From a virus: DNA of 64,000 bases. The notes beneath the pieces were generated by a model that saw only the letters and a program-made list of their open reading frames with translations, did no database searches and had not been told where the DNA came from. Of this stretch, positions 1 to 64,000 are shown piece by piece (the stretch's first letter is position 1; each line of letters opens with the position of its first letter). The stretch lies in IMG/VR virus record IMGVR_UViG_3300021478_000001, positions 22,934-86,933 of that record; one strand, 5' to 3'. Both the position numbers and the translations under genes were made by a program.

Positions 1-143
1 TTTCTTTTTCCATTTTCGTTACTCCTTGACGCGCGTTGCGGTGAGGAGCGCTCTGTCCGTTCGCCTCTTTCACAAGTTTTCGTGGGCAAAAAGGACGGAC
101 TCAGGTGCTCCTCGCCGCAACGCGCGGCGTGTTGGTGGGGGGT

Positions 144-449
144 TTATTTCTGTGGAATTGCCCAATCACCGTGGTCAGCGACCATGATCATGAACAATTC
201 ATCCACTACTTCGTGGGCTGCCTCTGCGTCTGGGCCTCCAGCTTGCACCATGGGGCCAACTTCCTCTTCGCGGTCGCCGATGCAAAACGCTTCCAGTTGT
301 TCTGCATTTAACGTTGCGAGGTAGCGTCGTGCACGATCGATAGGCAGGTCAGTCAGATCGACACAACAATTTTCCGGGATGTCCATGCCCTGATCGTTGA
401 ATAAGCAACCAACGACTTGGGCAAATACCGGATCTTTCATCAGGTTCAT
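144..449 (-). CDS. hypothetical protein, paralogue of 61662..61967
   Basis: ORF with AGGAG RBS; shares F.DQGM...LATLN.E....F.IGD...AH.....LF with 61662..61967. Confidence 0.7.
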   Translation of the reverse strand: MNLMKDPVFAQVVGCLFNDQGMDIPENCCVDLTDLPIDRARRYLATLNAEQLEAFCIGDREEEVGPMVQAGGPDAEAAHEVVDELFMIMVADHGDWAIPQK

Positions 450-507
450 TGCTTTCTCCTGTGGTGTTGGTGGCAGGGCGCAACGTGCGCCCCGCCGTTT
501 TTGTGCG

Positions 508-945
508 TTACTGCGCGGCGATGACCATGACCGCGAACACGACCGGAAGAACCTTGATCAGGTTCTCCTTGACCGCGCGGGCGATGGTGGCGCGCCACTC
601 CGGATACTTCTTGAGGAAGTCGCCGACCGTCTTGGACTTGCGCAGCGCCTCGAAGCGCTCGTAGGGCGGCAGACCTTCGCGGCGCGGATTGGTATCGACG
701 AGCACCTGGATCTTCTGTGACACGTCGTACTTCGGCGCGAACGCCTTGGTCTTGGTCACCTCCTTGGGGGTCACCGACTTGACCGCGCGGGCGACTGCCG
801 CCTTGGTCACCTTGCCCTTCTTGGTGGTCTTCACCGGTGCAACAAGCACCTTGGCACCTTTCGGGGCGGCATCCTTGGCGGAGGCCTTGAGATCCGCAAC
901 CAGAGTGGAGGTGGCGGGAACGGTCTTCTGGGCTTTCTTAGCCAT
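508..945 (-). CDS. Lys/Ala-rich basic protein with C-terminal NPR..G..ER domain (putative DNA-binding)
   Basis: Histone-like basic N-terminus; C-terminal domain shared with 57584..58204 and 58774..59286. Confidence 0.65.
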   Translation of the reverse strand: MAKKAQKTVPATSTLVADLKASAKDAAPKGAKVLVAPVKTTKKGKVTKAAVARAVKSVTPKEVTKTKAFAPKYDVSQKIQVLVDTNPRREGLPPYERFEALRKSKTVGDFLKKYPEWRATIARAVKENLIKVLPVVFAVMVIAAQ

Positions 946-1295
946 TTGAGTTTACTCTCTTTCAAGTGCGCCCTGTGGGCGCGGTAATGTTTGGCAGCTG
1001 GTAAGGCATACCAAACAGTTGAAGACCCGCCGCGCGGCGCGCGGCAGGGGCAGTGTGCGCTTTGCAGCGCCATGGGCTTACCGCACTGGCACCCCTTGCA
1101 CTGGCCAACGCGCCACCAAAAGCGGTGGAGGGCTGCGCAAGGGGGCTGTACGCGCGGGGCGCACGGTTGGCCCAAGCCGCTACTTAGCGGGAGGGGGCGC
1201 AGTAGGGTTGCTCTGGCTTTTTGGGCCGCACCACACGCTTGGAATCGCGTGGCCCTACCGGTGAACCGCGCTGCATGGGCAGCGCCAACACACAC

Positions 1296-1323
1296 AACAT
1301 AACATGCTACCCGTAGCATGCAA
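1296..1323 (-). promoter_or_regulatory. putative sigma70 promoter with palindromic operator
   Basis: Minus strand TTGCAT-16nt-TATGTT; perfect inverted repeat CATGCTAC-CC-GTAGCATG at 1303-1320. Confidence 0.5.
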
Positions 1324-1674
1324 GAAAAATAGTGTGAAAACGACTAGGTGCGGCACCCTGCCGCAGGTAGGGCTAATTCTAGTTAGAGTTCAAGCACTTA
1401 GCTGTTACCGGTAGCAAGCCCCTTTGGCGGCACCTTGCCTCTGCCTCTGCCTCTGCCCCTTGCCTTAATTGCGAGTTGGTGGGGCAATGAACTCACAATG
1501 CCCTAGGGCGACTCCGTGGCAGGGCATGCGCGGCGCGGCCATAAGGGTAGCGGGCACCTTGGAATAACGCACAGGTGAGCTCCCTAGGGGCTGGTTTTGA
1601 GATGGTTGTAGTGCGAAAAATTGCTACCTGGGAAAAATGACCATTTTGGTCATTTGTTTGGAGTTCGCAGATAA

Positions 1675-1703
1675 AAAGAAACCGGAGCGTTGCTGCTCCG
1701 GCC
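1675..1703 (-). terminator. intrinsic terminator
   Basis: CCGGAGC-loop-GCTCCGG stem followed by a T-rich tract on - strand; similar copy at 2236-2272. Confidence 0.55.
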
Positions 1704-1715
1704 TTGAATGGCAGT

Positions 1716-1985
1716 TCATGGAATTTCTGCCCAAGCCTCTGGTTCAAATTCCTCGCAGTTACAAAATTCGTCATGGTCCCAGTTCCACCCAACGCAAATC
1801 CATTGACCTGGATCACTATCGCTTTCTGGATACCAGTGTCCCATGGTGATAAAGCTTTCTTCAGGTTTTACATCATACAGAGCAAGGCTTTCTGCGTTCT
1901 TCACCTTTAGGAATATCAGCCGATTGGGATAATCCGTGTTGTTTTTCACGAACTCGGCCATTGGCTTCCAATCAATCGTAGTCAC
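1716..1985 (-). CDS. hypothetical protein (Trp-rich, phage accessory type)
   Basis: ORF track; AAGGAG RBS; WKPM...GWNW...PEAWAEIP pattern. Confidence 0.6.
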   Translation of the reverse strand: MTTIDWKPMAEFVKNNTDYPNRLIFLKVKNAESLALYDVKPEESFITMGHWYPESDSDPGQWICVGWNWDHDEFCNCEEFEPEAWAEIP

Positions 1986-2000
1986 ATCACTTCTCCTTTA

Positions 2001-2216
2001 CTACTTCGTTGGGTGCCAGTGGAAGCCATCCGGGAGACTGCACCAGAAAAATAATTCCCCGGAGACAATTATGTAGAAGGCGGTTTGTGATTCATCGATA
2101 TCTTCTTGCTCGATCAATCGGTAAACCTGACTTCCAGCTATGTCTGTATCTGGTGCCGTGAAAATGGCAACGGGGATGAGGTCGTTGGCATTAACGCGGT
2201 AGACAGTGAGTTCCAT
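2001..2216 (-). CDS. hypothetical protein
   Basis: ORF with GGAGAG RBS. Confidence 0.6.
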   Translation of the reverse strand: MELTVYRVNANDLIPVAIFTAPDTDIAGSQVYRLIEQEDIDESQTAFYIIVSGELFFWCSLPDGFHWHPTK

Positions 2217-2235
2217 TTTGTTTTTCTCTCCATTG

Positions 2236-2272
2236 AAAGAAACCGGAGCAGCTGGTGCCGCTCCGGGTCTTT
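2236..2272. terminator. intrinsic terminator (possibly bidirectional)
   Basis: AAAGAAA-CCGGAGC...GCTCCGG-GTCTTTT. Confidence 0.5.
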
Positions 2273-2335
2273 TGTTAGGCTGAGAATATATCTTCGTCTA
2301 CGGCGACGCCGAGTACTTTTGCGGCGTTTCGCTGA

Positions 2336-2623
2336 TTAGCGTTTAGCTTTCCTTTGACTTTGACTAGCATAGAGTAACTCATGTATTTCCTGCTCAGTCA
2401 ACGCCACTAGGATTTTATCCTTCAGCTCCTCATCATTATCTATCAGACGTTTTGCTTCAGGACTGTTTAGTTGAAGAATTTTGTATTGTATCTTGAAATC
2501 ACGACTAGATATAAGTTCTCTAGCTTGTTTTTCTAGGGCTTCAGTACTGTCACTTGCTTCGGAAAGGTAGAAGCCCTTATGGTGATTCAAGAACAATCCA
2601 TATTTCTTCTCACGTTCAGCCAT
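2336..2623 (-). CDS. hypothetical protein
   Basis: ORF with AGGAGAG RBS, directly downstream of promoter 2685-2713. Confidence 0.65.
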   Translation of the reverse strand: MAEREKKYGLFLNHHKGFYLSEASDSTEALEKQARELISSRDFKIQYKILQLNSPEAKRLIDNDEELKDKILVALTEQEIHELLYASQSQRKAKR

Positions 2624-2684
2624 TTACTCTCTCCTATTCACTTTTCAAACAGCATTTGTTGGTGCGGTATACACCAACCAAACA

Positions 2685-2713
2685 ATTATAGCACAGTTAC
2701 AGGTAGCAAGCAA
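2685..2713 (-). promoter_or_regulatory. sigma70 promoter (leftward) with operator in spacer
   Basis: Minus strand TTGCTT-17nt-TATAAT with extended -10 TGn; spacer holds GCTAC-CT-GTAAC. Confidence 0.7.
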
Positions 2714-2725
2714 TAGGAACAAATA

Positions 2726-3007
2726 ATGGGTGTGACTGAGGAAGCTGGTAAGGTTGGGAGCGCCGCTGTTTCTGCGATGTCCTCGCAGCCGCTGGCGATT
2801 GCGCTCTTAATCATCAATATCGGTTTCCTTGGATTTGCTGGTTATATCTTGGGAGAAGTCGCTGCTAATGCCAGTGAGCGTAACAAGTTACAGATGGAGT
2901 TGATTGCCAAGCTGGTTGGTGATATTCGTGACTGCCGACAAGGACCAGCAACTCGGTCAAAGTATCTACCGCTTCCACCGTACTCGCCGATACCGATCAG
3001 AGATTAA
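2726..3007 (+). CDS. small membrane protein
   Basis: One hydrophobic segment PLAIALLIINIGFLGFAGYIL; first gene of the + strand operon. Confidence 0.6.
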   Translation: MGVTEEAGKVGSAAVSAMSSQPLAIALLIINIGFLGFAGYILGEVAANASERNKLQMELIAKLVGDIRDCRQGPATRSKYLPLPPYSPIPIRD

Positions 3008-3022
3008 CAAAAGGAGCAGACA

Positions 3023-3433
3023 ATGTCACTCAAAGTCGTTACTGTGCATATCCCTCGTGGTGAGAGCCTTAGTGATGGTGCGGATTGCACTGAAGGCACT
3101 ATCATTCGCGTGGCCGCGCCGCGTGATGGATGGGATGGTGCGAATATCAGCTTTGAAGTATCAACAGATGACAGCCCCAACTATCATGCGTTGATCGATG
3201 TCAACGGTGAGGATGTGCAGGTTCCCGTCAAGATCGGCTGTTCTACTGTGGTACGGGAAGCTGATGGCTTGGCTCCTGGATGGTACAAGATCCGGTCCGG
3301 CACTTTGGACAATCCAGTGGAGCAATCCGGCGACCGTGATTTCTCATTTGTGCTGTTGACGAGTGAGGTATCGGCACCGGCGCGTTCTGCTGTTCCAGGC
3401 AAAGGACCTGGACAACATGAAAGAAGTCGCTGA
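3023..3433 (+). CDS. hypothetical protein (beta-rich)
   Basis: AAGGAG RBS; stop overlaps terS start. Confidence 0.65.
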   Translation: MSLKVVTVHIPRGESLSDGADCTEGTIIRVAAPRDGWDGANISFEVSTDDSPNYHALIDVNGEDVQVPVKIGCSTVVREADGLAPGWYKIRSGTLDNPVEQSGDRDFSFVLLTSEVSAPARSAVPGKGPGQHERSR

Positions 3434-3885
3434 TGGATATCCGTCCTAAAGGAGGCCGCAGAAATCGTGCGGCTTTCGCACTCGTCGATGGTATGGCCGA
3501 TCATCTGCGGCCAGATCCACCAGATTTCTTGTCTGATGAAGAAGCCGCTGAATGGATTCCCATTGTGGCACGCATGCCGCCGCAATGGTTCACTGCGGAA
3601 CTCTGGCCTCTGCTCTCGGCTTACTGTCAGCACATCGTGCTGGCCAAGGAAATCATGGAGCAGATTCGGGCAATCAAGCTGGATGCTGATGCGGAAATAA
3701 AAGTAATCAAGGCTAACGCCATGTTGCGGGCGATGTTGGTGCGGGAGCATCGGGTTATGATCACTCTTGCTACCAAGATGCGCTTGACTCCGACGAGTAA
3801 ATATGAAACAGTCGCGCAAGAAAACCAGAAAGACCGTCAGCCAAAGTTCCGTCAGCCATTCCAAGTGGATAACTCTGCCGCCTGA
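3433..3885 (+). CDS. terS: terminase small subunit
   Basis: PPDFLSDEEAAEW...LLSAYC...MRLTPTS motif of P27-type small terminases; immediately upstream of terL. Confidence 0.8.
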   Translation: MDIRPKGGRRNRAAFALVDGMADHLRPDPPDFLSDEEAAEWIPIVARMPPQWFTAELWPLLSAYCQHIVLAKEIMEQIRAIKLDADAEIKVIKANAMLRAMLVREHRVMITLATKMRLTPTSKYETVAQENQKDRQPKFRQPFQVDNSAA

Positions 3886-5395
3886 AAAGGTTTCGGCCAA
3901 GCAAGTTATCCATTGGATTGAGAACACGCTCTATGTTCCTGAGGGTCGTTTCATTGGTCAGCCTATGCGGTTGGCTCCTTGGCAGAAAGACGAACTCAGG
4001 AACATTTACGATAATCCAGCTGGCACGCGCCGTGCTATCCTCAGTTTTGCGCGCAAGAATGGCAAGACGGCGTTAAGTGCTTGTCTATTGCTGGTGCATC
4101 TGTGTGGACCGAAGGCGATTCCTAATTCTAGCTTGTATTCTGCGGCGCAAAGCCGTGATCAGGCTTCGTTAATTTTTAATCTGGCTGCAAAGATTATTCG
4201 CATGGCTCCAGTGTTGCATGATCAAATCGTTATCAAGGAAGCTACCAAGGTTTTGGAATTTCCCACTTATGGCTCCAAATATCGGGCGCTTAGTGCAGAG
4301 GTGACGACGGCATATGGCTTGTCGCCGGTGTTTGTTGTTCATGATGAGCTCGGGCAAGTGCGCGGTCCGCGAAGCAGTTTGTATGAAGCACTCGAGACTG
4401 CGACTGGTGCCCAGGAAAATCCGCTCAGCGTAATTATCTCTACACAAGCACCGACGGACGGGGATCTGTTAAGCATATTAATCGATGATGCTTTGACAGA
4501 AGCAGATCCTCGCGTGGTTTGCAAAGTGTATTCTGCGCCTATGGATATTGATCCATTCTGTGAAGCGGCATTGCGATTGGCTAATCCAGCTTATGGTGAC
4601 TTCCTTAATCCACAGGAAGTCTTGGGTATGGCTAATGATGCCAAGCGCATGCCCGCGCGTGAGGCGGAATATCGTAATCTGGTGCTTAATCAACGTGTGG
4701 AGGCGTTGGCACCATTTGTGAGTAAGGACGTTTGGGATCGCTGCGGCTTTGCGACTGAAGATATCATGGATACGCCGGTTTATGGTGGGTTGGATTTGAG
4801 CGAAGTTAAAGACCTCACTGCATTGGTTCTCATAGGTATGGTGCATGGTAGATGGCAAGTGCATCCTACATTTTGGTTGCCGAGCGAGGGGATTGCCGAG
4901 AAGGCGCGCAATGATCGGGTGCCTTACGATTTGTGGGTGAAGAATAAATCTTTGGAGACCACGCCTGGACGGAGTGTCAGCTATGAGTATGTGGCTAATT
5001 ATCTTCGTGGTGTATTTGATACCTATGATATTAGGAAGCTGGCATTTGATACTTGGAACATGAAGCATCTGAAGCCGTGGCTGGAGCAGGCCGGTTTTAG
5101 CGAACAGGAAATCAAGGATAAGTTCGTGGAGTTCGGGCAAGGCACTAAATCTATGTCGCCGGCGCTACGCGAGCTTGAAGAAATCTTGTTGGAAGAGAAA
5201 ATGGCGCACGGCATGCATCCGGTATTGTCCATGTGCGCTGGAAATAGCGTGGTGGAAGGCAAGGATAGTGCCAATCGCAGACTATCCAAGAATAAATCTT
5301 CAGGTCGCATAGATGGAATGGTGGCGTTGGCCATGGCTGTAGGGGCCGCGCCATTGAAAGCACCGCAAGTAGACATAGAAGCTTTGATAGGGTGA
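3803..5395 (+). CDS. terL: terminase large subunit
   Basis: Walker A ARKNGKT, Walker B VVHDELG, IIST motif, nuclease GGLDLS...RIDGMVALAMA. Confidence 0.95.
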   Translation: MKQSRKKTRKTVSQSSVSHSKWITLPPEKVSAKQVIHWIENTLYVPEGRFIGQPMRLAPWQKDELRNIYDNPAGTRRAILSFARKNGKTALSACLLLVHLCGPKAIPNSSLYSAAQSRDQASLIFNLAAKIIRMAPVLHDQIVIKEATKVLEFPTYGSKYRALSAEVTTAYGLSPVFVVHDELGQVRGPRSSLYEALETATGAQENPLSVIISTQAPTDGDLLSILIDDALTEADPRVVCKVYSAPMDIDPFCEAALRLANPAYGDFLNPQEVLGMANDAKRMPAREAEYRNLVLNQRVEALAPFVSKDVWDRCGFATEDIMDTPVYGGLDLSEVKDLTALVLIGMVHGRWQVHPTFWLPSEGIAEKARNDRVPYDLWVKNKSLETTPGRSVSYEYVANYLRGVFDTYDIRKLAFDTWNMKHLKPWLEQAGFSEQEIKDKFVEFGQGTKSMSPALRELEEILLEEKMAHGMHPVLSMCAGNSVVEGKDSANRRLSKNKSSGRIDGMVALAMAVGAAPLKAPQVDIEALIG

Positions 5396-5399
5396 TATC

Positions 5400-5594
5400 A
5401 TGGACGAACCTTTGTTGCAATTTTTCACGTGGGAACACTTGAAGCCGGAACTGCAAGAAGTGAGCAAACACTTTGCCACGCTTGCAGATACGATTGTTTC
5501 ATCTCTTCCACGTAATCCAGAACGTACAGTAGCATTGCGGAAGTTGTTGGAAGCGAAAGACTGCGCAGTACGCGCGAAACTCTTCAAAGGTTAA
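5400..5594 (+). CDS. small helical-hairpin protein, Acb2/Tad1-like candidate
   Basis: LQFF...HL...LPRNPERTVALRKLLEAKDCAVRA resembles the Acb2/Tad1 hairpin pattern (from recall). Confidence 0.45.
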   Translation: MDEPLLQFFTWEHLKPELQEVSKHFATLADTIVSSLPRNPERTVALRKLLEAKDCAVRAKLFKG

Positions 5595-5741
5595 GTCGCT
5601 CTTGTATCAGTTTACGGCCTGATACAAGATGGTGAGTGGAAAAGCCTCATAAGCTCAAGTCCACTCCTTGCGGACCGTGGGGTTTTTCCGGTCTTTGGCG
5701 CCTCACGGTCCGTACCAATTTGAAATACGAAAGGAAACAAC

Positions 5742-6089
5742 ATGCAAGTAACAGTGACGATCAAGACAGTTGAAGAAAAATTTCCCGGCGGCACCATCGG
5801 TGGCGACTTTCGTATAGAATTGGCACTAGCCAATGATCCAGGAGTAATAGCAGACAACTATGAAGGTCCAAACTCCTCTGCAAACTTTGATTTGCCGGAT
5901 AGTGATCCTCCGGATACTTATGTCGTTCGCGGTTGCCGTCTTGATGCTGGCGGTGCTGTCATTGGTGGTATCGTTACAACGCAATACACTGTTGGAGAAG
6001 ATTTGGTGCCTATGGATGTAGCCGATAGTATTTCGGTTGTCTCTGTATTGACATCCAGGGAGGCTCCGGCTCCGAAAGGCAAGCGTTGA
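5742..6089 (+). CDS. hypothetical protein
   Basis: AAGGA RBS; beta-rich ORF. Confidence 0.6.
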   Translation: MQVTVTIKTVEEKFPGGTIGGDFRIELALANDPGVIADNYEGPNSSANFDLPDSDPPDTYVVRGCRLDAGGAVIGGIVTTQYTVGEDLVPMDVADSISVVSVLTSREAPAPKGKR

Positions 6090-6221
6090 TGCCTCAGAAG
6101 ACAGTAGCACAGACAGTATATGAACTTCTGCGTCTTGTTGCTACTTGGCTGCAACAGCCCACAATCATTAAGGTCGCACAGGATATTTCTGTGCGACCAA
6201 CTAAACAGAGCTGATGAATAA

Positions 6222-8210
6222 ATGCCGATTATACCATGGGAGTGTGCACATGGTGATACACCATCTGTCTCGCTGCCATGTGCATCTACTGTTGCGATTG
6301 CGCCGCTTGATGATTCGGTAGATACGAACAATGTTATAATCACTGGTTCGGGGACTATTACTTCATTTGGACTCGGGCCATTAGTCACCAAACAAGTTAC
6401 GTTTGAACCAAGTGGATCCATCGTATTAACTCATAGTGCTTCGTTATCGTTGCTTGGTCATGCAACAAGGACAATCACTAATATATCTGTAGGAAAATAT
6501 TCCTGTGACGGTGCAGGTAATTGGATAGAATTAAGTTTTACTGATACTGTTGTAGGAGGTGGATCTGGTGGTGGTCCGGGAGCAACTGGTCCAACAGGTC
6601 CTACAGGACCGACTGGTCCAGCTGGTTCTTCTGGCGGTGCCACTGGTCCGCGTGGTGCAACTGGTCCTACAGGACCAACTGGATCCACTGGTCCTACAGG
6701 ACCACAAGGAATTGTTGGTCCGACTGGCGCGACTGGTATTACAGGATCGGCTGGAGTTGTTGGACCAATTGGACCAACGGGTCCGCAAGGTAATGTTGGT
6801 TCTACAGGAACGACTGGAGCAACAGGTCCACAAGGAACTGCTGGATCACCTGGAGGTGCCACTGGACCAACTGGTCCTGCTGGCATAAATGGTGCGACTG
6901 GAGCGACGGGTGCATCAGGTTCTCCTGGTTCTCCTGGAGGAGCAACAGGAGTTACCGGCCCGACTGGTCCACAAGGAATAGTTGGTCCAACTGGCCCAAT
7001 AGGAGTTACAGGACCGACAGGTTTACAAGGACTAGCTGGTCCAACTGGACCAACTGGTTTAACAGGAATTACTGGACCAACTGGTTTGCAGGGAATAGCT
7101 GGTCCTACTGGTCCACAAGGAGTAGTTGGACCAACTGGTCCTATAGGGTTGACAGGTACGACTGGTCCGACAGGAGTTGGTACGACCGGCGCTACTGGTG
7201 TAACAGGTCCTATTGGAGTTACTGGACCTATTGGGCCAACAGGAGGAGCTGGACTAGCAGGACCAACTGGTCCAACTGGACCGTCAGGATCTGCTGGAGG
7301 GGTTGGACCAGCAGGAACTACCGGAGCAACTGGACCTACAGGATCTGCTGGTGGTGCAGGTCCACAGGGAGTAACAGGTCCTACTGGACCATCAGGATCT
7401 GCTGGTGGTGTAGGAACTACCGGAGCAACTGGACCGACTGGTCCAATAGGATCGGCTACGGTTTTGTGTGGTTGGATTGCTGGGTTAACACTTTCGAATG
7501 ACGGTACGACGCCAACGACCAAGCTTGATATTGCCGCCGGTCAAGCCGCCGACAGTGGCAACGCCGCGCTGATCAGTATCGGCGCGTTCATCAAGGCGAT
7601 CAGCGGCGCGTGGGTTTTTGGTTCCGGCAACAACGGCATGGGCAACGGACTCACTGTTGCCGCGAACACTTGGTATCACGTTATCCTGGCGAACAATAAC
7701 GGCACGCCGGATATCTACTTCGATACCTCGGTAACTGGAGCAAACAGGCCAAGCGGTATTTCTGATACCAAAGTTCGTCGTATCGGCTCGTTCAAGACCA
7801 ACGCCTCGTCGCAGATTATCGCGTTCATTCAGAACGGTGAAGAGTTTTTGTGGGCTATTCCGGTCACTGATTATAGCGCTCAGGGTCAAGGAGCGACGGC
7901 TAATCTTTATGTCTTGTCGGTGCCGACAGGAGTTCAAGTTTGGGCGATATTCTCAATCCAAATTAACGGCACGACAATAGTAACAAACTTGCTGGTCTAT
8001 TCTCCAGACATGGGCTCCGGTCTTACGGCAACCATGGGATCAGGCGGCATTACAACGCGCATGGGAGCGGCAAACTCGGTCAGCGCCACTATCCCTGCTC
8101 CAGTGCGAACCAATACTAGCGGTCAGGTCTATGTTGTTCAGAACGCCGCTGGTAACAGCTTCTCACTCACGACTTTGGGTTGGATAGATCGGCGCGGTAT
8201 GGACGCGTGA
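6222..8210 (+). CDS. collagen-like fibre protein (G-X-T rich) with C-terminal beta domain
   Basis: Long Gly-X-Y tract (GPT/GAT/GVT) about 6570-7450, flanked by globular domains. Confidence 0.85.
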
Positions 8211-8219
8211 GGAACAAAG

Positions 8220-8600
8220 ATGGCAACTGGTACGGCACAATCACAAGCAATCTATGTTGCTAATTCACTGCTCGGTGTCGCGCAGCAGATTATGAGTATT
8301 TATGAACAGATTGGTTTGCTTAGTCAGCAATGGAATGATCAACAAGTAGCAAATACGATGGCGACTTTTTCAACAGTTAATGAAACGCCAGATGGTGGTA
8401 TTGGTGATCCTGATCCAACACCTATTAACGGTCACAATTTTGATCCAGCGATTTATCCTGGTTTGAGTCGCTCGGTATCAGCGATGGAGGTGACGCAGAT
8501 TAAGACGGCACTTGATGATATTAAGGCTTACATTGATGGCCAAGATCTTCCGCCTAATCCTGGTGCCCGTGCCATTCTTAATGTGGCGACTGGTGGATGA
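8220..8600 (+). CDS. hypothetical structural-region protein
   Basis: ORF with GAGG RBS in the late operon. Confidence 0.65.
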   Translation: MATGTAQSQAIYVANSLLGVAQQIMSIYEQIGLLSQQWNDQQVANTMATFSTVNETPDGGIGDPDPTPINGHNFDPAIYPGLSRSVSAMEVTQIKTALDDIKAYIDGQDLPPNPGARAILNVATGG

Positions 8601-8612
8601 AGGATCAAACAA

Positions 8613-11219
8613 ATGCCCATGAAACCGCATAAAGGTGAAAGCCAGAGTGATTTTATGAGTCGCTGTGTGCCAGAAATGATGGGCGATGGCAAGCGTGAAC
8701 AGGATCAAGCTGTGGCAGCGTGCGCACAGATTTGGCGAGATAAGGACAAGATGATGAAAAATCCAGCTAAGGAGTATGCAGATCCAGGTTATCAAGCGGA
8801 TGGTAAGAAGCGATTTGCCATCGATACCAAGGATCAAGTGCGTGTAGCATGGTCTATGGTTCATAATGCTAAACTTGAAAAGAATTACACGGTAGCACAA
8901 CTTAGTCGGATTGAAATCCGTATTACGAACGCTTGGAAAATTTTAGTTGATCCTAGTGGTCCACCAGCTATTGATGATATTGGTGCTATGCAGGCATTGC
9001 GAAAGACAGTAGTTAAAATTGGTGATGCACCTGATGTTGAAGAAGGTGAAAGTCACGATGATTACATGGATCGCTGTATGGAGGAACTAGGCGCTGAAGT
9101 TGGTGGCGACAGTCCTGATGATGATGAAGCAGAAATTGCTTGTGAAGAGATGTTTGAACTTTCTGAAGAAGAAAAAGCTGTGTTTGGATCTGCTCTCATT
9201 ATGCACAAGACACATGCGGAAGCAGCAGAAGGGATGGAGTTTATTTTATCTGACGCCACGGCAGATCGCTTTGGTGATATCGTGGAAGTTAATGGGTGGG
9301 ATTTTGAAAATTTTAAGAAAAATCCTATTGCTTTGTTCGGTCATAATTCGTCCTTCCCGATAGGGAAGTGGAAGAACATCAGGATTAACGAAGACAAGGA
9401 TCTTCGCGCTGAATTGCAGTTGGCTCCGAAAGGCACCAGTGATCGTATTGATGAAATTCGCAAACTGATTGAAGCGGATATTCTTCGGGCAACATCTGTG
9501 GGCTTTCGACCGTTGGATCATGCACCAATTAACAGCAAAGATCCTTGGGGTGGAACGAGATATACCAAACAAGAATTGGTGGAATGCAGTCTGGTATCAG
9601 TACCAGCAAATCCCAATGCTTTGGCTGTAGCCAAGAGCTTGAATATTTCTCCATCTACCGTTCGCATGGTGTTTGGCGAGGATGCCAGCAAAGGCATTGT
9701 GCAGCGGAGTTTAGACGTCGCGAACCGTGGCGAGCATGCCGACAATAAGCGGGGCGCAAAAGAGGGTACTAAAACTGGCGAGCATGCCGAACGTAACGGT
9801 GAAAGAGCGAAAGGACAAAAAATGTTGCTTTCACAGCGCATCCAGGAGGCGGAGAAAAATCTCCTAGCTCTCCAGGATAATCTCGACAAGCATCTCGAGG
9901 GTATCGACGATGGGAACCCCTCTGAAGATCAGATGGTTCTCACCGAAGATTTCACTGCCAAGATTGAGGTTGCCACGCGGCATCTCAAAAATCTCAAGGC
10001 TATCGAGACCAGGAATGCTGGTGGCGCGCAGGATGTAGGTGATCTTGAAAAGCGTGGGAATGGTAAGGCGCCTGCGAATGTCAGCATCATTCTGCCCAAG
10101 AAGAAAGTGGAACCGCTTGACTTTTTGGTACGCGCGGCGTTGGTGCGTTGCAAGTCCAAGATCGACGGCGCCACTATCGATGATACCCGCCGGAAGATTT
10201 ACGGCGATGATGAAGCTACGCGCGTCATGTGCGACTTGATGCTGAAAGCAGCGAGCGCGCCGGCGATGACTACTGTGACAGGATGGGCTGCAGAACTTGT
10301 GCAGACTATCTGGGCAGCGTTCATGGAAGTCTTGTTGCCTGTGAGCGTTTATCCGCGACTTTCGGCGGCTGGTCTGTCGCTGACGTTTGGTGCTGCCGGT
10401 AAGATTATCATTCCTACTCGTAATCTTACTCCATCGATCAGCGGCAGCTTTGTTGGAGAAGGTCAACCTATTCCAGTGAGACAAGGTGCCTTCTCGTCGC
10501 AACAACTTACGCCGAAGAAGATGGCTGTCATCACGACCTGGACTCGTGAGATGGACGAGCATTCAATCCCAGCAATTGAGGGTCTGCTGCGGCAAGCCAT
10601 CCTGGATGATACCGCAATCAGCCTGGACACTGTTTTGTTGGACGTCAATCCGGCCACGGCAATACGTCCGCCTGGTTTGCGTTCTTACCAGGCAGGACTC
10701 ACGCCATCAGCTGTTGCAACTAATCCGTTTGCGAATTTTGTTGCTGACTTCAAGTCGCTCTATGGGGCGCTCTTGACGTTGACTAGCGGCAATGTTCGTA
10801 ATCCGGTTATTATGTTGAATCCAACACAGGTCTTGGGTATCTCGTTGATCCAACCTCCGAATGCTGCTACCACTTTGTTCCCATTTATGACCATGATCGA
10901 TGGGGGCAAAATTCTCAAGGTGGGTTTGATTGAGTCGGCGACGGTACCGGTGGGCATGGCCATCATGGTGGATGCTGCTGATTTCACAACTGCTGGCGCT
11001 GAAGGTCCGCGCTTGGAAATCAGTGATCAAGCAACACTGCATATGGAAGACACCACACCGCAGGATATCGTTGGAGGTGGTGCATCTGGCCCGACTGTTG
11101 CTAATCCTGTGAAGAGTATGTGGCAGACGGATAGCTTGGCGCTGCGCTTGATCATGCATATGAACTGGATCATGCGGCGTCCGGTAGTTTCCTGGATGAC
11201 TGGAGTCCAGTGGGGTTAA
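8613..11219 (+). CDS. HK97-family prohead protease - major capsid protein fusion with N-terminal accessory domains
   Basis: Protease motifs DRFGDIV, LFGHN, TSVGF, ECSLVSVPANPNA; coiled-coil scaffold; capsid fold region FVGEGQPIP...LTPKKMAVI. Confidence 0.92.
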   Translation: MPMKPHKGESQSDFMSRCVPEMMGDGKREQDQAVAACAQIWRDKDKMMKNPAKEYADPGYQADGKKRFAIDTKDQVRVAWSMVHNAKLEKNYTVAQLSRIEIRITNAWKILVDPSGPPAIDDIGAMQALRKTVVKIGDAPDVEEGESHDDYMDRCMEELGAEVGGDSPDDDEAEIACEEMFELSEEEKAVFGSALIMHKTHAEAAEGMEFILSDATADRFGDIVEVNGWDFENFKKNPIALFGHNSSFPIGKWKNIRINEDKDLRAELQLAPKGTSDRIDEIRKLIEADILRATSVGFRPLDHAPINSKDPWGGTRYTKQELVECSLVSVPANPNALAVAKSLNISPSTVRMVFGEDASKGIVQRSLDVANRGEHADNKRGAKEGTKTGEHAERNGERAKGQKMLLSQRIQEAEKNLLALQDNLDKHLEGIDDGNPSEDQMVLTEDFTAKIEVATRHLKNLKAIETRNAGGAQDVGDLEKRGNGKAPANVSIILPKKKVEPLDFLVRAALVRCKSKIDGATIDDTRRKIYGDDEATRVMCDLMLKAASAPAMTTVTGWAAELVQTIWAAFMEVLLPVSVYPRLSAAGLSLTFGAAGKIIIPTRNLTPSISGSFVGEGQPIPVRQGAFSSQQLTPKKMAVITTWTREMDEHSIPAIEGLLRQAILDDTAISLDTVLLDVNPATAIRPPGLRSYQAGLTPSAVATNPFANFVADFKSLYGALLTLTSGNVRNPVIMLNPTQVLGISLIQPPNAATTLFPFMTMIDGGKILKVGLIESATVPVGMAIMVDAADFTTAGAEGPRLEISDQATLHMEDTTPQDIVGGGASGPTVANPVKSMWQTDSLALRLIMHMNWIMRRPVVSWMTGVQWG

Positions 11220-11329
11220 TAGTTCGGGGCACTAACCAGCACTAGATGCCCTGAAGGGGACTGGCATGCTGATCTGTTTGCTGGCAGGGAATGTCGGTCC
11301 CCGCTCATTCTTAACCAAAGGAGCCTGAA

Positions 11330-11659
11330 ATGGCAGAAGAAAAGCACGTATCGGAAGAAGCAAAAAAGCGCATGGCGGAAGATAAGAAAAAACTTGAAAC
11401 TGAGCGTGAAGCACGCGCCAAGGCGCAAGCAGAACACCAAAAGAAGATGACAGGTCGACCGACTCCTACTCAGGAAGAAGCCGACTTAATCAAGCTTGGT
11501 CATCATCCGGAACTTGAACCTGATGGTTCTACAGATCCGTATGCTGTTCCTACCACTACCGAGACCAAGCATATGGAGCATGCTGAAGGTAAGCCGTATC
11601 AGACGCGCCAGCAAATGCCGGCGAGTGGACGCGGCAGCACTGAAAGCAAGTCTTCCTAA
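11330..11659 (+). CDS. hypothetical charged protein
   Basis: AAGGAG RBS; RPTPTQEEADLIKLG motif. Confidence 0.65.
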   Translation: MAEEKHVSEEAKKRMAEDKKKLETEREARAKAQAEHQKKMTGRPTPTQEEADLIKLGHHPELEPDGSTDPYAVPTTTETKHMEHAEGKPYQTRQQMPASGRGSTESKSS

Positions 11660-13110
11660 TGGGCTTTGCAAAGCGCCTATCTACTTGGGCCGGAGCCGCC
11701 ATCAAGGCGGTCTCCGGTTTTCCTGCCGAGGGCCAGTATCGTCCTGGTCCTTGGTATCTTCCTGTAACACATGGATGGTTGCCCGCGGATGTTGGTAACT
11801 CTTTGAATTGGTGGCAGAACGGATATACTCCGATATTGCAAAGTGCACAGTTATCAATTATAGAAGCTTGTGTTGGTGCATATTCACAGACGATGGCGAT
11901 GTGTCCTGGAGATCATTGGCGTTCTAAATCTAATGGTGGTCGAGAGCGTGTTACGAATTCTTCGCTGTGTCGTATCTTGCGATATCCTAATGATTATCAG
12001 TCAATGTCTGATTTTTTGTTGAATGCTGTGCGTCAATTGTATTTGCAGGGTAACGCCTATGCGCTTTGTATACGAAATTCACGTTTTGAAATTACTGAAT
12101 TGCATCTTATGGATAACCGCTATTGTCGAGCGCTGATAGACGGTAGCGGTGAAGTGCATTATAGCTTGGGAGGCAATTGGGTTATTGAAAATCGTATAGG
12201 GCCATTAGCAACAGTGCCTCAGCGTGACGTGCTGCATATCAAATTGCATTGTGACCAGCTTCGTAATCCATTGATTGGTCAGACGCCATTGGCGGCGGCT
12301 TATTTGGATACTGCAATGGGACAAAGTATTAAGGAACAACAATTCATATTTTATCAACGCCAAGCAAAGCCTGGATTTGTGCTGAGCACTGATCTAACTT
12401 TGGAAAAAGATCAAGTCAGTGCTCTGCGTGATCGTTGGACAGAACAAACGACTGGAGCCAATACTGGCGGTACTCCAATTCTTACTGGAGGTTTGAAGCC
12501 GCAACAGATTCCAGTAACAAGTTGGCGTGATGCTCAACTCGCTGAGTTGCTCAAGCTGACAGATCAAGATATCGCCATGGCTTTTCGAGTGCCGCCGCAG
12601 ATAATAGGTATACCGGCGCACAGTACTCATGGCACGACAGAAGCAATGATGCGTTCTTGGATTGCTACTGGATTTGGATTCTGCATCAATCATGTTGAAG
12701 AAGCTTTTGGATTGACCTTTGGTCTCAAGGGTCAGCCTGATGATTATGTAGAATTCAGCACAGACATTCTTTTACGATCTGACTTTAAGGATCGTATTGA
12801 TGGGCTTACTAAAGCCGTGGTCGGTGGTATCTTTTCACCGAATGAAGCACGGAATCAAGAAGATCTTCCTAATGTGCCGTTTGGAGATGAGCCGCGCGTG
12901 CAACAACAAGTAGTCCCGCTCAGTGCAGCGGGTAAAATACCAGCATCGCCTGCCGCTCCGCCAGCACCTCCGGCACCAAAAGCACCGGAGGAGCCGCAGA
13001 GGAGCTTGAACGCTGATGCAAGAAGAAACAGCTTTGCCAGAATCCTCCTTAACAGATCAAGACAACTTGAACGGGAACAACAGCGAAGAATTTCCGGACG
13101 CGTTGCTTGA
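11659..13110 (+). CDS. HK97-family portal protein
   Basis: [39 protein letters not shown] motifs. Confidence 0.92.
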
Positions 13111-14581
13111 TGCAGGTGCGGCGGTTCTAGCTCAACTCCGTGAGGAGTGGAAGAGAGAATGGTCGCGAGATTATGAAGTTATGCAATCGAAACACCGCGA
13201 ATTTGAAGCGGTGATGCGTGCTGAGTTACTTATGATCAGACTTGAAGTTTCTAACTTGTTAGCACAAGTCAAGCACGGTGATCCTGGAGAGCCTGGAGAG
13301 CCTGGACGTAATGGCGCCGATGGAGATAAAGGCGACAAGGGCGATAAAGGTGATAAAGGTGATCGCGGTGAAAAAGGTGATAAGGGAGATCTTGGAGAAC
13401 CGGGACGTAATGGAGATCCTGGATTGCAAGGCATTAAAGGTGAACAAGGTCTTCCTGGTTTGCCAGGAGTAACTGGACCTCAAGGTTTGAAAGGTGATTC
13501 TGGAGAACCTGGACGTAATGGTGAACCTGGAATGCGCGGTGAGCGTGGTGAAATTGGACAACAAGGTTTGATTGGACCTATTGGAGAGCGTGGTGAAAAA
13601 GGTGATTCTGGAGAGCCGGGACGTAATGGTGTTGATGGTTTGATTGGACCACGTGGTGAAAAAGGTGAATGTGGAGAACCTGGATCAATTGGAGAGCGTG
13701 GTGAAAAAGGTGATCCTGGAGAGCCAGGACGTAATGGCGCTGAAGGTTTGATTGGACCGCGTGGTGAGAAAGGCGAACCTGGATCAGTTGGATTGCGTGG
13801 TGAGAAAGGTGATATTGGAGAACCTGGACGCAATGGCGCTGATGGTTTGATTGGGCCATGCGGTGAAAAAGGTGATCAAGGGGACCGCGGTGAAAAAGGT
13901 GAGCCGGGAATACCTGGATTAAGCATTAAAGGTGATCAGGGAGAGCGCGGTGATAAAGGGGAACGTGGTGAAAGCGGCTCACGTGGTGAGAGGGGTGAAG
14001 TGGGCGATCCGGGGCGTAACGGCGCAATGGGAGAGCGTGGTCCCCAAGGTGAAAAAGGCGACCGTGGTGAAGCCGGTCCGCGCGGTACGATAGAAAGAAT
14101 TGTTCCGTGGACAGATCGCATCTTTTATGAAGGTGATCTGGCAACTCATAGAGGTTCCAGCTGGCAAGCAGTTCGCGATACCGCAAAAGAACCTGATAGT
14201 ACTGATGATTGGAGACTAATAGCGGCGGCTGGTCAGCCTGGAGTAACATTCAATATTCGTGGTACGTATTCTGAGAAAGAAATTTATCGAGCTCTTGATG
14301 TAGTCACTTTGGATTATGGATGGTTTGTAGCCAAGAAAGATAATCCAGGTGTGATTCCTGGTCCTGGTTGGCAGTCTGGTCCTGTGGGCAAGCGTGGTGA
14401 AAAAGGTTTGCCTGGAGATAAAGGACCGCAAGGACCAGTAGGTAAGGCCGCGCCGCATTGGATAGGTGTTAAGATTGATGGTTATGACTTGATAACTGTT
14501 TTGAGCGATGGCACAATGGGTCCTAAAATTTCCTTAACTAAAATGTTTGATCAATTCATAGCGGAACAGTTGAGGAAGTGA
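13016..14581 (+). CDS. collagen-like protein (charged G-E/D-K/R triplets), head/neck region
   Basis: Gly-X-Y tract with recurring GEPGRNG and GEKGD units; C-terminal globular domain. Confidence 0.85.
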
Positions 14582-14584
14582 GCT

Positions 14585-15235
14585 ATGCAACAGATCCTCA
14601 ATGTAATCACCAAGTCTGACACGTATGATTTAGTGACGCTTGCTGAAATGAAAATGAAAATGTTTATTCCGACTACGGATACAAGCAAGGATGCTTTGTT
14701 GCAGGAATTGATTACCAACATTTCTGAAACGATTGCTAAGATGTGTAATCGTGTATTTGCTTATGAAAAGGTTGATGAAAGCTATTATCAGCTTAGTGAT
14801 GATTGTTATACTCAACGTCTGTATTTGTCGCGTTGGCCTGTGGTTAAGACAGACATTGAAACTTTTATGCAGAATCAGATTGATATTTCTAGTTGGTTAG
14901 CAGATGGTACTTGTGTGCTTGAAGAAGAAACAGGCACCATTTATCTATCATCAAGTAATGGACCATGGACTGGTCAAGTTGATGTAGTTTACAGCGGCGG
15001 CTATCAATTGCCGGATGGCGCACCAGGAACATTGAAGTTTGCTGTTGAAGCTGTTATTCGTGAAAGTTACATGTCGTGGATTAGAAATCCAGCATTGTTT
15101 GGAGTTCGTTTGTTAACTCATAAGCAAGCGCGCATAGGCTACTATGGTCCGAATATGTTTCCAGTAATGGGACTTCCACAGACTTGGAAGACTGTTGAAA
15201 GCTTGATCTACAAATACATACGTCATTGGGTCTGA
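14585..15235 (+). CDS. head-tail connector (gp6-like)
   Basis: LVTLAEMK...D.LLQELI...CNR.F...L..WPV...YSGGY..P pattern. Confidence 0.75.
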   Translation: MQQILNVITKSDTYDLVTLAEMKMKMFIPTTDTSKDALLQELITNISETIAKMCNRVFAYEKVDESYYQLSDDCYTQRLYLSRWPVVKTDIETFMQNQIDISSWLADGTCVLEEETGTIYLSSSNGPWTGQVDVVYSGGYQLPDGAPGTLKFAVEAVIRESYMSWIRNPALFGVRLLTHKQARIGYYGPNMFPVMGLPQTWKTVESLIYKYIRHWV

Positions 15236-15245
15236 AAGGTGGACA

Positions 15246-16310
15246 ATGAAACAGGATCGTGATCTAGTCAAGCAATTGACTCAGCAACCTTCCAATCAGG
15301 TTTGGCGTGCCGCTACCGCAGTTGTTAAGGGGCATGTGCTAGGTTGCACCGCGGAACAAGCGGCAAGAGGCTTGTATCCTGATGATCCAGTCACACCATT
15401 GATCTTGCGCGCGGGCAGTACGCAAGCGACAACGACGGATCCAGCATGGGCTGGACCGCTGGCGCAATATGCGGTGTCGCAAGCAATTGAAGATATTGTA
15501 GCGATGACTGTCGCTTATCGTTTGGAAATGGGCGGCGCATTGCGTATAGATTTAGGACGATTGGCATCAGTGACAGTTCCTGGCCGTGCTGTATCACCGG
15601 CTGATGCTGGAACATGGGTTGGAGAAGGACAACCAATTCCAGTTCGGCAAATGAATATTTTTCCAGGAGCAAAATTAACGCCGACAAAGTTGGCAGTTAT
15701 CGTGACTTTGACGCGAGAAATTACTGAAGCATCTAATATTGAAGATGTTTTGAAAAAGCTTTTGACAGAAGCTGCCGGAATAGCATTGGATACTGCGTTG
15801 TTTAGTACAGCGGCAGTGTCGGCAGTGAAACCGGCAGGACTACTATATGGTGTGACTCCACTAACTCCAATATCGAGCACTCTTGGTTTTGATGCTTGCG
15901 GCCAAGATATGGGTCTTCTTGTGCAAGACATTGCTACTCGTGGGGGAGGCCGCAATGCTTTCTTTATCGCAGCTCCTAAACAAGCAACTTCAATACGGTT
16001 TTTTGCTGGTGGTCAATTTGGTGATGCACCAGGAAAAGATATTCTGCCTGTCGCTGCATCTGTTGGTCTGCCTGTTGGGACCGTGGTATGTTTGGAGCCA
16101 GAAAGTTTGGTGTTCACCATTGCTGATCCACAGTTTTCGATCTCTAGTGTGGCAGCCGTGCAACAAGAAGATACGACGCCGACGTCAGATCTTACAAATG
16201 CTACCAAGTCGATGTATCAGATTGATGCTTATGCTTTGAAGATGATTGTGTGGGCGAGTTGGGGTTTGCGTGCTCCACATGTTTCTTTTATGAGCACTGT
16301 AAACTGGTAA
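15246..16310 (+). CDS. second capsid-fold protein (paralogue of the MCP domain)
   Basis: Aligns by eye to MCP: WAGPLAQ/WAAELVQ, WVGEGQPIPVRQ/FVGEGQPIPVRQ, LTPTKLAVI/LTPKKMAVI, KSMYQID/KSMWQTD. Confidence 0.85.
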   Translation: MKQDRDLVKQLTQQPSNQVWRAATAVVKGHVLGCTAEQAARGLYPDDPVTPLILRAGSTQATTTDPAWAGPLAQYAVSQAIEDIVAMTVAYRLEMGGALRIDLGRLASVTVPGRAVSPADAGTWVGEGQPIPVRQMNIFPGAKLTPTKLAVIVTLTREITEASNIEDVLKKLLTEAAGIALDTALFSTAAVSAVKPAGLLYGVTPLTPISSTLGFDACGQDMGLLVQDIATRGGGRNAFFIAAPKQATSIRFFAGGQFGDAPGKDILPVAASVGLPVGTVVCLEPESLVFTIADPQFSISSVAAVQQEDTTPTSDLTNATKSMYQIDAYALKMIVWASWGLRAPHVSFMSTVNW

Positions 16311-16311
16311 A

Positions 16312-16683
16312 ATGTTTTTCATCCAAATAGATGCTAGTTCAGTCATCGAGCGGGTTGATGATATGATTGGCAAATTGAAAGGATTTCCAAATTTTATGGC
16401 CGATGAGTTAACTCATTGGCAAGCTGAAGACATGCATCGGACTGTTGGATTGAATACTGCATTAAAAGAAAATGTGGCTGAAACAATTATTACTCAGCAT
16501 ACCCAACCAGGAGAAGCACATCTCGTGCGTACTTCACGGCGTAGGATACGCAGAGTGTCTTCTAGACAGCTTTCAGCGCGACGTGGTTCAGCTAGTGAAA
16601 AACCGATTCTTCGGCAATCGCTTTTGGATTTGCTAGATCAGCGAATGCAAATGTTGTTGCAGGGTAAAATCACGTGGCGATAA
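16312..16683 (+). CDS. putative neck/tail-completion protein
   Basis: Position and basic C-terminus ending KPILRQS. Confidence 0.5.
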   Translation: MFFIQIDASSVIERVDDMIGKLKGFPNFMADELTHWQAEDMHRTVGLNTALKENVAETIITQHTQPGEAHLVRTSRRRIRRVSSRQLSARRGSASEKPILRQSLLDLLDQRMQMLLQGKITWR

Positions 16684-17024
16684 ATTTTTCTACAGATTTG
16701 TATGGACCGTGCCAGGATACATTTGGTCGTCCTGTTACGTTTACGTCTACAAAAGGAAATTCCTTTAGCGGACCAGCGCGTGGCATTTATCGGAGTGATG
16801 AAATCAATATTGTTTTGGAAAATGGGTCTATAATTACTGATCAACAAACTATTTTGGATATTAAGACTGATGAATTTTCTGTCTTGCCGGTGCAAGACGA
16901 TACTATCAATATTCCTTTTGAACCTATATCAGGAGTGCCTGCGCTTGGTGATTTTCAAATCATTAATCTATGGCACAATGGGGGTGGTGAGACTACTCTA
17001 GTGATACGGAAAATTGAACCGTGA
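16674..17024 (+). CDS. head-tail joining protein (lambda FII-like)
   Basis: FGRPVTF...RGIY...PVQDD...GGGETTLVIR. Confidence 0.65.
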   Translation: MAINFSTDLYGPCQDTFGRPVTFTSTKGNSFSGPARGIYRSDEINIVLENGSIITDQQTILDIKTDEFSVLPVQDDTINIPFEPISGVPALGDFQIINLWHNGGGETTLVIRKIEP

Positions 17025-17650
17025 TCACTGAACAGCAAAGCTTCGCTTATGATATTAGGGATGCATTCTTTAATGTAATTTCTGCAGATACGTTCTTTAA
17101 TGGGTTCACGGCAAAAAAGAATAAGATGCTGCCGGTGCAACTGACACAGTTGCCCTATCTTGGTGTTTATCTGGTAGATGAAACTATGACGCCGGATGGT
17201 GATGACAATGCGGGCTGTGTCAGGTTTACTCATCTGGCGCGCATAGGATTTTCTGTGATTGTTGTAAACAATGACCAGATTGCTGGTGAAAAATTAAGTG
17301 ATCAAGCTTATTTGAAGATAGGTACGTTGTTGTTTACGAATTCTAAGATTTTCAACATGATACAGAGTAATAATCCTGAAGGTGTGCTTATAGAAGGTGT
17401 GGCGCGTGGCACGCGGCGGCACTTGTATGGCAATGCCGGTTTGAATAACGAAACACCGTTTATTGAAATGCAATATGAAATCTATTGTAAGTTCCGCACA
17501 GAATGGTATCCGGATATCGTAGATACGCTTGATGAGATAGATGTTACTACTGGTATCAAGCAATCAGAAACCCAAGCTGACCGTGATCAACGTCAGCAAG
17601 TGAAAGTAGTTTACTCTGGACTCCAAACGAAAGGAAATGGTCATGGTTGA
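17021..17650 (+). CDS. putative tail terminator/completion protein
   Basis: LPYLGVYLVDE motif; position upstream of sheath. Confidence 0.55.
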   Translation: MITEQQSFAYDIRDAFFNVISADTFFNGFTAKKNKMLPVQLTQLPYLGVYLVDETMTPDGDDNAGCVRFTHLARIGFSVIVVNNDQIAGEKLSDQAYLKIGTLLFTNSKIFNMIQSNNPEGVLIEGVARGTRRHLYGNAGLNNETPFIEMQYEIYCKFRTEWYPDIVDTLDEIDVTTGIKQSETQADRDQRQQVKVVYSGLQTKGNGHG

Positions 17651-17993
17651 TGTTGCTATGAAACTGCAAACGCAAGGCGAAAGACTAAAGGAAAGGGTTG
17701 GTCGTATTCGGGTGCCAGCAAAACGTCCAGGCATTCGTGTTGAACCAGCTAATGAAGATCTTAGGAGGGTGCTGCGGCATATTCCTTCTGGTGTGCGTTT
17801 TAGATCAGAAGGCAGCATTGAATGGCCGGATGATACGTTCACCAGACGTCGCTTGAAAGATGGTTCAGTCAAGCTTGTGGAAAAACAAGATGAATCATGT
17901 CAACAGCTTGAACAAGCAACAGAACAGCAATCTGAACAAGCTGTAGAACAACAGCCTGAACCAAGAACTCAAACTCGGCCACGTTCCCGATAA
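17637..17993 (+). CDS. DUF2635-like (Mu gp38-like) small tail protein
   Basis: WPDDTFTRRRLKDGSV motif directly before sheath. Confidence 0.6.
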   Translation: MVMVDVAMKLQTQGERLKERVGRIRVPAKRPGIRVEPANEDLRRVLRHIPSGVRFRSEGSIEWPDDTFTRRRLKDGSVKLVEKQDESCQQLEQATEQQSEQAVEQQPEPRTQTRPRSR

Positions 17994-18023
17994 GTCTTCA
18001 ATATCCAAATAAAGGAGGGCACC

Positions 18024-19616
18024 ATGCCCATTAGCTATGCAAATATTCCGGCGAATATCAAGGTGCCACTCTACTATGTGGAGGTGGATCCTTCGATGGC
18101 TGGTCTGCCGAGCATTAATCTGCGTGCTTTGCTAATTGGCATTATGATTGCCGATGGTGTGGCCACTAAAGATATTCCGATTCCTATTGGTTCTCAGGCG
18201 CAAGCGGATCGAGCGTTTGGGCCTGGTAGTGAATTGAGCAGAATGTTTCAAGCTTACTACGCGAATAATTTTGCGAATGAAGTCTGGGGTCTCCCGGTGG
18301 CTGAACCGGCAGCTTCAGCGGCAGCGACTGGTACTATCGTGGTGACGACAGCACCAACACAAGCGGGCACCATCCATTTGTATATCGCCGGTACTCATGT
18401 GCCTGTCAATGTTATGTCGACAGACACAGTGACTGACATTGCAGCTGCGATTGCCGATGCAATCAATACTCAATACACAAATCTTGGTACTCCGGCTCTA
18501 CCTGTGACTGCGGTTGCTGCTACTGGTACAGTGACATTGACAGCATCATTCAAAGGCGTGAATGGCAATGATATCACGGTCACTACCAACTATTATGGTA
18601 CTCGTGGTTCTGAGATCACGCCTGTTGGTTTGGCCATGACTTTGCCGACGACAGGTTTGTTGACTGGTGGTACTGGCGTGCCGATATTTGACAATGCTAT
18701 CAACAATATTCAAAAGACGCAATTCGAGTACGTCGCCATGCCGTATACTGACTCCAACAGTCTGTTTGCTTGGGATCAAGAATTCGGGTTTACAGATTCT
18801 GGGCGTTGGGGTTGGAACAGACAGATGTTTGGTCATGTGTTCAGTGCTAAGCGTGGCTTGTATGCCGATCTGTTGCTGTATGGTGAAACGCTTAATAGTG
18901 CTGTGGAATCTATTATGGCGTTTGAAAATACAGCGTTATCCCCAATGTTTGAAGTGTCAGCGGCATACGCTGCTAAAGCGCAGCGCGCATTGATCAATGA
19001 TCCGGCACGGCCGTTGCAGTCGTTGGCGCTTAACAAGATTAAGGGATGCCCGCATCAGGATGATTTTAATTGGGCAGAACTGAATGCGATTGCATCCAGT
19101 GGCTTGGCTATCCAGGAGCGTGGCTCTGATAATCAACCTATGATCGCCAGAGAACAAACATCCTATCAAGTGAATCTCTATGGCCAGCCAGATGATGCTT
19201 ATGAATTGGTGACTACGTTGGCCACACTCGCCAAACTGTTGCGTAATCAGAAAGCTGCGATCACATCCAAGTTCCCGCGCGCGAAACTCGCTGATGATGG
19301 TACCAGATTTGGACCCGGACAGGCAATAGTAACTCCTGGGATTATCAAGGCAGAGCTTGTCAATGAGTATCAGCTCGATTCCTGGAATGGGCTTGTGGAA
19401 AATCTGCGGGCGTTCAAAGCCAACTTGCTTGTTGAACGTGATCCAAACGATCCTAACAGGGTTAATGTTCTGTATCCGCCAGATCTTATCAACCAGCTTC
19501 GTGTCTTTGCAGTGCTGGCACAATTCAGACTGCAATACGACAGAGGCATTGATCTGGCCATTATAGGGCAGGCACCATCTCCGTTCCAAGCGTCATCTGG
19601 TGCACCAGCACAGTAA
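18024..19616 (+). CDS. tail sheath protein (Mu gpL-like)
   Basis: IPANIKVPLYYVEVDPS, FGPGSELSRM, DPARPLQSL, KLADDGTRFGPGQAIVTP, PPDLINQLRVFA. Confidence 0.95.
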   Translation: MPISYANIPANIKVPLYYVEVDPSMAGLPSINLRALLIGIMIADGVATKDIPIPIGSQAQADRAFGPGSELSRMFQAYYANNFANEVWGLPVAEPAASAAATGTIVVTTAPTQAGTIHLYIAGTHVPVNVMSTDTVTDIAAAIADAINTQYTNLGTPALPVTAVAATGTVTLTASFKGVNGNDITVTTNYYGTRGSEITPVGLAMTLPTTGLLTGGTGVPIFDNAINNIQKTQFEYVAMPYTDSNSLFAWDQEFGFTDSGRWGWNRQMFGHVFSAKRGLYADLLLYGETLNSAVESIMAFENTALSPMFEVSAAYAAKAQRALINDPARPLQSLALNKIKGCPHQDDFNWAELNAIASSGLAIQERGSDNQPMIAREQTSYQVNLYGQPDDAYELVTTLATLAKLLRNQKAAITSKFPRAKLADDGTRFGPGQAIVTPGIIKAELVNEYQLDSWNGLVENLRAFKANLLVERDPNDPNRVNVLYPPDLINQLRVFAVLAQFRLQYDRGIDLAIIGQAPSPFQASSGAPAQ

Positions 19617-19658
19617 AACAAATTCTACATCAAGCAATAGGTGCTGCGCTTGGTGTAG

Positions 19659-19702
19659 GGGAGCGAGGCCGAGCATCGAAGGTACTCGCTCCCATTTATT
19701 TT
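19659..19702 (+). terminator. hairpin between sheath and tube (terminator or mRNA stability element)
   Basis: GGGAGCGAG...CTCGCTCCC followed by ATTTATTTT. Confidence 0.4.
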
Positions 19703-19728
19703 CAACCTAGCAAAGAAGGAGAAATGTA

Positions 19729-20094
19729 ATGGCGCAACGGATCGCTGGCATTGCTTTCCTAAAAGTGGATGGCGTGCCGTTTGCATTGCGTGGGAATTTT
19801 ACTGTGAGCCCGAGCAGTGTAGAGCGTACCATGATCGCCGGTCAAGATGGCGTGCATGGTTATCAAGAGCTACCAAGAGTTCCCTATATTGAAGGGGATC
19901 TTTCTACTGTTCCTGGTCTTTTGCTTGAAGATCTTGAAGCGGAGACAGATGTCACAGTAGTCGCGCAACTTGCCAATGGCATGCAATACACTCTCACGGG
20001 TGGAACATGCAAAGGTGGGTTTGAAAACAACACTAGAGATGGCCAAGTCCGTGTTAGATGGGAAGGCTTGGCGTGTCAGGAGATTACGCTTTGA
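19729..20094 (+). CDS. tail tube protein (Mu gpM-like)
   Basis: RIAGIAFLKVDG...GQDGVHGYQELPRVPYIEG...QLANG. Confidence 0.9.
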   Translation: MAQRIAGIAFLKVDGVPFALRGNFTVSPSSVERTMIAGQDGVHGYQELPRVPYIEGDLSTVPGLLLEDLEAETDVTVVAQLANGMQYTLTGGTCKGGFENNTRDGQVRVRWEGLACQEITL

Positions 20095-20531
20095 ACCAGC
20101 CAGCAGAAAATATCAAACCTATTCGCGAAGGCTTCGTCGATCCAGACAAGGATAGGGTCGCGGCGCGTGCAGCGCCGCCTCCACATATGGAAGATCCGCC
20201 TCCTCAAGATGGTGGCTTAGATTCTTCAAAGGAAGTGTGGCCAGTAGTTGTTAAGCTTATTCATAAAAGCATAACAACTCCTGAAGGTGAGATTATGGAT
20301 CGGTTGAGTTTTCGGCAACCTCGTGGTGGTGACATTAATCGTTATGGTAATCCTTGTCGGGTGAACCAAGAAGGTGATGTTATCATTGATGAACGCAAGA
20401 TGCATTACATTATGTCAGCACTGTGTGGAGTGCTGCCACCTGTATTGGAGTCAATGGATCCACGAGATTGGAATTCTTGTGCTTATCGGTTACGAGATTT
20501 TTTTCTCCCCGATCTGCGGGCTTGGCTGTAG
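20058..20531 (+). CDS. tail assembly chaperone (likely start TTG at about 20091)
   Basis: L.FRQPRGGDI...MDPRDW...FFL pattern; located between tube and tape measure. Confidence 0.8.
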   Translation: MGRLGVSGDYALNQPAENIKPIREGFVDPDKDRVAARAAPPPHMEDPPPQDGGLDSSKEVWPVVVKLIHKSITTPEGEIMDRLSFRQPRGGDINRYGNPCRVNQEGDVIIDERKMHYIMSALCGVLPPVLESMDPRDWNSCAYRLRDFFLPDLRAWL

Positions 20532-20689
20532 CAGCAGACGCAGAGGAATTAATTCTGGACTGCTACAGGTTAGCTCAATATTATCATCAGCATCCTAATA
20601 TCTTTCTGGAAATGACATTAGAGGAGGTCAAGCTACATGGTTATCGTACGGCGCAATTGATAGAGCGGCGAAGGGCGCAGGAAGAATAA
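20423..20689 (+). CDS. -1 frameshift extension of tail assembly chaperone
   Basis: Slippery T-TTT-TTC within the T7C run at 20498-20505; ORF is in the -1 frame and ends at the tape measure start. Confidence 0.7.
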   Translation: MWSAATCIGVNGSTRLEFLCLSVTRFFSPRSAGLAVAADAEELILDCYRLAQYYHQHPNIFLEMTLEEVKLHGYRTAQLIERRRAQEE

Positions 20690-23600
20690 TGGCTGACCAA
20701 TATGAAGAACTAAGACTGCAAGTAAACTTGCAGGACAATGCGTCTACCGGACTAGTTGCGCTTAAGAAACAATTGGACGAATTAAGCAGGTCTGGGATAG
20801 CTGAAAGATTTAGAGATCAAGCTTCTATTTTTGAACGAAGCATGAAAGCTTTAGGAGTAGAAGCAACAGGTGCAGCCAAGTCTCTAAAAGAATTAGCTGG
20901 CCAATACAGCGGCTTGCTAGGTGGAGCGGTAGCTGTTGGATTTGCCAGCTACAAGATACAAGAAAATTTCCGTAACCTGACAGGGGAAATAAATGAAACG
21001 CGGATAGCGGCTGAAGAACTTGGAATTGCTTATTCTGAATTGCATCATATTAATGAGGAATTGAGTAAGTCCGGTTATTCTGTTGCTGAGTCTACAAAGC
21101 TTGCAGCGCAAGTTGAAAATGCTATGTATGAAGCACGTAAACATCGTGTTTCACAGATGTTTCAGGACCTGATTACTATGACTGCGCGTCCTGATATTAT
21201 GTTGACTTTTCGCAAGGAGTTGGCGGAGAGTAAAGACACCGCAGATGGTATTGCAGCTTTTCTAAGAATGAATAAGGCAGCTTCTGATTCAATTGCTAAG
21301 AATAATGTGGATGCTGATAAGCACCGTATCGCAACTGATAGTGCCCGTGCTAGGGAACGTCTAAACCAAGCGGCAGGCGTTACCATTGATCTTAATCGTG
21401 TAAGAGATATTGGAAAAGAAACTGAGGAAGAAAAAGCACGAAATGAAGCGTTAGCCGCTAGTGTTAAGACATTGAATGAACAATGGGCCGCTACTGAAGT
21501 TAATTTGACTCGGATAAGAGATGTGATTCTTTTGCCCATTATTAGTGAAGGTAGTGTATTCTCTAATTTTGTTAAAGGAGGCGCTAAGACTACTGATGAA
21601 ATAGCTACTAAGATGGAAGCTTGGCAAGCAGGATTGAAAGGCAGCTTCTGGGATTTTTTCAAAATACCTCCTGGAATTCAAGCTCTTGTTGATAGATTAT
21701 TAGGAATATCAAATAAAGGAATGGGTGGTGGACCTCAAGGTGGTGCTCCATTTGGAAAAGGTGGTCCACCATTTGGAAAGGAGGGGTTTAAATCTCCTCC
21801 TACTAGTCCAGTACAAACTCATGATATGCTTGGACCAGTTACTAAAGGACCGGAACTTGTAGCGCCTCCACTAAAATCAGATTTAGGAAATGATATAGGC
21901 ATCAATGCTCCCATTTTAAATCAAAAGAATCAAAATAGAAAATGGGGACCAATGGATTTGATGCCTGGTTCCGATATGTTGCGTTTTAGCGGAGGTGGCG
22001 GTGATCAGCTTGGTTATCCTTGGAATCAGATGCGTAAGTCAACAAATATTGAAGATCGCCGCGCTGAAGGCGAAGAATTTATGAAGCGCCGTGAGGAAAA
22101 TACCAAACTGCTTATTCAAGTAAATGACAGACTGTTTGCTTTGTTGCAGCCACAAGGGGATACACAATCTCCAGCATTTCGCGGGCTTGGTGGCTTGCCA
22201 GGACTTGGTGGACGCGCCGGACCCGGTTATGGTAGAGGGCCAAGTGCTGCGCCAAGTGCTGCGCCAAGTGCTGCGCCAAGTGCTGCGCCAAGTGTAGGTC
22301 CAAGCGGAACGCGTGATAGGGGGACTGGACCTAACGTTACTGCTCCGTTAGGTCCGCCTCCGGCAGGAGGACCATTAACTCCGGAGGGAATGGCTCTTCT
22401 TGATACCATTGCAACACGGGAGGCTGAACCAGCCTTCAAGGACAACAAACGAGCTGGATGGGATGTGGGTGTTGGTGGTAAGTCATTAGATGTCAGTAAT
22501 CCTCCTGTTAATAAACCAGGAGCAACATATTCATATCACGGAGAAACTATAGATATTGGTGGCGTTGAGATGCATCCTCACCACCAGTATCCAGGTTGGG
22601 GTGGTTTTCGAGGAGGGGCTGGTACATCTTTTGCATTTGGCCGTTATCAAGAAACGGTCCTAACTTATTATGAGAATGTCAGGAGAAGTCAGAAGCTGCA
22701 TCCTGGAATGAAGGTCGATGGTTGGTCACCAGAGGCACAGAACATTCGTAACTGGGATAAAGCTCAAGAGGTTTATCGCCGTAATTATTCGAAGACAGGA
22801 GTCCAAGATCTCACTGGTGACTTGCAAAAAGATCTAGAAGCCAATAAGGGTAATCCAGAAGCTATTGGACGAATGTCTGGTGCATTGAGTGGTGAGTGGA
22901 CTTCTGCTCCTGGTGGTCGTGAAGGATCAAAGGTTACTGGTGGCAAAGTTCAGTATTATGGCGCTACATTTCAGAAGATGTTGGAAGCACAGACTAAAGT
23001 TCCTGCAACAGCAAAAGGAGCTCCTGGTGGTGGTCTTGGCCAGCTTGGAAGAGCTGCGGCCTCGCCCTCGCCAGTTGGTGATGCAACTCTTCAAGAAAAT
23101 GTTAAGTTTCTTGAAGAAAGAGGTGGTCATAGTGAGATTAATAGGAAGAGTGGACCAATTGGTGCAACCGGACAAATAAATCCTGAATTTATTGCTCGTA
23201 TGGTTGCTGCCGGTAAAGATTATGAGAAGGAAACTGGCAAGAAAGCAGTGTTTGGTGAGTTTGATCGTGACTATGCCACTCAGCAGTATTATAGGTCTGA
23301 ATATTTAAGAACTCATCAAGGACTAGCTGCTCCTGCTGGAACATCTAGGCATGAACATGCTGAGAGGGGAGCTGGAGATTTACCTACAAGTGATTTTCGT
23401 ACTTGGATGGAGGCCAATCGAGAAAAATATGGGATTGAAGGTTTGCCTGGACATGCTGGAGTTGTGGATCGCCCACATCAGCAGATGTCCAGGATCTATA
23501 AAGGACCATCATTTTATCATCCAACAGCAGCGACTGCGAAATCTCCTGCTGATCAAGCACCAACTACAGCGCCGTCCACCAATCGTGGGGTGGCTATTTT

Positions 23601-24228
23601 ACCGCAAGGCATTGAAGCGCGTTATGGTGGTCATGATCCCAAGGAAGTGGCACAGAGTCTTCGTGATATTGCTTTGGGGGAAGGCTTTTCAGACACCATT
23701 GTTATTTCTGGTGCCGGAACTCCTGAAGAAGAAACTGCCGCAGTTGTAGCTGCTCTTAATCGAGGTGATGTTACTGGAGCGATTGGCTTTTCTAGAGGTG
23801 CTAATGTCCTAGAAAAGGTATTGAAAGATCCTAAGGTAGATCCTAAACTTAAAGAAAGGATTAAGGAAGTAGTTCTTATTGGTCGTACTCGTAAATATAC
23901 AACAGGTAAAATTCCCGGCATTAAGACAATTGATATTCCAGAAATAGCTGGGAAGACCCACATGGAATTGCCTGGAGAAGTTGCCAGGAAAGTTAAGGAA
24001 GAAGTGGAAAGAAGAAAGGCGAGGGATACTATAGATAGTGATGCTAAGAAAAGCAACGGTGTGGGCAAATCAAAAGTTTCTGGTAAGTTGACTGTGGACG
24101 TAGAAGCACCGGCAGGCACTAGAGTGCATGCGGTTGGCACTGGTCCATTTGAAAAGCCTACGATCCAGCGACGGCATCGGCCGCTGATTTCTCCTGAACC
24201 AGTTGTCGCTCCTAGCAATCTAGGTTGA
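20689..24228 (+). CDS. tape-measure-like protein 1 with lysozyme-like, M15-peptidase-like and GxSxG hydrolase-like domains
   Basis: Helical N-terminus; ALLDTIATRE...FGRYQ...SPEAQ...LSGEWTS; APAGTSRHE...GAGD...DRPH; GAIGFSRGA. Confidence 0.75.
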   Translation: MADQYEELRLQVNLQDNASTGLVALKKQLDELSRSGIAERFRDQASIFERSMKALGVEATGAAKSLKELAGQYSGLLGGAVAVGFASYKIQENFRNLTGEINETRIAAEELGIAYSELHHINEELSKSGYSVAESTKLAAQVENAMYEARKHRVSQMFQDLITMTARPDIMLTFRKELAESKDTADGIAAFLRMNKAASDSIAKNNVDADKHRIATDSARARERLNQAAGVTIDLNRVRDIGKETEEEKARNEALAASVKTLNEQWAATEVNLTRIRDVILLPIISEGSVFSNFVKGGAKTTDEIATKMEAWQAGLKGSFWDFFKIPPGIQALVDRLLGISNKGMGGGPQGGAPFGKGGPPFGKEGFKSPPTSPVQTHDMLGPVTKGPELVAPPLKSDLGNDIGINAPILNQKNQNRKWGPMDLMPGSDMLRFSGGGGDQLGYPWNQMRKSTNIEDRRAEGEEFMKRREENTKLLIQVNDRLFALLQPQGDTQSPAFRGLGGLPGLGGRAGPGYGRGPSAAPSAAPSAAPSAAPSVGPSGTRDRGTGPNVTAPLGPPPAGGPLTPEGMALLDTIATREAEPAFKDNKRAGWDVGVGGKSLDVSNPPVNKPGATYSYHGETIDIGGVEMHPHHQYPGWGGFRGGAGTSFAFGRYQETVLTYYENVRRSQKLHPGMKVDGWSPEAQNIRNWDKAQEVYRRNYSKTGVQDLTGDLQKDLEANKGNPEAIGRMSGALSGEWTSAPGGREGSKVTGGKVQYYGATFQKMLEAQTKVPATAKGAPGGGLGQLGRAAASPSPVGDATLQENVKFLEERGGHSEINRKSGPIGATGQINPEFIARMVAAGKDYEKETGKKAVFGEFDRDYATQQYYRSEYLRTHQGLAAPAGTSRHEHAERGAGDLPTSDFRTWMEANREKYGIEGLPGHAGVVDRPHQQMSRIYKGPSFYHPTAATAKSPADQAPTTAPSTNRGVAILPQGIEARYGGHDPKEVAQSLRDIALGEGFSDTIVISGAGTPEEETAAVVAALNRGDVTGAIGFSRGANVLEKVLKDPKVDPKLKERIKEVVLIGRTRKYTTGKIPGIKTIDIPEIAGKTHMELPGEVARKVKEEVERRKARDTIDSDAKKSNGVGKSKVSGKLTVDVEAPAGTRVHAVGTGPFEKPTIQRRHRPLISPEPVVAPSNLG
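22240..22293 (+). repeat. 12-bp tandem repeat (CCAAGTGCTGCG x4, encodes PSAA)
   Basis: Directly visible. Confidence 0.9.
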
Positions 24229-26651
24229 TCATGGCTGAGTTTGAAGAATTACGAATTGTAGTTTCTTTAACGGATCAGGCGTCGACTGGATTCAACAGCT
24301 TTAAGAAATCTATATCTGAATTTACCAGTGGTCAGCCAGCACAGCATCTGGAAAATTTCAAAAGACATAACACATTGCTCACTCAACTTCTTAAGGCAAC
24401 TGGTCTTGAAGCGACTGGCACATCTAAAGCTTTTATAGATTTGACTTCCAAGTTTGCTTTGAGTGCTGGCGTTATAGGTGCGCTTGGATACGCTCTGTAT
24501 AAGACCACGAGCATTGTAGCTGATGCAGCTAAAGGGATTGTTGATCAAGCTAATAAATTGAAAGCTTTAGGTATTCCATATTCTGAGGGCAGGAACATTA
24601 TTGAGCAATATGCTTTAGTGAATATAGAAGCTAATAAAACTATTGAAGATATTCAGGCAGCAAATCAATTACAATTTGAAGCGCGTAAGGCGCATCATAG
24701 TGAGATGTTTGATCAACTGCGGCAGCTGGTGTTTAATGATCCGTATGTTAAAGATTTTCAAATACAATTGCAAAATGCGAAAACGCAAGTCGAACTACAG
24801 AATGTGATTGTAGAAGGCCAAGAAAAATTTTCTGAACTTTCCAATAAGTATTATCATTCAGATGATGAGGCTACACAGAAAAGAACTAATGCTCAAACTA
24901 GAGCTCGATTCCGTGCGATAGTTGGTTTGAATGAAGAGTTTGACCGCGCAGTTAGAATTAAGGAAATTGATAAGGATCGTGCTGCGTCTTTGGAAAAATT
25001 GAATACTGAAGCTCAAAAATTTACAAGATTGTGGAATGAGACTGCGGTAAATCTTGAAAGAATTGGTGGGGTGCTGGAAGGTGCAGCTATCCAGCAATTA
25101 CTTCCACTGTTGCAGAGCGCCAAAGATCTAACCGGGGCCATTTTCCAATTGGTGACTGAAGGTTTTTCTGCTCTGAAAGATAAGAATTTTTGGGAGTCAA
25201 TGATCAGTGGTGCTGATGTTGCTCGGTATGGAGGCTATGTATTGGGAGGTCCAGGAGCTATTTTGGGAGGAGTGGCAACCGAGGCCATACGGAATAGATT
25301 TAAGCAGCCTTCATCACAGTCGCCATCTAATTTTGGTCTTGATCAAGCACAGCCATTTTTAGGAATTCCTGGAGGAACAGAGAACGATAAGATCAATGAT
25401 AATACTCGTGAGTTGAAAAGACTTAATGATAATCTCTATATTCTGTTGCATCCTGAAGTAATGAAGAATAGTGGAACGGTATCTCCTGCTTCACAGCAAG
25501 TTCCGATTCCCGGCTTGCAACATGGTGGCATTGTTACTAAGCCGACAATTGCTATGATAGGTGAGGCTGGACCGGAAGCTGTTGTGCCGTTGCCACGTGG
25601 AAGACCAATCGGTCTAGGAGGAGATCCTGCGGTAGCTTGGCAAGAACTTCATGATCGTCTTATTAAAAATCCGAATGAAGCAGGAGCTTTAAGTTATTCT
25701 GAACGACCAATTTTGCCGGGCGAAAAAGGTATGCATTCAGAAATGGATCTTATGACTGGACCAGGGATGTTTCCTGGGGGCGGTTCTATCTATCAACATT
25801 TGAAAGATGTAGAAAAGGGTATGGAAATGCAATTTGCAAGACCTAATGCAGATGATTATGTTTCTACAAATCCAAGATTTGCACCTCATGATTTGCGTTT
25901 GCAACATGGCGGTATAGTTGATAAACCAACTACTGCATTGATAGGTGAAGCTGGTCCAGAAGCAGTTATACCTTTACGGGATGCTAGGGCTCGTTATGCT
26001 GCTGAGATGTTAAAAGATCCAGCATTACGGGATCGGTTTATTTCTTTTGCTGAAGCAGAAACTGGCGGCCAAGGTAGAGGTGCTGCACAAGCTTGGATGG
26101 AAAGCACTTTAAATCGAGCAGCTTCACGTGATCAAACACTTTCAAGAGCGTTGAGTTCAGGGTCTGGTTATTGGCCACCACGAACTTTAGGAATAGGTGC
26201 GCAAACACCAACTGATAAGCAGCGTGATTATTATGATCCTGGTCTTGAATATGCTTTGGGTGGATCTAACATTTCAAGATTAGCTACAGGAAACGCTAGT
26301 AGTTCTGTTGGATTCGCAGGAGGTCCTGAAACATCACGAGTAGTATCTTCAAAAGGAAAAACTCTAGAACGTTTTGGTACTGAAGGCCGTGATATTGGAT
26401 GGGCCAATAGGGAACGGATTGCAATATCTTTGCAAGATGTTCGTTCTACTATAGACACTGCATCTAGATCGCCAGATATAGAAGCAGCGGGACATATCAA
26501 GGTGCAAGTCGGAGAGAGTGGTGGAAGATCAACTCCATTAGAAACATTATTCAAGCCAGTTCCGGAAGAACAAAAAGTACAGATGACCCCAGCTTCTGTG
26601 GGGCCATCAGAGCGTACACGCTCTGCGCCACCTTCTTTAGCAAACAGGTAA
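24225..26651 (+). CDS. tape-measure-like protein 2 with putative cell-wall hydrolase domain
   Basis: N-terminus homologous to protein 1; two LQHGGIV.KPT.A.IGEAGPEAV.PL motifs; AEAETGGQ...MESTLNRA (SleB-like). Confidence 0.7.
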   Translation: MIMAEFEELRIVVSLTDQASTGFNSFKKSISEFTSGQPAQHLENFKRHNTLLTQLLKATGLEATGTSKAFIDLTSKFALSAGVIGALGYALYKTTSIVADAAKGIVDQANKLKALGIPYSEGRNIIEQYALVNIEANKTIEDIQAANQLQFEARKAHHSEMFDQLRQLVFNDPYVKDFQIQLQNAKTQVELQNVIVEGQEKFSELSNKYYHSDDEATQKRTNAQTRARFRAIVGLNEEFDRAVRIKEIDKDRAASLEKLNTEAQKFTRLWNETAVNLERIGGVLEGAAIQQLLPLLQSAKDLTGAIFQLVTEGFSALKDKNFWESMISGADVARYGGYVLGGPGAILGGVATEAIRNRFKQPSSQSPSNFGLDQAQPFLGIPGGTENDKINDNTRELKRLNDNLYILLHPEVMKNSGTVSPASQQVPIPGLQHGGIVTKPTIAMIGEAGPEAVVPLPRGRPIGLGGDPAVAWQELHDRLIKNPNEAGALSYSERPILPGEKGMHSEMDLMTGPGMFPGGGSIYQHLKDVEKGMEMQFARPNADDYVSTNPRFAPHDLRLQHGGIVDKPTTALIGEAGPEAVIPLRDARARYAAEMLKDPALRDRFISFAEAETGGQGRGAAQAWMESTLNRAASRDQTLSRALSSGSGYWPPRTLGIGAQTPTDKQRDYYDPGLEYALGGSNISRLATGNASSSVGFAGGPETSRVVSSKGKTLERFGTEGRDIGWANRERIAISLQDVRSTIDTASRSPDIEAAGHIKVQVGESGGRSTPLETLFKPVPEEQKVQMTPASVGPSERTRSAPPSLANR

Positions 26652-26655
26652 AAAG

Positions 26656-27237
26656 ATGGGTACGATCTTAGATTTATCAGATCGCGCTAAATTCAAGGGT
26701 CAGCCAGGAACAATATGGCGCGATGAATTGTTGCCAGCCTCATTTCGTGGTCAACAGTTTCATTGTGAGAGTTCCAGCAAAACTGGTGGAAGACATATTG
26801 TGGTTCATGAGTTTCCAAAGCGTGATATTCCTTATGCAGAAGACATGGGTCGTAAGCCTAAAGAATTTACTGTTCGCGGTTATTGCATAGTGTATCCTTT
26901 CACTTCTCCCAAATATAATCTGTATAATCGGGATTATCGGGTGCCGCGCGATTCATTGCTGGGAGTGCTGGACGATGGTCAGCCTGGAGTTTTGCAGCTG
27001 CCAACGTGGCCAGCACTCTATGTTCGTTGTTCCAATTATCGTTTGACGGAAGAGGAAAAGCTTGGTGGCTATTGTGTGTTCGATATGTCGTTTGTTGAAT
27101 ATGGTTATCAACCAGGAGTGTCAGGACCAGACACAAGTGCGTTGCTGGCAGCGGCCAGTCAGCTCTTGAAACAGCGAGTCAAGACTGTATTGTCGATAAA
27201 TCCTCATGCGACTCCAGGTATTCATCCGGGGCTATAG
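26656..27237 (+). CDS. DNA circularisation protein N-terminal domain (Mu gpN-like)
   Basis: WRDELLPASFRG...GRHIVVHEFPKRDIPYAEDMGR. Confidence 0.9.
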   Translation: MGTILDLSDRAKFKGQPGTIWRDELLPASFRGQQFHCESSSKTGGRHIVVHEFPKRDIPYAEDMGRKPKEFTVRGYCIVYPFTSPKYNLYNRDYRVPRDSLLGVLDDGQPGVLQLPTWPALYVRCSNYRLTEEEKLGGYCVFDMSFVEYGYQPGVSGPDTSALLAAASQLLKQRVKTVLSINPHATPGIHPGL

Positions 27238-27909
27238 ATGCAATCAGAAGATTCAAAAGAAGCTAACAAGATAATCCAAACATTGTTGGATGATCTATCT
27301 ACATGTATTTCCCAGAAAGGCCAGAGTGGCATTGATGCACGAACCGCCATTGGTGATTTAAAGATTCAAGCTTTAGTTCTGCTGAGTCAGGATGCTATAG
27401 GGCCGCAGTTATTGAATTGTTTTGATCTTGTTGTTCAAGCTGGAGCATTGCGCACACAGATTGATTGGGTCAGGATGAGGTTGAGTACAATTCCTGTGCC
27501 AGTGACAGTGGGCGCAACCATGGTGCAGAATAGCTGTATCGCCCTTTGCTTGGCGACTGAAGCTGATATTATTGGAGCTATGACTTTTACTAGTTTTCAG
27601 GATGTTGAAACAGTGATTGATTCACTGCAAGAACCTTTTCAGGATGCCATTGAATCAGCTGCTGATGAAATGGATCAGGCAACTTATCAAGCATTGTTAA
27701 GTCTGGCTTCTACTTTGGTGAATTTCCTGGTGACAACTGCACGCCCATTGCCACGGATGATCAACTATCAGTTTACTGACACATTGCCGAGTTTGGTTAT
27801 TGCTCATCGTTTGTATGCAGATTCTAGCCGTGCTGATGAAATTCGTCAGGAGAACAAGATTGTGCATCCGGCATTCTGTCCTAGGCAAGGTAGAGCGTTG
27901 TCGAGTTGA
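27238..27909 (+). CDS. Mu gpN-like C-terminal part
   Basis: LPSLVIAHRLYADSSRADEIRQENKIVHPAFCP; in frame with the preceding gene. Confidence 0.8.
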   Translation: MQSEDSKEANKIIQTLLDDLSTCISQKGQSGIDARTAIGDLKIQALVLLSQDAIGPQLLNCFDLVVQAGALRTQIDWVRMRLSTIPVPVTVGATMVQNSCIALCLATEADIIGAMTFTSFQDVETVIDSLQEPFQDAIESAADEMDQATYQALLSLASTLVNFLVTTARPLPRMINYQFTDTLPSLVIAHRLYADSSRADEIRQENKIVHPAFCPRQGRALSS

Positions 27910-27912
27910 GCA

Positions 27913-29085
27913 ATGCCTGCACCTGTTATTGTTCCACGCCCTACGTTGCTGCCTATCGATGCGCCGAATGCGGAACTAGCAGTTCTCAAAATTGGAGGCA
28001 ATGAGTTTAAGGATTGGGAATCTGTCTGGGTTCAGACACGTTGGATGCATGCTTGGGACTATTGTCGGTTTGCTGCTACGGAACGCCGCGGTGATAGTGT
28101 TGTAGATTGGACGTTTAATCAAATCAGACCATGCGATCAGGTTATGGTGCAATTGGCTGGTCAATTAGTTATGAGTGGAACTGTTACTGAACGGCAAGTT
28201 GCTTATGATGTGAATAATCACGGGATACAGATACTGGCCAAAGGTTCCACGAAGTGGGGCTACATGTCCAGCGTCAATACGAAGACTGGTAGTTTTGATA
28301 ACATGTCGTTTGAAGATATAGCTAAAATGGTTTTGACACCGTATCTATCTGGGAATACTATTGAGATTGTCGGCAAGTTAAATCCGCTGCCTTTTCTGAA
28401 AGTGCAATGCCAGAAAGGTGAGTCATGCTGGGATTTCCTTGAGCGTTTAGCCCGTGTTCGCGGTATAGTTATAGGTTCCAATGAGAAAGGTGATTATGTT
28501 TTTGTTGGTGATCATTTTTCATCACCAGTAGCTACATTGAAAGAAGGGTTCAATATTAAGAATATGCAGTGCAGCATTAATGTCGATGATAATTATGTGA
28601 TGTATGAAGCAGTCGGTCAGCAAGGATCAAGCGGCAATGGAACTGCCGGTGCAGATGCGCAAGATATGGTGGCGCATTGGGGCGGAAGTGGTTGTAGGAC
28701 AAGCTTGTTATCAACTCCAGCAGAAGAACCTGTAACATGGCCAGAATTACAAGACCGCGCTAAGAATGATGCAAAGTGGAACGAGGCGGCGCGTGTTACT
28801 GCTACTGCTATTGTCTATGGCTGGATGTGGGCTCCTGGTCAACTGTGGCGCGTAGGGCAAAGCGTATGGGTAGATAGTCCGATGTGTCCGTTGAATCAAA
28901 AAATGATGTTGCAACGTGTCACATATGAGCAGGATAGAAACAAGGGGACTATCACCACGTTGGATCTGGTGCTGCCTTGGATGTTGAATGATATAGATAC
29001 CAATCTTGGACCATTCGCATTTCAGCCACCATCAGAACCAACCGCAGCACAGCTACAAGAGTTCAACGAAGCATTTGGTTTATAA
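27913..29085 (+). CDS. baseplate hub protein (Mu gp44/gpP-like)
   Basis: WESVWV...GESCWDFLERLARVRG...GQLWRVGQSVWVDSP. Confidence 0.85.
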   Translation: MPAPVIVPRPTLLPIDAPNAELAVLKIGGNEFKDWESVWVQTRWMHAWDYCRFAATERRGDSVVDWTFNQIRPCDQVMVQLAGQLVMSGTVTERQVAYDVNNHGIQILAKGSTKWGYMSSVNTKTGSFDNMSFEDIAKMVLTPYLSGNTIEIVGKLNPLPFLKVQCQKGESCWDFLERLARVRGIVIGSNEKGDYVFVGDHFSSPVATLKEGFNIKNMQCSINVDDNYVMYEAVGQQGSSGNGTAGADAQDMVAHWGGSGCRTSLLSTPAEEPVTWPELQDRAKNDAKWNEAARVTATAIVYGWMWAPGQLWRVGQSVWVDSPMCPLNQKMMLQRVTYEQDRNKGTITTLDLVLPWMLNDIDTNLGPFAFQPPSEPTAAQLQEFNEAFGL

Positions 29086-29096
29086 GGAAAAGAACC

Positions 29097-30038
29097 ATGC
29101 ACCGCGCTACACCTTCACAATCATCGTTTCGTGGTTATTCATCTGGTGGCAGCCGATCGGTTGTCGGTGAAGTCGACGATACCAAATTCATGCAAGAGAT
29201 GGCCGGAAACTTCATGCATAATGAAGCACGCAAGGCTGTTGAAGCTGCGCAGAATTTTGGTTTCACTTCGGTTACGATGGATGCTATTAAGAGTGCACTT
29301 GGAAAGATTGTGGGCAGTGCGGAAACATTTATGAGTTTCATGGGAGGCAATCGAGGATTCCCGGCCGCTGGCAATATTGATGACCGTCGTCATCGCATGA
29401 TGGGATTGGAAAAAGGTGAAGCTGGGATGTTTGGCACTCAGGGCATGATGCAACAAATTCATTCGGCCATTGATGGATTGTTTCATAGCGTGCCAAACGA
29501 TAAGACTATGCGCATGGCGCTGCTTGATGATAGCAGTCAGAAAGATATGACTACTGCAACATTCCAACAAGAAGCTCTTTTACCTGAAATGAATGTTGAG
29601 CATGTTGATCGTCGAGGTATCCGTTACAAATTTCGTAGAGTATTTCCACGTAGTATTACCAACTATTATGACATTGTGCCTTTTGATTCTGGAGGTGCCT
29701 CTGGAGGTGCTGGCGCTGGAGGTGGTGCCACAGATGGCATGAAGATGGGCCAACAATCTCTTAAAGATAAGAACAAGAAGGCGAGTATATTTTTTGATTT
29801 CTCCAAAGACAGTACAAGAGCAGCGGGCAAGATTGTTCAATTGATTGTAGCAGGGAGTGGAAGTAGTGGAAGCAGCAAAGATGGAGGTAGTGGAAGCAGT
29901 GGCAGTCAAGGAACTACTTTAGCTCAAGCTCATTCTGATGGAAAATTCTATTGTGGTGGAGATCCTTCGAAAGGAAAGTATGCTCTTATTGTGACACTGA
30001 AGGGACCTACTAAGAACGTTCCTGGAAAGATCGGCTAA
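29097..30038 (+). CDS. baseplate spike protein (Mu gp45-like)
   Basis: VDDTKFMQ...EAAQNFGFTS...GGNRG...DDRRHR..GLEKGE. Confidence 0.85.
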   Translation: MHRATPSQSSFRGYSSGGSRSVVGEVDDTKFMQEMAGNFMHNEARKAVEAAQNFGFTSVTMDAIKSALGKIVGSAETFMSFMGGNRGFPAAGNIDDRRHRMMGLEKGEAGMFGTQGMMQQIHSAIDGLFHSVPNDKTMRMALLDDSSQKDMTTATFQQEALLPEMNVEHVDRRGIRYKFRRVFPRSITNYYDIVPFDSGGASGGAGAGGGATDGMKMGQQSLKDKNKKASIFFDFSKDSTRAAGKIVQLIVAGSGSSGSSKDGGSGSSGSQGTTLAQAHSDGKFYCGGDPSKGKYALIVTLKGPTKNVPGKIG

Positions 30039-30241
30039 TGGGCACTATATTAATGGCGCGAAACGGCAAGAAGTTGCTGTGTGATATATGTAAGACGCCG
30101 CATGAGATTTTGGTAAGCAATACCTTGCGTTATCCAACATGGCATGTCTGTGGTTGGTGTTTTGAAAAAGTAGATGCTTTGGCTGCTCGTGAAGGTCGCT
30201 GGCCAGAAGCTAAAGATTTCTTGAGGTTGGCCAATGGTTAG
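30038..30241 (+). CDS. small CxxC...CxxC zinc-finger protein
   Basis: CDIC...CGWC; translationally coupled to neighbours. Confidence 0.55.
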   Translation: MGTILMARNGKKLLCDICKTPHEILVSNTLRYPTWHVCGWCFEKVDALAAREGRWPEAKDFLRLANG

Positions 30242-30779
30242 TCCTGTCCCAGACATTCGGCTCAATCAGAGCTTTGTTCCACCTTACTATAATGTTTCTA
30301 TAGATTGGGTCCTGCTGCAAGATGGAACGTTGGACGATACGCAAGCATTGGCCACTGCGATTGTTGTGGCACTTGGGACTGATGCACTTGCCGATTTAGA
30401 TGATCAATTACCAGATCCAGATTCTACAGACCGCGCTGGATGGTGGGGTGACTTTGAGTCTGACATTATTTGGAATGCATGGCCTATAGGCTGTAAGCTG
30501 TGGCTTATGCGCCGCGCTGCCATCGAGAGCGTCCAGGCAGGTCAAGGCGCAACTACTGTACGAATTAGAAACTACATATACGATGCTATTCAGCCATTCG
30601 TGGATAATAGAATTATTTCTTCTTTTGATGCTTATGTAGAGCGTGCAGATAGACAAACAATCGTTAGTCGTATTCGTATTTTCAAGGGGCCAACACCAGT
30701 GATTGATATGCGCTACACCATTGCTTGGGATGAACTACAAGCAAATCAACAAGCAAATCCATCTCCTATGGGATTCTAA
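30234..30779 (+). CDS. baseplate wedge protein (Mu gp46-like)
   Basis: LATAIVVALGTD...DRAGWWGD...IGCKLWL. Confidence 0.9.
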   Translation: MVSPVPDIRLNQSFVPPYYNVSIDWVLLQDGTLDDTQALATAIVVALGTDALADLDDQLPDPDSTDRAGWWGDFESDIIWNAWPIGCKLWLMRRAAIESVQAGQGATTVRIRNYIYDAIQPFVDNRIISSFDAYVERADRQTIVSRIRIFKGPTPVIDMRYTIAWDELQANQQANPSPMGF

Positions 30780-30782
30780 ATC

Positions 30783-31892
30783 ATGCCTTGGGCAACTCCT
30801 ACACTGCGAGATGTACGCACTCTAGTGCGTGACAGTATTCGGGCTTTCTTACCTGGAAGTGATGCGACACCACAAAATTCAGTGCTCCGCGTGCTTAGTG
30901 ACGCGCAAGGTGCGCTGACACATTTGACACTGCAATATATAGATTGGTTAGCGCTTCAACTATTGCCTGATACAGCTGAGGAAGAATGGTTGGATCGGCA
31001 TGGTCAAATCTGGCTGGTTAATTCAGACGGTACGACCGGGCGCAAGCTTGCTACCTTGGCGTCTGGCACTTGCGCATTCACAGCGCTCGCCACTGGCAAT
31101 GGCGTTATTCCAATGTTTTCACAACTTACTGGAGCTAATAATATTCTTTATGAAACGATTGAAGAAATCGCTGTCTTGGCCAATGAAACTTCTTCTGGAT
31201 TAGTGAGGGCTGTTGATCCAGGAACTATAGGTAATCAAGTAGTCGGTGCAGCTTTGTCTTTTATCACTCCTCCAGTAAACATTTTCGCAATTGCATTTGT
31301 TGAGACTATGCAAGGCGGTATAGATCAAGAAACTACTGAAGAACTTAGAAGCAGAGTTTTGGAGCGTATTAGAAAACCACCGATGGGTGGTGATAAAGAT
31401 GATTATGAAGAATGGGCGTTGGCTGTGCCTGGAGTTACCAGAGCATGGTGCAGCCCATTAGAAATGGGGATTGGTACAATTACTGTTAGATTTATGATGG
31501 ATGATGTGAATGCTGACAATGGTGGATTTCCAACAGGTTTTGATATTCAAGCAGTCACGGCATATCTCAATACTGTCAGGCCGGTTACTGTTGAAGATTT
31601 TTGGGTCGTGGCACCAATTCCTCAACCTATTGATGTTTTCATTTCTCATCTTAATCCAGACACAGACACTATCAGGGCTTTGATACAGACCAGTTTAGAA
31701 GACATGATATTCCAAAAATCTGCACCAGGACAGACGATCTTTACGGCTTGGAAGTATTATGCCATCATGAACACTCCTGGGGTTATATCATTTGATTTGG
31801 AAGATGTTGTAGATGATGTCATGACATCACCTGGTCATTTAGCAGTGCTTGGAGACATCAATTATGCCAGTGAACCAGTTTCAACTCCTTGA
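30783..31892 (+). CDS. baseplate J-like protein (Mu gp47-like)
   Basis: LLPDTAEEEWLDRH, GGIDQETTEELRSR, PPMGGDKDDYEEWALAVPGVTRAW. Confidence 0.93.
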   Translation: MPWATPTLRDVRTLVRDSIRAFLPGSDATPQNSVLRVLSDAQGALTHLTLQYIDWLALQLLPDTAEEEWLDRHGQIWLVNSDGTTGRKLATLASGTCAFTALATGNGVIPMFSQLTGANNILYETIEEIAVLANETSSGLVRAVDPGTIGNQVVGAALSFITPPVNIFAIAFVETMQGGIDQETTEELRSRVLERIRKPPMGGDKDDYEEWALAVPGVTRAWCSPLEMGIGTITVRFMMDDVNADNGGFPTGFDIQAVTAYLNTVRPVTVEDFWVVAPIPQPIDVFISHLNPDTDTIRALIQTSLEDMIFQKSAPGQTIFTAWKYYAIMNTPGVISFDLEDVVDDVMTSPGHLAVLGDINYASEPVSTP

Positions 31893-32643
31893 TCAGTCAG
31901 ATAAGCATGTTCGGCGTTCTGGTGATGATTATGCGCGCCAATTTCTAGCTCTATTACCCAAGGGGCAAGCGTGGCTTAGAAAATATGGTTCTGACTTTGT
32001 AGATGGATGCTATGGCCTCATGCAGTATTGGGGCTTTGTTGATGCTCGTGCTGCCGATCTGTTGGAACAAGAGTCAGACCCGCGCAAGACTATAGAGCTA
32101 CTTCGTGATTGGGAAATAGCGTGGGGCTTGCCTGATCCTTGCTTGCAAGAGCCGACATCTATAGATACTCGGCGTACTATATTGTTGCAGCGCATGACTT
32201 TGCTAGGTGCGCAGTCGCGTGCATGGTTTGCAGAAGTAGCGGCTAGTCTTGGTTACACCATAGCAATAGGAGAGTATTCTCCTTGGATATGCGGCATTTC
32301 AAGGTGTGGCAATACACCTGTCCATCCTTACGTTTTGTCAGATCCCACATTAAGTCTTGATCCAGATGTATTATTTGACATACAAGAAGCAGGACAACTG
32401 AGCATGCCACGTTGGCAAATTGCTCCTGCTACGATCAGGTTTTATTGGAAGATCTATGTAGATCAAGCTAGATTGACTTGGTTTCGTTGTGGTGTTGGTC
32501 AATGTGGTGTTGATCCTATGCTGATAATTGGATTGGCAACTGACCTTGAATGTTTGATAGGTCGTTGGGCACCGGCACATACCAAAATTATCTATGACTA
32601 CACTAATCTGTCAACTGGCGGCTCGATGGCGGGCACTCCATAG
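31849..32643 (+). CDS. baseplate protein (Mu gp48/YmfQ, DUF2313-like)
   Basis: LALLPKGQAW, ESDPRKTIELLRDWE..WGLPD, LECLI...PAHT. Confidence 0.9.
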   Translation: METSIMPVNQFQLLDQSDKHVRRSGDDYARQFLALLPKGQAWLRKYGSDFVDGCYGLMQYWGFVDARAADLLEQESDPRKTIELLRDWEIAWGLPDPCLQEPTSIDTRRTILLQRMTLLGAQSRAWFAEVAASLGYTIAIGEYSPWICGISRCGNTPVHPYVLSDPTLSLDPDVLFDIQEAGQLSMPRWQIAPATIRFYWKIYVDQARLTWFRCGVGQCGVDPMLIIGLATDLECLIGRWAPAHTKIIYDYTNLSTGGSMAGTP

Positions 32644-32654
32644 AGGAAAATCCA

Positions 32655-34271
32655 ATGCTTTACAATCCTCCATACGGCGTTTCTAATCCTGATGCACCAT
32701 ACGTTAATGGTGACCCGTCTATTGCACAGCAAGGTTCTATCTTACCAGCAGAAGCTGCGGAATTTCCGCAACGTGAAATAGTCAGTGTAATTGCAAACAG
32801 CAATTACATTCCTACCAATAATGATCTTCAACAACTTACCAGGGCGGTTCGTAGTCAGTTTTTAAATTTCTGTGTTGACAATGGCGCTGCTAATGCTTTG
32901 TCAGTGGCGTTGACGCCGCCTCTTACTCAATATCGTCAAGGTTTTCCATTGCGGGTTTTGGTGGCGAATGACAATACTGGACCTGCTACTATCAACGTTA
33001 ATTCACTAGGTAATCGCCAGATCAAACGTGCAAGTGGTGGACAGCTACAGCCTGGAGATATGAAGGCTGGCATGATTGCTTCATTGGTTGATGATGGAAC
33101 GGCATATCAACTACAAAATTATCTTGGGGCTACAGGCGGCGGTATCAACAACACCTATATAACCAAGATTCCTTATGCTGAAGATACCAGCATTGTTCCA
33201 AATCAAGTCATTGCATCTTTTACTCCAGCGATTACGACAGTTAATCCTGGAGACGTAGTTATTGTCAAAGTTAAGAACTTGAATACAGGCGCTATGACTT
33301 TAGCTATTAACGCGCTGGCACCAGTGCCAATCAATCGTAATGATGGCCAGCCTCTTCAGGCCGGAGACATTGGTGCTTTAGAAGGTGTTATGATGGAATT
33401 TAATACGACCTATTGGCAGATGCTGCGATTAGTCAAGAGCCAGACATTTTTCAAGCTAACAACCAACTTGATTGTATATGTGAGACCAGATGGTAATGAT
33501 GCTAATAGTGGCGTGAGCAATGATCCAGCACATGCACTTCAAACTATTGATGCAGCAGTAACCAACATCCAAGCCAACTTCTTACTTGGTGGTCGCACAG
33601 CTACTATTCAATTAGGCATTCCTGGAACATATAACAGACCAGGAGCACCGAGTCCACCAACTACGGATCGTGGAATAAAAATTATGAGTTTGGCTGGAGC
33701 GATAAGCATTGTTGGAGATAAGACCAATAAGGCAAACTATATTGTCAAGGGACCGAAAAAAGGTCCTGTGATAAGTGTCAGTGGTAGTGGCGTCGATGTT
33801 ACCATGCAAGGATGGACGGCCAACATTGTTGACACAACCAACAACATGATTGTTGTGTCCAACAATGCTTCTATACATCTAATGGATATGTCTGGTACTG
33901 GACCGACCTGTTTCGGTTCATTTGTTGCAGCATTTGAAGGTGGTGATTGCACCATGGCCAACACTATAGACCTCTTCAATTCTAGTGGAGGTCTGTTCGG
34001 TGCAGGTGGTGGCTCGAAGTTGACTATTGGTATTTGGAAAACGTTGATTACCGTCCATGGAATTACCGTCAATGCTTTTGTCAACGTTACAGGTAGTTCA
34101 AGTGCTTACATCGCTGCTGGTTATTGCTCGTTTTCTGGTGCTGCTTATGGTTATCGTTATCTTGCATCAAGCGGTGGTCAGATTCAAGTCAATGGTGGTG
34201 GTCCTTACTATCTGCCGGGGAGTATAGATGGTAAAACTGATTATCCATTGTCTGGTAGTTCTTATCAATAA
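32655..34271 (+). CDS. tail fibre protein
   Basis: QREIVSVI...NDLQQL N-terminus; duplicated NTG..T..IN.L module; YVRPDGNDANSG...LQTI motif. Confidence 0.8.
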   Translation: MLYNPPYGVSNPDAPYVNGDPSIAQQGSILPAEAAEFPQREIVSVIANSNYIPTNNDLQQLTRAVRSQFLNFCVDNGAANALSVALTPPLTQYRQGFPLRVLVANDNTGPATINVNSLGNRQIKRASGGQLQPGDMKAGMIASLVDDGTAYQLQNYLGATGGGINNTYITKIPYAEDTSIVPNQVIASFTPAITTVNPGDVVIVKVKNLNTGAMTLAINALAPVPINRNDGQPLQAGDIGALEGVMMEFNTTYWQMLRLVKSQTFFKLTTNLIVYVRPDGNDANSGVSNDPAHALQTIDAAVTNIQANFLLGGRTATIQLGIPGTYNRPGAPSPPTTDRGIKIMSLAGAISIVGDKTNKANYIVKGPKKGPVISVSGSGVDVTMQGWTANIVDTTNNMIVVSNNASIHLMDMSGTGPTCFGSFVAAFEGGDCTMANTIDLFNSSGGLFGAGGGSKLTIGIWKTLITVHGITVNAFVNVTGSSSAYIAAGYCSFSGAAYGYRYLASSGGQIQVNGGGPYYLPGSIDGKTDYPLSGSSYQ

Positions 34272-34277
34272 AGAGAA

Positions 34278-34673
34278 TTGAATATGAGCTCACTCCTAGC
34301 AATGCCGTTGGTGGCGCTGACTATTGAAGTTGGCAATAATGAAGACTGGATTGATAGCATAGTCTATTGTGTGCCACCACCGACAGATCCTACAGCACCG
34401 CAACTAGATTTGCGTGGCATTGATTTTGAAATGGAACTGCGTAAGCATGCAGAGGACCATGAAGTTTCCTTGAGTGCTTCAACAAAAGCTGGAACAATTC
34501 AAATAGGATTGCCACCAAACTTTGGTTATCTAATATTCTATGTGCCATACAAAGACACCATGCAATATATGGCTCCTGGAGATTACGTTGGTGACATTGT
34601 AGGAAACGATGGTCAGTATCAACGACGCGTTGCCAATATCTTTCTTACAATTGATGAAGGCATTACTCGGTGA
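34278..34673 (+). CDS. fibre-associated/baseplate upper protein-like
   Basis: [13 protein letters not shown]...GDYVGDI...EGITR pattern. Confidence 0.55.
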
Positions 34674-36178
34674 CTATTAAAGACATAAGCATTGGCACCA
34701 ACGCGCCGCTTGCTGCCGTCTTCGTCGCACCATATGCGCCGCCTGGACCTGTGATGGCCGGGACAAGTTCAAGCATGGTCCAAATTCAATATGGACCGGC
34801 AGCTTTTGTGATGGAAGAGTTTGGTCTTGGCTTTGTTGGTGGTGCGCGTGTCCGCGCGAGTGCTGGATATCAAATCTATATTGAAGGTGTTGTCATAAGT
34901 TATGACGAACCTAATCTAGTTATAGATGTTGATTTTTTGATGGGCTTTGGTTTTCACAATCAGTGGAATATAAATGTTGCTGGTCAGCCTGGAGCAACAG
35001 GTCCACAAGGATTAGTTGGTTCGACTGGCATTGCTGGCATAGCATTAGGCGTGACTGGCCCACGAGGAGCAACTGGTCCAACAGGCCCGATTGGCGTAAC
35101 GGGTCCAACCGGTCCACGAGGACCAACAGGCCCATCGCTAATTGGTGCTACAGGTCCAACGGGTATTGTTGGTCCTTCTGGACCATCTGGTCCTCCAGGA
35201 GCTTCAGGTGGTGCAACAGGTCCGACTGGTCCTGTAGGTTATGGTGGTCCAACAGGACCCTCTGGTCCTTTGGGAACAACAGGCATTGTTGGACCATCAG
35301 GATCAATAGGATTGAAAGGTCCAACTGGTCCAATAGGCCCGACTGGTCCTAATGGTGCATCTGGCTTGATTGGTTCTACTGGCACGACTGGCGTTACAGG
35401 AAAAATAGGAGGTGCGACAGGACCAATAGGTCCTCGTGGTGCTACCGGACCGATTGGTCCTCAAGGTCCAATGGGGACACCTGGTGCAAGTGGCACGTCA
35501 GGAATAAATGGTCTTGGATTTACCGCGTGGTGGGGTGGCACGATTACGCCAACACAGACGGCAAACCCGAGTAGCCTTGATGCCACTGCTGATACGATTA
35601 CTTGGGCTAGTCCACATGGAATTACGACCGGTCAATTTGGGTACATCAACGGTACGGCTCCTACAGGACTCAACGGCGGCAGAGGTTATTATCTTCGAGC
35701 TCTATCGACGACCATGCTGGCATTGTATCCAACATTGAACGACGCCAAGAACGACACTAATCGTATCAACTTTACTGGCACCGGCAAGGCTTGGAACCTT
35801 CGAGTGTGGGTGTATTCCAATGTTATTAGTAGTGGATTTGATACTACTTGTCCGATAGGAGGTGATACCTCAGACAACACTCTCCGACCGGAGCTGAACT
35901 TGAGTCAGCCGCTGGTGTCTCTTCATGCCATTGTTATTATTTCAAGAGTCAATATAGTTGGTGTTTCTAATTTCACCAGCGGTTTTAAAAGTTATTGGGT
36001 TCCTGGAAATGCTCCGACAATCGTTAGCACTACATTGATTCGTTTTGATAATGATGTGTGGGTTGCTAATCCAAGCAATGCTTGTGATGTCAATAATGGT
36101 GGTCCAAGTCAGATTGTTGGTAGTCATGCTCAACAAGGGACTAGCGATATGTACTTTGAATTTGCTGTGATCGGATGA
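34670..36178 (+). CDS. collagen-like fibre protein A
   Basis: G-P-T-rich Gly-X-Y tract between globular domains. Confidence 0.85.
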
Positions 36179-36185
36179 GGCAGAT

Positions 36186-37694
36186 ATGACAGTTAAGGAT
36201 ATAAGTGTAATTACAACTGCACCTCTGGCGGTAGTTTACACTGCGCCTTTTGCGCCGCCTGGACCTGTGATCGCTGGGACCAGCAATAGCACTGTCTCCA
36301 TTCAGATGGGGCCAGCTTCGTTTGTGATGAATGAATTTCATCTAGGCTTCCTTGATGGTGCTAGGTTAAGAGCGACTGCTGGAAGCAATTTGTTTGTTGA
36401 AGGTATTGTCACCAGCTATGACGAGCCTGATCTAGTTATCAATGTTGATTTTTTAATGGGAGTAGGATCATTTCCAGCATGGAATATCAATGTTGTAGGT
36501 TATCCTGGACAGACAGGCTCGGCGGGACCACAAGGTCCGCAGGGTGTTCCTGGCACTCCTGGCGGTGCGACTGGACCTACAGGTCCAACTGGACCGGCCG
36601 GTCCACAAGGTCTTAATGGTGCAATCGGACCTATTGGTCCATCTGGCCCTACTGGTCTTGTTGGTGCGACTGGTCCACAAGGTGTAGATGGTTCTCCTGG
36701 TGGTCCTGGTCCTCCTGGCACTCCTGGCGGAGCTCAAGGAGTTGCTGGTCCAACTGGTCCTGCCGGTGCTATTGGCGCGACTGGTCCGCAAGGTTCACAA
36801 GGCCCAAGTGGTCCTACTGGACCGAGTGGTCCTATTGGTACAACAGGACCGTTCGGTCTTCAAGGACCAACAGGAATGACTGGTCCACAAGGTATTCAAG
36901 GAGTGACTGGACCATCAGGTCCAGCTACAGGAGCAACTGGACCAACTGGACCTGTGGGAACAACAGGTCCGCAAGGACCGCAAGGCGCAGCGGGTACTCC
37001 TGGCACCAGTGGTATACCAGGAACGAACGGTCAGGGATTCAAGGCGTATTGGGCCGGAACGATCACGCCGACTGACGGTGTCAATCCAAGCAGCGTTGAT
37101 AAAGTCAATTACGTTGCTACATGGGCAAGTCCGCATGGTTATGTCACTGGTCAGTTTGGTGTAATCATTGGCACGCCTCCAAGTGGCTTATCTGTTAATA
37201 CGGGATTATACGTTAGAGCACTGAGCCCGACTACGCTTGCATTCTACAACGTGCAGAGTGATGCCTATGCTGATACTAATCGTGTGGCAATCACTGGTAC
37301 GGCAGTAACTTGGCATATACGTCAGTGGGTTCTTACTCCAGCTCTCAGTGTTGGTTTCGACCCTGTTCAGGCAATTGGTGCTCAACAAGGTACCGGCAAG
37401 ATTTATCCTGAACTGAATTTGACAAATCCGCTGACAACACTCAACGCTATCACTATCATAGGTCGTGTCAACGGTCTTGCTGCCAATGATGGCTCCAAGC
37501 AATCATATTGGATTCCTGGAAATGCTCCGACAATCGTCACGACCACCTTAATCCGTTTTGACAACAACAATTGGGTCGTTAGTCCCAGCTTGTATGTGCC
37601 ATCTCAAACTGGTGGCTATCCATCTCAAGGTATTGGTACTCATAATCTTCAAGGCAATACCCCAATTTGGATGGAGTTCACAGTCCTAGGTTAA
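36186..37694 (+). CDS. collagen-like fibre protein B (paralogue of A)
   Basis: Same length (502 aa) and shared N- and C-terminal motifs, e.g. [19 protein letters not shown]. Confidence 0.85.
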
Positions 37695-37707
37695 ACAGGA
37701 GAAAACA

Positions 37708-37941
37708 ATGAGCGCGAATCCTTCGGCAACACTTACAAAATCAGTGACACCGTTTGCCACTGCTGGATCAATACCAGTGACAGATATCAATGCAGCCTAT
37801 GCTGATTTCATAGCGATCGTACCAGAAGCTCAGACCATGCATGACAATGATGTCACTGATATGGTTGAGTCGTTGCAACTGCACCGGAACCATATCCAGA
37901 CTTGGCAAACACAGATTCTAAACAATACGACAACGTCATGA
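37708..37941 (+). CDS. hypothetical protein
   Basis: AGGAG RBS. Confidence 0.6.
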   Translation: MSANPSATLTKSVTPFATAGSIPVTDINAAYADFIAIVPEAQTMHDNDVTDMVESLQLHRNHIQTWQTQILNNTTTS

Positions 37942-38147
37942 GCAACGGCACAGTAGGCGGCACTGATTGGTTGAACAGTCAACGTGATGCTGTTTATGTG
38001 CCTAATCGAGAACTGACTGTGCAGCGGCGTCTGCAGATAACTTACCGAATCATGCCAGTATATCTATCACTGACGCCGCCAGGAGCACCACCTTCACCAT
38101 TCCAATCGCCATTCCAACCTCCATTTTTGATAGGAACTGATCAATGA
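37902..38147 (+). CDS. hypothetical protein (likely start about 37938)
   Basis: ORF coupled to neighbours. Confidence 0.5.
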   Translation: MANTDSKQYDNVMSNGTVGGTDWLNSQRDAVYVPNRELTVQRRLQITYRIMPVYLSLTPPGAPPSPFQSPFQPPFLIGTDQ

Positions 38148-39334
38148 GGTTTCACGCGCTTGGCATTCCGCACACTGCAACTAACAAGTGGCACGCCAGT
38201 TGTGCTTACACGCAGAAGGTAAGGCGACTATGTGCTATGCTCAAATCACTTGGTCATACTGTCTATCACTATGGCAACGAAGAAAGTGAAGTTGAATGTG
38301 ATGAACATATATCTGTGACAACGCGTGAAGATCTGATCAAGCAGTATGGTGATGGAGTTGGCAGAACACAAGAATACAAGTTTGACATCAAGGATCCGGT
38401 CTACATTAAATTTTACATCAACACCATCAATGCTATTAATGAACGCAAGCAAGCAAATGATTTCTTGCTGTGCTTCTGGGGTGTTGGTCATAAAGCTATT
38501 GCCGAACTTATGACCGATATGATTGTCGTAGAACCGGGTATCGGCTATGGTGGCACATTTGCCCGCTGGAAAATCTTTGAATCCTATGCCATGTTGCACG
38601 CCTGGAGCGGGATAGAAGTGGTAAACGTAGCTGGCAAGGTTGACTGGTACAATGTAGTGATCCCAAACTATTTTGATCCTGCGGATTTTACCTTTAGCAG
38701 TGATAAGAAAAATTATCTGTTGTTCCTTGGTCGTATGGGAGAAGCTAAAGGATTAGATATTGCTGCTGAAGCTGCCAAGGCAACCAACACTAGATTGATT
38801 GCAGCCGGAGCAGCATCTGGTGAATATAAAGATGTTGAGTTTGTAGGTTTCGCAGACTGGGAAACTCGTCGTGGATTATTGGCTGGTGCCAAGGCGCTGA
38901 TAGCACCGAGTCGTTTCATAGAGCCATTCTGTGGTGTGCTGATAGAGGCTGCTCTTTCTGGGACACCAGTGATAACTATTGATTGGGGCGCGGCCACTGA
39001 AACAGTATTGCACGGGATAACCGGATATCGCTGCAGAACCTTTGACCATTTCACATGGGCGGTCAATAACATTCATCACATCAAGCCACAAGCTTGCTTG
39101 GATTGGGCGCAAGCCAATTATTCCATGGACCGTGTGCGTTTTATGTATGAAGAATATTTCAACACGGTGATGGACGTGTATGTTGGCAAAGGATGGTATC
39201 AACGGCATCCCAACCGAACAGAACTAGATTGGTTAAGCAAAGAGTTCCCCAATGACAAACTGTCGTTTTTGCGGCCAAGTCAGAAAGACCATCGGCCGCG
39301 TCTATTCCAAAATCATAAAGCCGAGGCGATCTAA
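38144..39334 (+). CDS. glycosyltransferase, GT-B fold (family 4-like)
   Basis: VVIPNYFD, LLFLGR...KGLDIA, PSRFIEPFCGVLIEAALSGTPVI, ETVLHGITG. Confidence 0.9.
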   Translation: MRFHALGIPHTATNKWHASCAYTQKVRRLCAMLKSLGHTVYHYGNEESEVECDEHISVTTREDLIKQYGDGVGRTQEYKFDIKDPVYIKFYINTINAINERKQANDFLLCFWGVGHKAIAELMTDMIVVEPGIGYGGTFARWKIFESYAMLHAWSGIEVVNVAGKVDWYNVVIPNYFDPADFTFSSDKKNYLLFLGRMGEAKGLDIAAEAAKATNTRLIAAGAASGEYKDVEFVGFADWETRRGLLAGAKALIAPSRFIEPFCGVLIEAALSGTPVITIDWGAATETVLHGITGYRCRTFDHFTWAVNNIHHIKPQACLDWAQANYSMDRVRFMYEEYFNTVMDVYVGKGWYQRHPNRTELDWLSKEFPNDKLSFLRPSQKDHRPRLFQNHKAEAI

Positions 39335-39654
39335 TGAAAAATTCAGCAAACAGAATAGAGAAAAAACTATTCGTGATATTCTGCGTGCTGCTAGGCGTCA
39401 CGGTTAGTGCTAACGCTAAAGATTACAAGCTGAAAGATTTCAGCATTAAGGATGTGGAAACACGGTGCCAGAAAGTGCATGGTGAATTTATTGCGCATGA
39501 TGACGGCTCATATGGCTGTACTTATTCCAAGGGCACTGTATCGTGCAACGCGGAACAGCATTGCATCGGGCATTTGAAGGAACATCATAAAGCCTACAAG
39601 ATTCGGCCTAAGCCACACTACTATCCTCACTATAACCATTGGTATCAGTGGTAG
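39334..39654 (+). CDS. signal-peptide-bearing Cys-rich small protein
   Basis: Hydrophobic N-terminus ending ANA; four Cys in the mature part. Confidence 0.55.
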   Translation: MKNSANRIEKKLFVIFCVLLGVTVSANAKDYKLKDFSIKDVETRCQKVHGEFIAHDDGSYGCTYSKGTVSCNAEQHCIGHLKEHHKAYKIRPKPHYYPHYNHWYQW

Positions 39655-39670
39655 AAACAGGAGCGCTCAA

Positions 39671-40363
39671 ATGACAACTTATGATCGCGTTGTTATATCT
39701 TCTGGTCACGGCAAATATGTGCGTGGTGCCGCTGGCGTGCTTGATGAAGTTGATGAAGCACGTCGTGTAGTTGAGGCAGTTGCTGAGGAACTGCGCAAAC
39801 GAGGTGTGGATGTTGATACTTTCCATGATGACACTTCGCATTCACAGAATGAAAATCTTAATACCATTGTCAATCATCACAATAATCAGACAAGAGATCT
39901 TGATGTATCAGTTCACTTCAATGCCTATGTGGAAACGACCAAGCCTATGGGTACCGAGGTGCTGTACGTTACCCAGAATACACTTGCTGATCAAATGTCT
40001 AGGGCTATTGCTTCTGTCGGCTTTATCAACCGCGGTCCCAAGAAACGTACAGACTTGTTTTTTCTAAACAACACGGAAGAGCCGGCGATCCTGCTGGAAG
40101 TCTGTTTCGTGGACAGTACCGTGGATGCCAACATCTATGACGGTGAGTTCGATGCCATCTGCAACGCCATTGCTAATGTGCTTGGTGGTGCGGAAGAGGC
40201 TCCGGCACCTGAACCACCTCCTGGGGAAAAGCCGCCAACTGTGCAGCCACCAACAGAAGTCAGCAAAGTCAACATTCAAATTGCTGTCACTGGCAATGTG
40301 GAAGTAACTGTGAACGGTGAACAGATTGAAATTGTTGGCCATGGAAGAGGTCCAACTACATGA
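39671..40363 (+). CDS. N-acetylmuramoyl-L-alanine amidase (Amidase_3) endolysin
   Basis: ISSGHG, E, VSVHFNA, GTEV, AILLEVCFVD. Confidence 0.92.
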   Translation: MTTYDRVVISSGHGKYVRGAAGVLDEVDEARRVVEAVAEELRKRGVDVDTFHDDTSHSQNENLNTIVNHHNNQTRDLDVSVHFNAYVETTKPMGTEVLYVTQNTLADQMSRAIASVGFINRGPKKRTDLFFLNNTEEPAILLEVCFVDSTVDANIYDGEFDAICNAIANVLGGAEEAPAPEPPPGEKPPTVQPPTEVSKVNIQIAVTGNVEVTVNGEQIEIVGHGRGPTT

Positions 40364-40563
40364 GCTGGACCAATCTAGATTCAGCTCATCGGCATTCCGC
40401 GCACGCTCTTGAAGATTTCAAAAAGCTGCGCGATATGGTACGTGATAGGCGTGCTGCTAGTTTGCTGCACAGCCTATCGCACCATCTGCGCCATGCTGTC
40501 TATCGTGTTGGTGAAGAGCTGCCGCCGCACCATTGGCGTGAAATCCCTGAGAGGGACCAATGA
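40360..40563 (+). CDS. hypothetical protein
   Basis: ATGA-type coupling on both sides. Confidence 0.5.
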   Translation: MSWTNLDSAHRHSAHALEDFKKLRDMVRDRRAASLLHSLSHHLRHAVYRVGEELPPHHWREIPERDQ

Positions 40564-41270
40564 CAAAATTAGCAATCTTAATCTGTTTGTTGTCAACAAC
40601 AGCATATGCACAGAACACTCGCGTCTGGGGATTATATGGCTATGGTGATAACTGGCACGGAACGTCGAGAGGCATTGATGAAATTGCGGATGAAGCACGT
40701 ACAATCCCAGGAGTCGAGTTCGTTCATGTGTTTAACTATTGGCAGACGCAGGACGTTGCGAATGAGATTCTGGCTTCGCCTCCGGATATTAAGATCGCAA
40801 TCTATGGCTATTCTTGCGGTGCTAACGCGATGACCACTATTGCCAAGGGATTGGATGGACAGCGCAACATAGATACCCTCGCCGGTATCCAACAAAGCTT
40901 ATGGTGCGGCGGCGATTATCTGGGCGGAAACGTGATCTATGGACAAATGACCTATGGAGGCTGTGGTCAAACTCTTGGTCTTGGTTGCAAAAAGTTGATG
41001 GCCAATCAAAGTTTCAATGGTACCATACTAAACATTCGTCGTCCTGATCTGCACAGCCAAGCAGATAATGATGAAGATGCCCAGATGGATGTACTCAGCG
41101 CAATCTACGAAACTGCTGCACCGCCTCCTGCTGAGTCCCCGGAGTGGGAACATTATGGCCATGGTCATGCGCTGGCCCGACAAGGACTAGCAACGATGCT
41201 GAAAGGTGCGGTCCTATTCAAGAAAGGTGTTCACGAAATTGTTTGCTATCATAAAGGATGTTCTCAATGA
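40560..41270 (+). CDS. secreted alpha/beta-hydrolase-like protein
   Basis: Signal peptide; nucleophile elbow IYGYSCGA. Confidence 0.6.
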   Translation: MTKLAILICLLSTTAYAQNTRVWGLYGYGDNWHGTSRGIDEIADEARTIPGVEFVHVFNYWQTQDVANEILASPPDIKIAIYGYSCGANAMTTIAKGLDGQRNIDTLAGIQQSLWCGGDYLGGNVIYGQMTYGGCGQTLGLGCKKLMANQSFNGTILNIRRPDLHSQADNDEDAQMDVLSAIYETAAPPPAESPEWEHYGHGHALARQGLATMLKGAVLFKKGVHEIVCYHKGCSQ

Positions 41271-42241
41271 CTGACAGACCAGTGCTGGCCATAGGTAGTT
41301 GGGGACCGGATGTCAAGACGGTGCAGACATGTTTGGAAGTGATGCCGTTGGATGGGGACTTTGGCAATATCACACATACGGCAGTGCAGAAATTCCAACG
41401 TGAAAATGAATTAAGCGCTGATGGTATTGTAGGGAATGATACTTGGTATCAATTGGAAGAACTATATGATCTGCCGCCCTATCCACCTTACTTGTTGTCG
41501 CCATTGCCAGAACAACTGCAAGCGCAGATATACGCCATCTGTGACAGTAGCGATGTGACTGGATATAGCTGGCAGAATCGGGGCATGTCTCCGGCTGGTT
41601 ATGTCAAGGGCATGGCTGTAGGATTTTCCACTGTGCTGCGCAAGCATGTGCTGCACTATAGCGCCGCGCTGGACATGGCGCGCGCCAGCACTGGCAACAA
41701 AGACAAGGATGTGCTGGCATGGTATGAACAAGAGTTTGCAAAATATGATATGGCTGTAAACAGAGATGGCATTGATACTCTGCGTCATCTCTGGGTGCTG
41801 CTATACGGATTAGGGATGCGCGAGTCTAGTGGGAAGTATTGTTGTGGGCGGGATATGAGTGCCAGCAATGTAAGTGCTGACACGGCGGAGGCGGGACTAT
41901 TCCAGATGTCTTGGAATGCTCATAATTGCAGCCCAGAGATAGAAAGATTATTTGACGAATATTCTCAAGAGGGTGCTTTCCAGCAAGGTGCCAAAGAAAT
42001 CTTTGATGAGGACGTGGTCTGCACTAATTCAGATCTATCCTGCTATGGCAGCGGTCAAGGTGTCAATTATCAACGGCTAGCCAAAGTTGCGCCGCAGTTT
42101 GCTGCCGAGGCGTGCGCTATCGGGCTTCGATATCTGCGGCAGCATTGGGGTCCTATCAATCGTAAGGAAGTAGAAGTGCGGCCTGAGGTTGATGATATGT
42201 TCATAGAAATCCAGGAGTTGATCATACCGACTCTGGTGTAA
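41258..42241 (+). CDS. peptidoglycan-binding domain plus lysozyme-like endolysin
   Basis: PG_binding_1 motif DGDFG..T..AV.KFQ....L.ADGIVG..TW; GMRESSG...AEAGLFQMS. Confidence 0.8.
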   Translation: MFSMTDRPVLAIGSWGPDVKTVQTCLEVMPLDGDFGNITHTAVQKFQRENELSADGIVGNDTWYQLEELYDLPPYPPYLLSPLPEQLQAQIYAICDSSDVTGYSWQNRGMSPAGYVKGMAVGFSTVLRKHVLHYSAALDMARASTGNKDKDVLAWYEQEFAKYDMAVNRDGIDTLRHLWVLLYGLGMRESSGKYCCGRDMSASNVSADTAEAGLFQMSWNAHNCSPEIERLFDEYSQEGAFQQGAKEIFDEDVVCTNSDLSCYGSGQGVNYQRLAKVAPQFAAEACAIGLRYLRQHWGPINRKEVEVRPEVDDMFIEIQELIIPTLV

Positions 42242-42268
42242 ATAACAGGAGTTGATCATACCGACTCT
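42212..42268 (+). repeat. 23-bp direct repeat
   Basis: CAGGAGTTGATCATACCGACTCT at 42212-42234 and 42246-42268. Confidence 0.9.
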
Positions 42269-42283
42269 ATGAAGGAGGCAATC

Positions 42284-42442
42284 ATGTTTCAAGTACGGCG
42301 AATCATTCCTAAAAGTGCTGCTGGCTTCATCTGCGAAACTTGTGGTCGTGTCGCAGAGATTGACGCCGCTGAAATGGAAGAATGCATTAAGCATAAACAT
42401 GCAGGCTGTGTGTGGATACCGAAGGATGGGAGAAAGCCATGA
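42284..42442 (+). CDS. small Cys/His protein
   Basis: AGGAGG RBS; MFQVRRIIPKSAAGFICETCGR...; translated by hand, below the ORF track cut-off. Confidence 0.5.
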   Translation: MFQVRRIIPKSAAGFICETCGRVAEIDAAEMEECIKHKHAGCVWIPKDGRKP

Positions 42443-42618
42443 GCAGAGCTTTACTTTTCTGGGTGATCTGGGTCATCTGTGTTTTGATATGGGCTGGTGT
42501 GAACTTCGGAGGGATAGGAGGCCCACTCGCTGGTCACATGGCTGGTGGTGGTGTAATCGAGTTTGTCTTATTTGGACTACTAGGATGGCAGGTTTTTGGA
42601 CCTGTCGTTCATGGATAA
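42439..42618 (+). CDS. small two-TM membrane protein (holin candidate)
   Basis: Two hydrophobic segments; lies in the lysis cluster. Confidence 0.55.
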   Translation: MSRALLFWVIWVICVLIWAGVNFGGIGGPLAGHMAGGGVIEFVLFGLLGWQVFGPVVHG

Positions 42619-42724
42619 AGAGCAGAATTTTATCTGGCGTCTGGTTGGAGTTATTATCTTGGTGCTGCTGTTGGCCGGAGTGTTGGTCTGGTTGTCTTCT
42701 TTGCTGCCAACAGAGCTACCCTAA
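42611..42724 (+). CDS. 37-aa single-TM peptide
   Basis: MDKEQNFIWRLVGVIILVLLLAGVLVWLSSLLPTELP, translated by hand. Confidence 0.45.
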   Translation: MDKEQNFIWRLVGVIILVLLLAGVLVWLSSLLPTELP

Positions 42725-42824
42725 GAGGTTGGGCGCATACCACATCTATGCGTCCAGCTTCTCGGTCCTTGTAGTCCTCATTCCTTTTTCCTCCCTAGGA
42801 AGCAGTGAGAGACTCGGTCGAGAA

Positions 42825-42870
42825 GGCCCCTCCGTGGTAGTGAGCGCCCGCGGAGGGGCCATTTTTTATT
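42825..42870 (+). terminator. terminator ending the late operon at the strand convergence
   Basis: GGCCCCTCCG...CGGAGGGGCC followed by ATTTTTTATT. Confidence 0.8.
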
Positions 42871-43117
42871 CCTTCAATCTTTTTTTGTATTCATGAACCA
42901 ATTCATAAAGGTTGCCACCCTTTTCTGCGAGTTCGAATGCTAGAGCCCATCTCTTGGCTGTTTCCTTTTCATCCCAAGTCAATCCACTGTTAAGTTTGAC
43001 AGCGACATCGTCCATCCCTGGTATAGATGTCAAGTGAATTACTTTACGAATGCGAGCAGCTAATTCAATTTGTTCTTTTGTCATCTTTACCTCCATTATC
43101 TGTTTGAAAAGGAACAC
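42866..43117 (-). CDS. hypothetical protein
   Basis: ORF; GGAGG RBS before the internal Met. Confidence 0.55.
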   Translation of the reverse strand: MFLFKQIMEVKMTKEQIELAARIRKVIHLTSIPGMDDVAVKLNSGLTWDEKETAKRWALAFELAEKGGNLYELVHEYKKRLKE

Positions 43118-43214
43118 CTGACAAACGGGGATCCTTATCTGTCAGGTGCTTGCTTAATGACCCTTTGCGCCCGAATCCTTTCTTGATCCACTGTTATCCT
43201 CGTCTAGCGAGGAA

Positions 43215-43430
43215 TTAGGAACTACGGAGGAAGCGGGGACAACCTGATTCAACGTAGCCGAGAAAATCTTCCAGTGATCGTACCCAGATTTTCCCATTGT
43301 TTATGGAACGGTACACCACGGCAATCTCTAGACCCAACTCAAAGCGAGCTAGAGTCATTATCATATAGGGATCATCGTGTTTGTAATGCTTCCAGATTTC
43401 TCCAGTTAGCGGTATTCGTTTGGTATCCAT
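43215..43430 (-). CDS. DUF1653-like protein
   Basis: WKHYK...Y...VVYRS....IWVRSLEDF. Confidence 0.75.
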   Translation of the reverse strand: MDTKRIPLTGEIWKHYKHDDPYMIMTLARFELGLEIAVVYRSINNGKIWVRSLEDFLGYVESGCPRFLRSS

Positions 43431-43680
43431 TTGTCATTCCTTTCTAGACATCTTTTTCTGGTACTTCTTGGTAACGGATCGAGCATACCAATACATGAGC
43501 CGATAACGGATGCTCGGTTTGCAAGGACAGAAAGAATCTATGCAATGGGAATTTCCCCATTGACAGAAAGTGTATGGACCAGTACCATCATCGAGCTCAG
43601 TCATCGGGCCTTGTCGTTCCCAAAGTTTTGATGTTGGTCCTCCGGCATATTTTTCAGGCATAGAAGGATCTGTGCTCATA

Positions 43681-44145
43681 TTACTTTTCCTCCTTGAAAA
43701 ACTTTTGGTGTGCAATATCGACGCTGTCGGCAAAATCACGCAGACGCTGACCAAGCGATATCATTTCCTTGGTTTCCTGTTCTACCTTTTGCCGCACCTT
43801 GTCCGCCAGTAATTTCACCTTTTCTTGGTGACGTCTGGCAATCCCCTCGTAGTCCGCCATCACCTTGTCTATCTCATGCTTCAACGCCTCTATCTGTGAT
43901 AGAGCGTGTCCACGACGATTGACTGCATCATTAATCTGTGACTCAATGGTTTCCTCTAGATCTTCTATGATGCGAGTAGTTAAATCAGTGAACACTTTGC
44001 TGCTTAGTTCACCGGCGCGCGGCATGTCATTGTTCTTATCTGATGCTGGAGCAAAGGCTGGCAGTGGCAAAGTATCAAGACTCTTGCCAGCGTGTTTCAG
44101 TCTATCTAGCAGAGGACGCAACTGTTTATCTTGATGATCTTCCAT
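43681..44145 (-). CDS. coiled-coil hypothetical protein
   Basis: AGGAG RBS before MEDHQ; helical heptad character. Confidence 0.6.
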   Translation of the reverse strand: MEDHQDKQLRPLLDRLKHAGKSLDTLPLPAFAPASDKNNDMPRAGELSSKVFTDLTTRIIEDLEETIESQINDAVNRRGHALSQIEALKHEIDKVMADYEGIARRHQEKVKLLADKVRQKVEQETKEMISLGQRLRDFADSVDIAHQKFFKEEK

Positions 44146-44236
44146 CTTGCTTCTCCTGTTTGCACCTACTTGGCAGCAGATGCGGACTGTGCTATTGCTA
44201 GCACCGATAGAACGCACAGCAAATAGGAGAACCCCC

Positions 44237-44422
44237 ATGGCTGCACGTCGTAAGCTCAAGCGCGTAAGAGAAAGAGGTGGCGCGTCTTTTATCTGCCCCA
44301 AGTGCGGGGAGATAAGCCGCGTCACCAGAACTACTCGTCATAATAAGACAGTGGTGAGAGAAAGGCGTTGCCTTGAATGCGACCATCTCTTTGCAACTAA
44401 AGAAGTAAAGATGGTTGCATGA
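44237..44422 (+). CDS. zinc-ribbon protein (NrdR/Ogr-like)
   Basis: CPKCG...SRV..T......RERRCLECDHLFATKE. Confidence 0.7.
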   Translation: MAARRKLKRVRERGGASFICPKCGEISRVTRTTRHNKTVVRERRCLECDHLFATKEVKMVA

Positions 44423-44837
44423 AAGTAATAAGAATCATATGAAAAGTGATGGCGACCTGCGCCGTTTATTCCGCAAGAACTTGCCGGAAGTCTTTTGGAC
44501 CAGCATAGAGTCTAGGCTAACTCAACAAGGCATTCCTGATCTACACGGTATCTGCAAAGGGAAATCATTCTGGATCGAGAACAAGAAAGCGCGCGGCAAC
44601 ATCGTGCGTTTTCAACCGATGCAGATTGGCTGGTTAAAGCGATACGCTAGATGTGGTGGAGCGTGTTTCGTAGCTGTTCGGGCAAAGAATGCATTGTGGT
44701 TGCTTCCTGGTGGATCTGTAGAAGTGATAGCAGTAAAAGGTTTGACTGCGATGCCGAAACAAACTCTATTAGGAAGCAATGGTCCCAAGGCATGGCCATG
44801 GCCGCGCATATTAGAGCTCTTGCAGGGTGTGGCATAA
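44415..44837 (+). CDS. VRR-NUC/Holliday-junction-resolvase-like PD-(D/E)XK nuclease
   Basis: GIPDLHGI...FWIENK...FQPMQIGW. Confidence 0.85.
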   Translation: MHESNKNHMKSDGDLRRLFRKNLPEVFWTSIESRLTQQGIPDLHGICKGKSFWIENKKARGNIVRFQPMQIGWLKRYARCGGACFVAVRAKNALWLLPGGSVEVIAVKGLTAMPKQTLLGSNGPKAWPWPRILELLQGVA

Positions 44838-45057
44838 ATGCAACAGTGGTCCCGGCAGCTGCCCCCTTGCCCCCTGTGGCACCCCTTGCGCAGCGCCGCA
44901 GGGGCAGGGGCAGCGCGCGGCAGGGCAGGGGGGCCGCTACCCCTGTAGCGGGGCAGGGGCAAAATGCGCCAGCGGCCACGGCAGGGGCCATAGCGGGCAT
45001 TTAGGTTTTTGGCCCTATTTTGGGCTTTTAAGCCTATCAGGCGCGCGCCTTTCCCAT

Positions 45058-45903
45058 TCATGTAATCACCACCATCCGTGCTTCCACAAGCTCGCCGATC
45101 TCGTTGCAAACATACAGCACGCGATCGTGCTCAACGATCAGTGGGCCGCTGTCTAAGATGTCGTCAGGCAGCTCGACTTCAAGCATGGTATTGTTTTTGC
45201 GGTACAAGGTCCATTTCATTGATTGTACTTCCTTTCGATAGCTTCGCATTCGGCACGTGTAAGTAGCCGATAGGTCATTGATGGTTCTATACGCTCTTCA
45301 TACATTTCAGGAACTTTGAAAAACTGAATCTCGCCACCTGGATTTAGACCAAGTAAGTGTGATCTAATAATTAGATCTTGCTCGTTGTAAGCTTCAATGA
45401 GTAGTGCGCCAAGAAATTTTTTACCTTTTGGTAGATTTGGATCACAGAACGACATCCACCACCAATTCATCATGACTTACTACCTTTTGATTATCGTGAC
45501 AACTAGGTAGTTGTCCACATATGGAACAACGATTATCTCCTTGACTTTCAGCGACATATATATGTCCCTTAGGCGACATTTGTTTTTTGGTCAGATATAA
45601 ATCATGCCATTTAGGCATTGTCTTCTCCTTTGCTAGTGTAGACTTTTATTTCTCTTCCTTTCTAAGCATAGCCAACGCATCACTTGCTAAAATGAGGCGT
45701 GGATCACCGGCAACTTCGATAATTTCTGCATCAGTCAATTCACGTAATTTTAGTTTCTCATCGAAAGCCATTATGTGACTACAGTAATAACATATGGAGA
45801 TGTCGCCAGGACTTGGTGTTTCTTTTCCAGATCCAATATAAGTTGCTGCATCATTTATCTTGCCGCAGTTGGTGCACGGTGATGGTTGCAGATCTGTGCT
45901 CAT
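45058..45903 (-). other. cluster of small hypothetical genes (45058.., 45216..45473, 45646..45903 with CxxC motifs)
   Basis: ORF track with coupled starts and stops. Confidence 0.5.
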
Positions 45904-46502
45904 GTCTTCTCCGTTTCTAACATCTTGGCTATGTTTGCAGCTGAATTGAATCCCATTTTCATGTGAGCTGCTTTTTCGTGCCATTGACCCTCCCGCCAGC
46001 ATAGGAACATGCAATCATAGCGGTTGTCCCATCTGATGAGAGCATCGTATCCTTCGACTGTTCTTCGTTTCAAATATTCTCTGAGTACTGGATCCTGATG
46101 GGCATCCCTATGTTTCTTATCTACCCATACTTGGATAACTGGAATGACGTGACCTTCATTCGAGTACACATAGTCAGGACTCATATCAATTACATAGTGC
46201 GAACGATCTGGCCTCCTTAGTTCGGCGGTGTCATCATTGACTAGCCAGCGACAGTTCCATATCTTGCAGCCAAAAGGTCTTTGCTCATAAACGGTGCATC
46301 CCACATTATGTTTCTGGTATGGACACCTGACACCAGCTTCTTTGTTGAAATCTGGAATAGCACCATAGAAATCATTGGGCTGTATCAATCCTAATTGTAT
46401 CATGGTATTGGCTGTTCGTTGGGAGCCCACATAAACATCTGGGTCTCCAGTCATGGGCAACAGTTTGCAACAGAGTTGACAGTCGCCGCATTCTCTCTTC
46501 AT
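45900..46502 (-). CDS. YkgJ-like CxxCxxCC cysteine-cluster protein
   Basis: CGDCQLCC...RCPYQ...GCTVYEQRPFGCKIWNC. Confidence 0.75.
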   Translation of the reverse strand: MKRECGDCQLCCKLLPMTGDPDVYVGSQRTANTMIQLGLIQPNDFYGAIPDFNKEAGVRCPYQKHNVGCTVYEQRPFGCKIWNCRWLVNDDTAELRRPDRSHYVIDMSPDYVYSNEGHVIPVIQVWVDKKHRDAHQDPVLREYLKRRTVEGYDALIRWDNRYDCMFLCWREGQWHEKAAHMKMGFNSAANIAKMLETEKT

Positions 46503-46839
46503 TTTTTAGTTCTCCTTTAGTGCATTTAACCTAAACCATCCTGCTTTCTTCAGGTCATTGACGCCCGTATTCCATAACCCGCAAATAAAGCGAGAACGCT
46601 GACAACAAGAATGAGCCAAGTTGTTTCCATTATTGCCTCGCGTTTGTTAGAGTAAGTTGTGGTTGTTGCAACATCCTTCTTCGCAGCCCATTACTTTTCC
46701 TCCTTCTTCTTTTTACGATCTGCACGCCATTTCTTCCATTGCTTTATCCAAGCACTGATGGCTTGTCTGTAGTCGTGGCGAGAATTGAAATCGTATCGGT
46801 AAGGTTTCTTCATTTTCCTTTTCCTTATGCAGTGAAATA

Positions 46840-46916
46840 TGGCGGGAGCGACGGGACTCGAACCCGCGACCTTCGGCGTGACAAGCCGATACTCTAACCA
46901 ACTGAGCTACGCTCCC
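46840..46916 (-). tRNA. tRNA-Asp (GUC)
   Basis: GGGAGCG acceptor stem, D arm, TCGGC-TTGTCAC-GCCGA anticodon arm, GGTTCGAGTCC T arm, encoded CCA. Confidence 0.95.
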
Positions 46917-47123
46917 GTTTGGAGGATTATTCTTTCTTCTTCAAGCTTGCTTGTATGCGCACCTTGCGTATCATGTGGTATATTCGTTTTATTATTTCAT
47001 CACGCTTGGCTACATCTAAGTTCGGCGCCATCCGCTGCACAAACTCCCGAGTGTTGTTCATCATCTGCACTTCAGCTTCGGTCGGTGGTCGCCAGCGTTT
47101 GCGCTTGGGTGGCCATTGCGCTT

Positions 47124-47513
47124 TCATTTTTCCCTGAGCCTCATCAAAATCTTGGGACCCACCAGATCTGATGGTGGTTGCGGTACATCTTTTCTGGCCC
47201 ACAGATGCAGGCACGTTGGATGACAGTTGATGTAACGGCTTTTCGGTGGATGAAACTGTACCACAAGTTCTTCCTCGTACCAAAATAAATCTTTGACATA
47301 GCACATTTCTTCCCAGTTGGGACAGCGCCACCCAGATACAGAAACATGCTCCCATCCATTGCTGAATTCATTAGCATCATTGGCCATTATCGCCAGTTCC
47401 ATATTACATGGTCCTAGTATTACGAAGGATCCAAACCTGTCCCCATGAAGACTGGCATAGGCTCCGGTTTGTATGCGACAGAGCTCCAGCTTGAGAGGGT
47501 ATTGCGCGCGCAT
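47124..47513 (-). CDS. conserved phage hypothetical protein
   Basis: WEHVSVS...PNWEEMC.VKDLFW...QFHPPKS.YIN.HP.CLHLW motif common in phages. Confidence 0.7.
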   Translation of the reverse strand: MRAQYPLKLELCRIQTGAYASLHGDRFGSFVILGPCNMELAIMANDANEFSNGWEHVSVSGWRCPNWEEMCYVKDLFWYEEELVVQFHPPKSRYINCHPTCLHLWARKDVPQPPSDLVGPKILMRLREK

Positions 47514-47514
47514 A

Positions 47515-47826
47515 TTACAGATTCTTCAAGAAGGAGTGGGGTCCTACGACTATCGCTATGGGTCCTACCAGATAGTCTTCGGTAATGGATCTACCATAAG
47601 CTACTTCCCAAAATTTTTGCGCATTGGGATTGTAGGGCAAGCCATGTAGCTTACCCTCTTCGTTGCAGAAAGCGATGCAGGACTTGCCATCATACTTCGT
47701 GAAGTAGGGAACTATTTCAATCCAGCCTCCTACGATCTCTTTTAGCTGATCCAGCTGCGGCACTCTGTCCAGCTTCGTTATGTCTATCTTGCCGTCAGGA
47801 TGCATAGCGATCAAGCACTTTTCCAT
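47515..47826 (-). CDS. DUF3846-like protein
   Basis: LKEIVGGWIEIV...CNEEGKLHGLPYN...LVGPI. Confidence 0.75.
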   Translation of the reverse strand: MEKCLIAMHPDGKIDITKLDRVPQLDQLKEIVGGWIEIVPYFTKYDGKSCIAFCNEEGKLHGLPYNPNAQKFWEVAYGRSITEDYLVGPIAIVVGPHSFLKNL

Positions 47827-47829
47827 TTC

Positions 47830-48108
47830 CTAGTCCTCCGGTTGATGGTGTTTGTGCAAAGGGGCAGCACTGGCACAGCCGCGAAAGTGTGCTAGAGGCA
47901 GTGGCGCGTGCAGATCAGCGGTCAAATCTGTCACTGTGCAATGCAGAGCTCGTGCCAGTTCATTGACACGTTTTACGCTTGGTCTTACTCTATCACTCTC
48001 ATAGCTGTGTATTGTTGATGTTGTCAGTTTGAGTGCTGCGGCTAACTCCTTCTGTGTCATTCTACGGTAGTTGCGTATGGCTGCAAGACGACGACCATAA
48101 ATTCTCAT
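47830..48108 (-). CDS. XRE-family HTH transcriptional regulator
   Basis: RLAAIRNYRRMTQKELAAAL....STIHSYESDRVRPS...LARAL; start re-called at 48108 after GGAGAAAGGA (the longer ORF runs into the array). Confidence 0.85.
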   Translation of the reverse strand: MRIYGRRLAAIRNYRRMTQKELAAALKLTTSTIHSYESDRVRPSVKRVNELARALHCTVTDLTADLHAPLPLAHFRGCASAAPLHKHHQPED

Positions 48109-48134
48109 TCCTTTCTCCACTAGTAGAAACTGAT

Positions 48135-49260
48135 AGAACGCTCTTCTGCTTGCGATACTTTCTGTGTGCACGGCTCGCTCTTGCTTGACGATACTTTCTG
48201 TGTACACGGCTCGCTCGTTCATGCCGGTTACGACTCGCTCTTAGATTGCGATACTTTCTTTGGGAACGGCTCGCTCTTGCTTGACGATACTTTCCATGTG
48301 CACGGCTTGCTCGTTATGTTCGGTACTCTCAGGATTTCGGCTTGCTCTTAGTATACGATACTTTCCGGGACTATGGCTCGCTCTTGCTTGACGATACTTT
48401 CGTGAACTCTCGGCTCGCTTCTTGTCGTCGTTACTTTCGCTTTACACGACTCGCTCGCAAGATACAGTACTCTTGTGGTGCGCGGCTCACTCGTGCTTAA
48501 CGATACTTTCGGCATTCTAGGTTCGCTGTGTCTTTTCGATACTCTCCGGGAGGACGGCTCGCTCGTATCGTACGTTACTTTCTATCAGGTCGGCTCACTC
48601 TGGAATTACGATACTGTCGATTCACCCGGTTCACTTATCCGCAACGATACTGTCTACTGACACGGTTCACTCATTATCGTCGATACTTTCTACTGGCTCG
48701 GTTCACTCTCTAGTTACGTTACTTTTTCCAAGAGCTAGGTTTACTCATGATTCGCTACTATCCTAAACGCGGCTCGCTCGGACCTCATGTTACTGTCTCC
48801 TTCAACGGCTCGCTCACCAATGTTGTTACTTTCTTAGGGATCGGCTCGCTCAGGCTCCACGTTACTGTCTCCAGCTTTGGCTCGCTCACAAGATTTTCGC
48901 TCACGATGGCTCGCTCCGCATCGTCGATACTTTCGGAATTCTCGGCTCGCTTCTTGTCGTCGTTACTTTCGGCGAATTCGGCTCGGTTCACTCCACTTCG
49001 ACGTCACTGTCAATAGCCTCGGATCACTCTATTGCTTCGATGCTATCTTGCTATTCGATTCACTCCTCTGTTCAGATACTATTCATGGAAGACGGTTCAC
49101 TCACTCCACCGTGCCGTTACTTTCTGGTTCTTCGGCTCGCTCATGACTCATGTTACTTTCTTGACTTACGGCTCTCTTCAGCTCGCTCACTTTACTCGTT
49201 ACTCTCTGGGACTTCGGCTCGCTCATGACTCATGTTACTTTCTGGACCTTCGGCTGGTCT
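48135..49260 (-). ncRNA. dual-repeat 36-nt array 1 (TIGR-like guide array), about 30 units
   Basis: + strand CGGYTCRCTC-N8-CGWTACTDTC-N8; repeat A at 48171, 48207, 48267, 48303...49215, 49251, with a few indel units. Confidence 0.85.
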
Positions 49261-50167
49261 TCTTAGGCTCCTCTTGTGCTATATTTTCGTTGGCTGTGCG
49301 ATCCCTCCTTTCAATTTCTTCTCCCAGCGGTCCCTTGTAATATGCTTTGGCAAAGCCCGGGAACATGTGAGTATTGGGAATTTCTATTTCATGAGTATGT
49401 CCCATGATGGCAATGGCAAACGGCTTGACAGGAGGTGTGCCATAATGGTCCCAATACATCAAGGCGTGCAAGTGACTGAGAAACATCTTGGCTACATAGT
49501 TGCACGCTTGACTGTCGATGGTGATTGCCGGCAGCTTGCCAGTTTTTAGGAGTGCCATGACTTCAGGTGTCCTTGTCCTAAAAGTTTTGGCCCGCTCGGC
49601 ATTCATGCCGGTTTCATTTTTGTTGACCACATAGTCTTTACGCACTTCATAGATTTGGCGGTAGTAGGCGTTCTTGTCTTTCTGCAGTCTTTTGACACAC
49701 TGCCCGAGGTGCCAGCAGATCTGCCGCAGATCGGCATTGTATGGCCGCTTCTGTCCTTTCTCCCATACCATATCAGGATTTAATCCAGCGAATGACCAGA
49801 AGTGTCCGGCGGTTGGTGCCTTGGTTATATCCAAGTGTGCCAGCAATCCTGATGTGATGACAGGACCTATGCCATCATTAGATTGGCACCAACGCCCGAG
49901 TTGAGTGCTGTCGGCATACACCTGGAGTCCTTTCATAATTTCAGATTCAATGACAGCGAATGAATCTGCTGATTTGTTTAACAACATTGGTAGAATTGGA
50001 GCTCCATCCTTTTCTCCTAGATGACGCAATTGCATATCATTGCGCTTGCGCATTTCCTGTGCGGTGTAGTAATTAGCAACCAAGAATCTAGCTTCTGGAT
50101 TGCTAAGGTTGGCCGCTTGCAATACTACTTCTTTGCCGAAACGTGGAACTAGGCTAGCTCTTTTCAT
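49235..50167 (-). CDS. IS110/Nop-domain RNA-binding protein lacking RuvC (TasA-like)
   Basis: Coiled coil, then GIGPVITSGLLA and FWSFAGLNP (Transposase_20/Nop region); no DEDD RuvC domain; AGGAG RBS before MKRAS; flanked by arrays on both sides. Confidence 0.8.
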   Translation of the reverse strand: MKRASLVPRFGKEVVLQAANLSNPEARFLVANYYTAQEMRKRNDMQLRHLGEKDGAPILPMLLNKSADSFAVIESEIMKGLQVYADSTQLGRWCQSNDGIGPVITSGLLAHLDITKAPTAGHFWSFAGLNPDMVWEKGQKRPYNADLRQICWHLGQCVKRLQKDKNAYYRQIYEVRKDYVVNKNETGMNAERAKTFRTRTPEVMALLKTGKLPAITIDSQACNYVAKMFLSHLHALMYWDHYGTPPVKPFAIAIMGHTHEIEIPNTHMFPGFAKAYYKGPLGEEIERRDRTANENIAQEEPKKTSRRSRK

Positions 50168-50183
50168 AGTACACTCCTGTTGA

Positions 50184-50818
50184 CGGTACACTCATTAACG
50201 GTTCACTCTTGTGCTGCGATATTATCAATGATCTCGGATCACTCCCTTGCGACGATACTATCAATTGGACTCGGTTCACTCTTGGACTACGATACTCTCG
50301 ATGCGTGCGGTTCACTCTAGGACCGCGATACTTTCTATCACTACGGCTCACTCTGCGTTGTCGGTACACTTCATAGTCACGGTTCACTCTTGTCTTTCCG
50401 ATACTATCATGAAAGACGGTTCACTCAACTTCGACGATACATTCTGCCGTTCCGGTTCACTCCCAAATTACGATACTATCATTAGAGACGGTTCACTCTT
50501 TGATAACAATACTGTCTGCGCGTATGGTTCACTCCGTGATTGCGATACTGTCGGACAGATTGGTTCACTCTTGGATAACGATACTGTCAGCTGACACAGT
50601 TCACTCATGTGTTGCGGTACTTTCTGCCCAAAGCGGTTCGCTCATATTCTACGATACCTTCCACACTTGCGGCTCGCTCTTGTTTTACGATACTTTCATG
50701 AACAACGGCTCGCTCCTTTAACACGATACTTTCCAGACTTTACGGCTCGCTTACCACGATACTTTGACGTACCGGCTCGCTCTTGTGATACGTTACTTTC
50801 TGAGCTTATGACTCGCTA
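50184..50818 (-). ncRNA. dual-repeat 36-nt array 2, about 17 units
   Basis: Repeat A at 50199, 50235, 50272, 50308...50773, 50809, alternating with repeat B. Confidence 0.85.
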
Positions 50819-51094
50819 GTGCAGAGTCATCTTGATAGGTTGCCACCATTGTTGTGTTTCATAGCAGTAGAATTTCAAACTATCTACTGCTCGCTTGGTG
50901 ACAAACAACGGAATCATATCACGATGTCTGCATGTCGGCTTGTTAGCAGCGAAGCACTCACAGTGGAGACGTCCTCGGCTGTAGCGGATGTTGTAGACTT
51001 CTTGGACATTGAGAAGGAAGTCAAACTTCACCATACGATAACCGCCGGGAGTTCTTTTAAGATTATATACGCTCTCAGTTCCCGATACTTTCAT
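50816..51094 (-). CDS. SWIM-type zinc-finger protein
   Basis: Y.I......LHCECFAANKPTCRH (CxC-x6-CxH). Confidence 0.7.
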   Translation of the reverse strand: MKVSGTESVYNLKRTPGGYRMVKFDFLLNVQEVYNIRYSRGRLHCECFAANKPTCRHRDMIPLFVTKRAVDSLKFYCYETQQWWQPIKMTLH

Positions 51095-51721
51095 TTTGTA
51101 CGGCTCGCTCGATCTCTACGATACTTTCGGAGCCAACGGCTCGCTCTTCGAGAGTGATACTTTCAAACCTCTCGGCTCGCTCCAGACTTACAGTACTCTC
51201 CACACTCGCGGCTCGCTCTGTATTCGCGATACTATCTTAGTCACCGGCTCACTCTGTCACTGCGATACTGACGAAACAAACGGCTCGCTCCGGTCTGTCG
51301 ATACAATCGTTCGTACCGGCTCGCTTTGTGCACACGATACTATCTGAGCACACGGCTCACTCTACCACCACGATACTTTCTTAGGAGTCGGCTCGCTTCG
51401 GTCTTACAGTACTCTCCGCACTCGCGGCTCGCTCGTCTACAACGGTACTATCAAGGTAGGCGGCTCGCTCACCACAAATACGATAACTTTCATCTTACGC
51501 GGCTCACTCCTAAGTTTCGGTACTCTCATTAGGTGCCGGTTCACTCCTAAGAGACGATACTTTCCTTTTTCACGGTTCACTCTTTTCCAACAATACTATC
51601 ATACTGCGTGGTTCACTCTGTTCCTACAGTACTCTCATGATGAGCGGTTCACTCTTAAGTAACGATACTTTCCCTTTTTACGGTTCACTCTCAGAAGGCG
51701 GTACTCTCATGACGAACGGTT
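51070..51721 (-). ncRNA. dual-repeat 36-nt array 3, about 18 units
   Basis: Repeat A at 51101, 51137, 51173...51461, 51500, 51537...51681, 51717; near-perfect 36-nt phase. Confidence 0.85.
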
Positions 51722-52411
51722 TTATTCCCAGATGCGATTTAGATTCTGCACTACAACATCATCACGTGATAGTTGCTTTAGATGTTCTATGAAATTTCCC
51801 ATTATATCTTCTTTGCTTTCAATTTTATCATCAAACACATGACGCATAAGTTGACGATAATACTCGCCCATGATTTTAAAATTCATTGGCGTGACAGTAG
51901 GATCTGATGCCCAATCTATTCCTCCATTTCTGGGTACCAACGCATAACGACTAATCTGTTTTGGTTCTATGGTGGCATAGTAGCAAACTGTCCCCATATA
52001 TTCAATGCTTTTTTCCCACATATGGCTAAAGTCAGAAAGCGCGCGCTTGCGAAACCATATCACGCGCTCTTTCATGTTGTTCTTCCATCTGGGTAGTTCA
52101 TTGCCCATGTGGTCCTGTACATTTATTCCTTCTTCGTAGTGGCGCGTGGCTTGCTCCAGAAAGTCTTCATCTGGTGCCAGCCGATAGCGCTTGAGATCAT
52201 TAGTATTGGTTTCCAGCACAACCATCCGTTCGCCTCCTTGACAGGCGTTTGATGCGAAGTACAACGCATAGGTCGTTGTCAAGTATACTGCACGGGCATT
52301 GCTGCTGACAGTGTGTTTCCAGTTATCAATGCCAATTTTGCCACGCGGCTTTATTCCTTCTTTTAGGATGGCTTCCAAGTGGCGTTCAGCAGTACCGTGG
52401 TATATCCTCAC
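51722..52411 (-). CDS. ADP-ribosyltransferase-fold protein (Tpt1/KptA-like motif pattern)
   Basis: IYHGT...ILKEGIKP...AVYLTT..A..FA.......VVLE. Confidence 0.6.
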   Translation of the reverse strand: MRIYHGTAERHLEAILKEGIKPRGKIGIDNWKHTVSSNARAVYLTTTYALYFASNACQGGERMVVLETNTNDLKRYRLAPDEDFLEQATRHYEEGINVQDHMGNELPRWKNNMKERVIWFRKRALSDFSHMWEKSIEYMGTVCYYATIEPKQISRYALVPRNGGIDWASDPTVTPMNFKIMGEYYRQLMRHVFDDKIESKEDIMGNFIEHLKQLSRDDVVVQNLNRIWE

Positions 52412-52617
52412 TGTTCATTCTCCCTTTTAAGAATATCCCTAGCGTATTTAAGGGGAATTTCTAAGGCTCTTGATAGTTTGATTGCCTCAGAATTTTCAGC
52501 TCTGTATTGCCGCATTCGTGCATTGTACTTAGCACGCTGTTCTGGAGTTCGGTTCCTTTTTTGCCGCGCCACTGTATTTTGTTTGCATAGTAGTATGCGC
52601 GAAAGTATGGACGGCGG

Positions 52618-55600
52618 TCAGTCTTCATCACTTTCAGGACCGATGTACTTGTGGAACGTATCATCATCCATGCCAGTCATAAGAATTTCACGTTGCGCAG
52701 CTGTCAGCTCTGGCAATGCATTCTGTATTAGTGAACCAGTATTGCGCCACAGTTGATAGCGACGATACTGATCTTCTGTCAATTCAATGCTGGCACCTGT
52801 GCCCGCTTTGGCCCAAGTGGGCGGCGTGACTTTGACTAACCAGCCGCGTTCGGTTCTGGTTTCTTTGTACGTGGGTCCCATTTTCAACACGTCTATTGGT
52901 CGTATCATGATTCTCTCCATGAAGGTAGATTGTCGATTATCTGGCGTTGTCCAGGAGTAGCTTGACTGCGCAAGCCTTGAAGTTCTATGACCACACGAGC
53001 ATAAGGCGCGTAGAGCATGTCAATGCGATCTTGCGGCCACGTAGGGTCCGCCTTTTCTTTGAAGTCTGTAAGCTTGCGCCGTGCTTCACGTATTAGTTCA
53101 TCAATGTCTTTCATATATCCTCCTGTTGCAGATAGAGTTGAGTTTTGGTGATGCTGGCTAGTCTGGCTAGAGCTTCCTCCTTAGGCATCCAGCGCGACCG
53201 TGCTTCCCAGTTATCTTGTATCCTTCCTTTTTCTCCATTGGGATAGCCATGTTCTGCTATTCGATATTGCACTTGCCATAGTCCATTGGACTTGCAGACG
53301 ATGCGGAACTTGGAATTATCCTTGCTGTAGAATGGACGTGATATGGTCATCTTCTATGCCTCCTTCCATAACGGCAGCGCCAGAATGCGTGATGATGCCG
53401 CGTGAATTCAACTTTCCAGCCACCTTCACGTTCACATACGTTTTCATGTTTGCGACGAGGAGGCTCTTCAACATTTTCTTGCTCTCTCTTTGGTGCAGCT
53501 TCTTTCTTTGGTGATGTTATTTTCTGCACTGCTATTTTGCGCGGTGGTAATTCCTGTGCCGGTGCTTCAAGATTATTAAAGGCTGAGATTATATTTTCTG
53601 TTGCTACCTTGTCTCCTTTGTCGACTGTGACTAGTTTGCTCGGTGTCCGTGTACTCAAGTAACTGCACAAGTAGACCACTGGACCAGCAAGCAATAACGC
53701 TAGCAACATTGCGGCCATCTTGGGCGGTGACATTTTATTTCTCCATGAAGACTATGGTGGCTAACACACTCGCAGGCTTTATTCTTTGATCCTCTTCAAT
53801 GCTGGCCAAAAATTTATTCAGCTTTTGGATCAGCATTTCCCTGGTCAAGGGAGTAGGACTTGTGTGTTCTTCTACGGAGTCAGCGAAGTAGACATTGCAT
53901 TCCAGTTGATAGTGTTGCATCACACTTTTTTCTCCCCTCTATTGGCCGAAGATTTTGAATAACAACACCAACGATAGCATTAGTCCTGCCATACATAGCG
54001 CAGTGATACGGTTGGACTTGAACAGTTCAATTAGAACTAGTAGTTCTCTGTTGTTGGTTGCGCGCGCATGCTGCTCCCATGCATATATATCAGCCATGTA
54101 GAATTTCCACAATTTATTCATTCCCCCTTTCCTCTCTTGTCTGCATCGTGCACTGCCAGCATGAGTGTTGTGAGATCATGGCGGCTGAGTCGCCGCAAGG
54201 TTTTCAGTTCAGCAGTTGGTTCACTAGTGCGCCGGACCCACTCGCGGATATCCTCAGCCATATCCTCTTTGCGATCTTTCGGTTGCCAATGCGGTGTCAT
54301 AGCCCATCCTCTAAGATTTGCTTTTCTGTTCGAGCGTTTGGGATATCTTTGCTGCCTACAGCACGATAAGCATACATCCAATTATCACCTTCCCAATTGG
54401 TGCTTGGTTGCATGCGCCGCTCTATAATTTCAAACCACGCCCAAGAACAATCTAGAAGTTGGACTGGACGCCAAGCAAACCAATGATGCCACCGCCATCT
54501 GCTAGGTTTATCTAGCGGATGTTTGAGGAAGAAATCAGGCGGCACTGTCAGTTTCATTTTATCCCTCCCCTATAGTAGGTCCCATTCGACACATGCTTCA
54601 TGTGCTGCTTCGCCTGGTAACAATCCCATTTTCATTCCACCAGTAAACCATTGCAGCCATTCGTGCACAAGGCCATTTTTCTCTGCGATCTTGTAATACT
54701 TCCAAACAACATCCATTGTTTTATCATCCAATGCTGTTCCTCTACCTTGTGGCATTTTCATCCCTTCACTTTTAGCCAGCGGCCATCCGCTTGTTTCTTT
54801 TTTGTGCATTTCTTCCCATTCTTTTTCTAATTCTTCTTTTGTAGTGACCGGAACTTTAGCAATTCTTTGATACATCTGTGTATCTTCTACCCATTGTTCT
54901 TTTCTTATTGCCATGTCATCCCTCCACCTTCAGCCAGCGACCATCCACTTGCTTTTCATATTTCTGGCCATAGCCAGTTCCCAGCATGCCTATGCCATGT
55001 TGTTTCCATGACACTTCACTCATGTTGGCCCATGGTCCCATTTTAGTTTTGGCGTCATACATGACTTTACCATCGTAAGGTAAACCGAAGTCATCTTTAT
55101 CGCCAAGATGTCCTACCCAATAAGTCATTGTTACCTCCTGAGTTCTCGTGGTTGATATAGTTCAAGTATGTTGATTGCGCTATGCCCTGGATCGAACTCC
55201 TCGAACCAGACTTTGTCCCATTCTTTGATGCCATAAGCTTCGGCAATCATCTTCACTGCCTCGACAGATGGCAGCTTGCCGGGCTGATCGACCGATATTG
55301 AAAGATGGCGGCAGAATCCGGCTGGTTGTTCCTCGATGCTGATTGACGCGCGGTAGCCAATAGGTATCAGCAGGTGCTCGCTTGGTGGACGCTCGAAGCC
55401 CGGTTTGCGGTCGATAAGTTTTAAATGCTTTACCTCCTCGCGGAGCGCACCTTCGCGCAACACACTGAATGGAATCGGTTTAGCTTCGGCGCGTGCAACT
55501 GCCGCTGCGATCTGGGCGCGGATTTCACTAGTAATGATTAGCGCCCTCATATTCATCTCCATGGGTCAGGGCTGTCAGCAAGATCATCATTGAACTCGCC

Positions 55601-55969
55601 GCCGTCTTTCAAAAAGTTAAGCGCACATTCAGCAGCATGCAGCGCATCTTGTGCCCGTTTCACTTCAGCTTCACCACGGCTTATTGCTTGTTCCCGCGTT
55701 AACTTCATACCATGCCCTTCTGTGCCACGTCTCATCGCGGTGTAGCACTTAGCATTACCCTGCTCACTGCATTGCGGGCATTCTGGACAGATGCATTGGT
55801 CTGGCACTTTACAGCACACCGCGCAGGGTACATCGTCTGTCTGATTATAGGGCGCATTAGGATCGTTCGCTGCGCCCGGTGGATAGCTCCAGCCGAACAT
55901 ATGTCTAGGCATGTTTATTCTCCTCTTGTTGTAGTAAGCAGACCGTATCGGACCGTGGTCTGCCAGCAC
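52618..55969 (-). other. cluster of about 12 small hypothetical early genes
   Basis: Tightly coupled ORFs 52618, 52905, 53111, 53347, 53735, 53939, 54118, 54297, 54570, 54916, 55131, 55553; no recognised function. Confidence 0.55.
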
Positions 55970-56092
55970 GGAAAGAGAGCCTCGTGGTGTCCAGTCACGA
56001 GTTTCGTCTGCACGACTGCTCCTCTCGATAGGACAATTGCGTACAAGGAGCCCGTTTACCAGACGGAGTGCAGCCGCTGCCGATACTCAGTC

Positions 56093-56377
56093 TCAGCCGT
56101 TAACTATAATCTTTTCAAGGAATTTGCAAGGGTCAACCTTCAATACTTCACAGATATGCAACAATCGTGCCGCGCTAATACGGTTGACTCCTTTTTCATA
56201 TTTCTGGATCTGTTGAAAACTGATACCGCACTCCAGACCCAACTGTTCTTGCGATACATCCAATCTTAAGCGTTCCTCCTTTATGAGTGATCCAATTACG
56301 TTATCAACAGCTGTGGTGGATCGTGGTTTCATTTTTCGTGGTTTCATTTTTCGTGATTTCATTTTTCGTAGTTTCAT
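56093..56377 (-). CDS. XRE-family HTH regulator
   Basis: IKEERLRLDVSQEQLG...ISFQQIQKYEKGVNRISAARL; N-terminal 15-bp repeat encoding MKxRK. Confidence 0.9.
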   Translation of the reverse strand: MKLRKMKSRKMKPRKMKPRSTTAVDNVIGSLIKEERLRLDVSQEQLGLECGISFQQIQKYEKGVNRISAARLLHICEVLKVDPCKFLEKIIVNG

Positions 56378-56387
56378 TTTCTACTCC

Positions 56388-57450
56388 TTACATGGATATC
56401 TTGTTTTTTAGTTTCAGGAACTCCGCTGATAGCGTATCAATGCGTGTAGAATACCCCATCCAGATCTTGGCCAAGTTGATATCTTGCCAATCTTCGGCAA
56501 GTCGCTCGGCCTTGCGACCACAGATAAATGATAGACCAGACAGCATATCCTCCAGTCCATACTTATCCACCAACGCTTCCAGCATTTCCACCCCCGACTC
56601 GTCCATCACATTTTCCTCCAGACTCTTTCATAGCCCAATGCGCGCCCCGCTGCTTCCAATGTGGGATTGGTTGGACGCTTGGTCTTGCCGAAAAACCATG
56701 CTTGCATGCAGCCTAGTGAAGGACCGCCGCCATGAGTAATCTTGTTCAAGTTTTTGCTGTTTAGGCGCTCTTTGAAATGGTCCTCAACTAGCGTGCGCAA
56801 TATGTCTATGGCCGGATCCTTATCCCGGAACACATAGCTCTTATATATGGGAGTACGATATTGCCCGTTGGATTTCTTCTTCATGGCTATTTCCTCACGA
56901 TGTAGGTGGATGCTGAACCAGTGCCGCGTCGCCTTAGCACTTTGGCTTTGACAGCTTGTGTGAGCAGATATGTAGAACTCAATTTGGAACGGCCCATTGA
57001 CTCAAGCCAATCCTGTGCCTGCTTTGGTATTACCGTTTCATGGCCATTCTTTTGCAGAAAAGCTGTGAACATGCTGAGCATGCTGCCATCGCTGGCAGCT
57101 TCAATCTTGCCGTTCTTCGTGACTTCAGCGTTGACCACTGGCGTCACGTTTGGTTGACCACGTACCTTACCAGTTAAGGCACGCAATGCATCAGCCAACA
57201 TTTTGTCATCTACAAAGCACTCTATGCGGAACATTTGTTTCTCCTAGTTTGGTTGGTTCAGCACGCCACCATTTAGATAGTTGACATAGCATGCAGCTTC
57301 TTCCTCTGTGTTGAAATCTTTCATAGGCATCCATGCGGATATTGGTTCACCCATGCGCCCTACTTCTTGAGTGTAGTAGCCAACAGTCCATAATGATTCG
57401 CCTTTCGTTTTCTTGTAGGTATGCATAGTTCTATCCTTTCCATAGTCCAA
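56388..57450 (-). other. four small hypothetical genes (56388, 56606 HTH-like, 56887 winged-helix-like, 57244)
   Basis: ORF track and coupling. Confidence 0.5.
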
Positions 57451-57583
57451 GGTCCCGCCACATCCTGAGCATCAGGAGTATGTCAACTGCGCTCATTGCT
57501 GCGGCGGGATGCCCGGAGGATGGTCCGGGTCTTTGGAAAAGAGTCGGCAGAGTCCCTTAGTCTGCCGACCAATAGGAAGAGCG

Positions 57584-58204
57584 CTAACTGATTTTGATAA
57601 CGCCCAACTTTTTCAAATTGGCCAGAGTGGTTGGCAGAATATCCTTTTTTCTAATTGTTTCTACCGTCTGGCCAAGAGACTTCAGCACAACTTGAGTACG
57701 GGCATAAGACTCTGAACCTTCCCTGAAAGGATTTTCACCACTGCCCTTGGTGACTTTTGCAGTCGGGTCCAGCCGACTACGTGTCACACTCTCACGAGTG
57801 GACACGGTCTTTTCTTTCCTGGTGCCCTTGGCAGCTACACGCTTTTTGCCGCCACGGACTTTGCTGGTTTCACGCTTCACCTTCTTCTCCTTCGTTTGCG
57901 GTTCCGGATCCGACCCCGAAGATTCTACTTCCGGCTTGGGCTTACGCTTGCGCTTGGGCTTTGTTGGTACCGGTGCAGGATCTTCTACAGTAGGTTCCGG
58001 TTCCTGTTCGCCGTCATCTATCATAGACGACCTCTTTAACGGCTCACGCCAAGTCCGCAACCTCTCTTGAGCCGCAGAAAGAAGTTGCTGTTCGGCGAAT
58101 GTGAGCTCACTTCCTCGCCGAATTTCTTGTTCTAGAAACGTTACCCTCCGCTTTAGTTCGGCGCGTGGTAGAACGCTCCAGCCTCCTAACCTGTCCTCCT
58201 TCAT
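57584..58204 (-). CDS. basic protein with C-terminal NPF..G..R domain (putative DNA-binding)
   Basis: ENPFREGSESYART...TVE...LKKLGVIKI, similar to 508..945. Confidence 0.6.
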   Translation of the reverse strand: MKEDRLGGWSVLPRAELKRRVTFLEQEIRRGSELTFAEQQLLSAAQERLRTWREPLKRSSMIDDGEQEPEPTVEDPAPVPTKPKRKRKPKPEVESSGSDPEPQTKEKKVKRETSKVRGGKKRVAAKGTRKEKTVSTRESVTRSRLDPTAKVTKGSGENPFREGSESYARTQVVLKSLGQTVETIRKKDILPTTLANLKKLGVIKIS

Positions 58205-58781
58205 GTTTTCTCCCTAGTAGCAGCACATACCATCCTTGATTGAATATTGGTATTTCATCCAATAAATGCCATCCTAATTTGGAACACAGCGAAGTGAATT
58301 TTTTCTGATCATGGGTAGCGGTATTGCTTTTCGCTATGTATTTTTCTCCAAGCCTGATGGTCAAAATGATGCAATGCCTGGTGACACGTGCTAGTTCGTG
58401 CAGGGCTTTCTGCATGGTGTCTTCTGGGACTAGATCCATGAATCGCACGCAGACACTGGCGTCCATGCTGTTGCTTTTGTGCGGTATTTCTCGTATGTCT
58501 CCTACCTCTAATGTTGCTGGTATGCGCTTGCGCTTGGCCAATGCCAGCATTTCCTCACTCGTATCATAGCCATAACAGTGCAGGCCGAGTTTCTGGTATA
58601 GCGCCAGGAATCGCCCGGCACCTACCGGCACGTCCAACACCGATTTGAATTGGTGGCGTTGCAGAAAATCTTCAATCGCAGCATTCTCCAGATGCCATCG
58701 CTCCTGCTTCATTCTTTTAGCTTCATAATTTGCGGCCATTTTTCCCGCGTACTTGCGCGCCGTGCTTTCAGCGCTAACCAT
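58107..58781 (-). CDS. class I SAM-dependent methyltransferase
   Basis: VLDVPVGAGRF, GYDTSEEML, GDIREIP, ALHELARV. Confidence 0.9.
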   Translation of the reverse strand: MVSAESTARKYAGKMAANYEAKRMKQERWHLENAAIEDFLQRHQFKSVLDVPVGAGRFLALYQKLGLHCYGYDTSEEMLALAKRKRIPATLEVGDIREIPHKSNSMDASVCVRFMDLVPEDTMQKALHELARVTRHCIILTIRLGEKYIAKSNTATHDQKKFTSLCSKLGWHLLDEIPIFNQGWYVLLLGRKHEGGQVRRLERSTTRRTKAEGNVSRTRNSARK

Positions 58782-59286
58782 CTTGTCCTCCCTTTGAGCG
58801 CACTTCTACCAAACCTTCAGTCACAGCATTTTTCAATGTTTCCAAATTCCCTCCAGCGGCAGCAAATTCTGCAACAGACTTGCCGTCAAATTTGAGCAGA
58901 AGCGCCATCCGCTCAAACTTCCCGGTCCCCACTTTACGCGGATTATGTTTTACTAGAGTCACGATATACCCATCTGGAGGCGTTTGTAAAGAGACTTTCT
59001 TTTGAGATGGTACCGATAGTGGCTTTGGCGTGGTCTTAGAAAAGAGTGGCTGCATTTCTGCTGGAGTTCTTTTCGCCAACTCCAAGCAGCGTTTACAGGT
59101 GGCCTTCTTATCATCCAGCACAAACATTCCACGAGGCAAATTCTTGGCTCCACAGATGGCAATGCCTACACTGATTTCTTGCAGATCTACCCATTTGCTT
59201 GGTTGGCTTCTAGTCCAGTGCAAATGGATTTCAATAGGCTCTTCTTGCTTCCCTTTTAATTTTGGCGGCGCGGCGCTTTTCTTCAT
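58774..59286 (-). CDS. Zn-binding N-terminus plus NPR..G..ER domain protein
   Basis: H..ICG...TCKRC; KHNPRKVGTGKFER...KSVAEF...EGLVEV. Confidence 0.6.
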   Translation of the reverse strand: MKKSAAPPKLKGKQEEPIEIHLHWTRSQPSKWVDLQEISVGIAICGAKNLPRGMFVLDDKKATCKRCLELAKRTPAEMQPLFSKTTPKPLSVPSQKKVSLQTPPDGYIVTLVKHNPRKVGTGKFERMALLLKFDGKSVAEFAAAGGNLETLKNAVTEGLVEVRSKGGQDG

Positions 59287-59986
59287 TGTGCGTTTTCACT
59301 AGTTGTGTGATGATGTTGCGGAATCGCTTATCGCCTGGGATTTCCTGTATAGTTCTCATTAGAGCTGATAGGTCTGGTTCTTTGAGATGCGTTCGTAGCA
59401 TCAAATAAACCTCTTTCATTGAATCATGCATTGGTTATTTCCTTTCTAGTATCGTCCTCATAAGGCAGCCAATGAGAACGACCAGCATCCTCCGCAGCGC
59501 GGCGGTCAGCTACATCACGGTCCATTTGTTCGATAACGGCAGCGATCCCATGCATTATCGCATGCTTGATTTCATTTGTCAGTTCTGGCCATTGCGGTAG
59601 AGCTGCTCGCCAAAATACTTCCGCAAGCTTTTCACGATACTCGATCCGCGCGATGACTCTCTCAGCTTGGTTATCTGCTCCCATCCGGATGCTCCTTTAA
59701 TTCTAGTGGGCGGAGACGGCACGTGCGATCTCCTTTAAGCTTCGCATCCTTGAGAAGCACCCAAATGTTATTTCCTTTCTGTCTTGCCAAGTAGTCGCCC
59801 GTTAGGAGCGTAGAACTTGGTGACATTACCATAGGTGCTGGCGTTGCCTGCACTGCTCCTGTCGGTATTATAGAAGCGAGTCGTGGGCGCATCCCGTTGC
59901 TTGGTGCTTTCTGGATAGGCAAATGAAGCAAAGACGAATGCCAGTATGATGGCCAAAACTACGATCAGGAACCAACGCATGATCAT
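59231..59986 (-). other. small hypothetical genes (59231, 59424, 59768 with signal peptide)
   Basis: ORF track. Confidence 0.5.
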
Positions 59987-60303
59987 ATCTCCTTAAAGCC
60001 GAAGATATCAACCATCCAGACAATGCCAGTTTCATAAACAGCAATGTCGCCCACACACATGGAGGTATGCCGCAGTCCCCTGCTAAGGATAAGATCCCGA
60101 GCCTCTCCATTAGGTGACCAATTTTCTCCTTGCATGCTGCTGTAGGCATCTTCAAGATCATTGGCCACAATTATCTTAAGCAATATGTGGGTCTTGTTCA
60201 AGTTTTTTGGATCAGGTACTATCCCGTGTTTTTTCAGATGGTCAAAGCCCATAATTCCATCGCTAAAGAATTCTGGGCGCATATACCAGATAGTCAGTTT
60301 CAT
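59983..60303 (-). CDS. YodL-like protein
   Basis: DLEDAY...HTSMCVGDI...VDIFGFKEI. Confidence 0.6.
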   Translation of the reverse strand: MKLTIWYMRPEFFSDGIMGFDHLKKHGIVPDPKNLNKTHILLKIIVANDLEDAYSSMQGENWSPNGEARDLILSRGLRHTSMCVGDIAVYETGIVWMVDIFGFKEI

Positions 60304-60312
60304 TTGTTCCTC

Positions 60313-60790
60313 CTAATATGTGCCAAACGGATCGCATCGTCTAGCGAACTTGGCCAGCGGGTGGATATCTGATTCACCGTTTTTCCATTCTTCGGCTAAC
60401 TCAAGTTCTGCTATGGGAATTAGGAACTCATGTATGTTGGTTCCCAGCCACTTGACATTAATCTTGCCATGGAGTATCTCAATCCGCGTTATCACACCAC
60501 GATGCACTGGATCAGATTTCCTGGCGATGATGTCACCTCGTTTCATTTACTTTCTCCATTTCACGAAGCTGGATAATGCCATCTTCGGCATAAGCTGTTT
60601 CATCGTGACGACGTATGCGCACATGACTGATGCTTTCGCTGTGCTTGCGAAGAGACTGCATCAGCATGCGGGCTTGCGTAGTGTTGGCAGCATAGAACCT
60701 GAACAAAGCAAAGCCTCCATAGGTGACTGCTATGTATTCCTTTTCCATCTTGTTTCCTTTTCTAGTAATTGCATTGCAACATCGATCCAT
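60313..60790 (-). other. two small hypothetical genes
   Basis: ORF track 60313..60546 and 60533..60790. Confidence 0.5.
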
Positions 60791-60908
60791 AGTTTCGCGT
60801 ACTTATCGCCGCGTTTTGCATCTAGAACAATTTCAGCCGCCTTGGTTGCAGAATGTCCTAATTTCTTTAACGCTTCATATTCGGTCATTGTCATTTTCGG
60901 TTTCCTTT

Positions 60909-61649
60909 TTATTTCCTTTCCAACAAATGATTACTCCTACCGCCGCTGATTTGACGGTTGAGACTGATGCTGTCACCGGCCGCGCGTCCTGCTGCTGCAT
61001 CAGCACCTTGCTTTATGCGCTGCTTTTTCAGCGGCACAGTAGTCCAGCGTGCATTCATATAAATCTTGTTCAATTGCTCTTCGTTCCTGTAGAGCGCAGG
61101 TAAGTTGCCAGGATTACCTTGGGGATTGTAGACGGGCTGTGTCTTACCTGCTAGTTCTATATGTAGGATAAGCAATCGCTCGCTCAGCCGTGCATAGCAA
61201 CCACGGCGAAAGTCATAGATGTTGACCCCAGGATAGTTGCGGCCATAGGCCAAAGACAATCGCTCAGAAGTTTTAACCAAGTAAGCTGCCATTTCTTTGA
61301 CCATGATTATGTTATGTTTCTTTCCAACCAAAGTCCAGGGTTGTCCCTTCTTGCTGCGTACAAGTGCCCTTATAAAGTAGAGCTTGCAAATGGCAAGGAT
61401 GAGCGTGCGCTTTGCTGGACTAGAATTCCAATTGCTTACATAGTCTTCATGACTTACTTGTTCTTGATCTTCAACCTTTAACTGTGCTTCCTCCAGGCCA
61501 TGCGCTGCCAGCAATTCCGCTACCTTGGCGGCATAAGTCGCCGCCTCCGCTTCAGTAACGCCTTTATCATCCGCCTTGGCTTTCAAGGCGCGCAGCTTCC
61601 GCATCAAGCTGTTATTGATTTCTTCTGTCATTGACTTCTCCGTGAGCAT
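60909..61649 (-). CDS. DUF2786-domain protein
   Basis: KLRALKAKA....TEAEAA..AAKVAELLAAHGL N-terminus; FRRG and GRAAGDSISLNRQI. Confidence 0.8.
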   Translation of the reverse strand: MLTEKSMTEEINNSLMRKLRALKAKADDKGVTEAEAATYAAKVAELLAAHGLEEAQLKVEDQEQVSHEDYVSNWNSSPAKRTLILAICKLYFIRALVRSKKGQPWTLVGKKHNIIMVKEMAAYLVKTSERLSLAYGRNYPGVNIYDFRRGCYARLSERLLILHIELAGKTQPVYNPQGNPGNLPALYRNEEQLNKIYMNARWTTVPLKKQRIKQGADAAAGRAAGDSISLNRQISGGRSNHLLERK

Positions 61650-61661
61650 TTGGTAAAATCT

Positions 61662-61967
61662 TTAGATGCATATTTTTATGAACAGAGTTTCTATCGCATT
61701 ATGGGCATACTCCCCTTCTATTATGTCACGGTTTGTTAAGTCTACTTGGTCGTTCTGGTCACCAATAGCAAACACGTCTATTTCCTCATCATTCAACGTG
61801 GCTAAAAATTTGTCAACACGTTCCCAGTCTATGGTTTCACAAGTTGTGTCATCTTCAAAGTTTGTTGGCAACTTGAAATTCCGATCTGGAGCCATTCCTT
61901 GGTCATAGAACATCAAATTCACACAGTGGTAAACGTGTTGCAGCGGCTTGATCATTGCTCTCTCCAT
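61662..61967 (-). CDS. hypothetical protein, paralogue of 144..449
   Basis: Shared motifs with 144..449. Confidence 0.7.
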   Translation of the reverse strand: MERAMIKPLQHVYHCVNLMFYDQGMAPDRNFKLPTNFEDDTTCETIDWERVDKFLATLNDEEIDVFAIGDQNDQVDLTNRDIIEGEYAHNAIETLFIKICI

Positions 61968-62008
61968 CTTGTGCAGTAGTACATCGTCGATCTAAGTCAC
62001 CGTCACGT

Positions 62009-62263
62009 TCATGTTTCTTCTTCTTTGATCAACGTTTCTCCTGGGCCTCGGAAGGTGTCTGGGTCAAATGATGGATCACGGTCGTTAGCAAAGTTAGAAC
62101 ATAGTGCTACTCCGAATTTGGAAATTGTATAGTGAACAATTATCCATCCAGCATCGAACCCTGTGACTACTGTCCTAGTTATAAAGTGTTCGTCTTTCTT
62201 TTCGTAGACTCGTCTACATGCTGCTCTGCGCCCCTTCAAAGCAACTTTTTCTTTATATTCCAT
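62009..62263 (-). CDS. hypothetical protein
   Basis: AAGGAG RBS before MEYKEK. Confidence 0.55.
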   Translation of the reverse strand: MEYKEKVALKGRRAACRRVYEKKDEHFITRTVVTGFDAGWIIVHYTISKFGVALCSNFANDRDPSFDPDTFRGPGETLIKEEET

Positions 62264-62374
62264 TTTATTTGTCTCCTTGCTCACAGTGTAAAAAGACCCG
62301 GACCTAAAAGGGGGACCAAAAAGGTCCGGGCAAGTCACCGTCACCAAAGGGTTTAGGTGACGGAAGTCACTACT

Positions 62375-62713
62375 TTAACGCTTCCAACCTTTTTCCATAT
62401 CGTGATAATCTGGATCCGGGTTATAGTCCTTAGTCTTGCGATATTCGTATGGGTCAACCCATCCATTCTTGTCCCTAAGCAACGCCACTCGCTTTTTGTC
62501 AGACTGGATAACACTCACGCGGGTTCCAAGATCCTTGGCCAGATACCTTCCAATATCATACTTGGCAAGAGGAGTGTTGTCAGGATTATTTCTACCAAAC
62601 GCCAACTGGCAAGCATCGGCAGCACGCTCCGCCTTTTCGATACGACAGTTCATCAGGGTCCACGTTGGCGGTCCACTGCTTCCAGGCATCACTGCCCAAT
62701 ACTTCATAGTCAT
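62375..62713 (-). CDS. hypothetical protein
   Basis: Start re-called at MTMKYW after GGAGAGAG. Confidence 0.55.
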   Translation of the reverse strand: MTMKYWAVMPGSSGPPTWTLMNCRIEKAERAADACQLAFGRNNPDNTPLAKYDIGRYLAKDLGTRVSVIQSDKKRVALLRDKNGWVDPYEYRKTKDYNPDPDYHDMEKGWKR

Positions 62714-62729
62714 TGCTCTCTCCAAATGC

Positions 62730-63175
62730 GCGTGGTGCAGCGCGCATAGTGTATAAAGTATGATTGCACCCTGAGCATCTGCCCTCTCACGACAGACGCC
62801 TAGCTGCAATCCATTCGGCCGCCATCTGTGCCGCACAGCATCTAGTAATCACCGCTTATCTTTGCTGATTGAGGTGAACGTTGGCTGGCATTGACACAGA
62901 GGTTAGGCTGTTTGCAGATTGAAGAACAGGTTACTCACACTCCATTCATTCGTGCCGCACCACAACATTCGCATACGGCGCATACGCGCGCCGCATGCGA
63001 ATGTTGTGTTGCCTTACGAACGTGGCGTCGTCGTCAGTGGCATCGCTAGGGGCTTTCACCTATTCTGTTTTCAAACAGCTTTTCGCATCATTGTGTGCGA
63101 ATCTTCAGCTTATGGGCGCAGGCCTCTTGTGCATCACCGCAGCGGGCCACTGCTTCCTAAGCACCGGAGCAGCAA
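62730..63175 (-). ncRNA. candidate large structured non-coding RNA or leader
   Basis: Promoter upstream; nested long stems with G-U wobbles only on the - strand. Confidence 0.5.
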
Positions 63176-63180
63176 CTAGT

Positions 63181-63209
63181 AGTGTACCCCATAAAGCTAC
63201 GAGTAGCAA
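63181..63209 (-). promoter_or_regulatory. sigma70 promoter overlapping the GCTAC-NN-GTAGC palindrome
   Basis: Minus strand TTGCTA-17nt-TACACT. Confidence 0.6.
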
Positions 63210-63240
63210 CAGGAATTTGTTTGCTTGGTTTGGTGGGCTT

Positions 63241-63822
63241 TTAGCTAAATTTCCAAGCACCGAAAAATGACATTCCATGGCAACCATTTCCATTTAGAAG
63301 TTCTGTATTTCCTGGTCCTAAATTTTCTGTGAGAAATTGCTCAGTCAGCATATGTGGATGACCTTCGTGGGGTGGTATGTTGATCCACTCAAAGAGTCTG
63401 ATGATCTTGGCCAAGGCGCGGGCATTATTCAGTATTTGTTTAGGATCATCCACGTGTTGCAAAACGTTGTAGATCCATGCTTCATCAAATTTGAATGCTT
63501 GCCAAAATTCGTTTTTAAGTTCTTCACCTTTCACATTCCAGAAAGTAATACGCGCAGCTTCATATCGCTTAAGAACCCATTCTGGCTGCGGTAAAGGATC
63601 TACCACAAAGCCAGTCACATTAATAGCTTTCAAAAGTAAACTGACAGGACCACCACCGATATCTATTACAGTGGCACCGCGCATGTCTATATTGAAATCA
63701 CTCCGCCAATCGCCGGTGAATGTTAATCCCATGCGCTTGGCGTAGACCATCTGTTTGGTCTCTTCGCCATAAGTGTTGCAACAGTTTCCCCAGAATTTTT
63801 GTTCAAAGTCAATCTTTTCCAT
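63241..63822 (-). CDS. class I SAM-dependent methyltransferase
   Basis: VIDIGGGPVSLL, VVDPL, FDEAWIYNVLQHVDDP. Confidence 0.85.
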   Translation of the reverse strand: MEKIDFEQKFWGNCCNTYGEETKQMVYAKRMGLTFTGDWRSDFNIDMRGATVIDIGGGPVSLLLKAINVTGFVVDPLPQPEWVLKRYEAARITFWNVKGEELKNEFWQAFKFDEAWIYNVLQHVDDPKQILNNARALAKIIRLFEWINIPPHEGHPHMLTEQFLTENLGPGNTELLNGNGCHGMSFFGAWKFS

Positions 63823-64000
63823 ATGCTCTCTCCATTGCTTTCATCAATTCGGCAACAAGCGGTGCCTGTCAATATCATATGCGCTCCGGTGGTTCGATAG
63901 CCTCAAGTATTGCTTCTTCGCGTGTCATGCCGCGAACGTTTTCACATTCGTCCGTGGACAATTGCTCGAACGTAATTCCTTGCTTGCCACATGCAGCACA

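Follow-up and report, generated by a model that had tools for sequence, protein, structure and literature searches.

A probable dual-repeat TIGR-TasA system with three arrays in a tailed soil phage

Introduction

What kind of system is formed when arrays of two alternating short repeats surround a gene for a small protein with an IS110-like RNA-binding region in a phage genome? The locus analyzed here raises this question. It lies in a 64-kb window (the whole stretch of DNA analyzed, 64,000 nt) of an 86.9-kb phage genome and comprises about 67 unit lengths of array together with a 310-aa gene.

TIGR-Tas systems were described in 2025. TIGR repeats are 8-12 nt long, and the spacer of SpTIGR amounts to 16 nt per guide (Faure et al. 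2025, PMC12045711); FpTasA binds 36-nt tigRNAs (PMC12045711). The literature now holds 20,096 tas loci and 4,126 catalogued dual-repeat arrays, and TasA is an RNA-guided repressor that acts by guide-dependent transcriptional repression (10.64898/2026.09.09.750476). For MbTasA and PlTasA, RNA-guided DNA binding and transcriptional repression have been shown experimentally (10.64898/2026.09.09.750476; 10.64898/2026.08.11.744272). As a kind of system the present locus adds nothing; its value is that of a well-framed specimen, with a near-complete-looking 87-kb contig, a large guide set and variants that differ by whole guide units.

In this study, we analyzed the anatomy of the arrays, the family and fold of the protein, the linkage of arrays to its homologues, covariation between repeats and possible self-targets. 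Overall, these data indicate that this tailed soil phage very probably carries a dual-repeat TIGR-TasA system at the locus.

Results

Array organization

The three arrays share one orientation on the minus strand, with the 310-aa gene among them (Table 1). On that strand each unit consists of an edge repeat, GAGYGARCCG, and a loop repeat, GAHAGTAWCG, which alternate with 8-nt variable segments. Parsing yielded 49 units of exactly 36 nt (10+8+10+8), edge and loop motifs alternate at a spacing of 18 nt, and Tandem Repeats Finder reports period 36 across all arrays. The unit formula of a preliminary description of this DNA was thereby recovered, and its counts of about 30, 17 and 18 units agree with the lengths measured for arrays 1, 2 and 3.

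Table 1. Features of the locus and its neighbours, from upstream to downstream on the minus strand.
Feature	Position	Strand	Description
Upstream neighbour, 229 aa	51722..52411	-	ADP-ribosyltransferase fold (PARP/DarT/Tpt1-like); abuts array 3
TIGR array 3 (most upstream)	51070..51721	-	~18 unit lengths, 652 nt
Small ORF, 72 aa from ATG 51034, between arrays 3 and 2	50816..51034	-	CxC...CxH motif, no family match
TIGR array 2	50172..50818	-	~18 unit lengths, 647 nt
tasA, 310 aa	49235..50167	-	Coiled-coil hairpin + Nop domain, no nuclease domain
TIGR array 1 (downstream)	48139..49255	-	~31 unit lengths, 1117 nt
Downstream neighbour, 92 aa	47830..48108	-	Xre/Cro-type HTH regulator; starts 30 nt past array 1

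The edge motif, searched as GAG[CT]GA[AG]CC[GA], has 47 exact minus-strand matches in the 64-kb window, all within 48139-51721, and the loop motif, GA[ACT]AGTA[AT]CG, has 33, with 32 in the same interval. Neither matches exactly on the plus strand or in the remaining 22.9 kb of the genome; about 0.4-0.5 matches per strand would be expected by chance. Most repeat positions carry 1.2-2.0 bits of information and the degenerate ones (e.g., loop position 3) less; most spacer positions carry about 0 bits, the maximum being 0.5 bit, at base 1 of spacer B. About 12 further units have variable segments of 5-9 nt or longer, or degenerate repeats; units with off-length spacers or degenerate repeats make up about one quarter of the total and may be non-functional. 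The guide set is among the larger ones, with 46 canonical units; by the same count, 66 related loci, most of them truncated, have a median of 16 and at most 49.

Truncated edge repeats mark the array ends (AACCG at 51721, GAGCG at 51074-51070 and at 48143-48139, GAGTG at 50176-50172), as is also seen in relatives. The GAGTG that ends array 2 lies four bases upstream of the tasA ATG, and the AGGAG ribosome-binding site of tasA comes from the last, shortened unit of that array. The first unit of array 1 (AGCCG-AAGGTCCA-GAAAGTAACA-...) overlaps the final 7 tasA codons, so that the TAA stop codon falls inside its loop repeat, and the array terminates in ...GAAAGTATCG-CAAGCAGA(A)-GAGCG.

Compared with the typical arrays of Faure et al., the present ones lack both a terminator and a standout promoter-like site: in scans set against shuffled expectation, no terminator was found after any of the three arrays, which are followed by genes instead, and no promoter-like site exceeded chance. 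Rfam gave no match at E <= 1. CRISPR-Cas was ruled out, as CRISPR arrays have a single 25-36-nt repeat with spacers of similar size, whereas this locus has two 10-nt repeats, 8-nt spacers and no cas-like neighbour.

Ten ORFs of the window that neighbour the locus were compared with 85 related loci, and none of them recurs there. The ADP-ribosyltransferase-fold gene is regarded as context outside the system, and the Xre/Cro-type gene likewise as context, because neither is conserved in related TIGR loci. The 72-aa ORF is probably a passenger because it lacks conservation among related loci; its TAG stop consists of bases 1-3 of the degenerate edge repeat with which array 2 begins. The 87-kb contig looks near-complete because the main head and tail genes are present and the contig of one relative is almost equally long. 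Its terminase is less than 60% identical to those of Pseudomonas, Klebsiella and Rhizobium phages, a similarity that gives a weak hint of the host.

The TasA protein

Judged from its sequence and modelled fold, the 310-aa product is a Tas protein of the TasA subtype, with the solved SpTasH and TaTasR complexes as best matches. The gene reported in the preliminary description is a real ORF; it starts at the ATG at 50167 (MKRA..., matching homologues) and contains GIGP...WSFAGLNP, and the coiled coil noted there forms a hairpin of helices 23-50 and 58-86 in the AF2 model (pLDDT 90.6; helix 1 begins at residue 12). The sequence and structure comparison with Tas and IS110 proteins that had been suggested placed TasH and TasR ahead: phmmer against PDB sequences returned SpTasH (3e-8) and TaTasR (9mty, 6.8e-6), and Foldseek ranked the TasH-tigRNA complexes 9vzx, 21kl and 9w03 on top (E ~1e-6, prob 1.0), then TasR 9mty (prob 1.0), with IS621 and ISCro4 lower (E 0.02-0.2).

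Pfam found only Transposase_20, at residues 96-169 (E 7.5e-5), and no DEDD/RuvC or HNH domain; the AF2 model likewise contains no RuvC DEDD domain, as had been noted from the sequence. In the alignment with SpTasH the N-terminal HNH segment has no counterpart, and because tasA starts 4 nt after array 2, no N-terminal domain is missing. The nuclease domain being absent, the Tas protein is therefore assigned to TasA. The TasA clade differs from SpTasH in an additional C-terminal motif, MFPGFxxAYYG. Between phage variants, the nine listed substitutions in tasA (49265-49343) all fall at third codon positions, which counts as evidence of selection on the gene.

Related loci and array conservation

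A total of 689 TasA homologues were found. A protein 99% identical to TasA is encoded on a contig of 87,115 bp. Arrays beside tas have period 36 in 69 of the 85 fetched loci and period 34-37 in 5 more, so at least 74 bear the same array type on the tas strand; this is contrary to the possibility, raised earlier, that homologues are not associated with such arrays. Canonical units in these loci number 1201 on the tas strand versus 2 on the opposite strand. The last bases of edge and loop repeats agree throughout (A/A in 42 loci, G/G in 21, C/C in 1, discordant in 0), although the loci are phylogenetically related and the events not independent; one locus, L017, has T at position 2 in both repeats. 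Such covariation is a prediction of symmetric-dimer binding (PMC12045711). No match to TasA was found in the INPHARED phage collection (tblastn, 1e-5), and a scan of genome contigs for tasA relatives found none. In five loci (L004, L005, L006, L010, L011) an ORF of about 175 aa lies between or after the arrays; it has no homologue in this phage genome.

Comparison with known systems

SpTasH is the best match of the window TasA in sequence and in fold (coiled coil and Nop domain), at an identity of about 24%. The SpTIGR-TasH system of Salicola phage CGphi29 (NC_020844; PDB 9w03, 9w04, 21kl, 9vzx) is also phage-encoded, and its array, read from NC_020844, has the same 36-nt unit, AAGCGAGCCA-N8-AAGACAACCA-N8 (10+8+10+8); its edge repeat, AAGCGAGCCA, is identical at 8 of 10 bases to that of the window, GAGCGAGCCG. 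The systems differ in that SpTasH carries an N-terminal HNH nuclease and cuts DNA, whereas the window TasA has none; that Sp repeats end in CCA and window repeats in CG; and that the single Sp array, of about 11 units, lies downstream and has a terminator after it, in contrast to three arrays with genes between and no terminator. The preliminary description had proposed a TIGR array with a nuclease-less TasA, which the TasH and TasR matches and the array linkage in at least 74 of 85 loci uphold. Its further suggestion of a separate lineage, based on a layout and repeat ends unlike those of characterised arrays, does not stand: SpTIGR shares the layout and most of the edge repeat, and both CCG- and CCA-ending repeat pairs occur within the TasA family.

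Dual-repeat TIGR-TasA loci, such as FpTIGR of Flavonifractor plautii and tasParB-linked TasA loci with 10-nt repeats, likewise encode a solo coiled-coil/Nop protein, flank it with arrays on one or both sides and in some cases carry arrays between genes, and share carriage on mobile elements and 36-nt guides, the size predicted here (PMC12045711). FpTIGR spacers are 9+9 nt rather than the 8+8 nt of the window, and the ParB-like gene of the tasParB-linked loci is absent from it. The stem-loop repressors MbTasA and PlTasA (10.64898/2026.09.09.750476; 10.64898/2026.08.11.744272) are likewise nuclease-less, but have hairpin-framed guides and no C-terminal Tyr/His loop, whereas the present locus has dual repeats of the plain type and its TasA retains the loop and the His on it. 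IS110/IS621 bridge-RNA recombinases have a Nop-like RNA-binding domain homologous to that of TasA (Pfam Transposase_20), and in both cases the guide has two parts; however, the locus has no DEDD catalytic domain, single bridge RNA or element ends, and the fold of TasA matches theirs at E 0.02-0.2 versus 1e-6 for Tas.

Guide targets

In the 86.9-kb genome with arrays masked, spacer B joined to the reverse complement of spacer A, or in the reverse order, had no exact match (gaps 0-2, up to 2 mismatches), and matches with 1-2 mismatches were as numerous as expected by chance. Co-occurrences of the two spacers in all orientations within 30 nt numbered 15, versus 18.2 +/- 4.4 in re-paired controls. 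For 16-mers in public sequence collections, chance alone would be expected to give dozens of matches to each guide. With no self-targets in the phage, the guides would therefore have to be directed against the DNA of hosts or rivals that share its soils.

Discussion

Sequence, fold, the anatomy of the arrays and their conservation alongside homologues all speak for the assignment to a TIGR array with a nuclease-less TasA. Drawing on published relatives for processing, dimerisation, DNA binding and repression, we propose that the three arrays and tasA would form one co-oriented gene block transcribed from the minus strand. TasA would dimerise through its coiled coil, with an edge or a loop repeat of the unit bound to each Nop domain. 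Cleavage of the precursor would fall inside each edge repeat, most likely at GAGCG|AGCCG, and give a 36-nt tigRNA, 5'-AGCCG-N8-GAAAGTATCG-N8-GAGCG-3'. The TasA2-tigRNA complex would bind a 16-bp DNA site, one 8-nt spacer pairing with each strand, and, because TasA has no nuclease, would block transcription or replication there instead of cutting. Host DNA or competing mobile elements, not the phage genome, would contain its targets.

Other identities fit the data far less well. A truncated IS110-family transposase beside unrelated tandem repeats, a possibility already considered in the preliminary description, would explain the Transposase_20 match (E 7.5e-5) and the 'transposase' label of PHROG 4285. 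This reading is already contradicted and highly improbable: the DEDD domain is absent and could not be accommodated, hundreds of homologues are just as short, the fold is nearer to TasH and TasR than to IS621, at least 74 of 85 loci combine tasA with arrays, and flanks differ from locus to locus, so no element ends travel with tasA. Equally improbable is a protein-coding role for the 36-nt repeats, as a repeat of 12 residues in place of RNA guides. Although 36 is divisible by 3, both strands of the arrays contain ORFs of 50-115 aa and the final 7 tasA codons are array-encoded, off-length units with 5-9-nt segments break every frame, which already contradicts this idea; moreover, stops occur in all frames within about 100 codons, the 8-nt segments have no codon periodicity, and related loci have periods of 34, 35 and 37 nt. 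That the guides act on RNA, by box C/D-like modification guiding or by binding host transcripts, is slightly less improbable but still very unlikely. In its favour, snoRNPs have the Nop domain and box C/D-like repeat ends in common with this system (PMC12045711); however, TasR was inactive on RNA substrates while the targets that TasA binds and represses are DNA (PMC12045711; 10.64898/2026.09.09.750476), the 85 loci have no conserved partner gene beside tasA (e.g., one for a fibrillarin-like methyltransferase), and same-strand spacer pairings in the phage genome are at chance level.

Within the TIGR-TasA assignment, a further question concerns guide processing. In SpTasH the processing pair is Tyr289/His296, on a flexible C-terminal loop of the Nop domain (PMC13421893). 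The corresponding loop of TasA, residues 251-258 (modelled with low confidence), carries the invariant His257, which aligns with H296, and the partner residue lies 7 positions upstream in both proteins, but Phe250 takes the place of the catalytic Tyr289. Self-processing by the published chemistry is thus not assured. The clade's TasA may no longer cut its own precursor, maturation falling to a host RNase or to a pair of His257 and the nearly invariant His259, or the arrays may be partly decaying; we consider this a minority reading. In its favour, among 118 close relatives 105 have Phe and 11 have Tyr at position -7 from the invariant His, more distant TasA loci mostly read PLPYPIAxxGHAH, with the Tyr-His spacing of SpTasH (PMC13421893), His259 is at least 90% conserved in the clade and missing from SpTasH, and array 1 has many off-length units. 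However, Phe-type loci have long, regular arrays that end precisely in half edge repeats, an argument for continued processing at one fixed position; members of the clade switch between Phe and Tyr with no change evident in their arrays; and, because the loop is modelled with low confidence, the equivalence of Phe250 and Tyr289 depends on sequence alignment.

Near-identical phage variants from other soil metagenomes have arrays that differ by insertions and deletions of whole units; array 1 is the most degenerate of the three and also the most variable between these variants. Substitutions between variants fall in spacers in 11 of 26 cases versus 46% expected, i.e., spacers are not enriched over repeats. 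It is possible, though we hold it only tentatively, that the locus and its soil variants record natural change of TIGR arrays (whole-unit gain, loss and duplication-divergence at half-edge-repeat boundaries) in a clade whose TasA has also replaced the Tyr/His chemistry, by Phe250 with the His257/His259 pair or by a host RNase. If so, the locus would offer a naturally occurring variant in which to study how guides mature and how arrays turn over, both of which the TIGR papers list as open.

Phage and genomic context of the locus

The window makes up the last 64 kb, on the 3' side, of one contig of 86,933 bp. This contig is that of a contractile-tailed phage because it encodes the corresponding head and tail gene set, i.e., large terminase, portal, major head protein fused to its protease, tail sheath, baseplate hub and tail fibres. 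An 868-aa ORF with two PHROG matches appears to be a fused protease-capsid gene. DNA of the phage is present in soil metagenomes of several studies. At about 45-64 kb of the window every gene is carried by the minus strand, including tasA, its arrays and their neighbors (see the table).

The 72-aa ORF had no match in Pfam and PHROG searches, and its stop codon is the start of the first edge repeat (one of the two alternating 10-nt repeats, the other being the loop repeat) of array 2. The 229-aa protein has a weak Pfam match to Tpt1/KptA at an N-terminal YHGT motif, and its Atlas neighbors are phage PARP-catalytic and DarT-like clusters (TM 0.70-0.78); its gene does not recur next to tasA elsewhere. 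A scan found no terminator after any of the three arrays, and no promoter stood out. In these respects, and in having genes between and after the arrays, the locus differs from the published picture, and the arrays are probably transcribed within a longer polycistronic RNA.

Features of the TIGR locus, its surroundings, its natural variants and related loci (window positions unless a locus is named)
Feature	Position	Strand	Remarks
868-aa ORF	8613-11219	+	PHROG: head maturation protease (residues 218-345), major head protein (199-866)
tRNA-Asp(GTC) gene	46840-46916	-	1 kb downstream of the TIGR block
Cro/Xre-type HTH gene	starts 30 nt past the end of array 1	-	downstream neighbor
Array 1	49255-48139	-	direct reading of sequence
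tasA (310-aa ORF)	50167-49235	-	between arrays 2 and 1
Array 2	50818-50172	-	direct reading of sequence
72-aa ORF	50816-51034	-	between arrays 3 and 2; CxC-x7-CxH (SWIM-like) motif
Array 3	51721-51070	-	direct reading of sequence
229-aa ADP-ribosyltransferase-fold gene	51722-52411	-	directly upstream of array 3, ending one base before it
Variant indel	51100-51135		loss of exactly 36 nt
Variant indel	48139-48175		loss of 37 nt, the last unit, half edge repeat to half edge repeat
Variant indel	51269-51280		net gain of 37 nt
Variant change	49024-49096		diverged two-unit duplication
Variant change	just past tasA stop codon		55-nt replacement
About-175-aa ORF, related tasA loci	L004 5659-6042; L005 6051-6572; L006 about 6236-6800; L010/L011 1209-1424

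Anatomy of the arrays

The edge motif GAG[CT]GA[AG]CC[GA] has 47 matches on the minus strand, all within the arrays, and the loop motif GA[ACT]AGTA[AT]CG has 33, of which 32 are within them; the plus strand and the other 22.9 kb of the genome have no match to either motif, and about 0.4-0.5 matches are expected by chance. The two motifs alternate with 18-nt spacing, and TRF reports a period of 36. Unit parsing gave 49 units of exactly 10+8+10+8 nt and about a dozen more with spacers of 5-9 nt or longer or with degenerate repeats, mostly in array 1 and at array ends. Together, these data bear out the array structure and the unit counts (30, 17 and 18) given in the preliminary description. Repeat columns mostly hold 1.2-2.0 bits, with less at degenerate positions, and spacer columns mostly about 0 bits, with 0.5 bit at the first base of spacer B.

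Here and in relatives, the first repeat of an array is only the 3' half of an edge repeat, and the last is only the 5' half, GAGCG. These half repeats point to cleavage between GAGCG and AGCCG, which would release a 36-nt guide of the form AGCCG-N8-loop-N8-GAGCG. By a uniform count the locus has 46 canonical units; in 66 related loci, many of them truncated at contig ends, the median is 16 and the highest number 49. Its guide set is large, but not unique.

TasA and its candidate processing residues

The only Pfam domain in the 310-aa protein is Transposase_20 (IS110 C-terminal, Nop-like; residues 96-169), and its best sequence matches among solved structures are SpTasH of Salicola phage CGphi29 (3e-8) and TaTasR (PDB 9mty; 6.8e-6). 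An AF2 model built from a 50-sequence alignment (pLDDT 90.6) has a Nop domain preceded by a helical hairpin (23-50, 58-86), and matches TasH-tigRNA complexes, TasR, and then the IS621 and ISCro4 recombinases, in that order. Neither Pfam nor the model contains a nuclease domain, and there is no room for one because array 2 stops four bases before the tasA ATG. Under the naming scheme of Faure et al. 2025 (PMC12045711), the protein is therefore a TasA. When natural variants were compared, all nine listed substitutions at 49265-49343 fell at third codon positions. The C-terminal tail, up to and including the stretch that immediately precedes array 1, is therefore translated and under selection.

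Guide maturation by SpTasH involves two residues of a flexible C-terminal loop, Tyr289 and His296 (PMC13421893). In the phage TasA, the invariant His257 aligns with His296 and lies on a loop (251-258) for which the AF2 model has low confidence. Seven positions upstream of His257 is Phe250, whereas SpTasH has Tyr289. Among 118 close relatives, 105 have Phe and 11 have Tyr at this position, whereas Tyr predominates in TasA loci that are more distant. This Tyr-to-Phe change in the processing pair is a lead worth a bench test. His259, at least 90% conserved in this TasA clade, is absent from SpTasH.

Linkage and covariation in related loci

Database searches identified 689 TasA homologues at E <= 1e-3, mostly of 275-295 aa, and 85 related loci were fetched. 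A period-36 segment lies beside tas in 69 of the 85 and a segment of another period in five more (37 nt in L039 and L028, 35 nt in L052 and L070, 34 nt in L075), so this TasA family is not tied to a 36-nt unit; most of the remaining loci lie on contigs with scant flanking sequence or none. Canonical units were found 1201 times on the tas strand versus twice on the opposite strand. None of the window's neighboring genes recurs in the 85 loci. Thus, the module is tasA and its arrays. In several related tasA loci (L004, L005, L006, L010 and L011), a homologous ORF of about 175 aa with a weak DUF7213 match lies between or just past the downstream arrays; it may be a partner gene that recurs within a sub-clade, and this phage lacks it.

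Across the family the edge repeat is close to GAGCGAGCC(G/A), and the loop repeat is more variable. Within a locus the last bases of edge and loop repeats agree (A/A 42, G/G 21, C/C 1, discordant 0), although these 64 loci are related and do not represent 64 independent events. One locus has T at position 2 in both repeats. This is the covariation described by Faure et al. (PMC12045711), who explained it by a symmetric Tas dimer that recognises the two repeats alike.

Relation to known systems and possible targets

Known TIGR repeats are 8-12 nt and spacers usually 9 nt (Faure et al., PMC12045711), and the preliminary description had considered a separate lineage. That idea fails because SpTIGR, the array of the SpTasH system, reads AAGCGAGCCA-N8-AAGACAACCA-N8 in NC_020844, with an equal unit layout and a nearly identical edge repeat; its guides have 16 nt of spacer each (Faure et al., PMC12045711). 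Xu et al. (bioRxiv 10.64898/2026.09.09.750476) catalogued 4,126 dual-repeat arrays with 65,635 guides, which flank tas on either or both sides and occasionally overlap its coding sequence, and described TasA as an RNA-guided transcriptional repressor. The arrangement here, including the overlap of the tasA 3' end by an array, agrees with theirs. The locus is a dual-repeat TIGR-TasA system of a kind already known. Its anatomy, family membership, linkage, covariation and array polymorphism are established directly; the mechanism that we infer for it is drawn from characterised relatives.

With regard to targets, guide matches to the genome of the phage itself did not exceed the chance level, whatever the strand arrangement. 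It is thus unlikely that the system regulates genes of its own phage via perfect or near-perfect sites, and targets should be in the host or in rival elements.

Array variation among natural phage variants

In other soil samples, contigs of this phage are nearly identical to it in the flanking genes (2/739 nt and 1/1,621 nt differ), and their arrays differ by indels matching guide units (see the table). For each joint, two or three runs of different studies have long matches to its left and right. Nine near-identical spacer pairs occur in the window, versus 2.3 expected from base-shuffled spacers, and array 1 ends in three units that are diverged copies of each other. The indels, spacer reuse and copied units argue that unit-level recombination, and duplication with later divergence, are the main ways in which arrays change. 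Spacers were not enriched in substitutions between variants. This unit-wise turnover is a second lead worth a bench test. Between variants, array 1 has changed far more than array 2, and the 3' third of tasA (49234-49584) has 17 substitutions in 351 nt, with very few in the 5' two thirds (49557-50167). The pattern looks like a recombination tract spanning the tasA 3' end and array 1.

Follow-up and report, generated by a model that had tools for sequence, protein, structure and literature searches.

Among the described TIGR-Tas systems, the nearest to the locus analysed here is SpTIGR-TasH of Salicola phage CGphi29 (PMC12045711; PMC13421893; PDB 9w03, 9w04 and 21kl). It is likewise a phage-borne dual-repeat system, with 36-nt units, 8+8-nt spacers and a 16-nt guide as here, and on both sequence and fold its protein SpTasH comes closest to the Tas protein at our locus. 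However, SpTasH has an HNH nuclease at its N-terminus and cleaves both strands, whereas the protein described here is predicted to have no nuclease fold and lacks ~45 first residues' worth of that HNH domain. FpTasA of Flavonifractor plautii (PMC12045711) and MbTasA (bioRxiv 10.64898/2026.09.09.750476) are also solo Nop-domain proteins, and MbTasA represses transcription (bioRxiv 10.64898/2026.09.09.750476). In dual-repeat TIGR-TasA systems the arrays flank the gene on both sides, accessory genes are absent and binding without cutting is expected, all of which applies to the present locus. It differs from them in that one array begins within the end of tasA, in its 8-nt spacers compared with 9 nt in FpTIGR (PMC12045711), and in its unusually large size, with about 65 units in three arrays compared with the 5–15 units that are most common (PMC12045711).

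Another member, TaTasR of a Thermoproteota archaeon (PDB 9mty), has the same Nop plus coiled-coil dimer fold and is the source of the targeting geometry and of the covariation-backed edge-repeat base pair used below. It is unlike this TasA locus in having an active RuvC domain and 9+9-nt spacers, and its repeats read UG...CCA rather than GA...C(C/U)G. CRISPR arrays too consist of repeats and variable guide segments that are processed into small guide RNAs. However, the arrangement by which CRISPR is recognized (a single repeat of 25–36 nt, similarly sized spacers and neighbouring cas genes) is absent at this locus, which has no cas or adaptation genes, two 10-nt repeats, a guide split over two strands and no known PAM. 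The locus is a large but ordinary member of the family described in 2025.

Organization of the locus

The window, a stretch of 64,000 nt (IMGVR_UViG_3300021478_000001:22934-86933), carries the repeat region at 48135–51721 and is part of an 86,933-bp virus contig. The contig has a terminal overlap of 127 bp and a GC content of 46.9%, was recovered in several soil metagenomes and is probably the complete 86.9-kb genome of a soil phage. A BLAST search of the window against cultured phages gave no match. Hypermodification of thymidine in its DNA is predicted for this phage. Among bacteria, the capsid gene has a single relative, in a Bradyrhizobium prophage, and the GC content of the clade is 50–65% compared with 47% in this phage. 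The features of the locus, in the order of the RNA sense and with approximate array limits, are as follows.

51066–51721, minus strand: TIGR array 3, the first array in the RNA sense, about 18 units
50816–51094, minus strand: 92-aa ORF between arrays 3 and 2
50184–50818, minus strand: TIGR array 2, about 17 units, with the tasA ribosome-binding site adjoining its 3' end
49235–50167, minus strand: tasA, 310 aa, predicted nuclease-less Tas protein
48135–49259, minus strand: TIGR array 1, about 30 units, its 3' end adjoining the HTH gene
47830–48108, minus strand: XRE-type helix-turn-helix (HTH) gene, directly downstream of array 1

The listed tasA ORF starts at a GTG at 50191, but the ATG at 50167, with AGGAG ahead of it, is the likelier start, and the last eight codons of the gene overlap the first half-unit of array 1. 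Similarly, the listed ORF of the HTH gene runs to 48222 and extends into array 1, its likely start being Met39. The stop codon of the 92-aa ORF lies within the first edge repeat of array 2; this ORF has a CxC...CxH (SWIM-like) motif, and a homologue with 51% identity is found just upstream of tasA in a related locus (L143). According to Pfam and PHROGs, the neighbouring genes encode an HTH regulator, DUF3846, DUF7694 and unknowns. An Rfam search of 47000–53000 returned no family, promoter-like and terminator-like sites (including a terminator after the array) showed no excess over shuffled sequences, and none of the public runs holding the stretch is listed as RNA.

Array units, RNA sense and site geometry

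The three arrays have a 36-nt period and about 130 repeats (61, 34 and 35 by chain parse), and Tandem Repeats Finder gave a period of 36 (also 72 and 108) over 48147–51691. The plus strand reads C-GATACTnTC, eight variable nucleotides, C-GGyTCrCTC and again eight variable nucleotides, that is, two alternating 10-nt repeats with two 8-nt variable blocks, in arrays flanking tasA on both sides. Column statistics were taken over the 99 half-units with an exact 18-nt spacing (45 loop-to-edge and 54 edge-to-loop). Columns 9–16 after each 9-nt core held 0.02–0.59 bits, giving eight low-information columns, and the cores together with the single C preceding each of them held 0.9–2.0 bits, except for loop column 6 and edge columns 2 and 5, which were variable or covarying. 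Sixty-three units were parsed in the correct phase (about 65 in all), of which 48 were exactly 8+8 and 15 were irregular with spacers of 0–14 nt. The variable segments are only 8 nt long, as the original prediction had it, both by these columns and by the 48 of 63 exactly spaced units.

The spacers are AT-rich, with a GC content of 44% for spacer A and 38% for spacer B. In the 48 regular units the first spacer base is U in 22 of the A and 31 of the B spacers, and family-wide G is avoided at this position (13–14%) and U favoured (35%). Owing to this composition and the U-biased first base, the effective specificity of a guide may fall below 16 bp.

The RNA sense was assigned from related loci, 60-odd of which have repeats that, without exception, read GAnnGnnnC(G/A) on the tasA strand. 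The pattern was found in 10 IMG/VR loci and in most of the array-bearing ones among 80 metagenome loci, and one of the two repeats is usually GAGCGAGCC(G/A). This orientation relative to tasA indicates that the RNA sense here is the minus strand, in which both repeats have the form GA....C(C/U)G, the terminal bases being common to edge and loop. A unit is then composed of the edge repeat GAGYGARCCG, spacer A (8 nt), the loop repeat GANAGTATCG and spacer B (8 nt). Positions 4 and 7 of the edge repeat can pair in 60 of 65 repeats in the minus sense (C-G in 32, U-A in 22 and U-G in 6) compared with 56 of 65 in the plus sense. Across loci, edge positions 3–8 and 4–7 covary (GAGCGAGCC compared with GAATGAATC), and in published work an extra base pair backed by covariation is what marks the edge repeat. 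Each of the three arrays starts and finishes with a truncated GAGYGARCCG, copies of which were read directly at 51717–51724, 51066–51074, 49251–49259 and 48135–48143; published TIGR arrays likewise have truncated edge repeats at both ends. The covariation and the truncated array ends thus give the unit as edge, A, loop GANAGTATCG, B, edge.

The two spacers of a guide in this family bind adjacent positions on opposite DNA strands, A on one and B on the other (PMC12045711), and an 8+8 guide of 16 nt has already been documented for SpTIGR (PMC12045711). According to Faure et al., cleavage falls on the 5' side of the nucleotide that pairs with spacer base 5 and leaves 8-nt 3' overhangs (PMC12045711). 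We worked through both possible arrangements of the two halves, and only A followed by the reverse complement of B fitted the published overhang and cut, so that a single site form of 16 bp is expected. The prediction had left order, orientation and phase open; these now reduce to a minus-strand RNA, the order edge–A–loop–B–edge and the site A + revcomp(B). By analogy with SpTasH and SpTIGR, the 8+8 two-strand, 16-bp reading is correct, yet it was already known from that system.

The Tas protein

The 310-aa protein matches Pfam Transposase_20 (PF02371) with an E-value of 8e-5 and a PHROGs 'transposase' family with an E-value of 7e-31. Against solved structures, phmmer found SpTasH (21kl and others; E 3e-8) and TasR (9mty; E 7e-6), the aligned identity to SpTasH being only about 16–17%. 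An AlphaFold model built with 30 homologues had a pLDDT of 85 and was all-helical from residue 20. When this model was searched with Foldseek, the top 10 hits were TasH or TasR chains only (probability 1.0; target-normalised TM 0.51–0.69), with IS110/IS621 recombinases next. The protein consists of a Nop/IS110-type RNA-binding domain and a coiled coil, and its family has at least 533 homologues. On sequence and modelled fold together, we identify it as TasA of a dual-repeat TIGR-TasA locus.

In the phmmer alignment, residue 67 of TasA aligns with residue 110 of TasH. The match beginning at TasH residue 110, together with the all-helical model from residue 20, indicates that TasA has no HNH or RuvC domain, and no nuclease family was found for it in Pfam or PHROGs. 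Self-processing Tas proteins of dual-repeat systems have an extended C-terminal loop in the Nop domain, in which a Tyr/His dyad is conserved. TasA has a loop of about 27 residues (around 247–279) with the family-invariant residues H265 and H267 and with low-confidence strands at 260–267.

Searches for target sites

Sites were built from the spacer pairs in both phases, four order/orientation classes and gaps of 0–2, giving 24 configurations, and guides with shuffled A/B partners served as the control. In the 86.9-kb genome of the phage itself, with the arrays masked, there was no exact match and one-mismatch matches were at the shuffle level, any of the 24 configurations giving at most two compared with 0–0.25 in shuffles. 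The canonical configuration gave no exact match, no one-mismatch match and a single two-mismatch match. Targeting of recoded versions of the phage's own genes was rejected, with no canonical match at 0–1 mismatch and one at two mismatches. Array junctions as targets were rejected as well, as the unmasked genome was matched only by two degenerate short units.

Related sequences gave a similar picture. There was no target enrichment in twelve TasA loci searched together with the phage's own genome, none over shuffled partners in 1.2 Mb of related phages, and no match in five complete TasA-less relatives (354 kb). In 76 loci around capsid homologues (835 kb), two one-mismatch matches were found compared with 0.5 in shuffles. 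One (L077:5253) falls in a homologue of a capsid paralogue; the other (L050:5790) lies in a prohead-protease homologue, and the corresponding gene of this phage has five mismatches to the guide site. Both were set aside as chance, because an exact IMG/VR scan of the L050-type guide gave 11 scattered matches in unrelated contigs. We also pooled the family, and 440 canonical guides from 42 loci had as many exact matches in 2.2 Mb as the wrong-phase control (0, 1 and 1 at gaps of 0, 1 and 2 in the canonical phase; 1, 2 and 0 in the wrong phase). One site was compared with 401 Pseudomonadota genomes, and no match was found among those searched. Exact IMG/VR scans of four of the 48 sites gave 11, 13, 9 and at least 120 matches, the first three at chance level; the fourth site is considered below.

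Taken together, the guides have no convincing target in any of the data searched. It had been predicted that each unit specifies a roughly 16-bp site in a competing phage, a plasmid, the host or the phage's own genome. The split 8+8 structure stands, with its family precedent in SpTIGR (PMC12045711), whereas no search supported the proposed target locations: none of the 24 configurations had an exact match in the own genome, which excludes it as a target, the sequences searched gave no support for a rival phage, plasmid or host, and the expected enrichment over shuffled spacer pairs was seen neither in the own genome nor in relatives nor in the pooled 2.2-Mb set. The null enrichment leaves the 16-bp reading itself standing, since the host and co-occurring mobile elements lie outside the searched data.

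Possible roles of the guides

We consider it likely that the locus is a non-cutting dual-repeat TIGR-TasA system with guides most probably aimed at foreign DNA. The three arrays would be transcribed from the minus strand together with tasA, and the transcript would be cut inside the edge repeats to 36-nt tigRNAs, probably by the C-terminal loop of TasA. Each predicted tigRNA would be held by a TasA dimer, with A (8 nt) pairing to one strand and B (8 nt) to the other strand of a contiguous 16-bp site, the top strand of which would read A followed by the reverse complement of B. Since TasA lacks a nuclease domain, it should act by blocking transcription or replication, without cleavage. The processing to 36-nt tigRNAs, the pairing to two DNA strands and the repression by TasA are taken from the literature, in which TasA proteins are RNA-guided transcriptional repressors (bioRxiv 10.64898/2026.09.09.750476). 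As the sites are absent from the own genome, foreign DNA is, by elimination, the most likely target, and the targets could be rival phages, other mobile elements or the host, outside the sequence searched.

The same repressor activity could instead serve the phage's own genes, with TasA as a programmable repressor acting at promoters or gene starts of the phage itself. MbTasA-type repression of transcription in reporter assays (bioRxiv 10.64898/2026.09.09.750476) would suit such a role, as would the setting of the locus, with small early-type genes around it and an XRE-type regulator alongside. However, over all 24 configurations, with the arrays masked or unmasked, the own genome contained no exact target and only shuffle-level one-mismatch matches; self-regulation by targeting of the own genome is close to refuted, and we regard it as very improbable. 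It is also conceivable, though we think it unlikely, that the array is largely evolutionary baggage, shaped by unequal recombination and drift, with most spacer pairs lacking a present-day target. The absence of a target in any searched data agrees with this, as do the 15 irregular units among 63 and the nine near-duplicate spacer pairs observed compared with 2.0 expected. Array 1 contains duplicated guide families, with B = TCAAGCAA three times and TGAGTCAT and ACGACAAG twice each. In addition, most differences in a variant strain from three further soil runs are whole units lost or duplicated (37, 36 and 101 nt skipped and 73 nt repeated), alongside a few substitutions. Against it, 48 units with exact 8+8 spacing and undamaged repeats persist across 3.6 kb of this compact phage genome, and tasA is intact and conserved, with its at least 533 homologues. 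Moreover, only 4 of the 16 array substitutions between strains fall in spacers and 12 in repeats, indicating that the spacers are not drifting faster than the repeats. The irregular units and the duplicate guides with diverged halves nevertheless suggest that part of the array may be inactive.

The one site with many matches belongs to unit 48172 (A = TGTACACA, B = TCAAGCAA), and a specific foreign target can be formulated for it, namely that this unit silences phrog_644, a conserved virion-module gene of rival phages, by binding at codons 4–9. The product of this gene has the N-terminus MAITQAMCTSFK and belongs to a family of unknown function. The canonical site of the unit was matched exactly at least 120 times in IMG/VR, compared with 9, 11 and 13 for the three other sites. 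Nearly all of the matches listed share one position in homologous genes of ~145 aa, 11 nt downstream of the start codon, with diverged flanks and in contigs ranging from 33 to 54% GC. A position at a gene's 5' end would suit a repressor, the gene is located between virion structural and tail fibre genes, and spacer B of this unit is the one present three times in array 1. Cultured carriers of phrog_644 are mostly phages of Alphaproteobacteria, and the Bradyrhizobium prophage is the capsid's only bacterial relative. However, these carriers are mostly aquatic (Pelagibacter, Roseobacter and Caulobacter phages) and this phage is from soil, and none of the 80 match contigs listed has a sample number in common with the soil relatives. 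The family is also very large (at least 600 pattern matches), so that every codon variant is itself a common 16-mer; in a sample of 49 members drawn by protein similarity, 29 codon variants occurred and only three members had the exact site, and Pelagibacter phage HTVC027P has the gene and lacks the motif. The chance of landing on such an abundant 16-mer is roughly 1–3% per guide, and four guides were scanned. Nor do the other guides point the same way: the sister guides would encode QATCA or QAECV, the family-invariant residues being M7, C8 and T9, the one sister site scanned in IMG/VR had nine scattered matches with none in phrog_644, and no second guide matched anywhere in the 120 listed loci (1.03 Mb). 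In Bradyrhizobium sp. SRL28 the unit-48172 site had no exact match and one match with one mismatch, and no phrog_644 homologue was found in this phage or its relatives. We therefore read the match as a coincidence with an abundant 16-mer; a real target here is improbable, and silencing of phrog_644 in rivals is correspondingly doubtful.

Implications

What TIGR-Tas systems target in nature is acknowledged to be an open question, and both main papers on these systems attribute the difficulty of assigning targets to short spacers and metagenomic origin. If the phrog_644 match were real after all, a TIGR-TasA guide would have one of its first assigned natural targets, and TIGR-TasA would be a class of inter-phage gene silencers directed at the 5' ends of structural genes. 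With 48 well-formed guides in one phage genome, the locus gave a clean test of self-targeting, and its negative outcome argues against self-regulation and for foreign targets. With strand, phase and site geometry settled by covariation alone for this TasA clade, the single site form, A + revcomp(B), means that later exhaustive target searches would need one configuration rather than a dozen.

Unit turnover in the guide arrays

A variant strain found in three other soil runs differed from the window in its complement of guide units at two array regions of the TIGR-TasA locus (window 48138-49234 and 51099-51280). Whole units were missing or duplicated in the variant strain, with 37, 36 and 101 nt skipped and 73 nt repeated, and an additional unit was found at 51269-51280. 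One loop repeat of the window had been destroyed by a 12-nt deletion at 48224 and was restored in the variant strain. The 3' end of tasA, which encodes the nuclease-less Tas protein, carried 17 substitutions in 350 nt (window 49234-49584) relative to the variant strain, compared with 6 in the adjoining 1.5 kb, and this local substitution hot spot may be the mark of recombination.

Very long arrays were also observed in other members of the TasA clade of the window phage, namely the related loci L010 (7376-9965; about 70 units) and L196 (10741-12331; about 45 units). The edge and loop repeats of L010 closely resembled each other (GAGCGAGCCA and GAGTGAACCA).

Genome composition and phrog_644

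The window phage genome had a GC content of 46.9%; the GC content was 50-66% in the 76 phages with a related capsid gene (43-78% identity) and in a Bradyrhizobium prophage used for comparison. phrog_644 is a protein of ~145 amino acids and of function not known, which a very large number of aquatic phages encode in their virion module (loci L202-L321 and L344-L423). Its N-terminus was strikingly invariant, MA(I/N)(T/S)QAMCTSFK, with a cysteine residue at position 8.

Coding sequences at the array borders

Two features of the window lie within or close to the locus:

46840-46916, minus strand: tRNA-Asp (GTC) gene
50816-51094, minus strand: 92-aa ORF between arrays 2 and 3

The tRNA gene is on the same strand as the TIGR locus, about 1.2 kb downstream of it.

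The first half-unit of array 1 encodes the final eight codons of tasA (window 49235-49259), and the 92-aa ORF similarly ends within array 2, at a stop codon contained in that array's first edge repeat. Thus the guide units extend into coding sequence, which is described as less frequent for dual-repeat arrays (2026 preprint, bioRxiv 10.64898/2026.09.09.750476).

The 92-aa ORF contains a CxC-x9-CxH motif of the SWIM zinc-finger type (HCECFAANKPTCRH), and a homologue with 51% identity is located immediately upstream of tasA in the metagenome locus L143. The encoded protein may have an accessory role in some TIGR-TasA loci.
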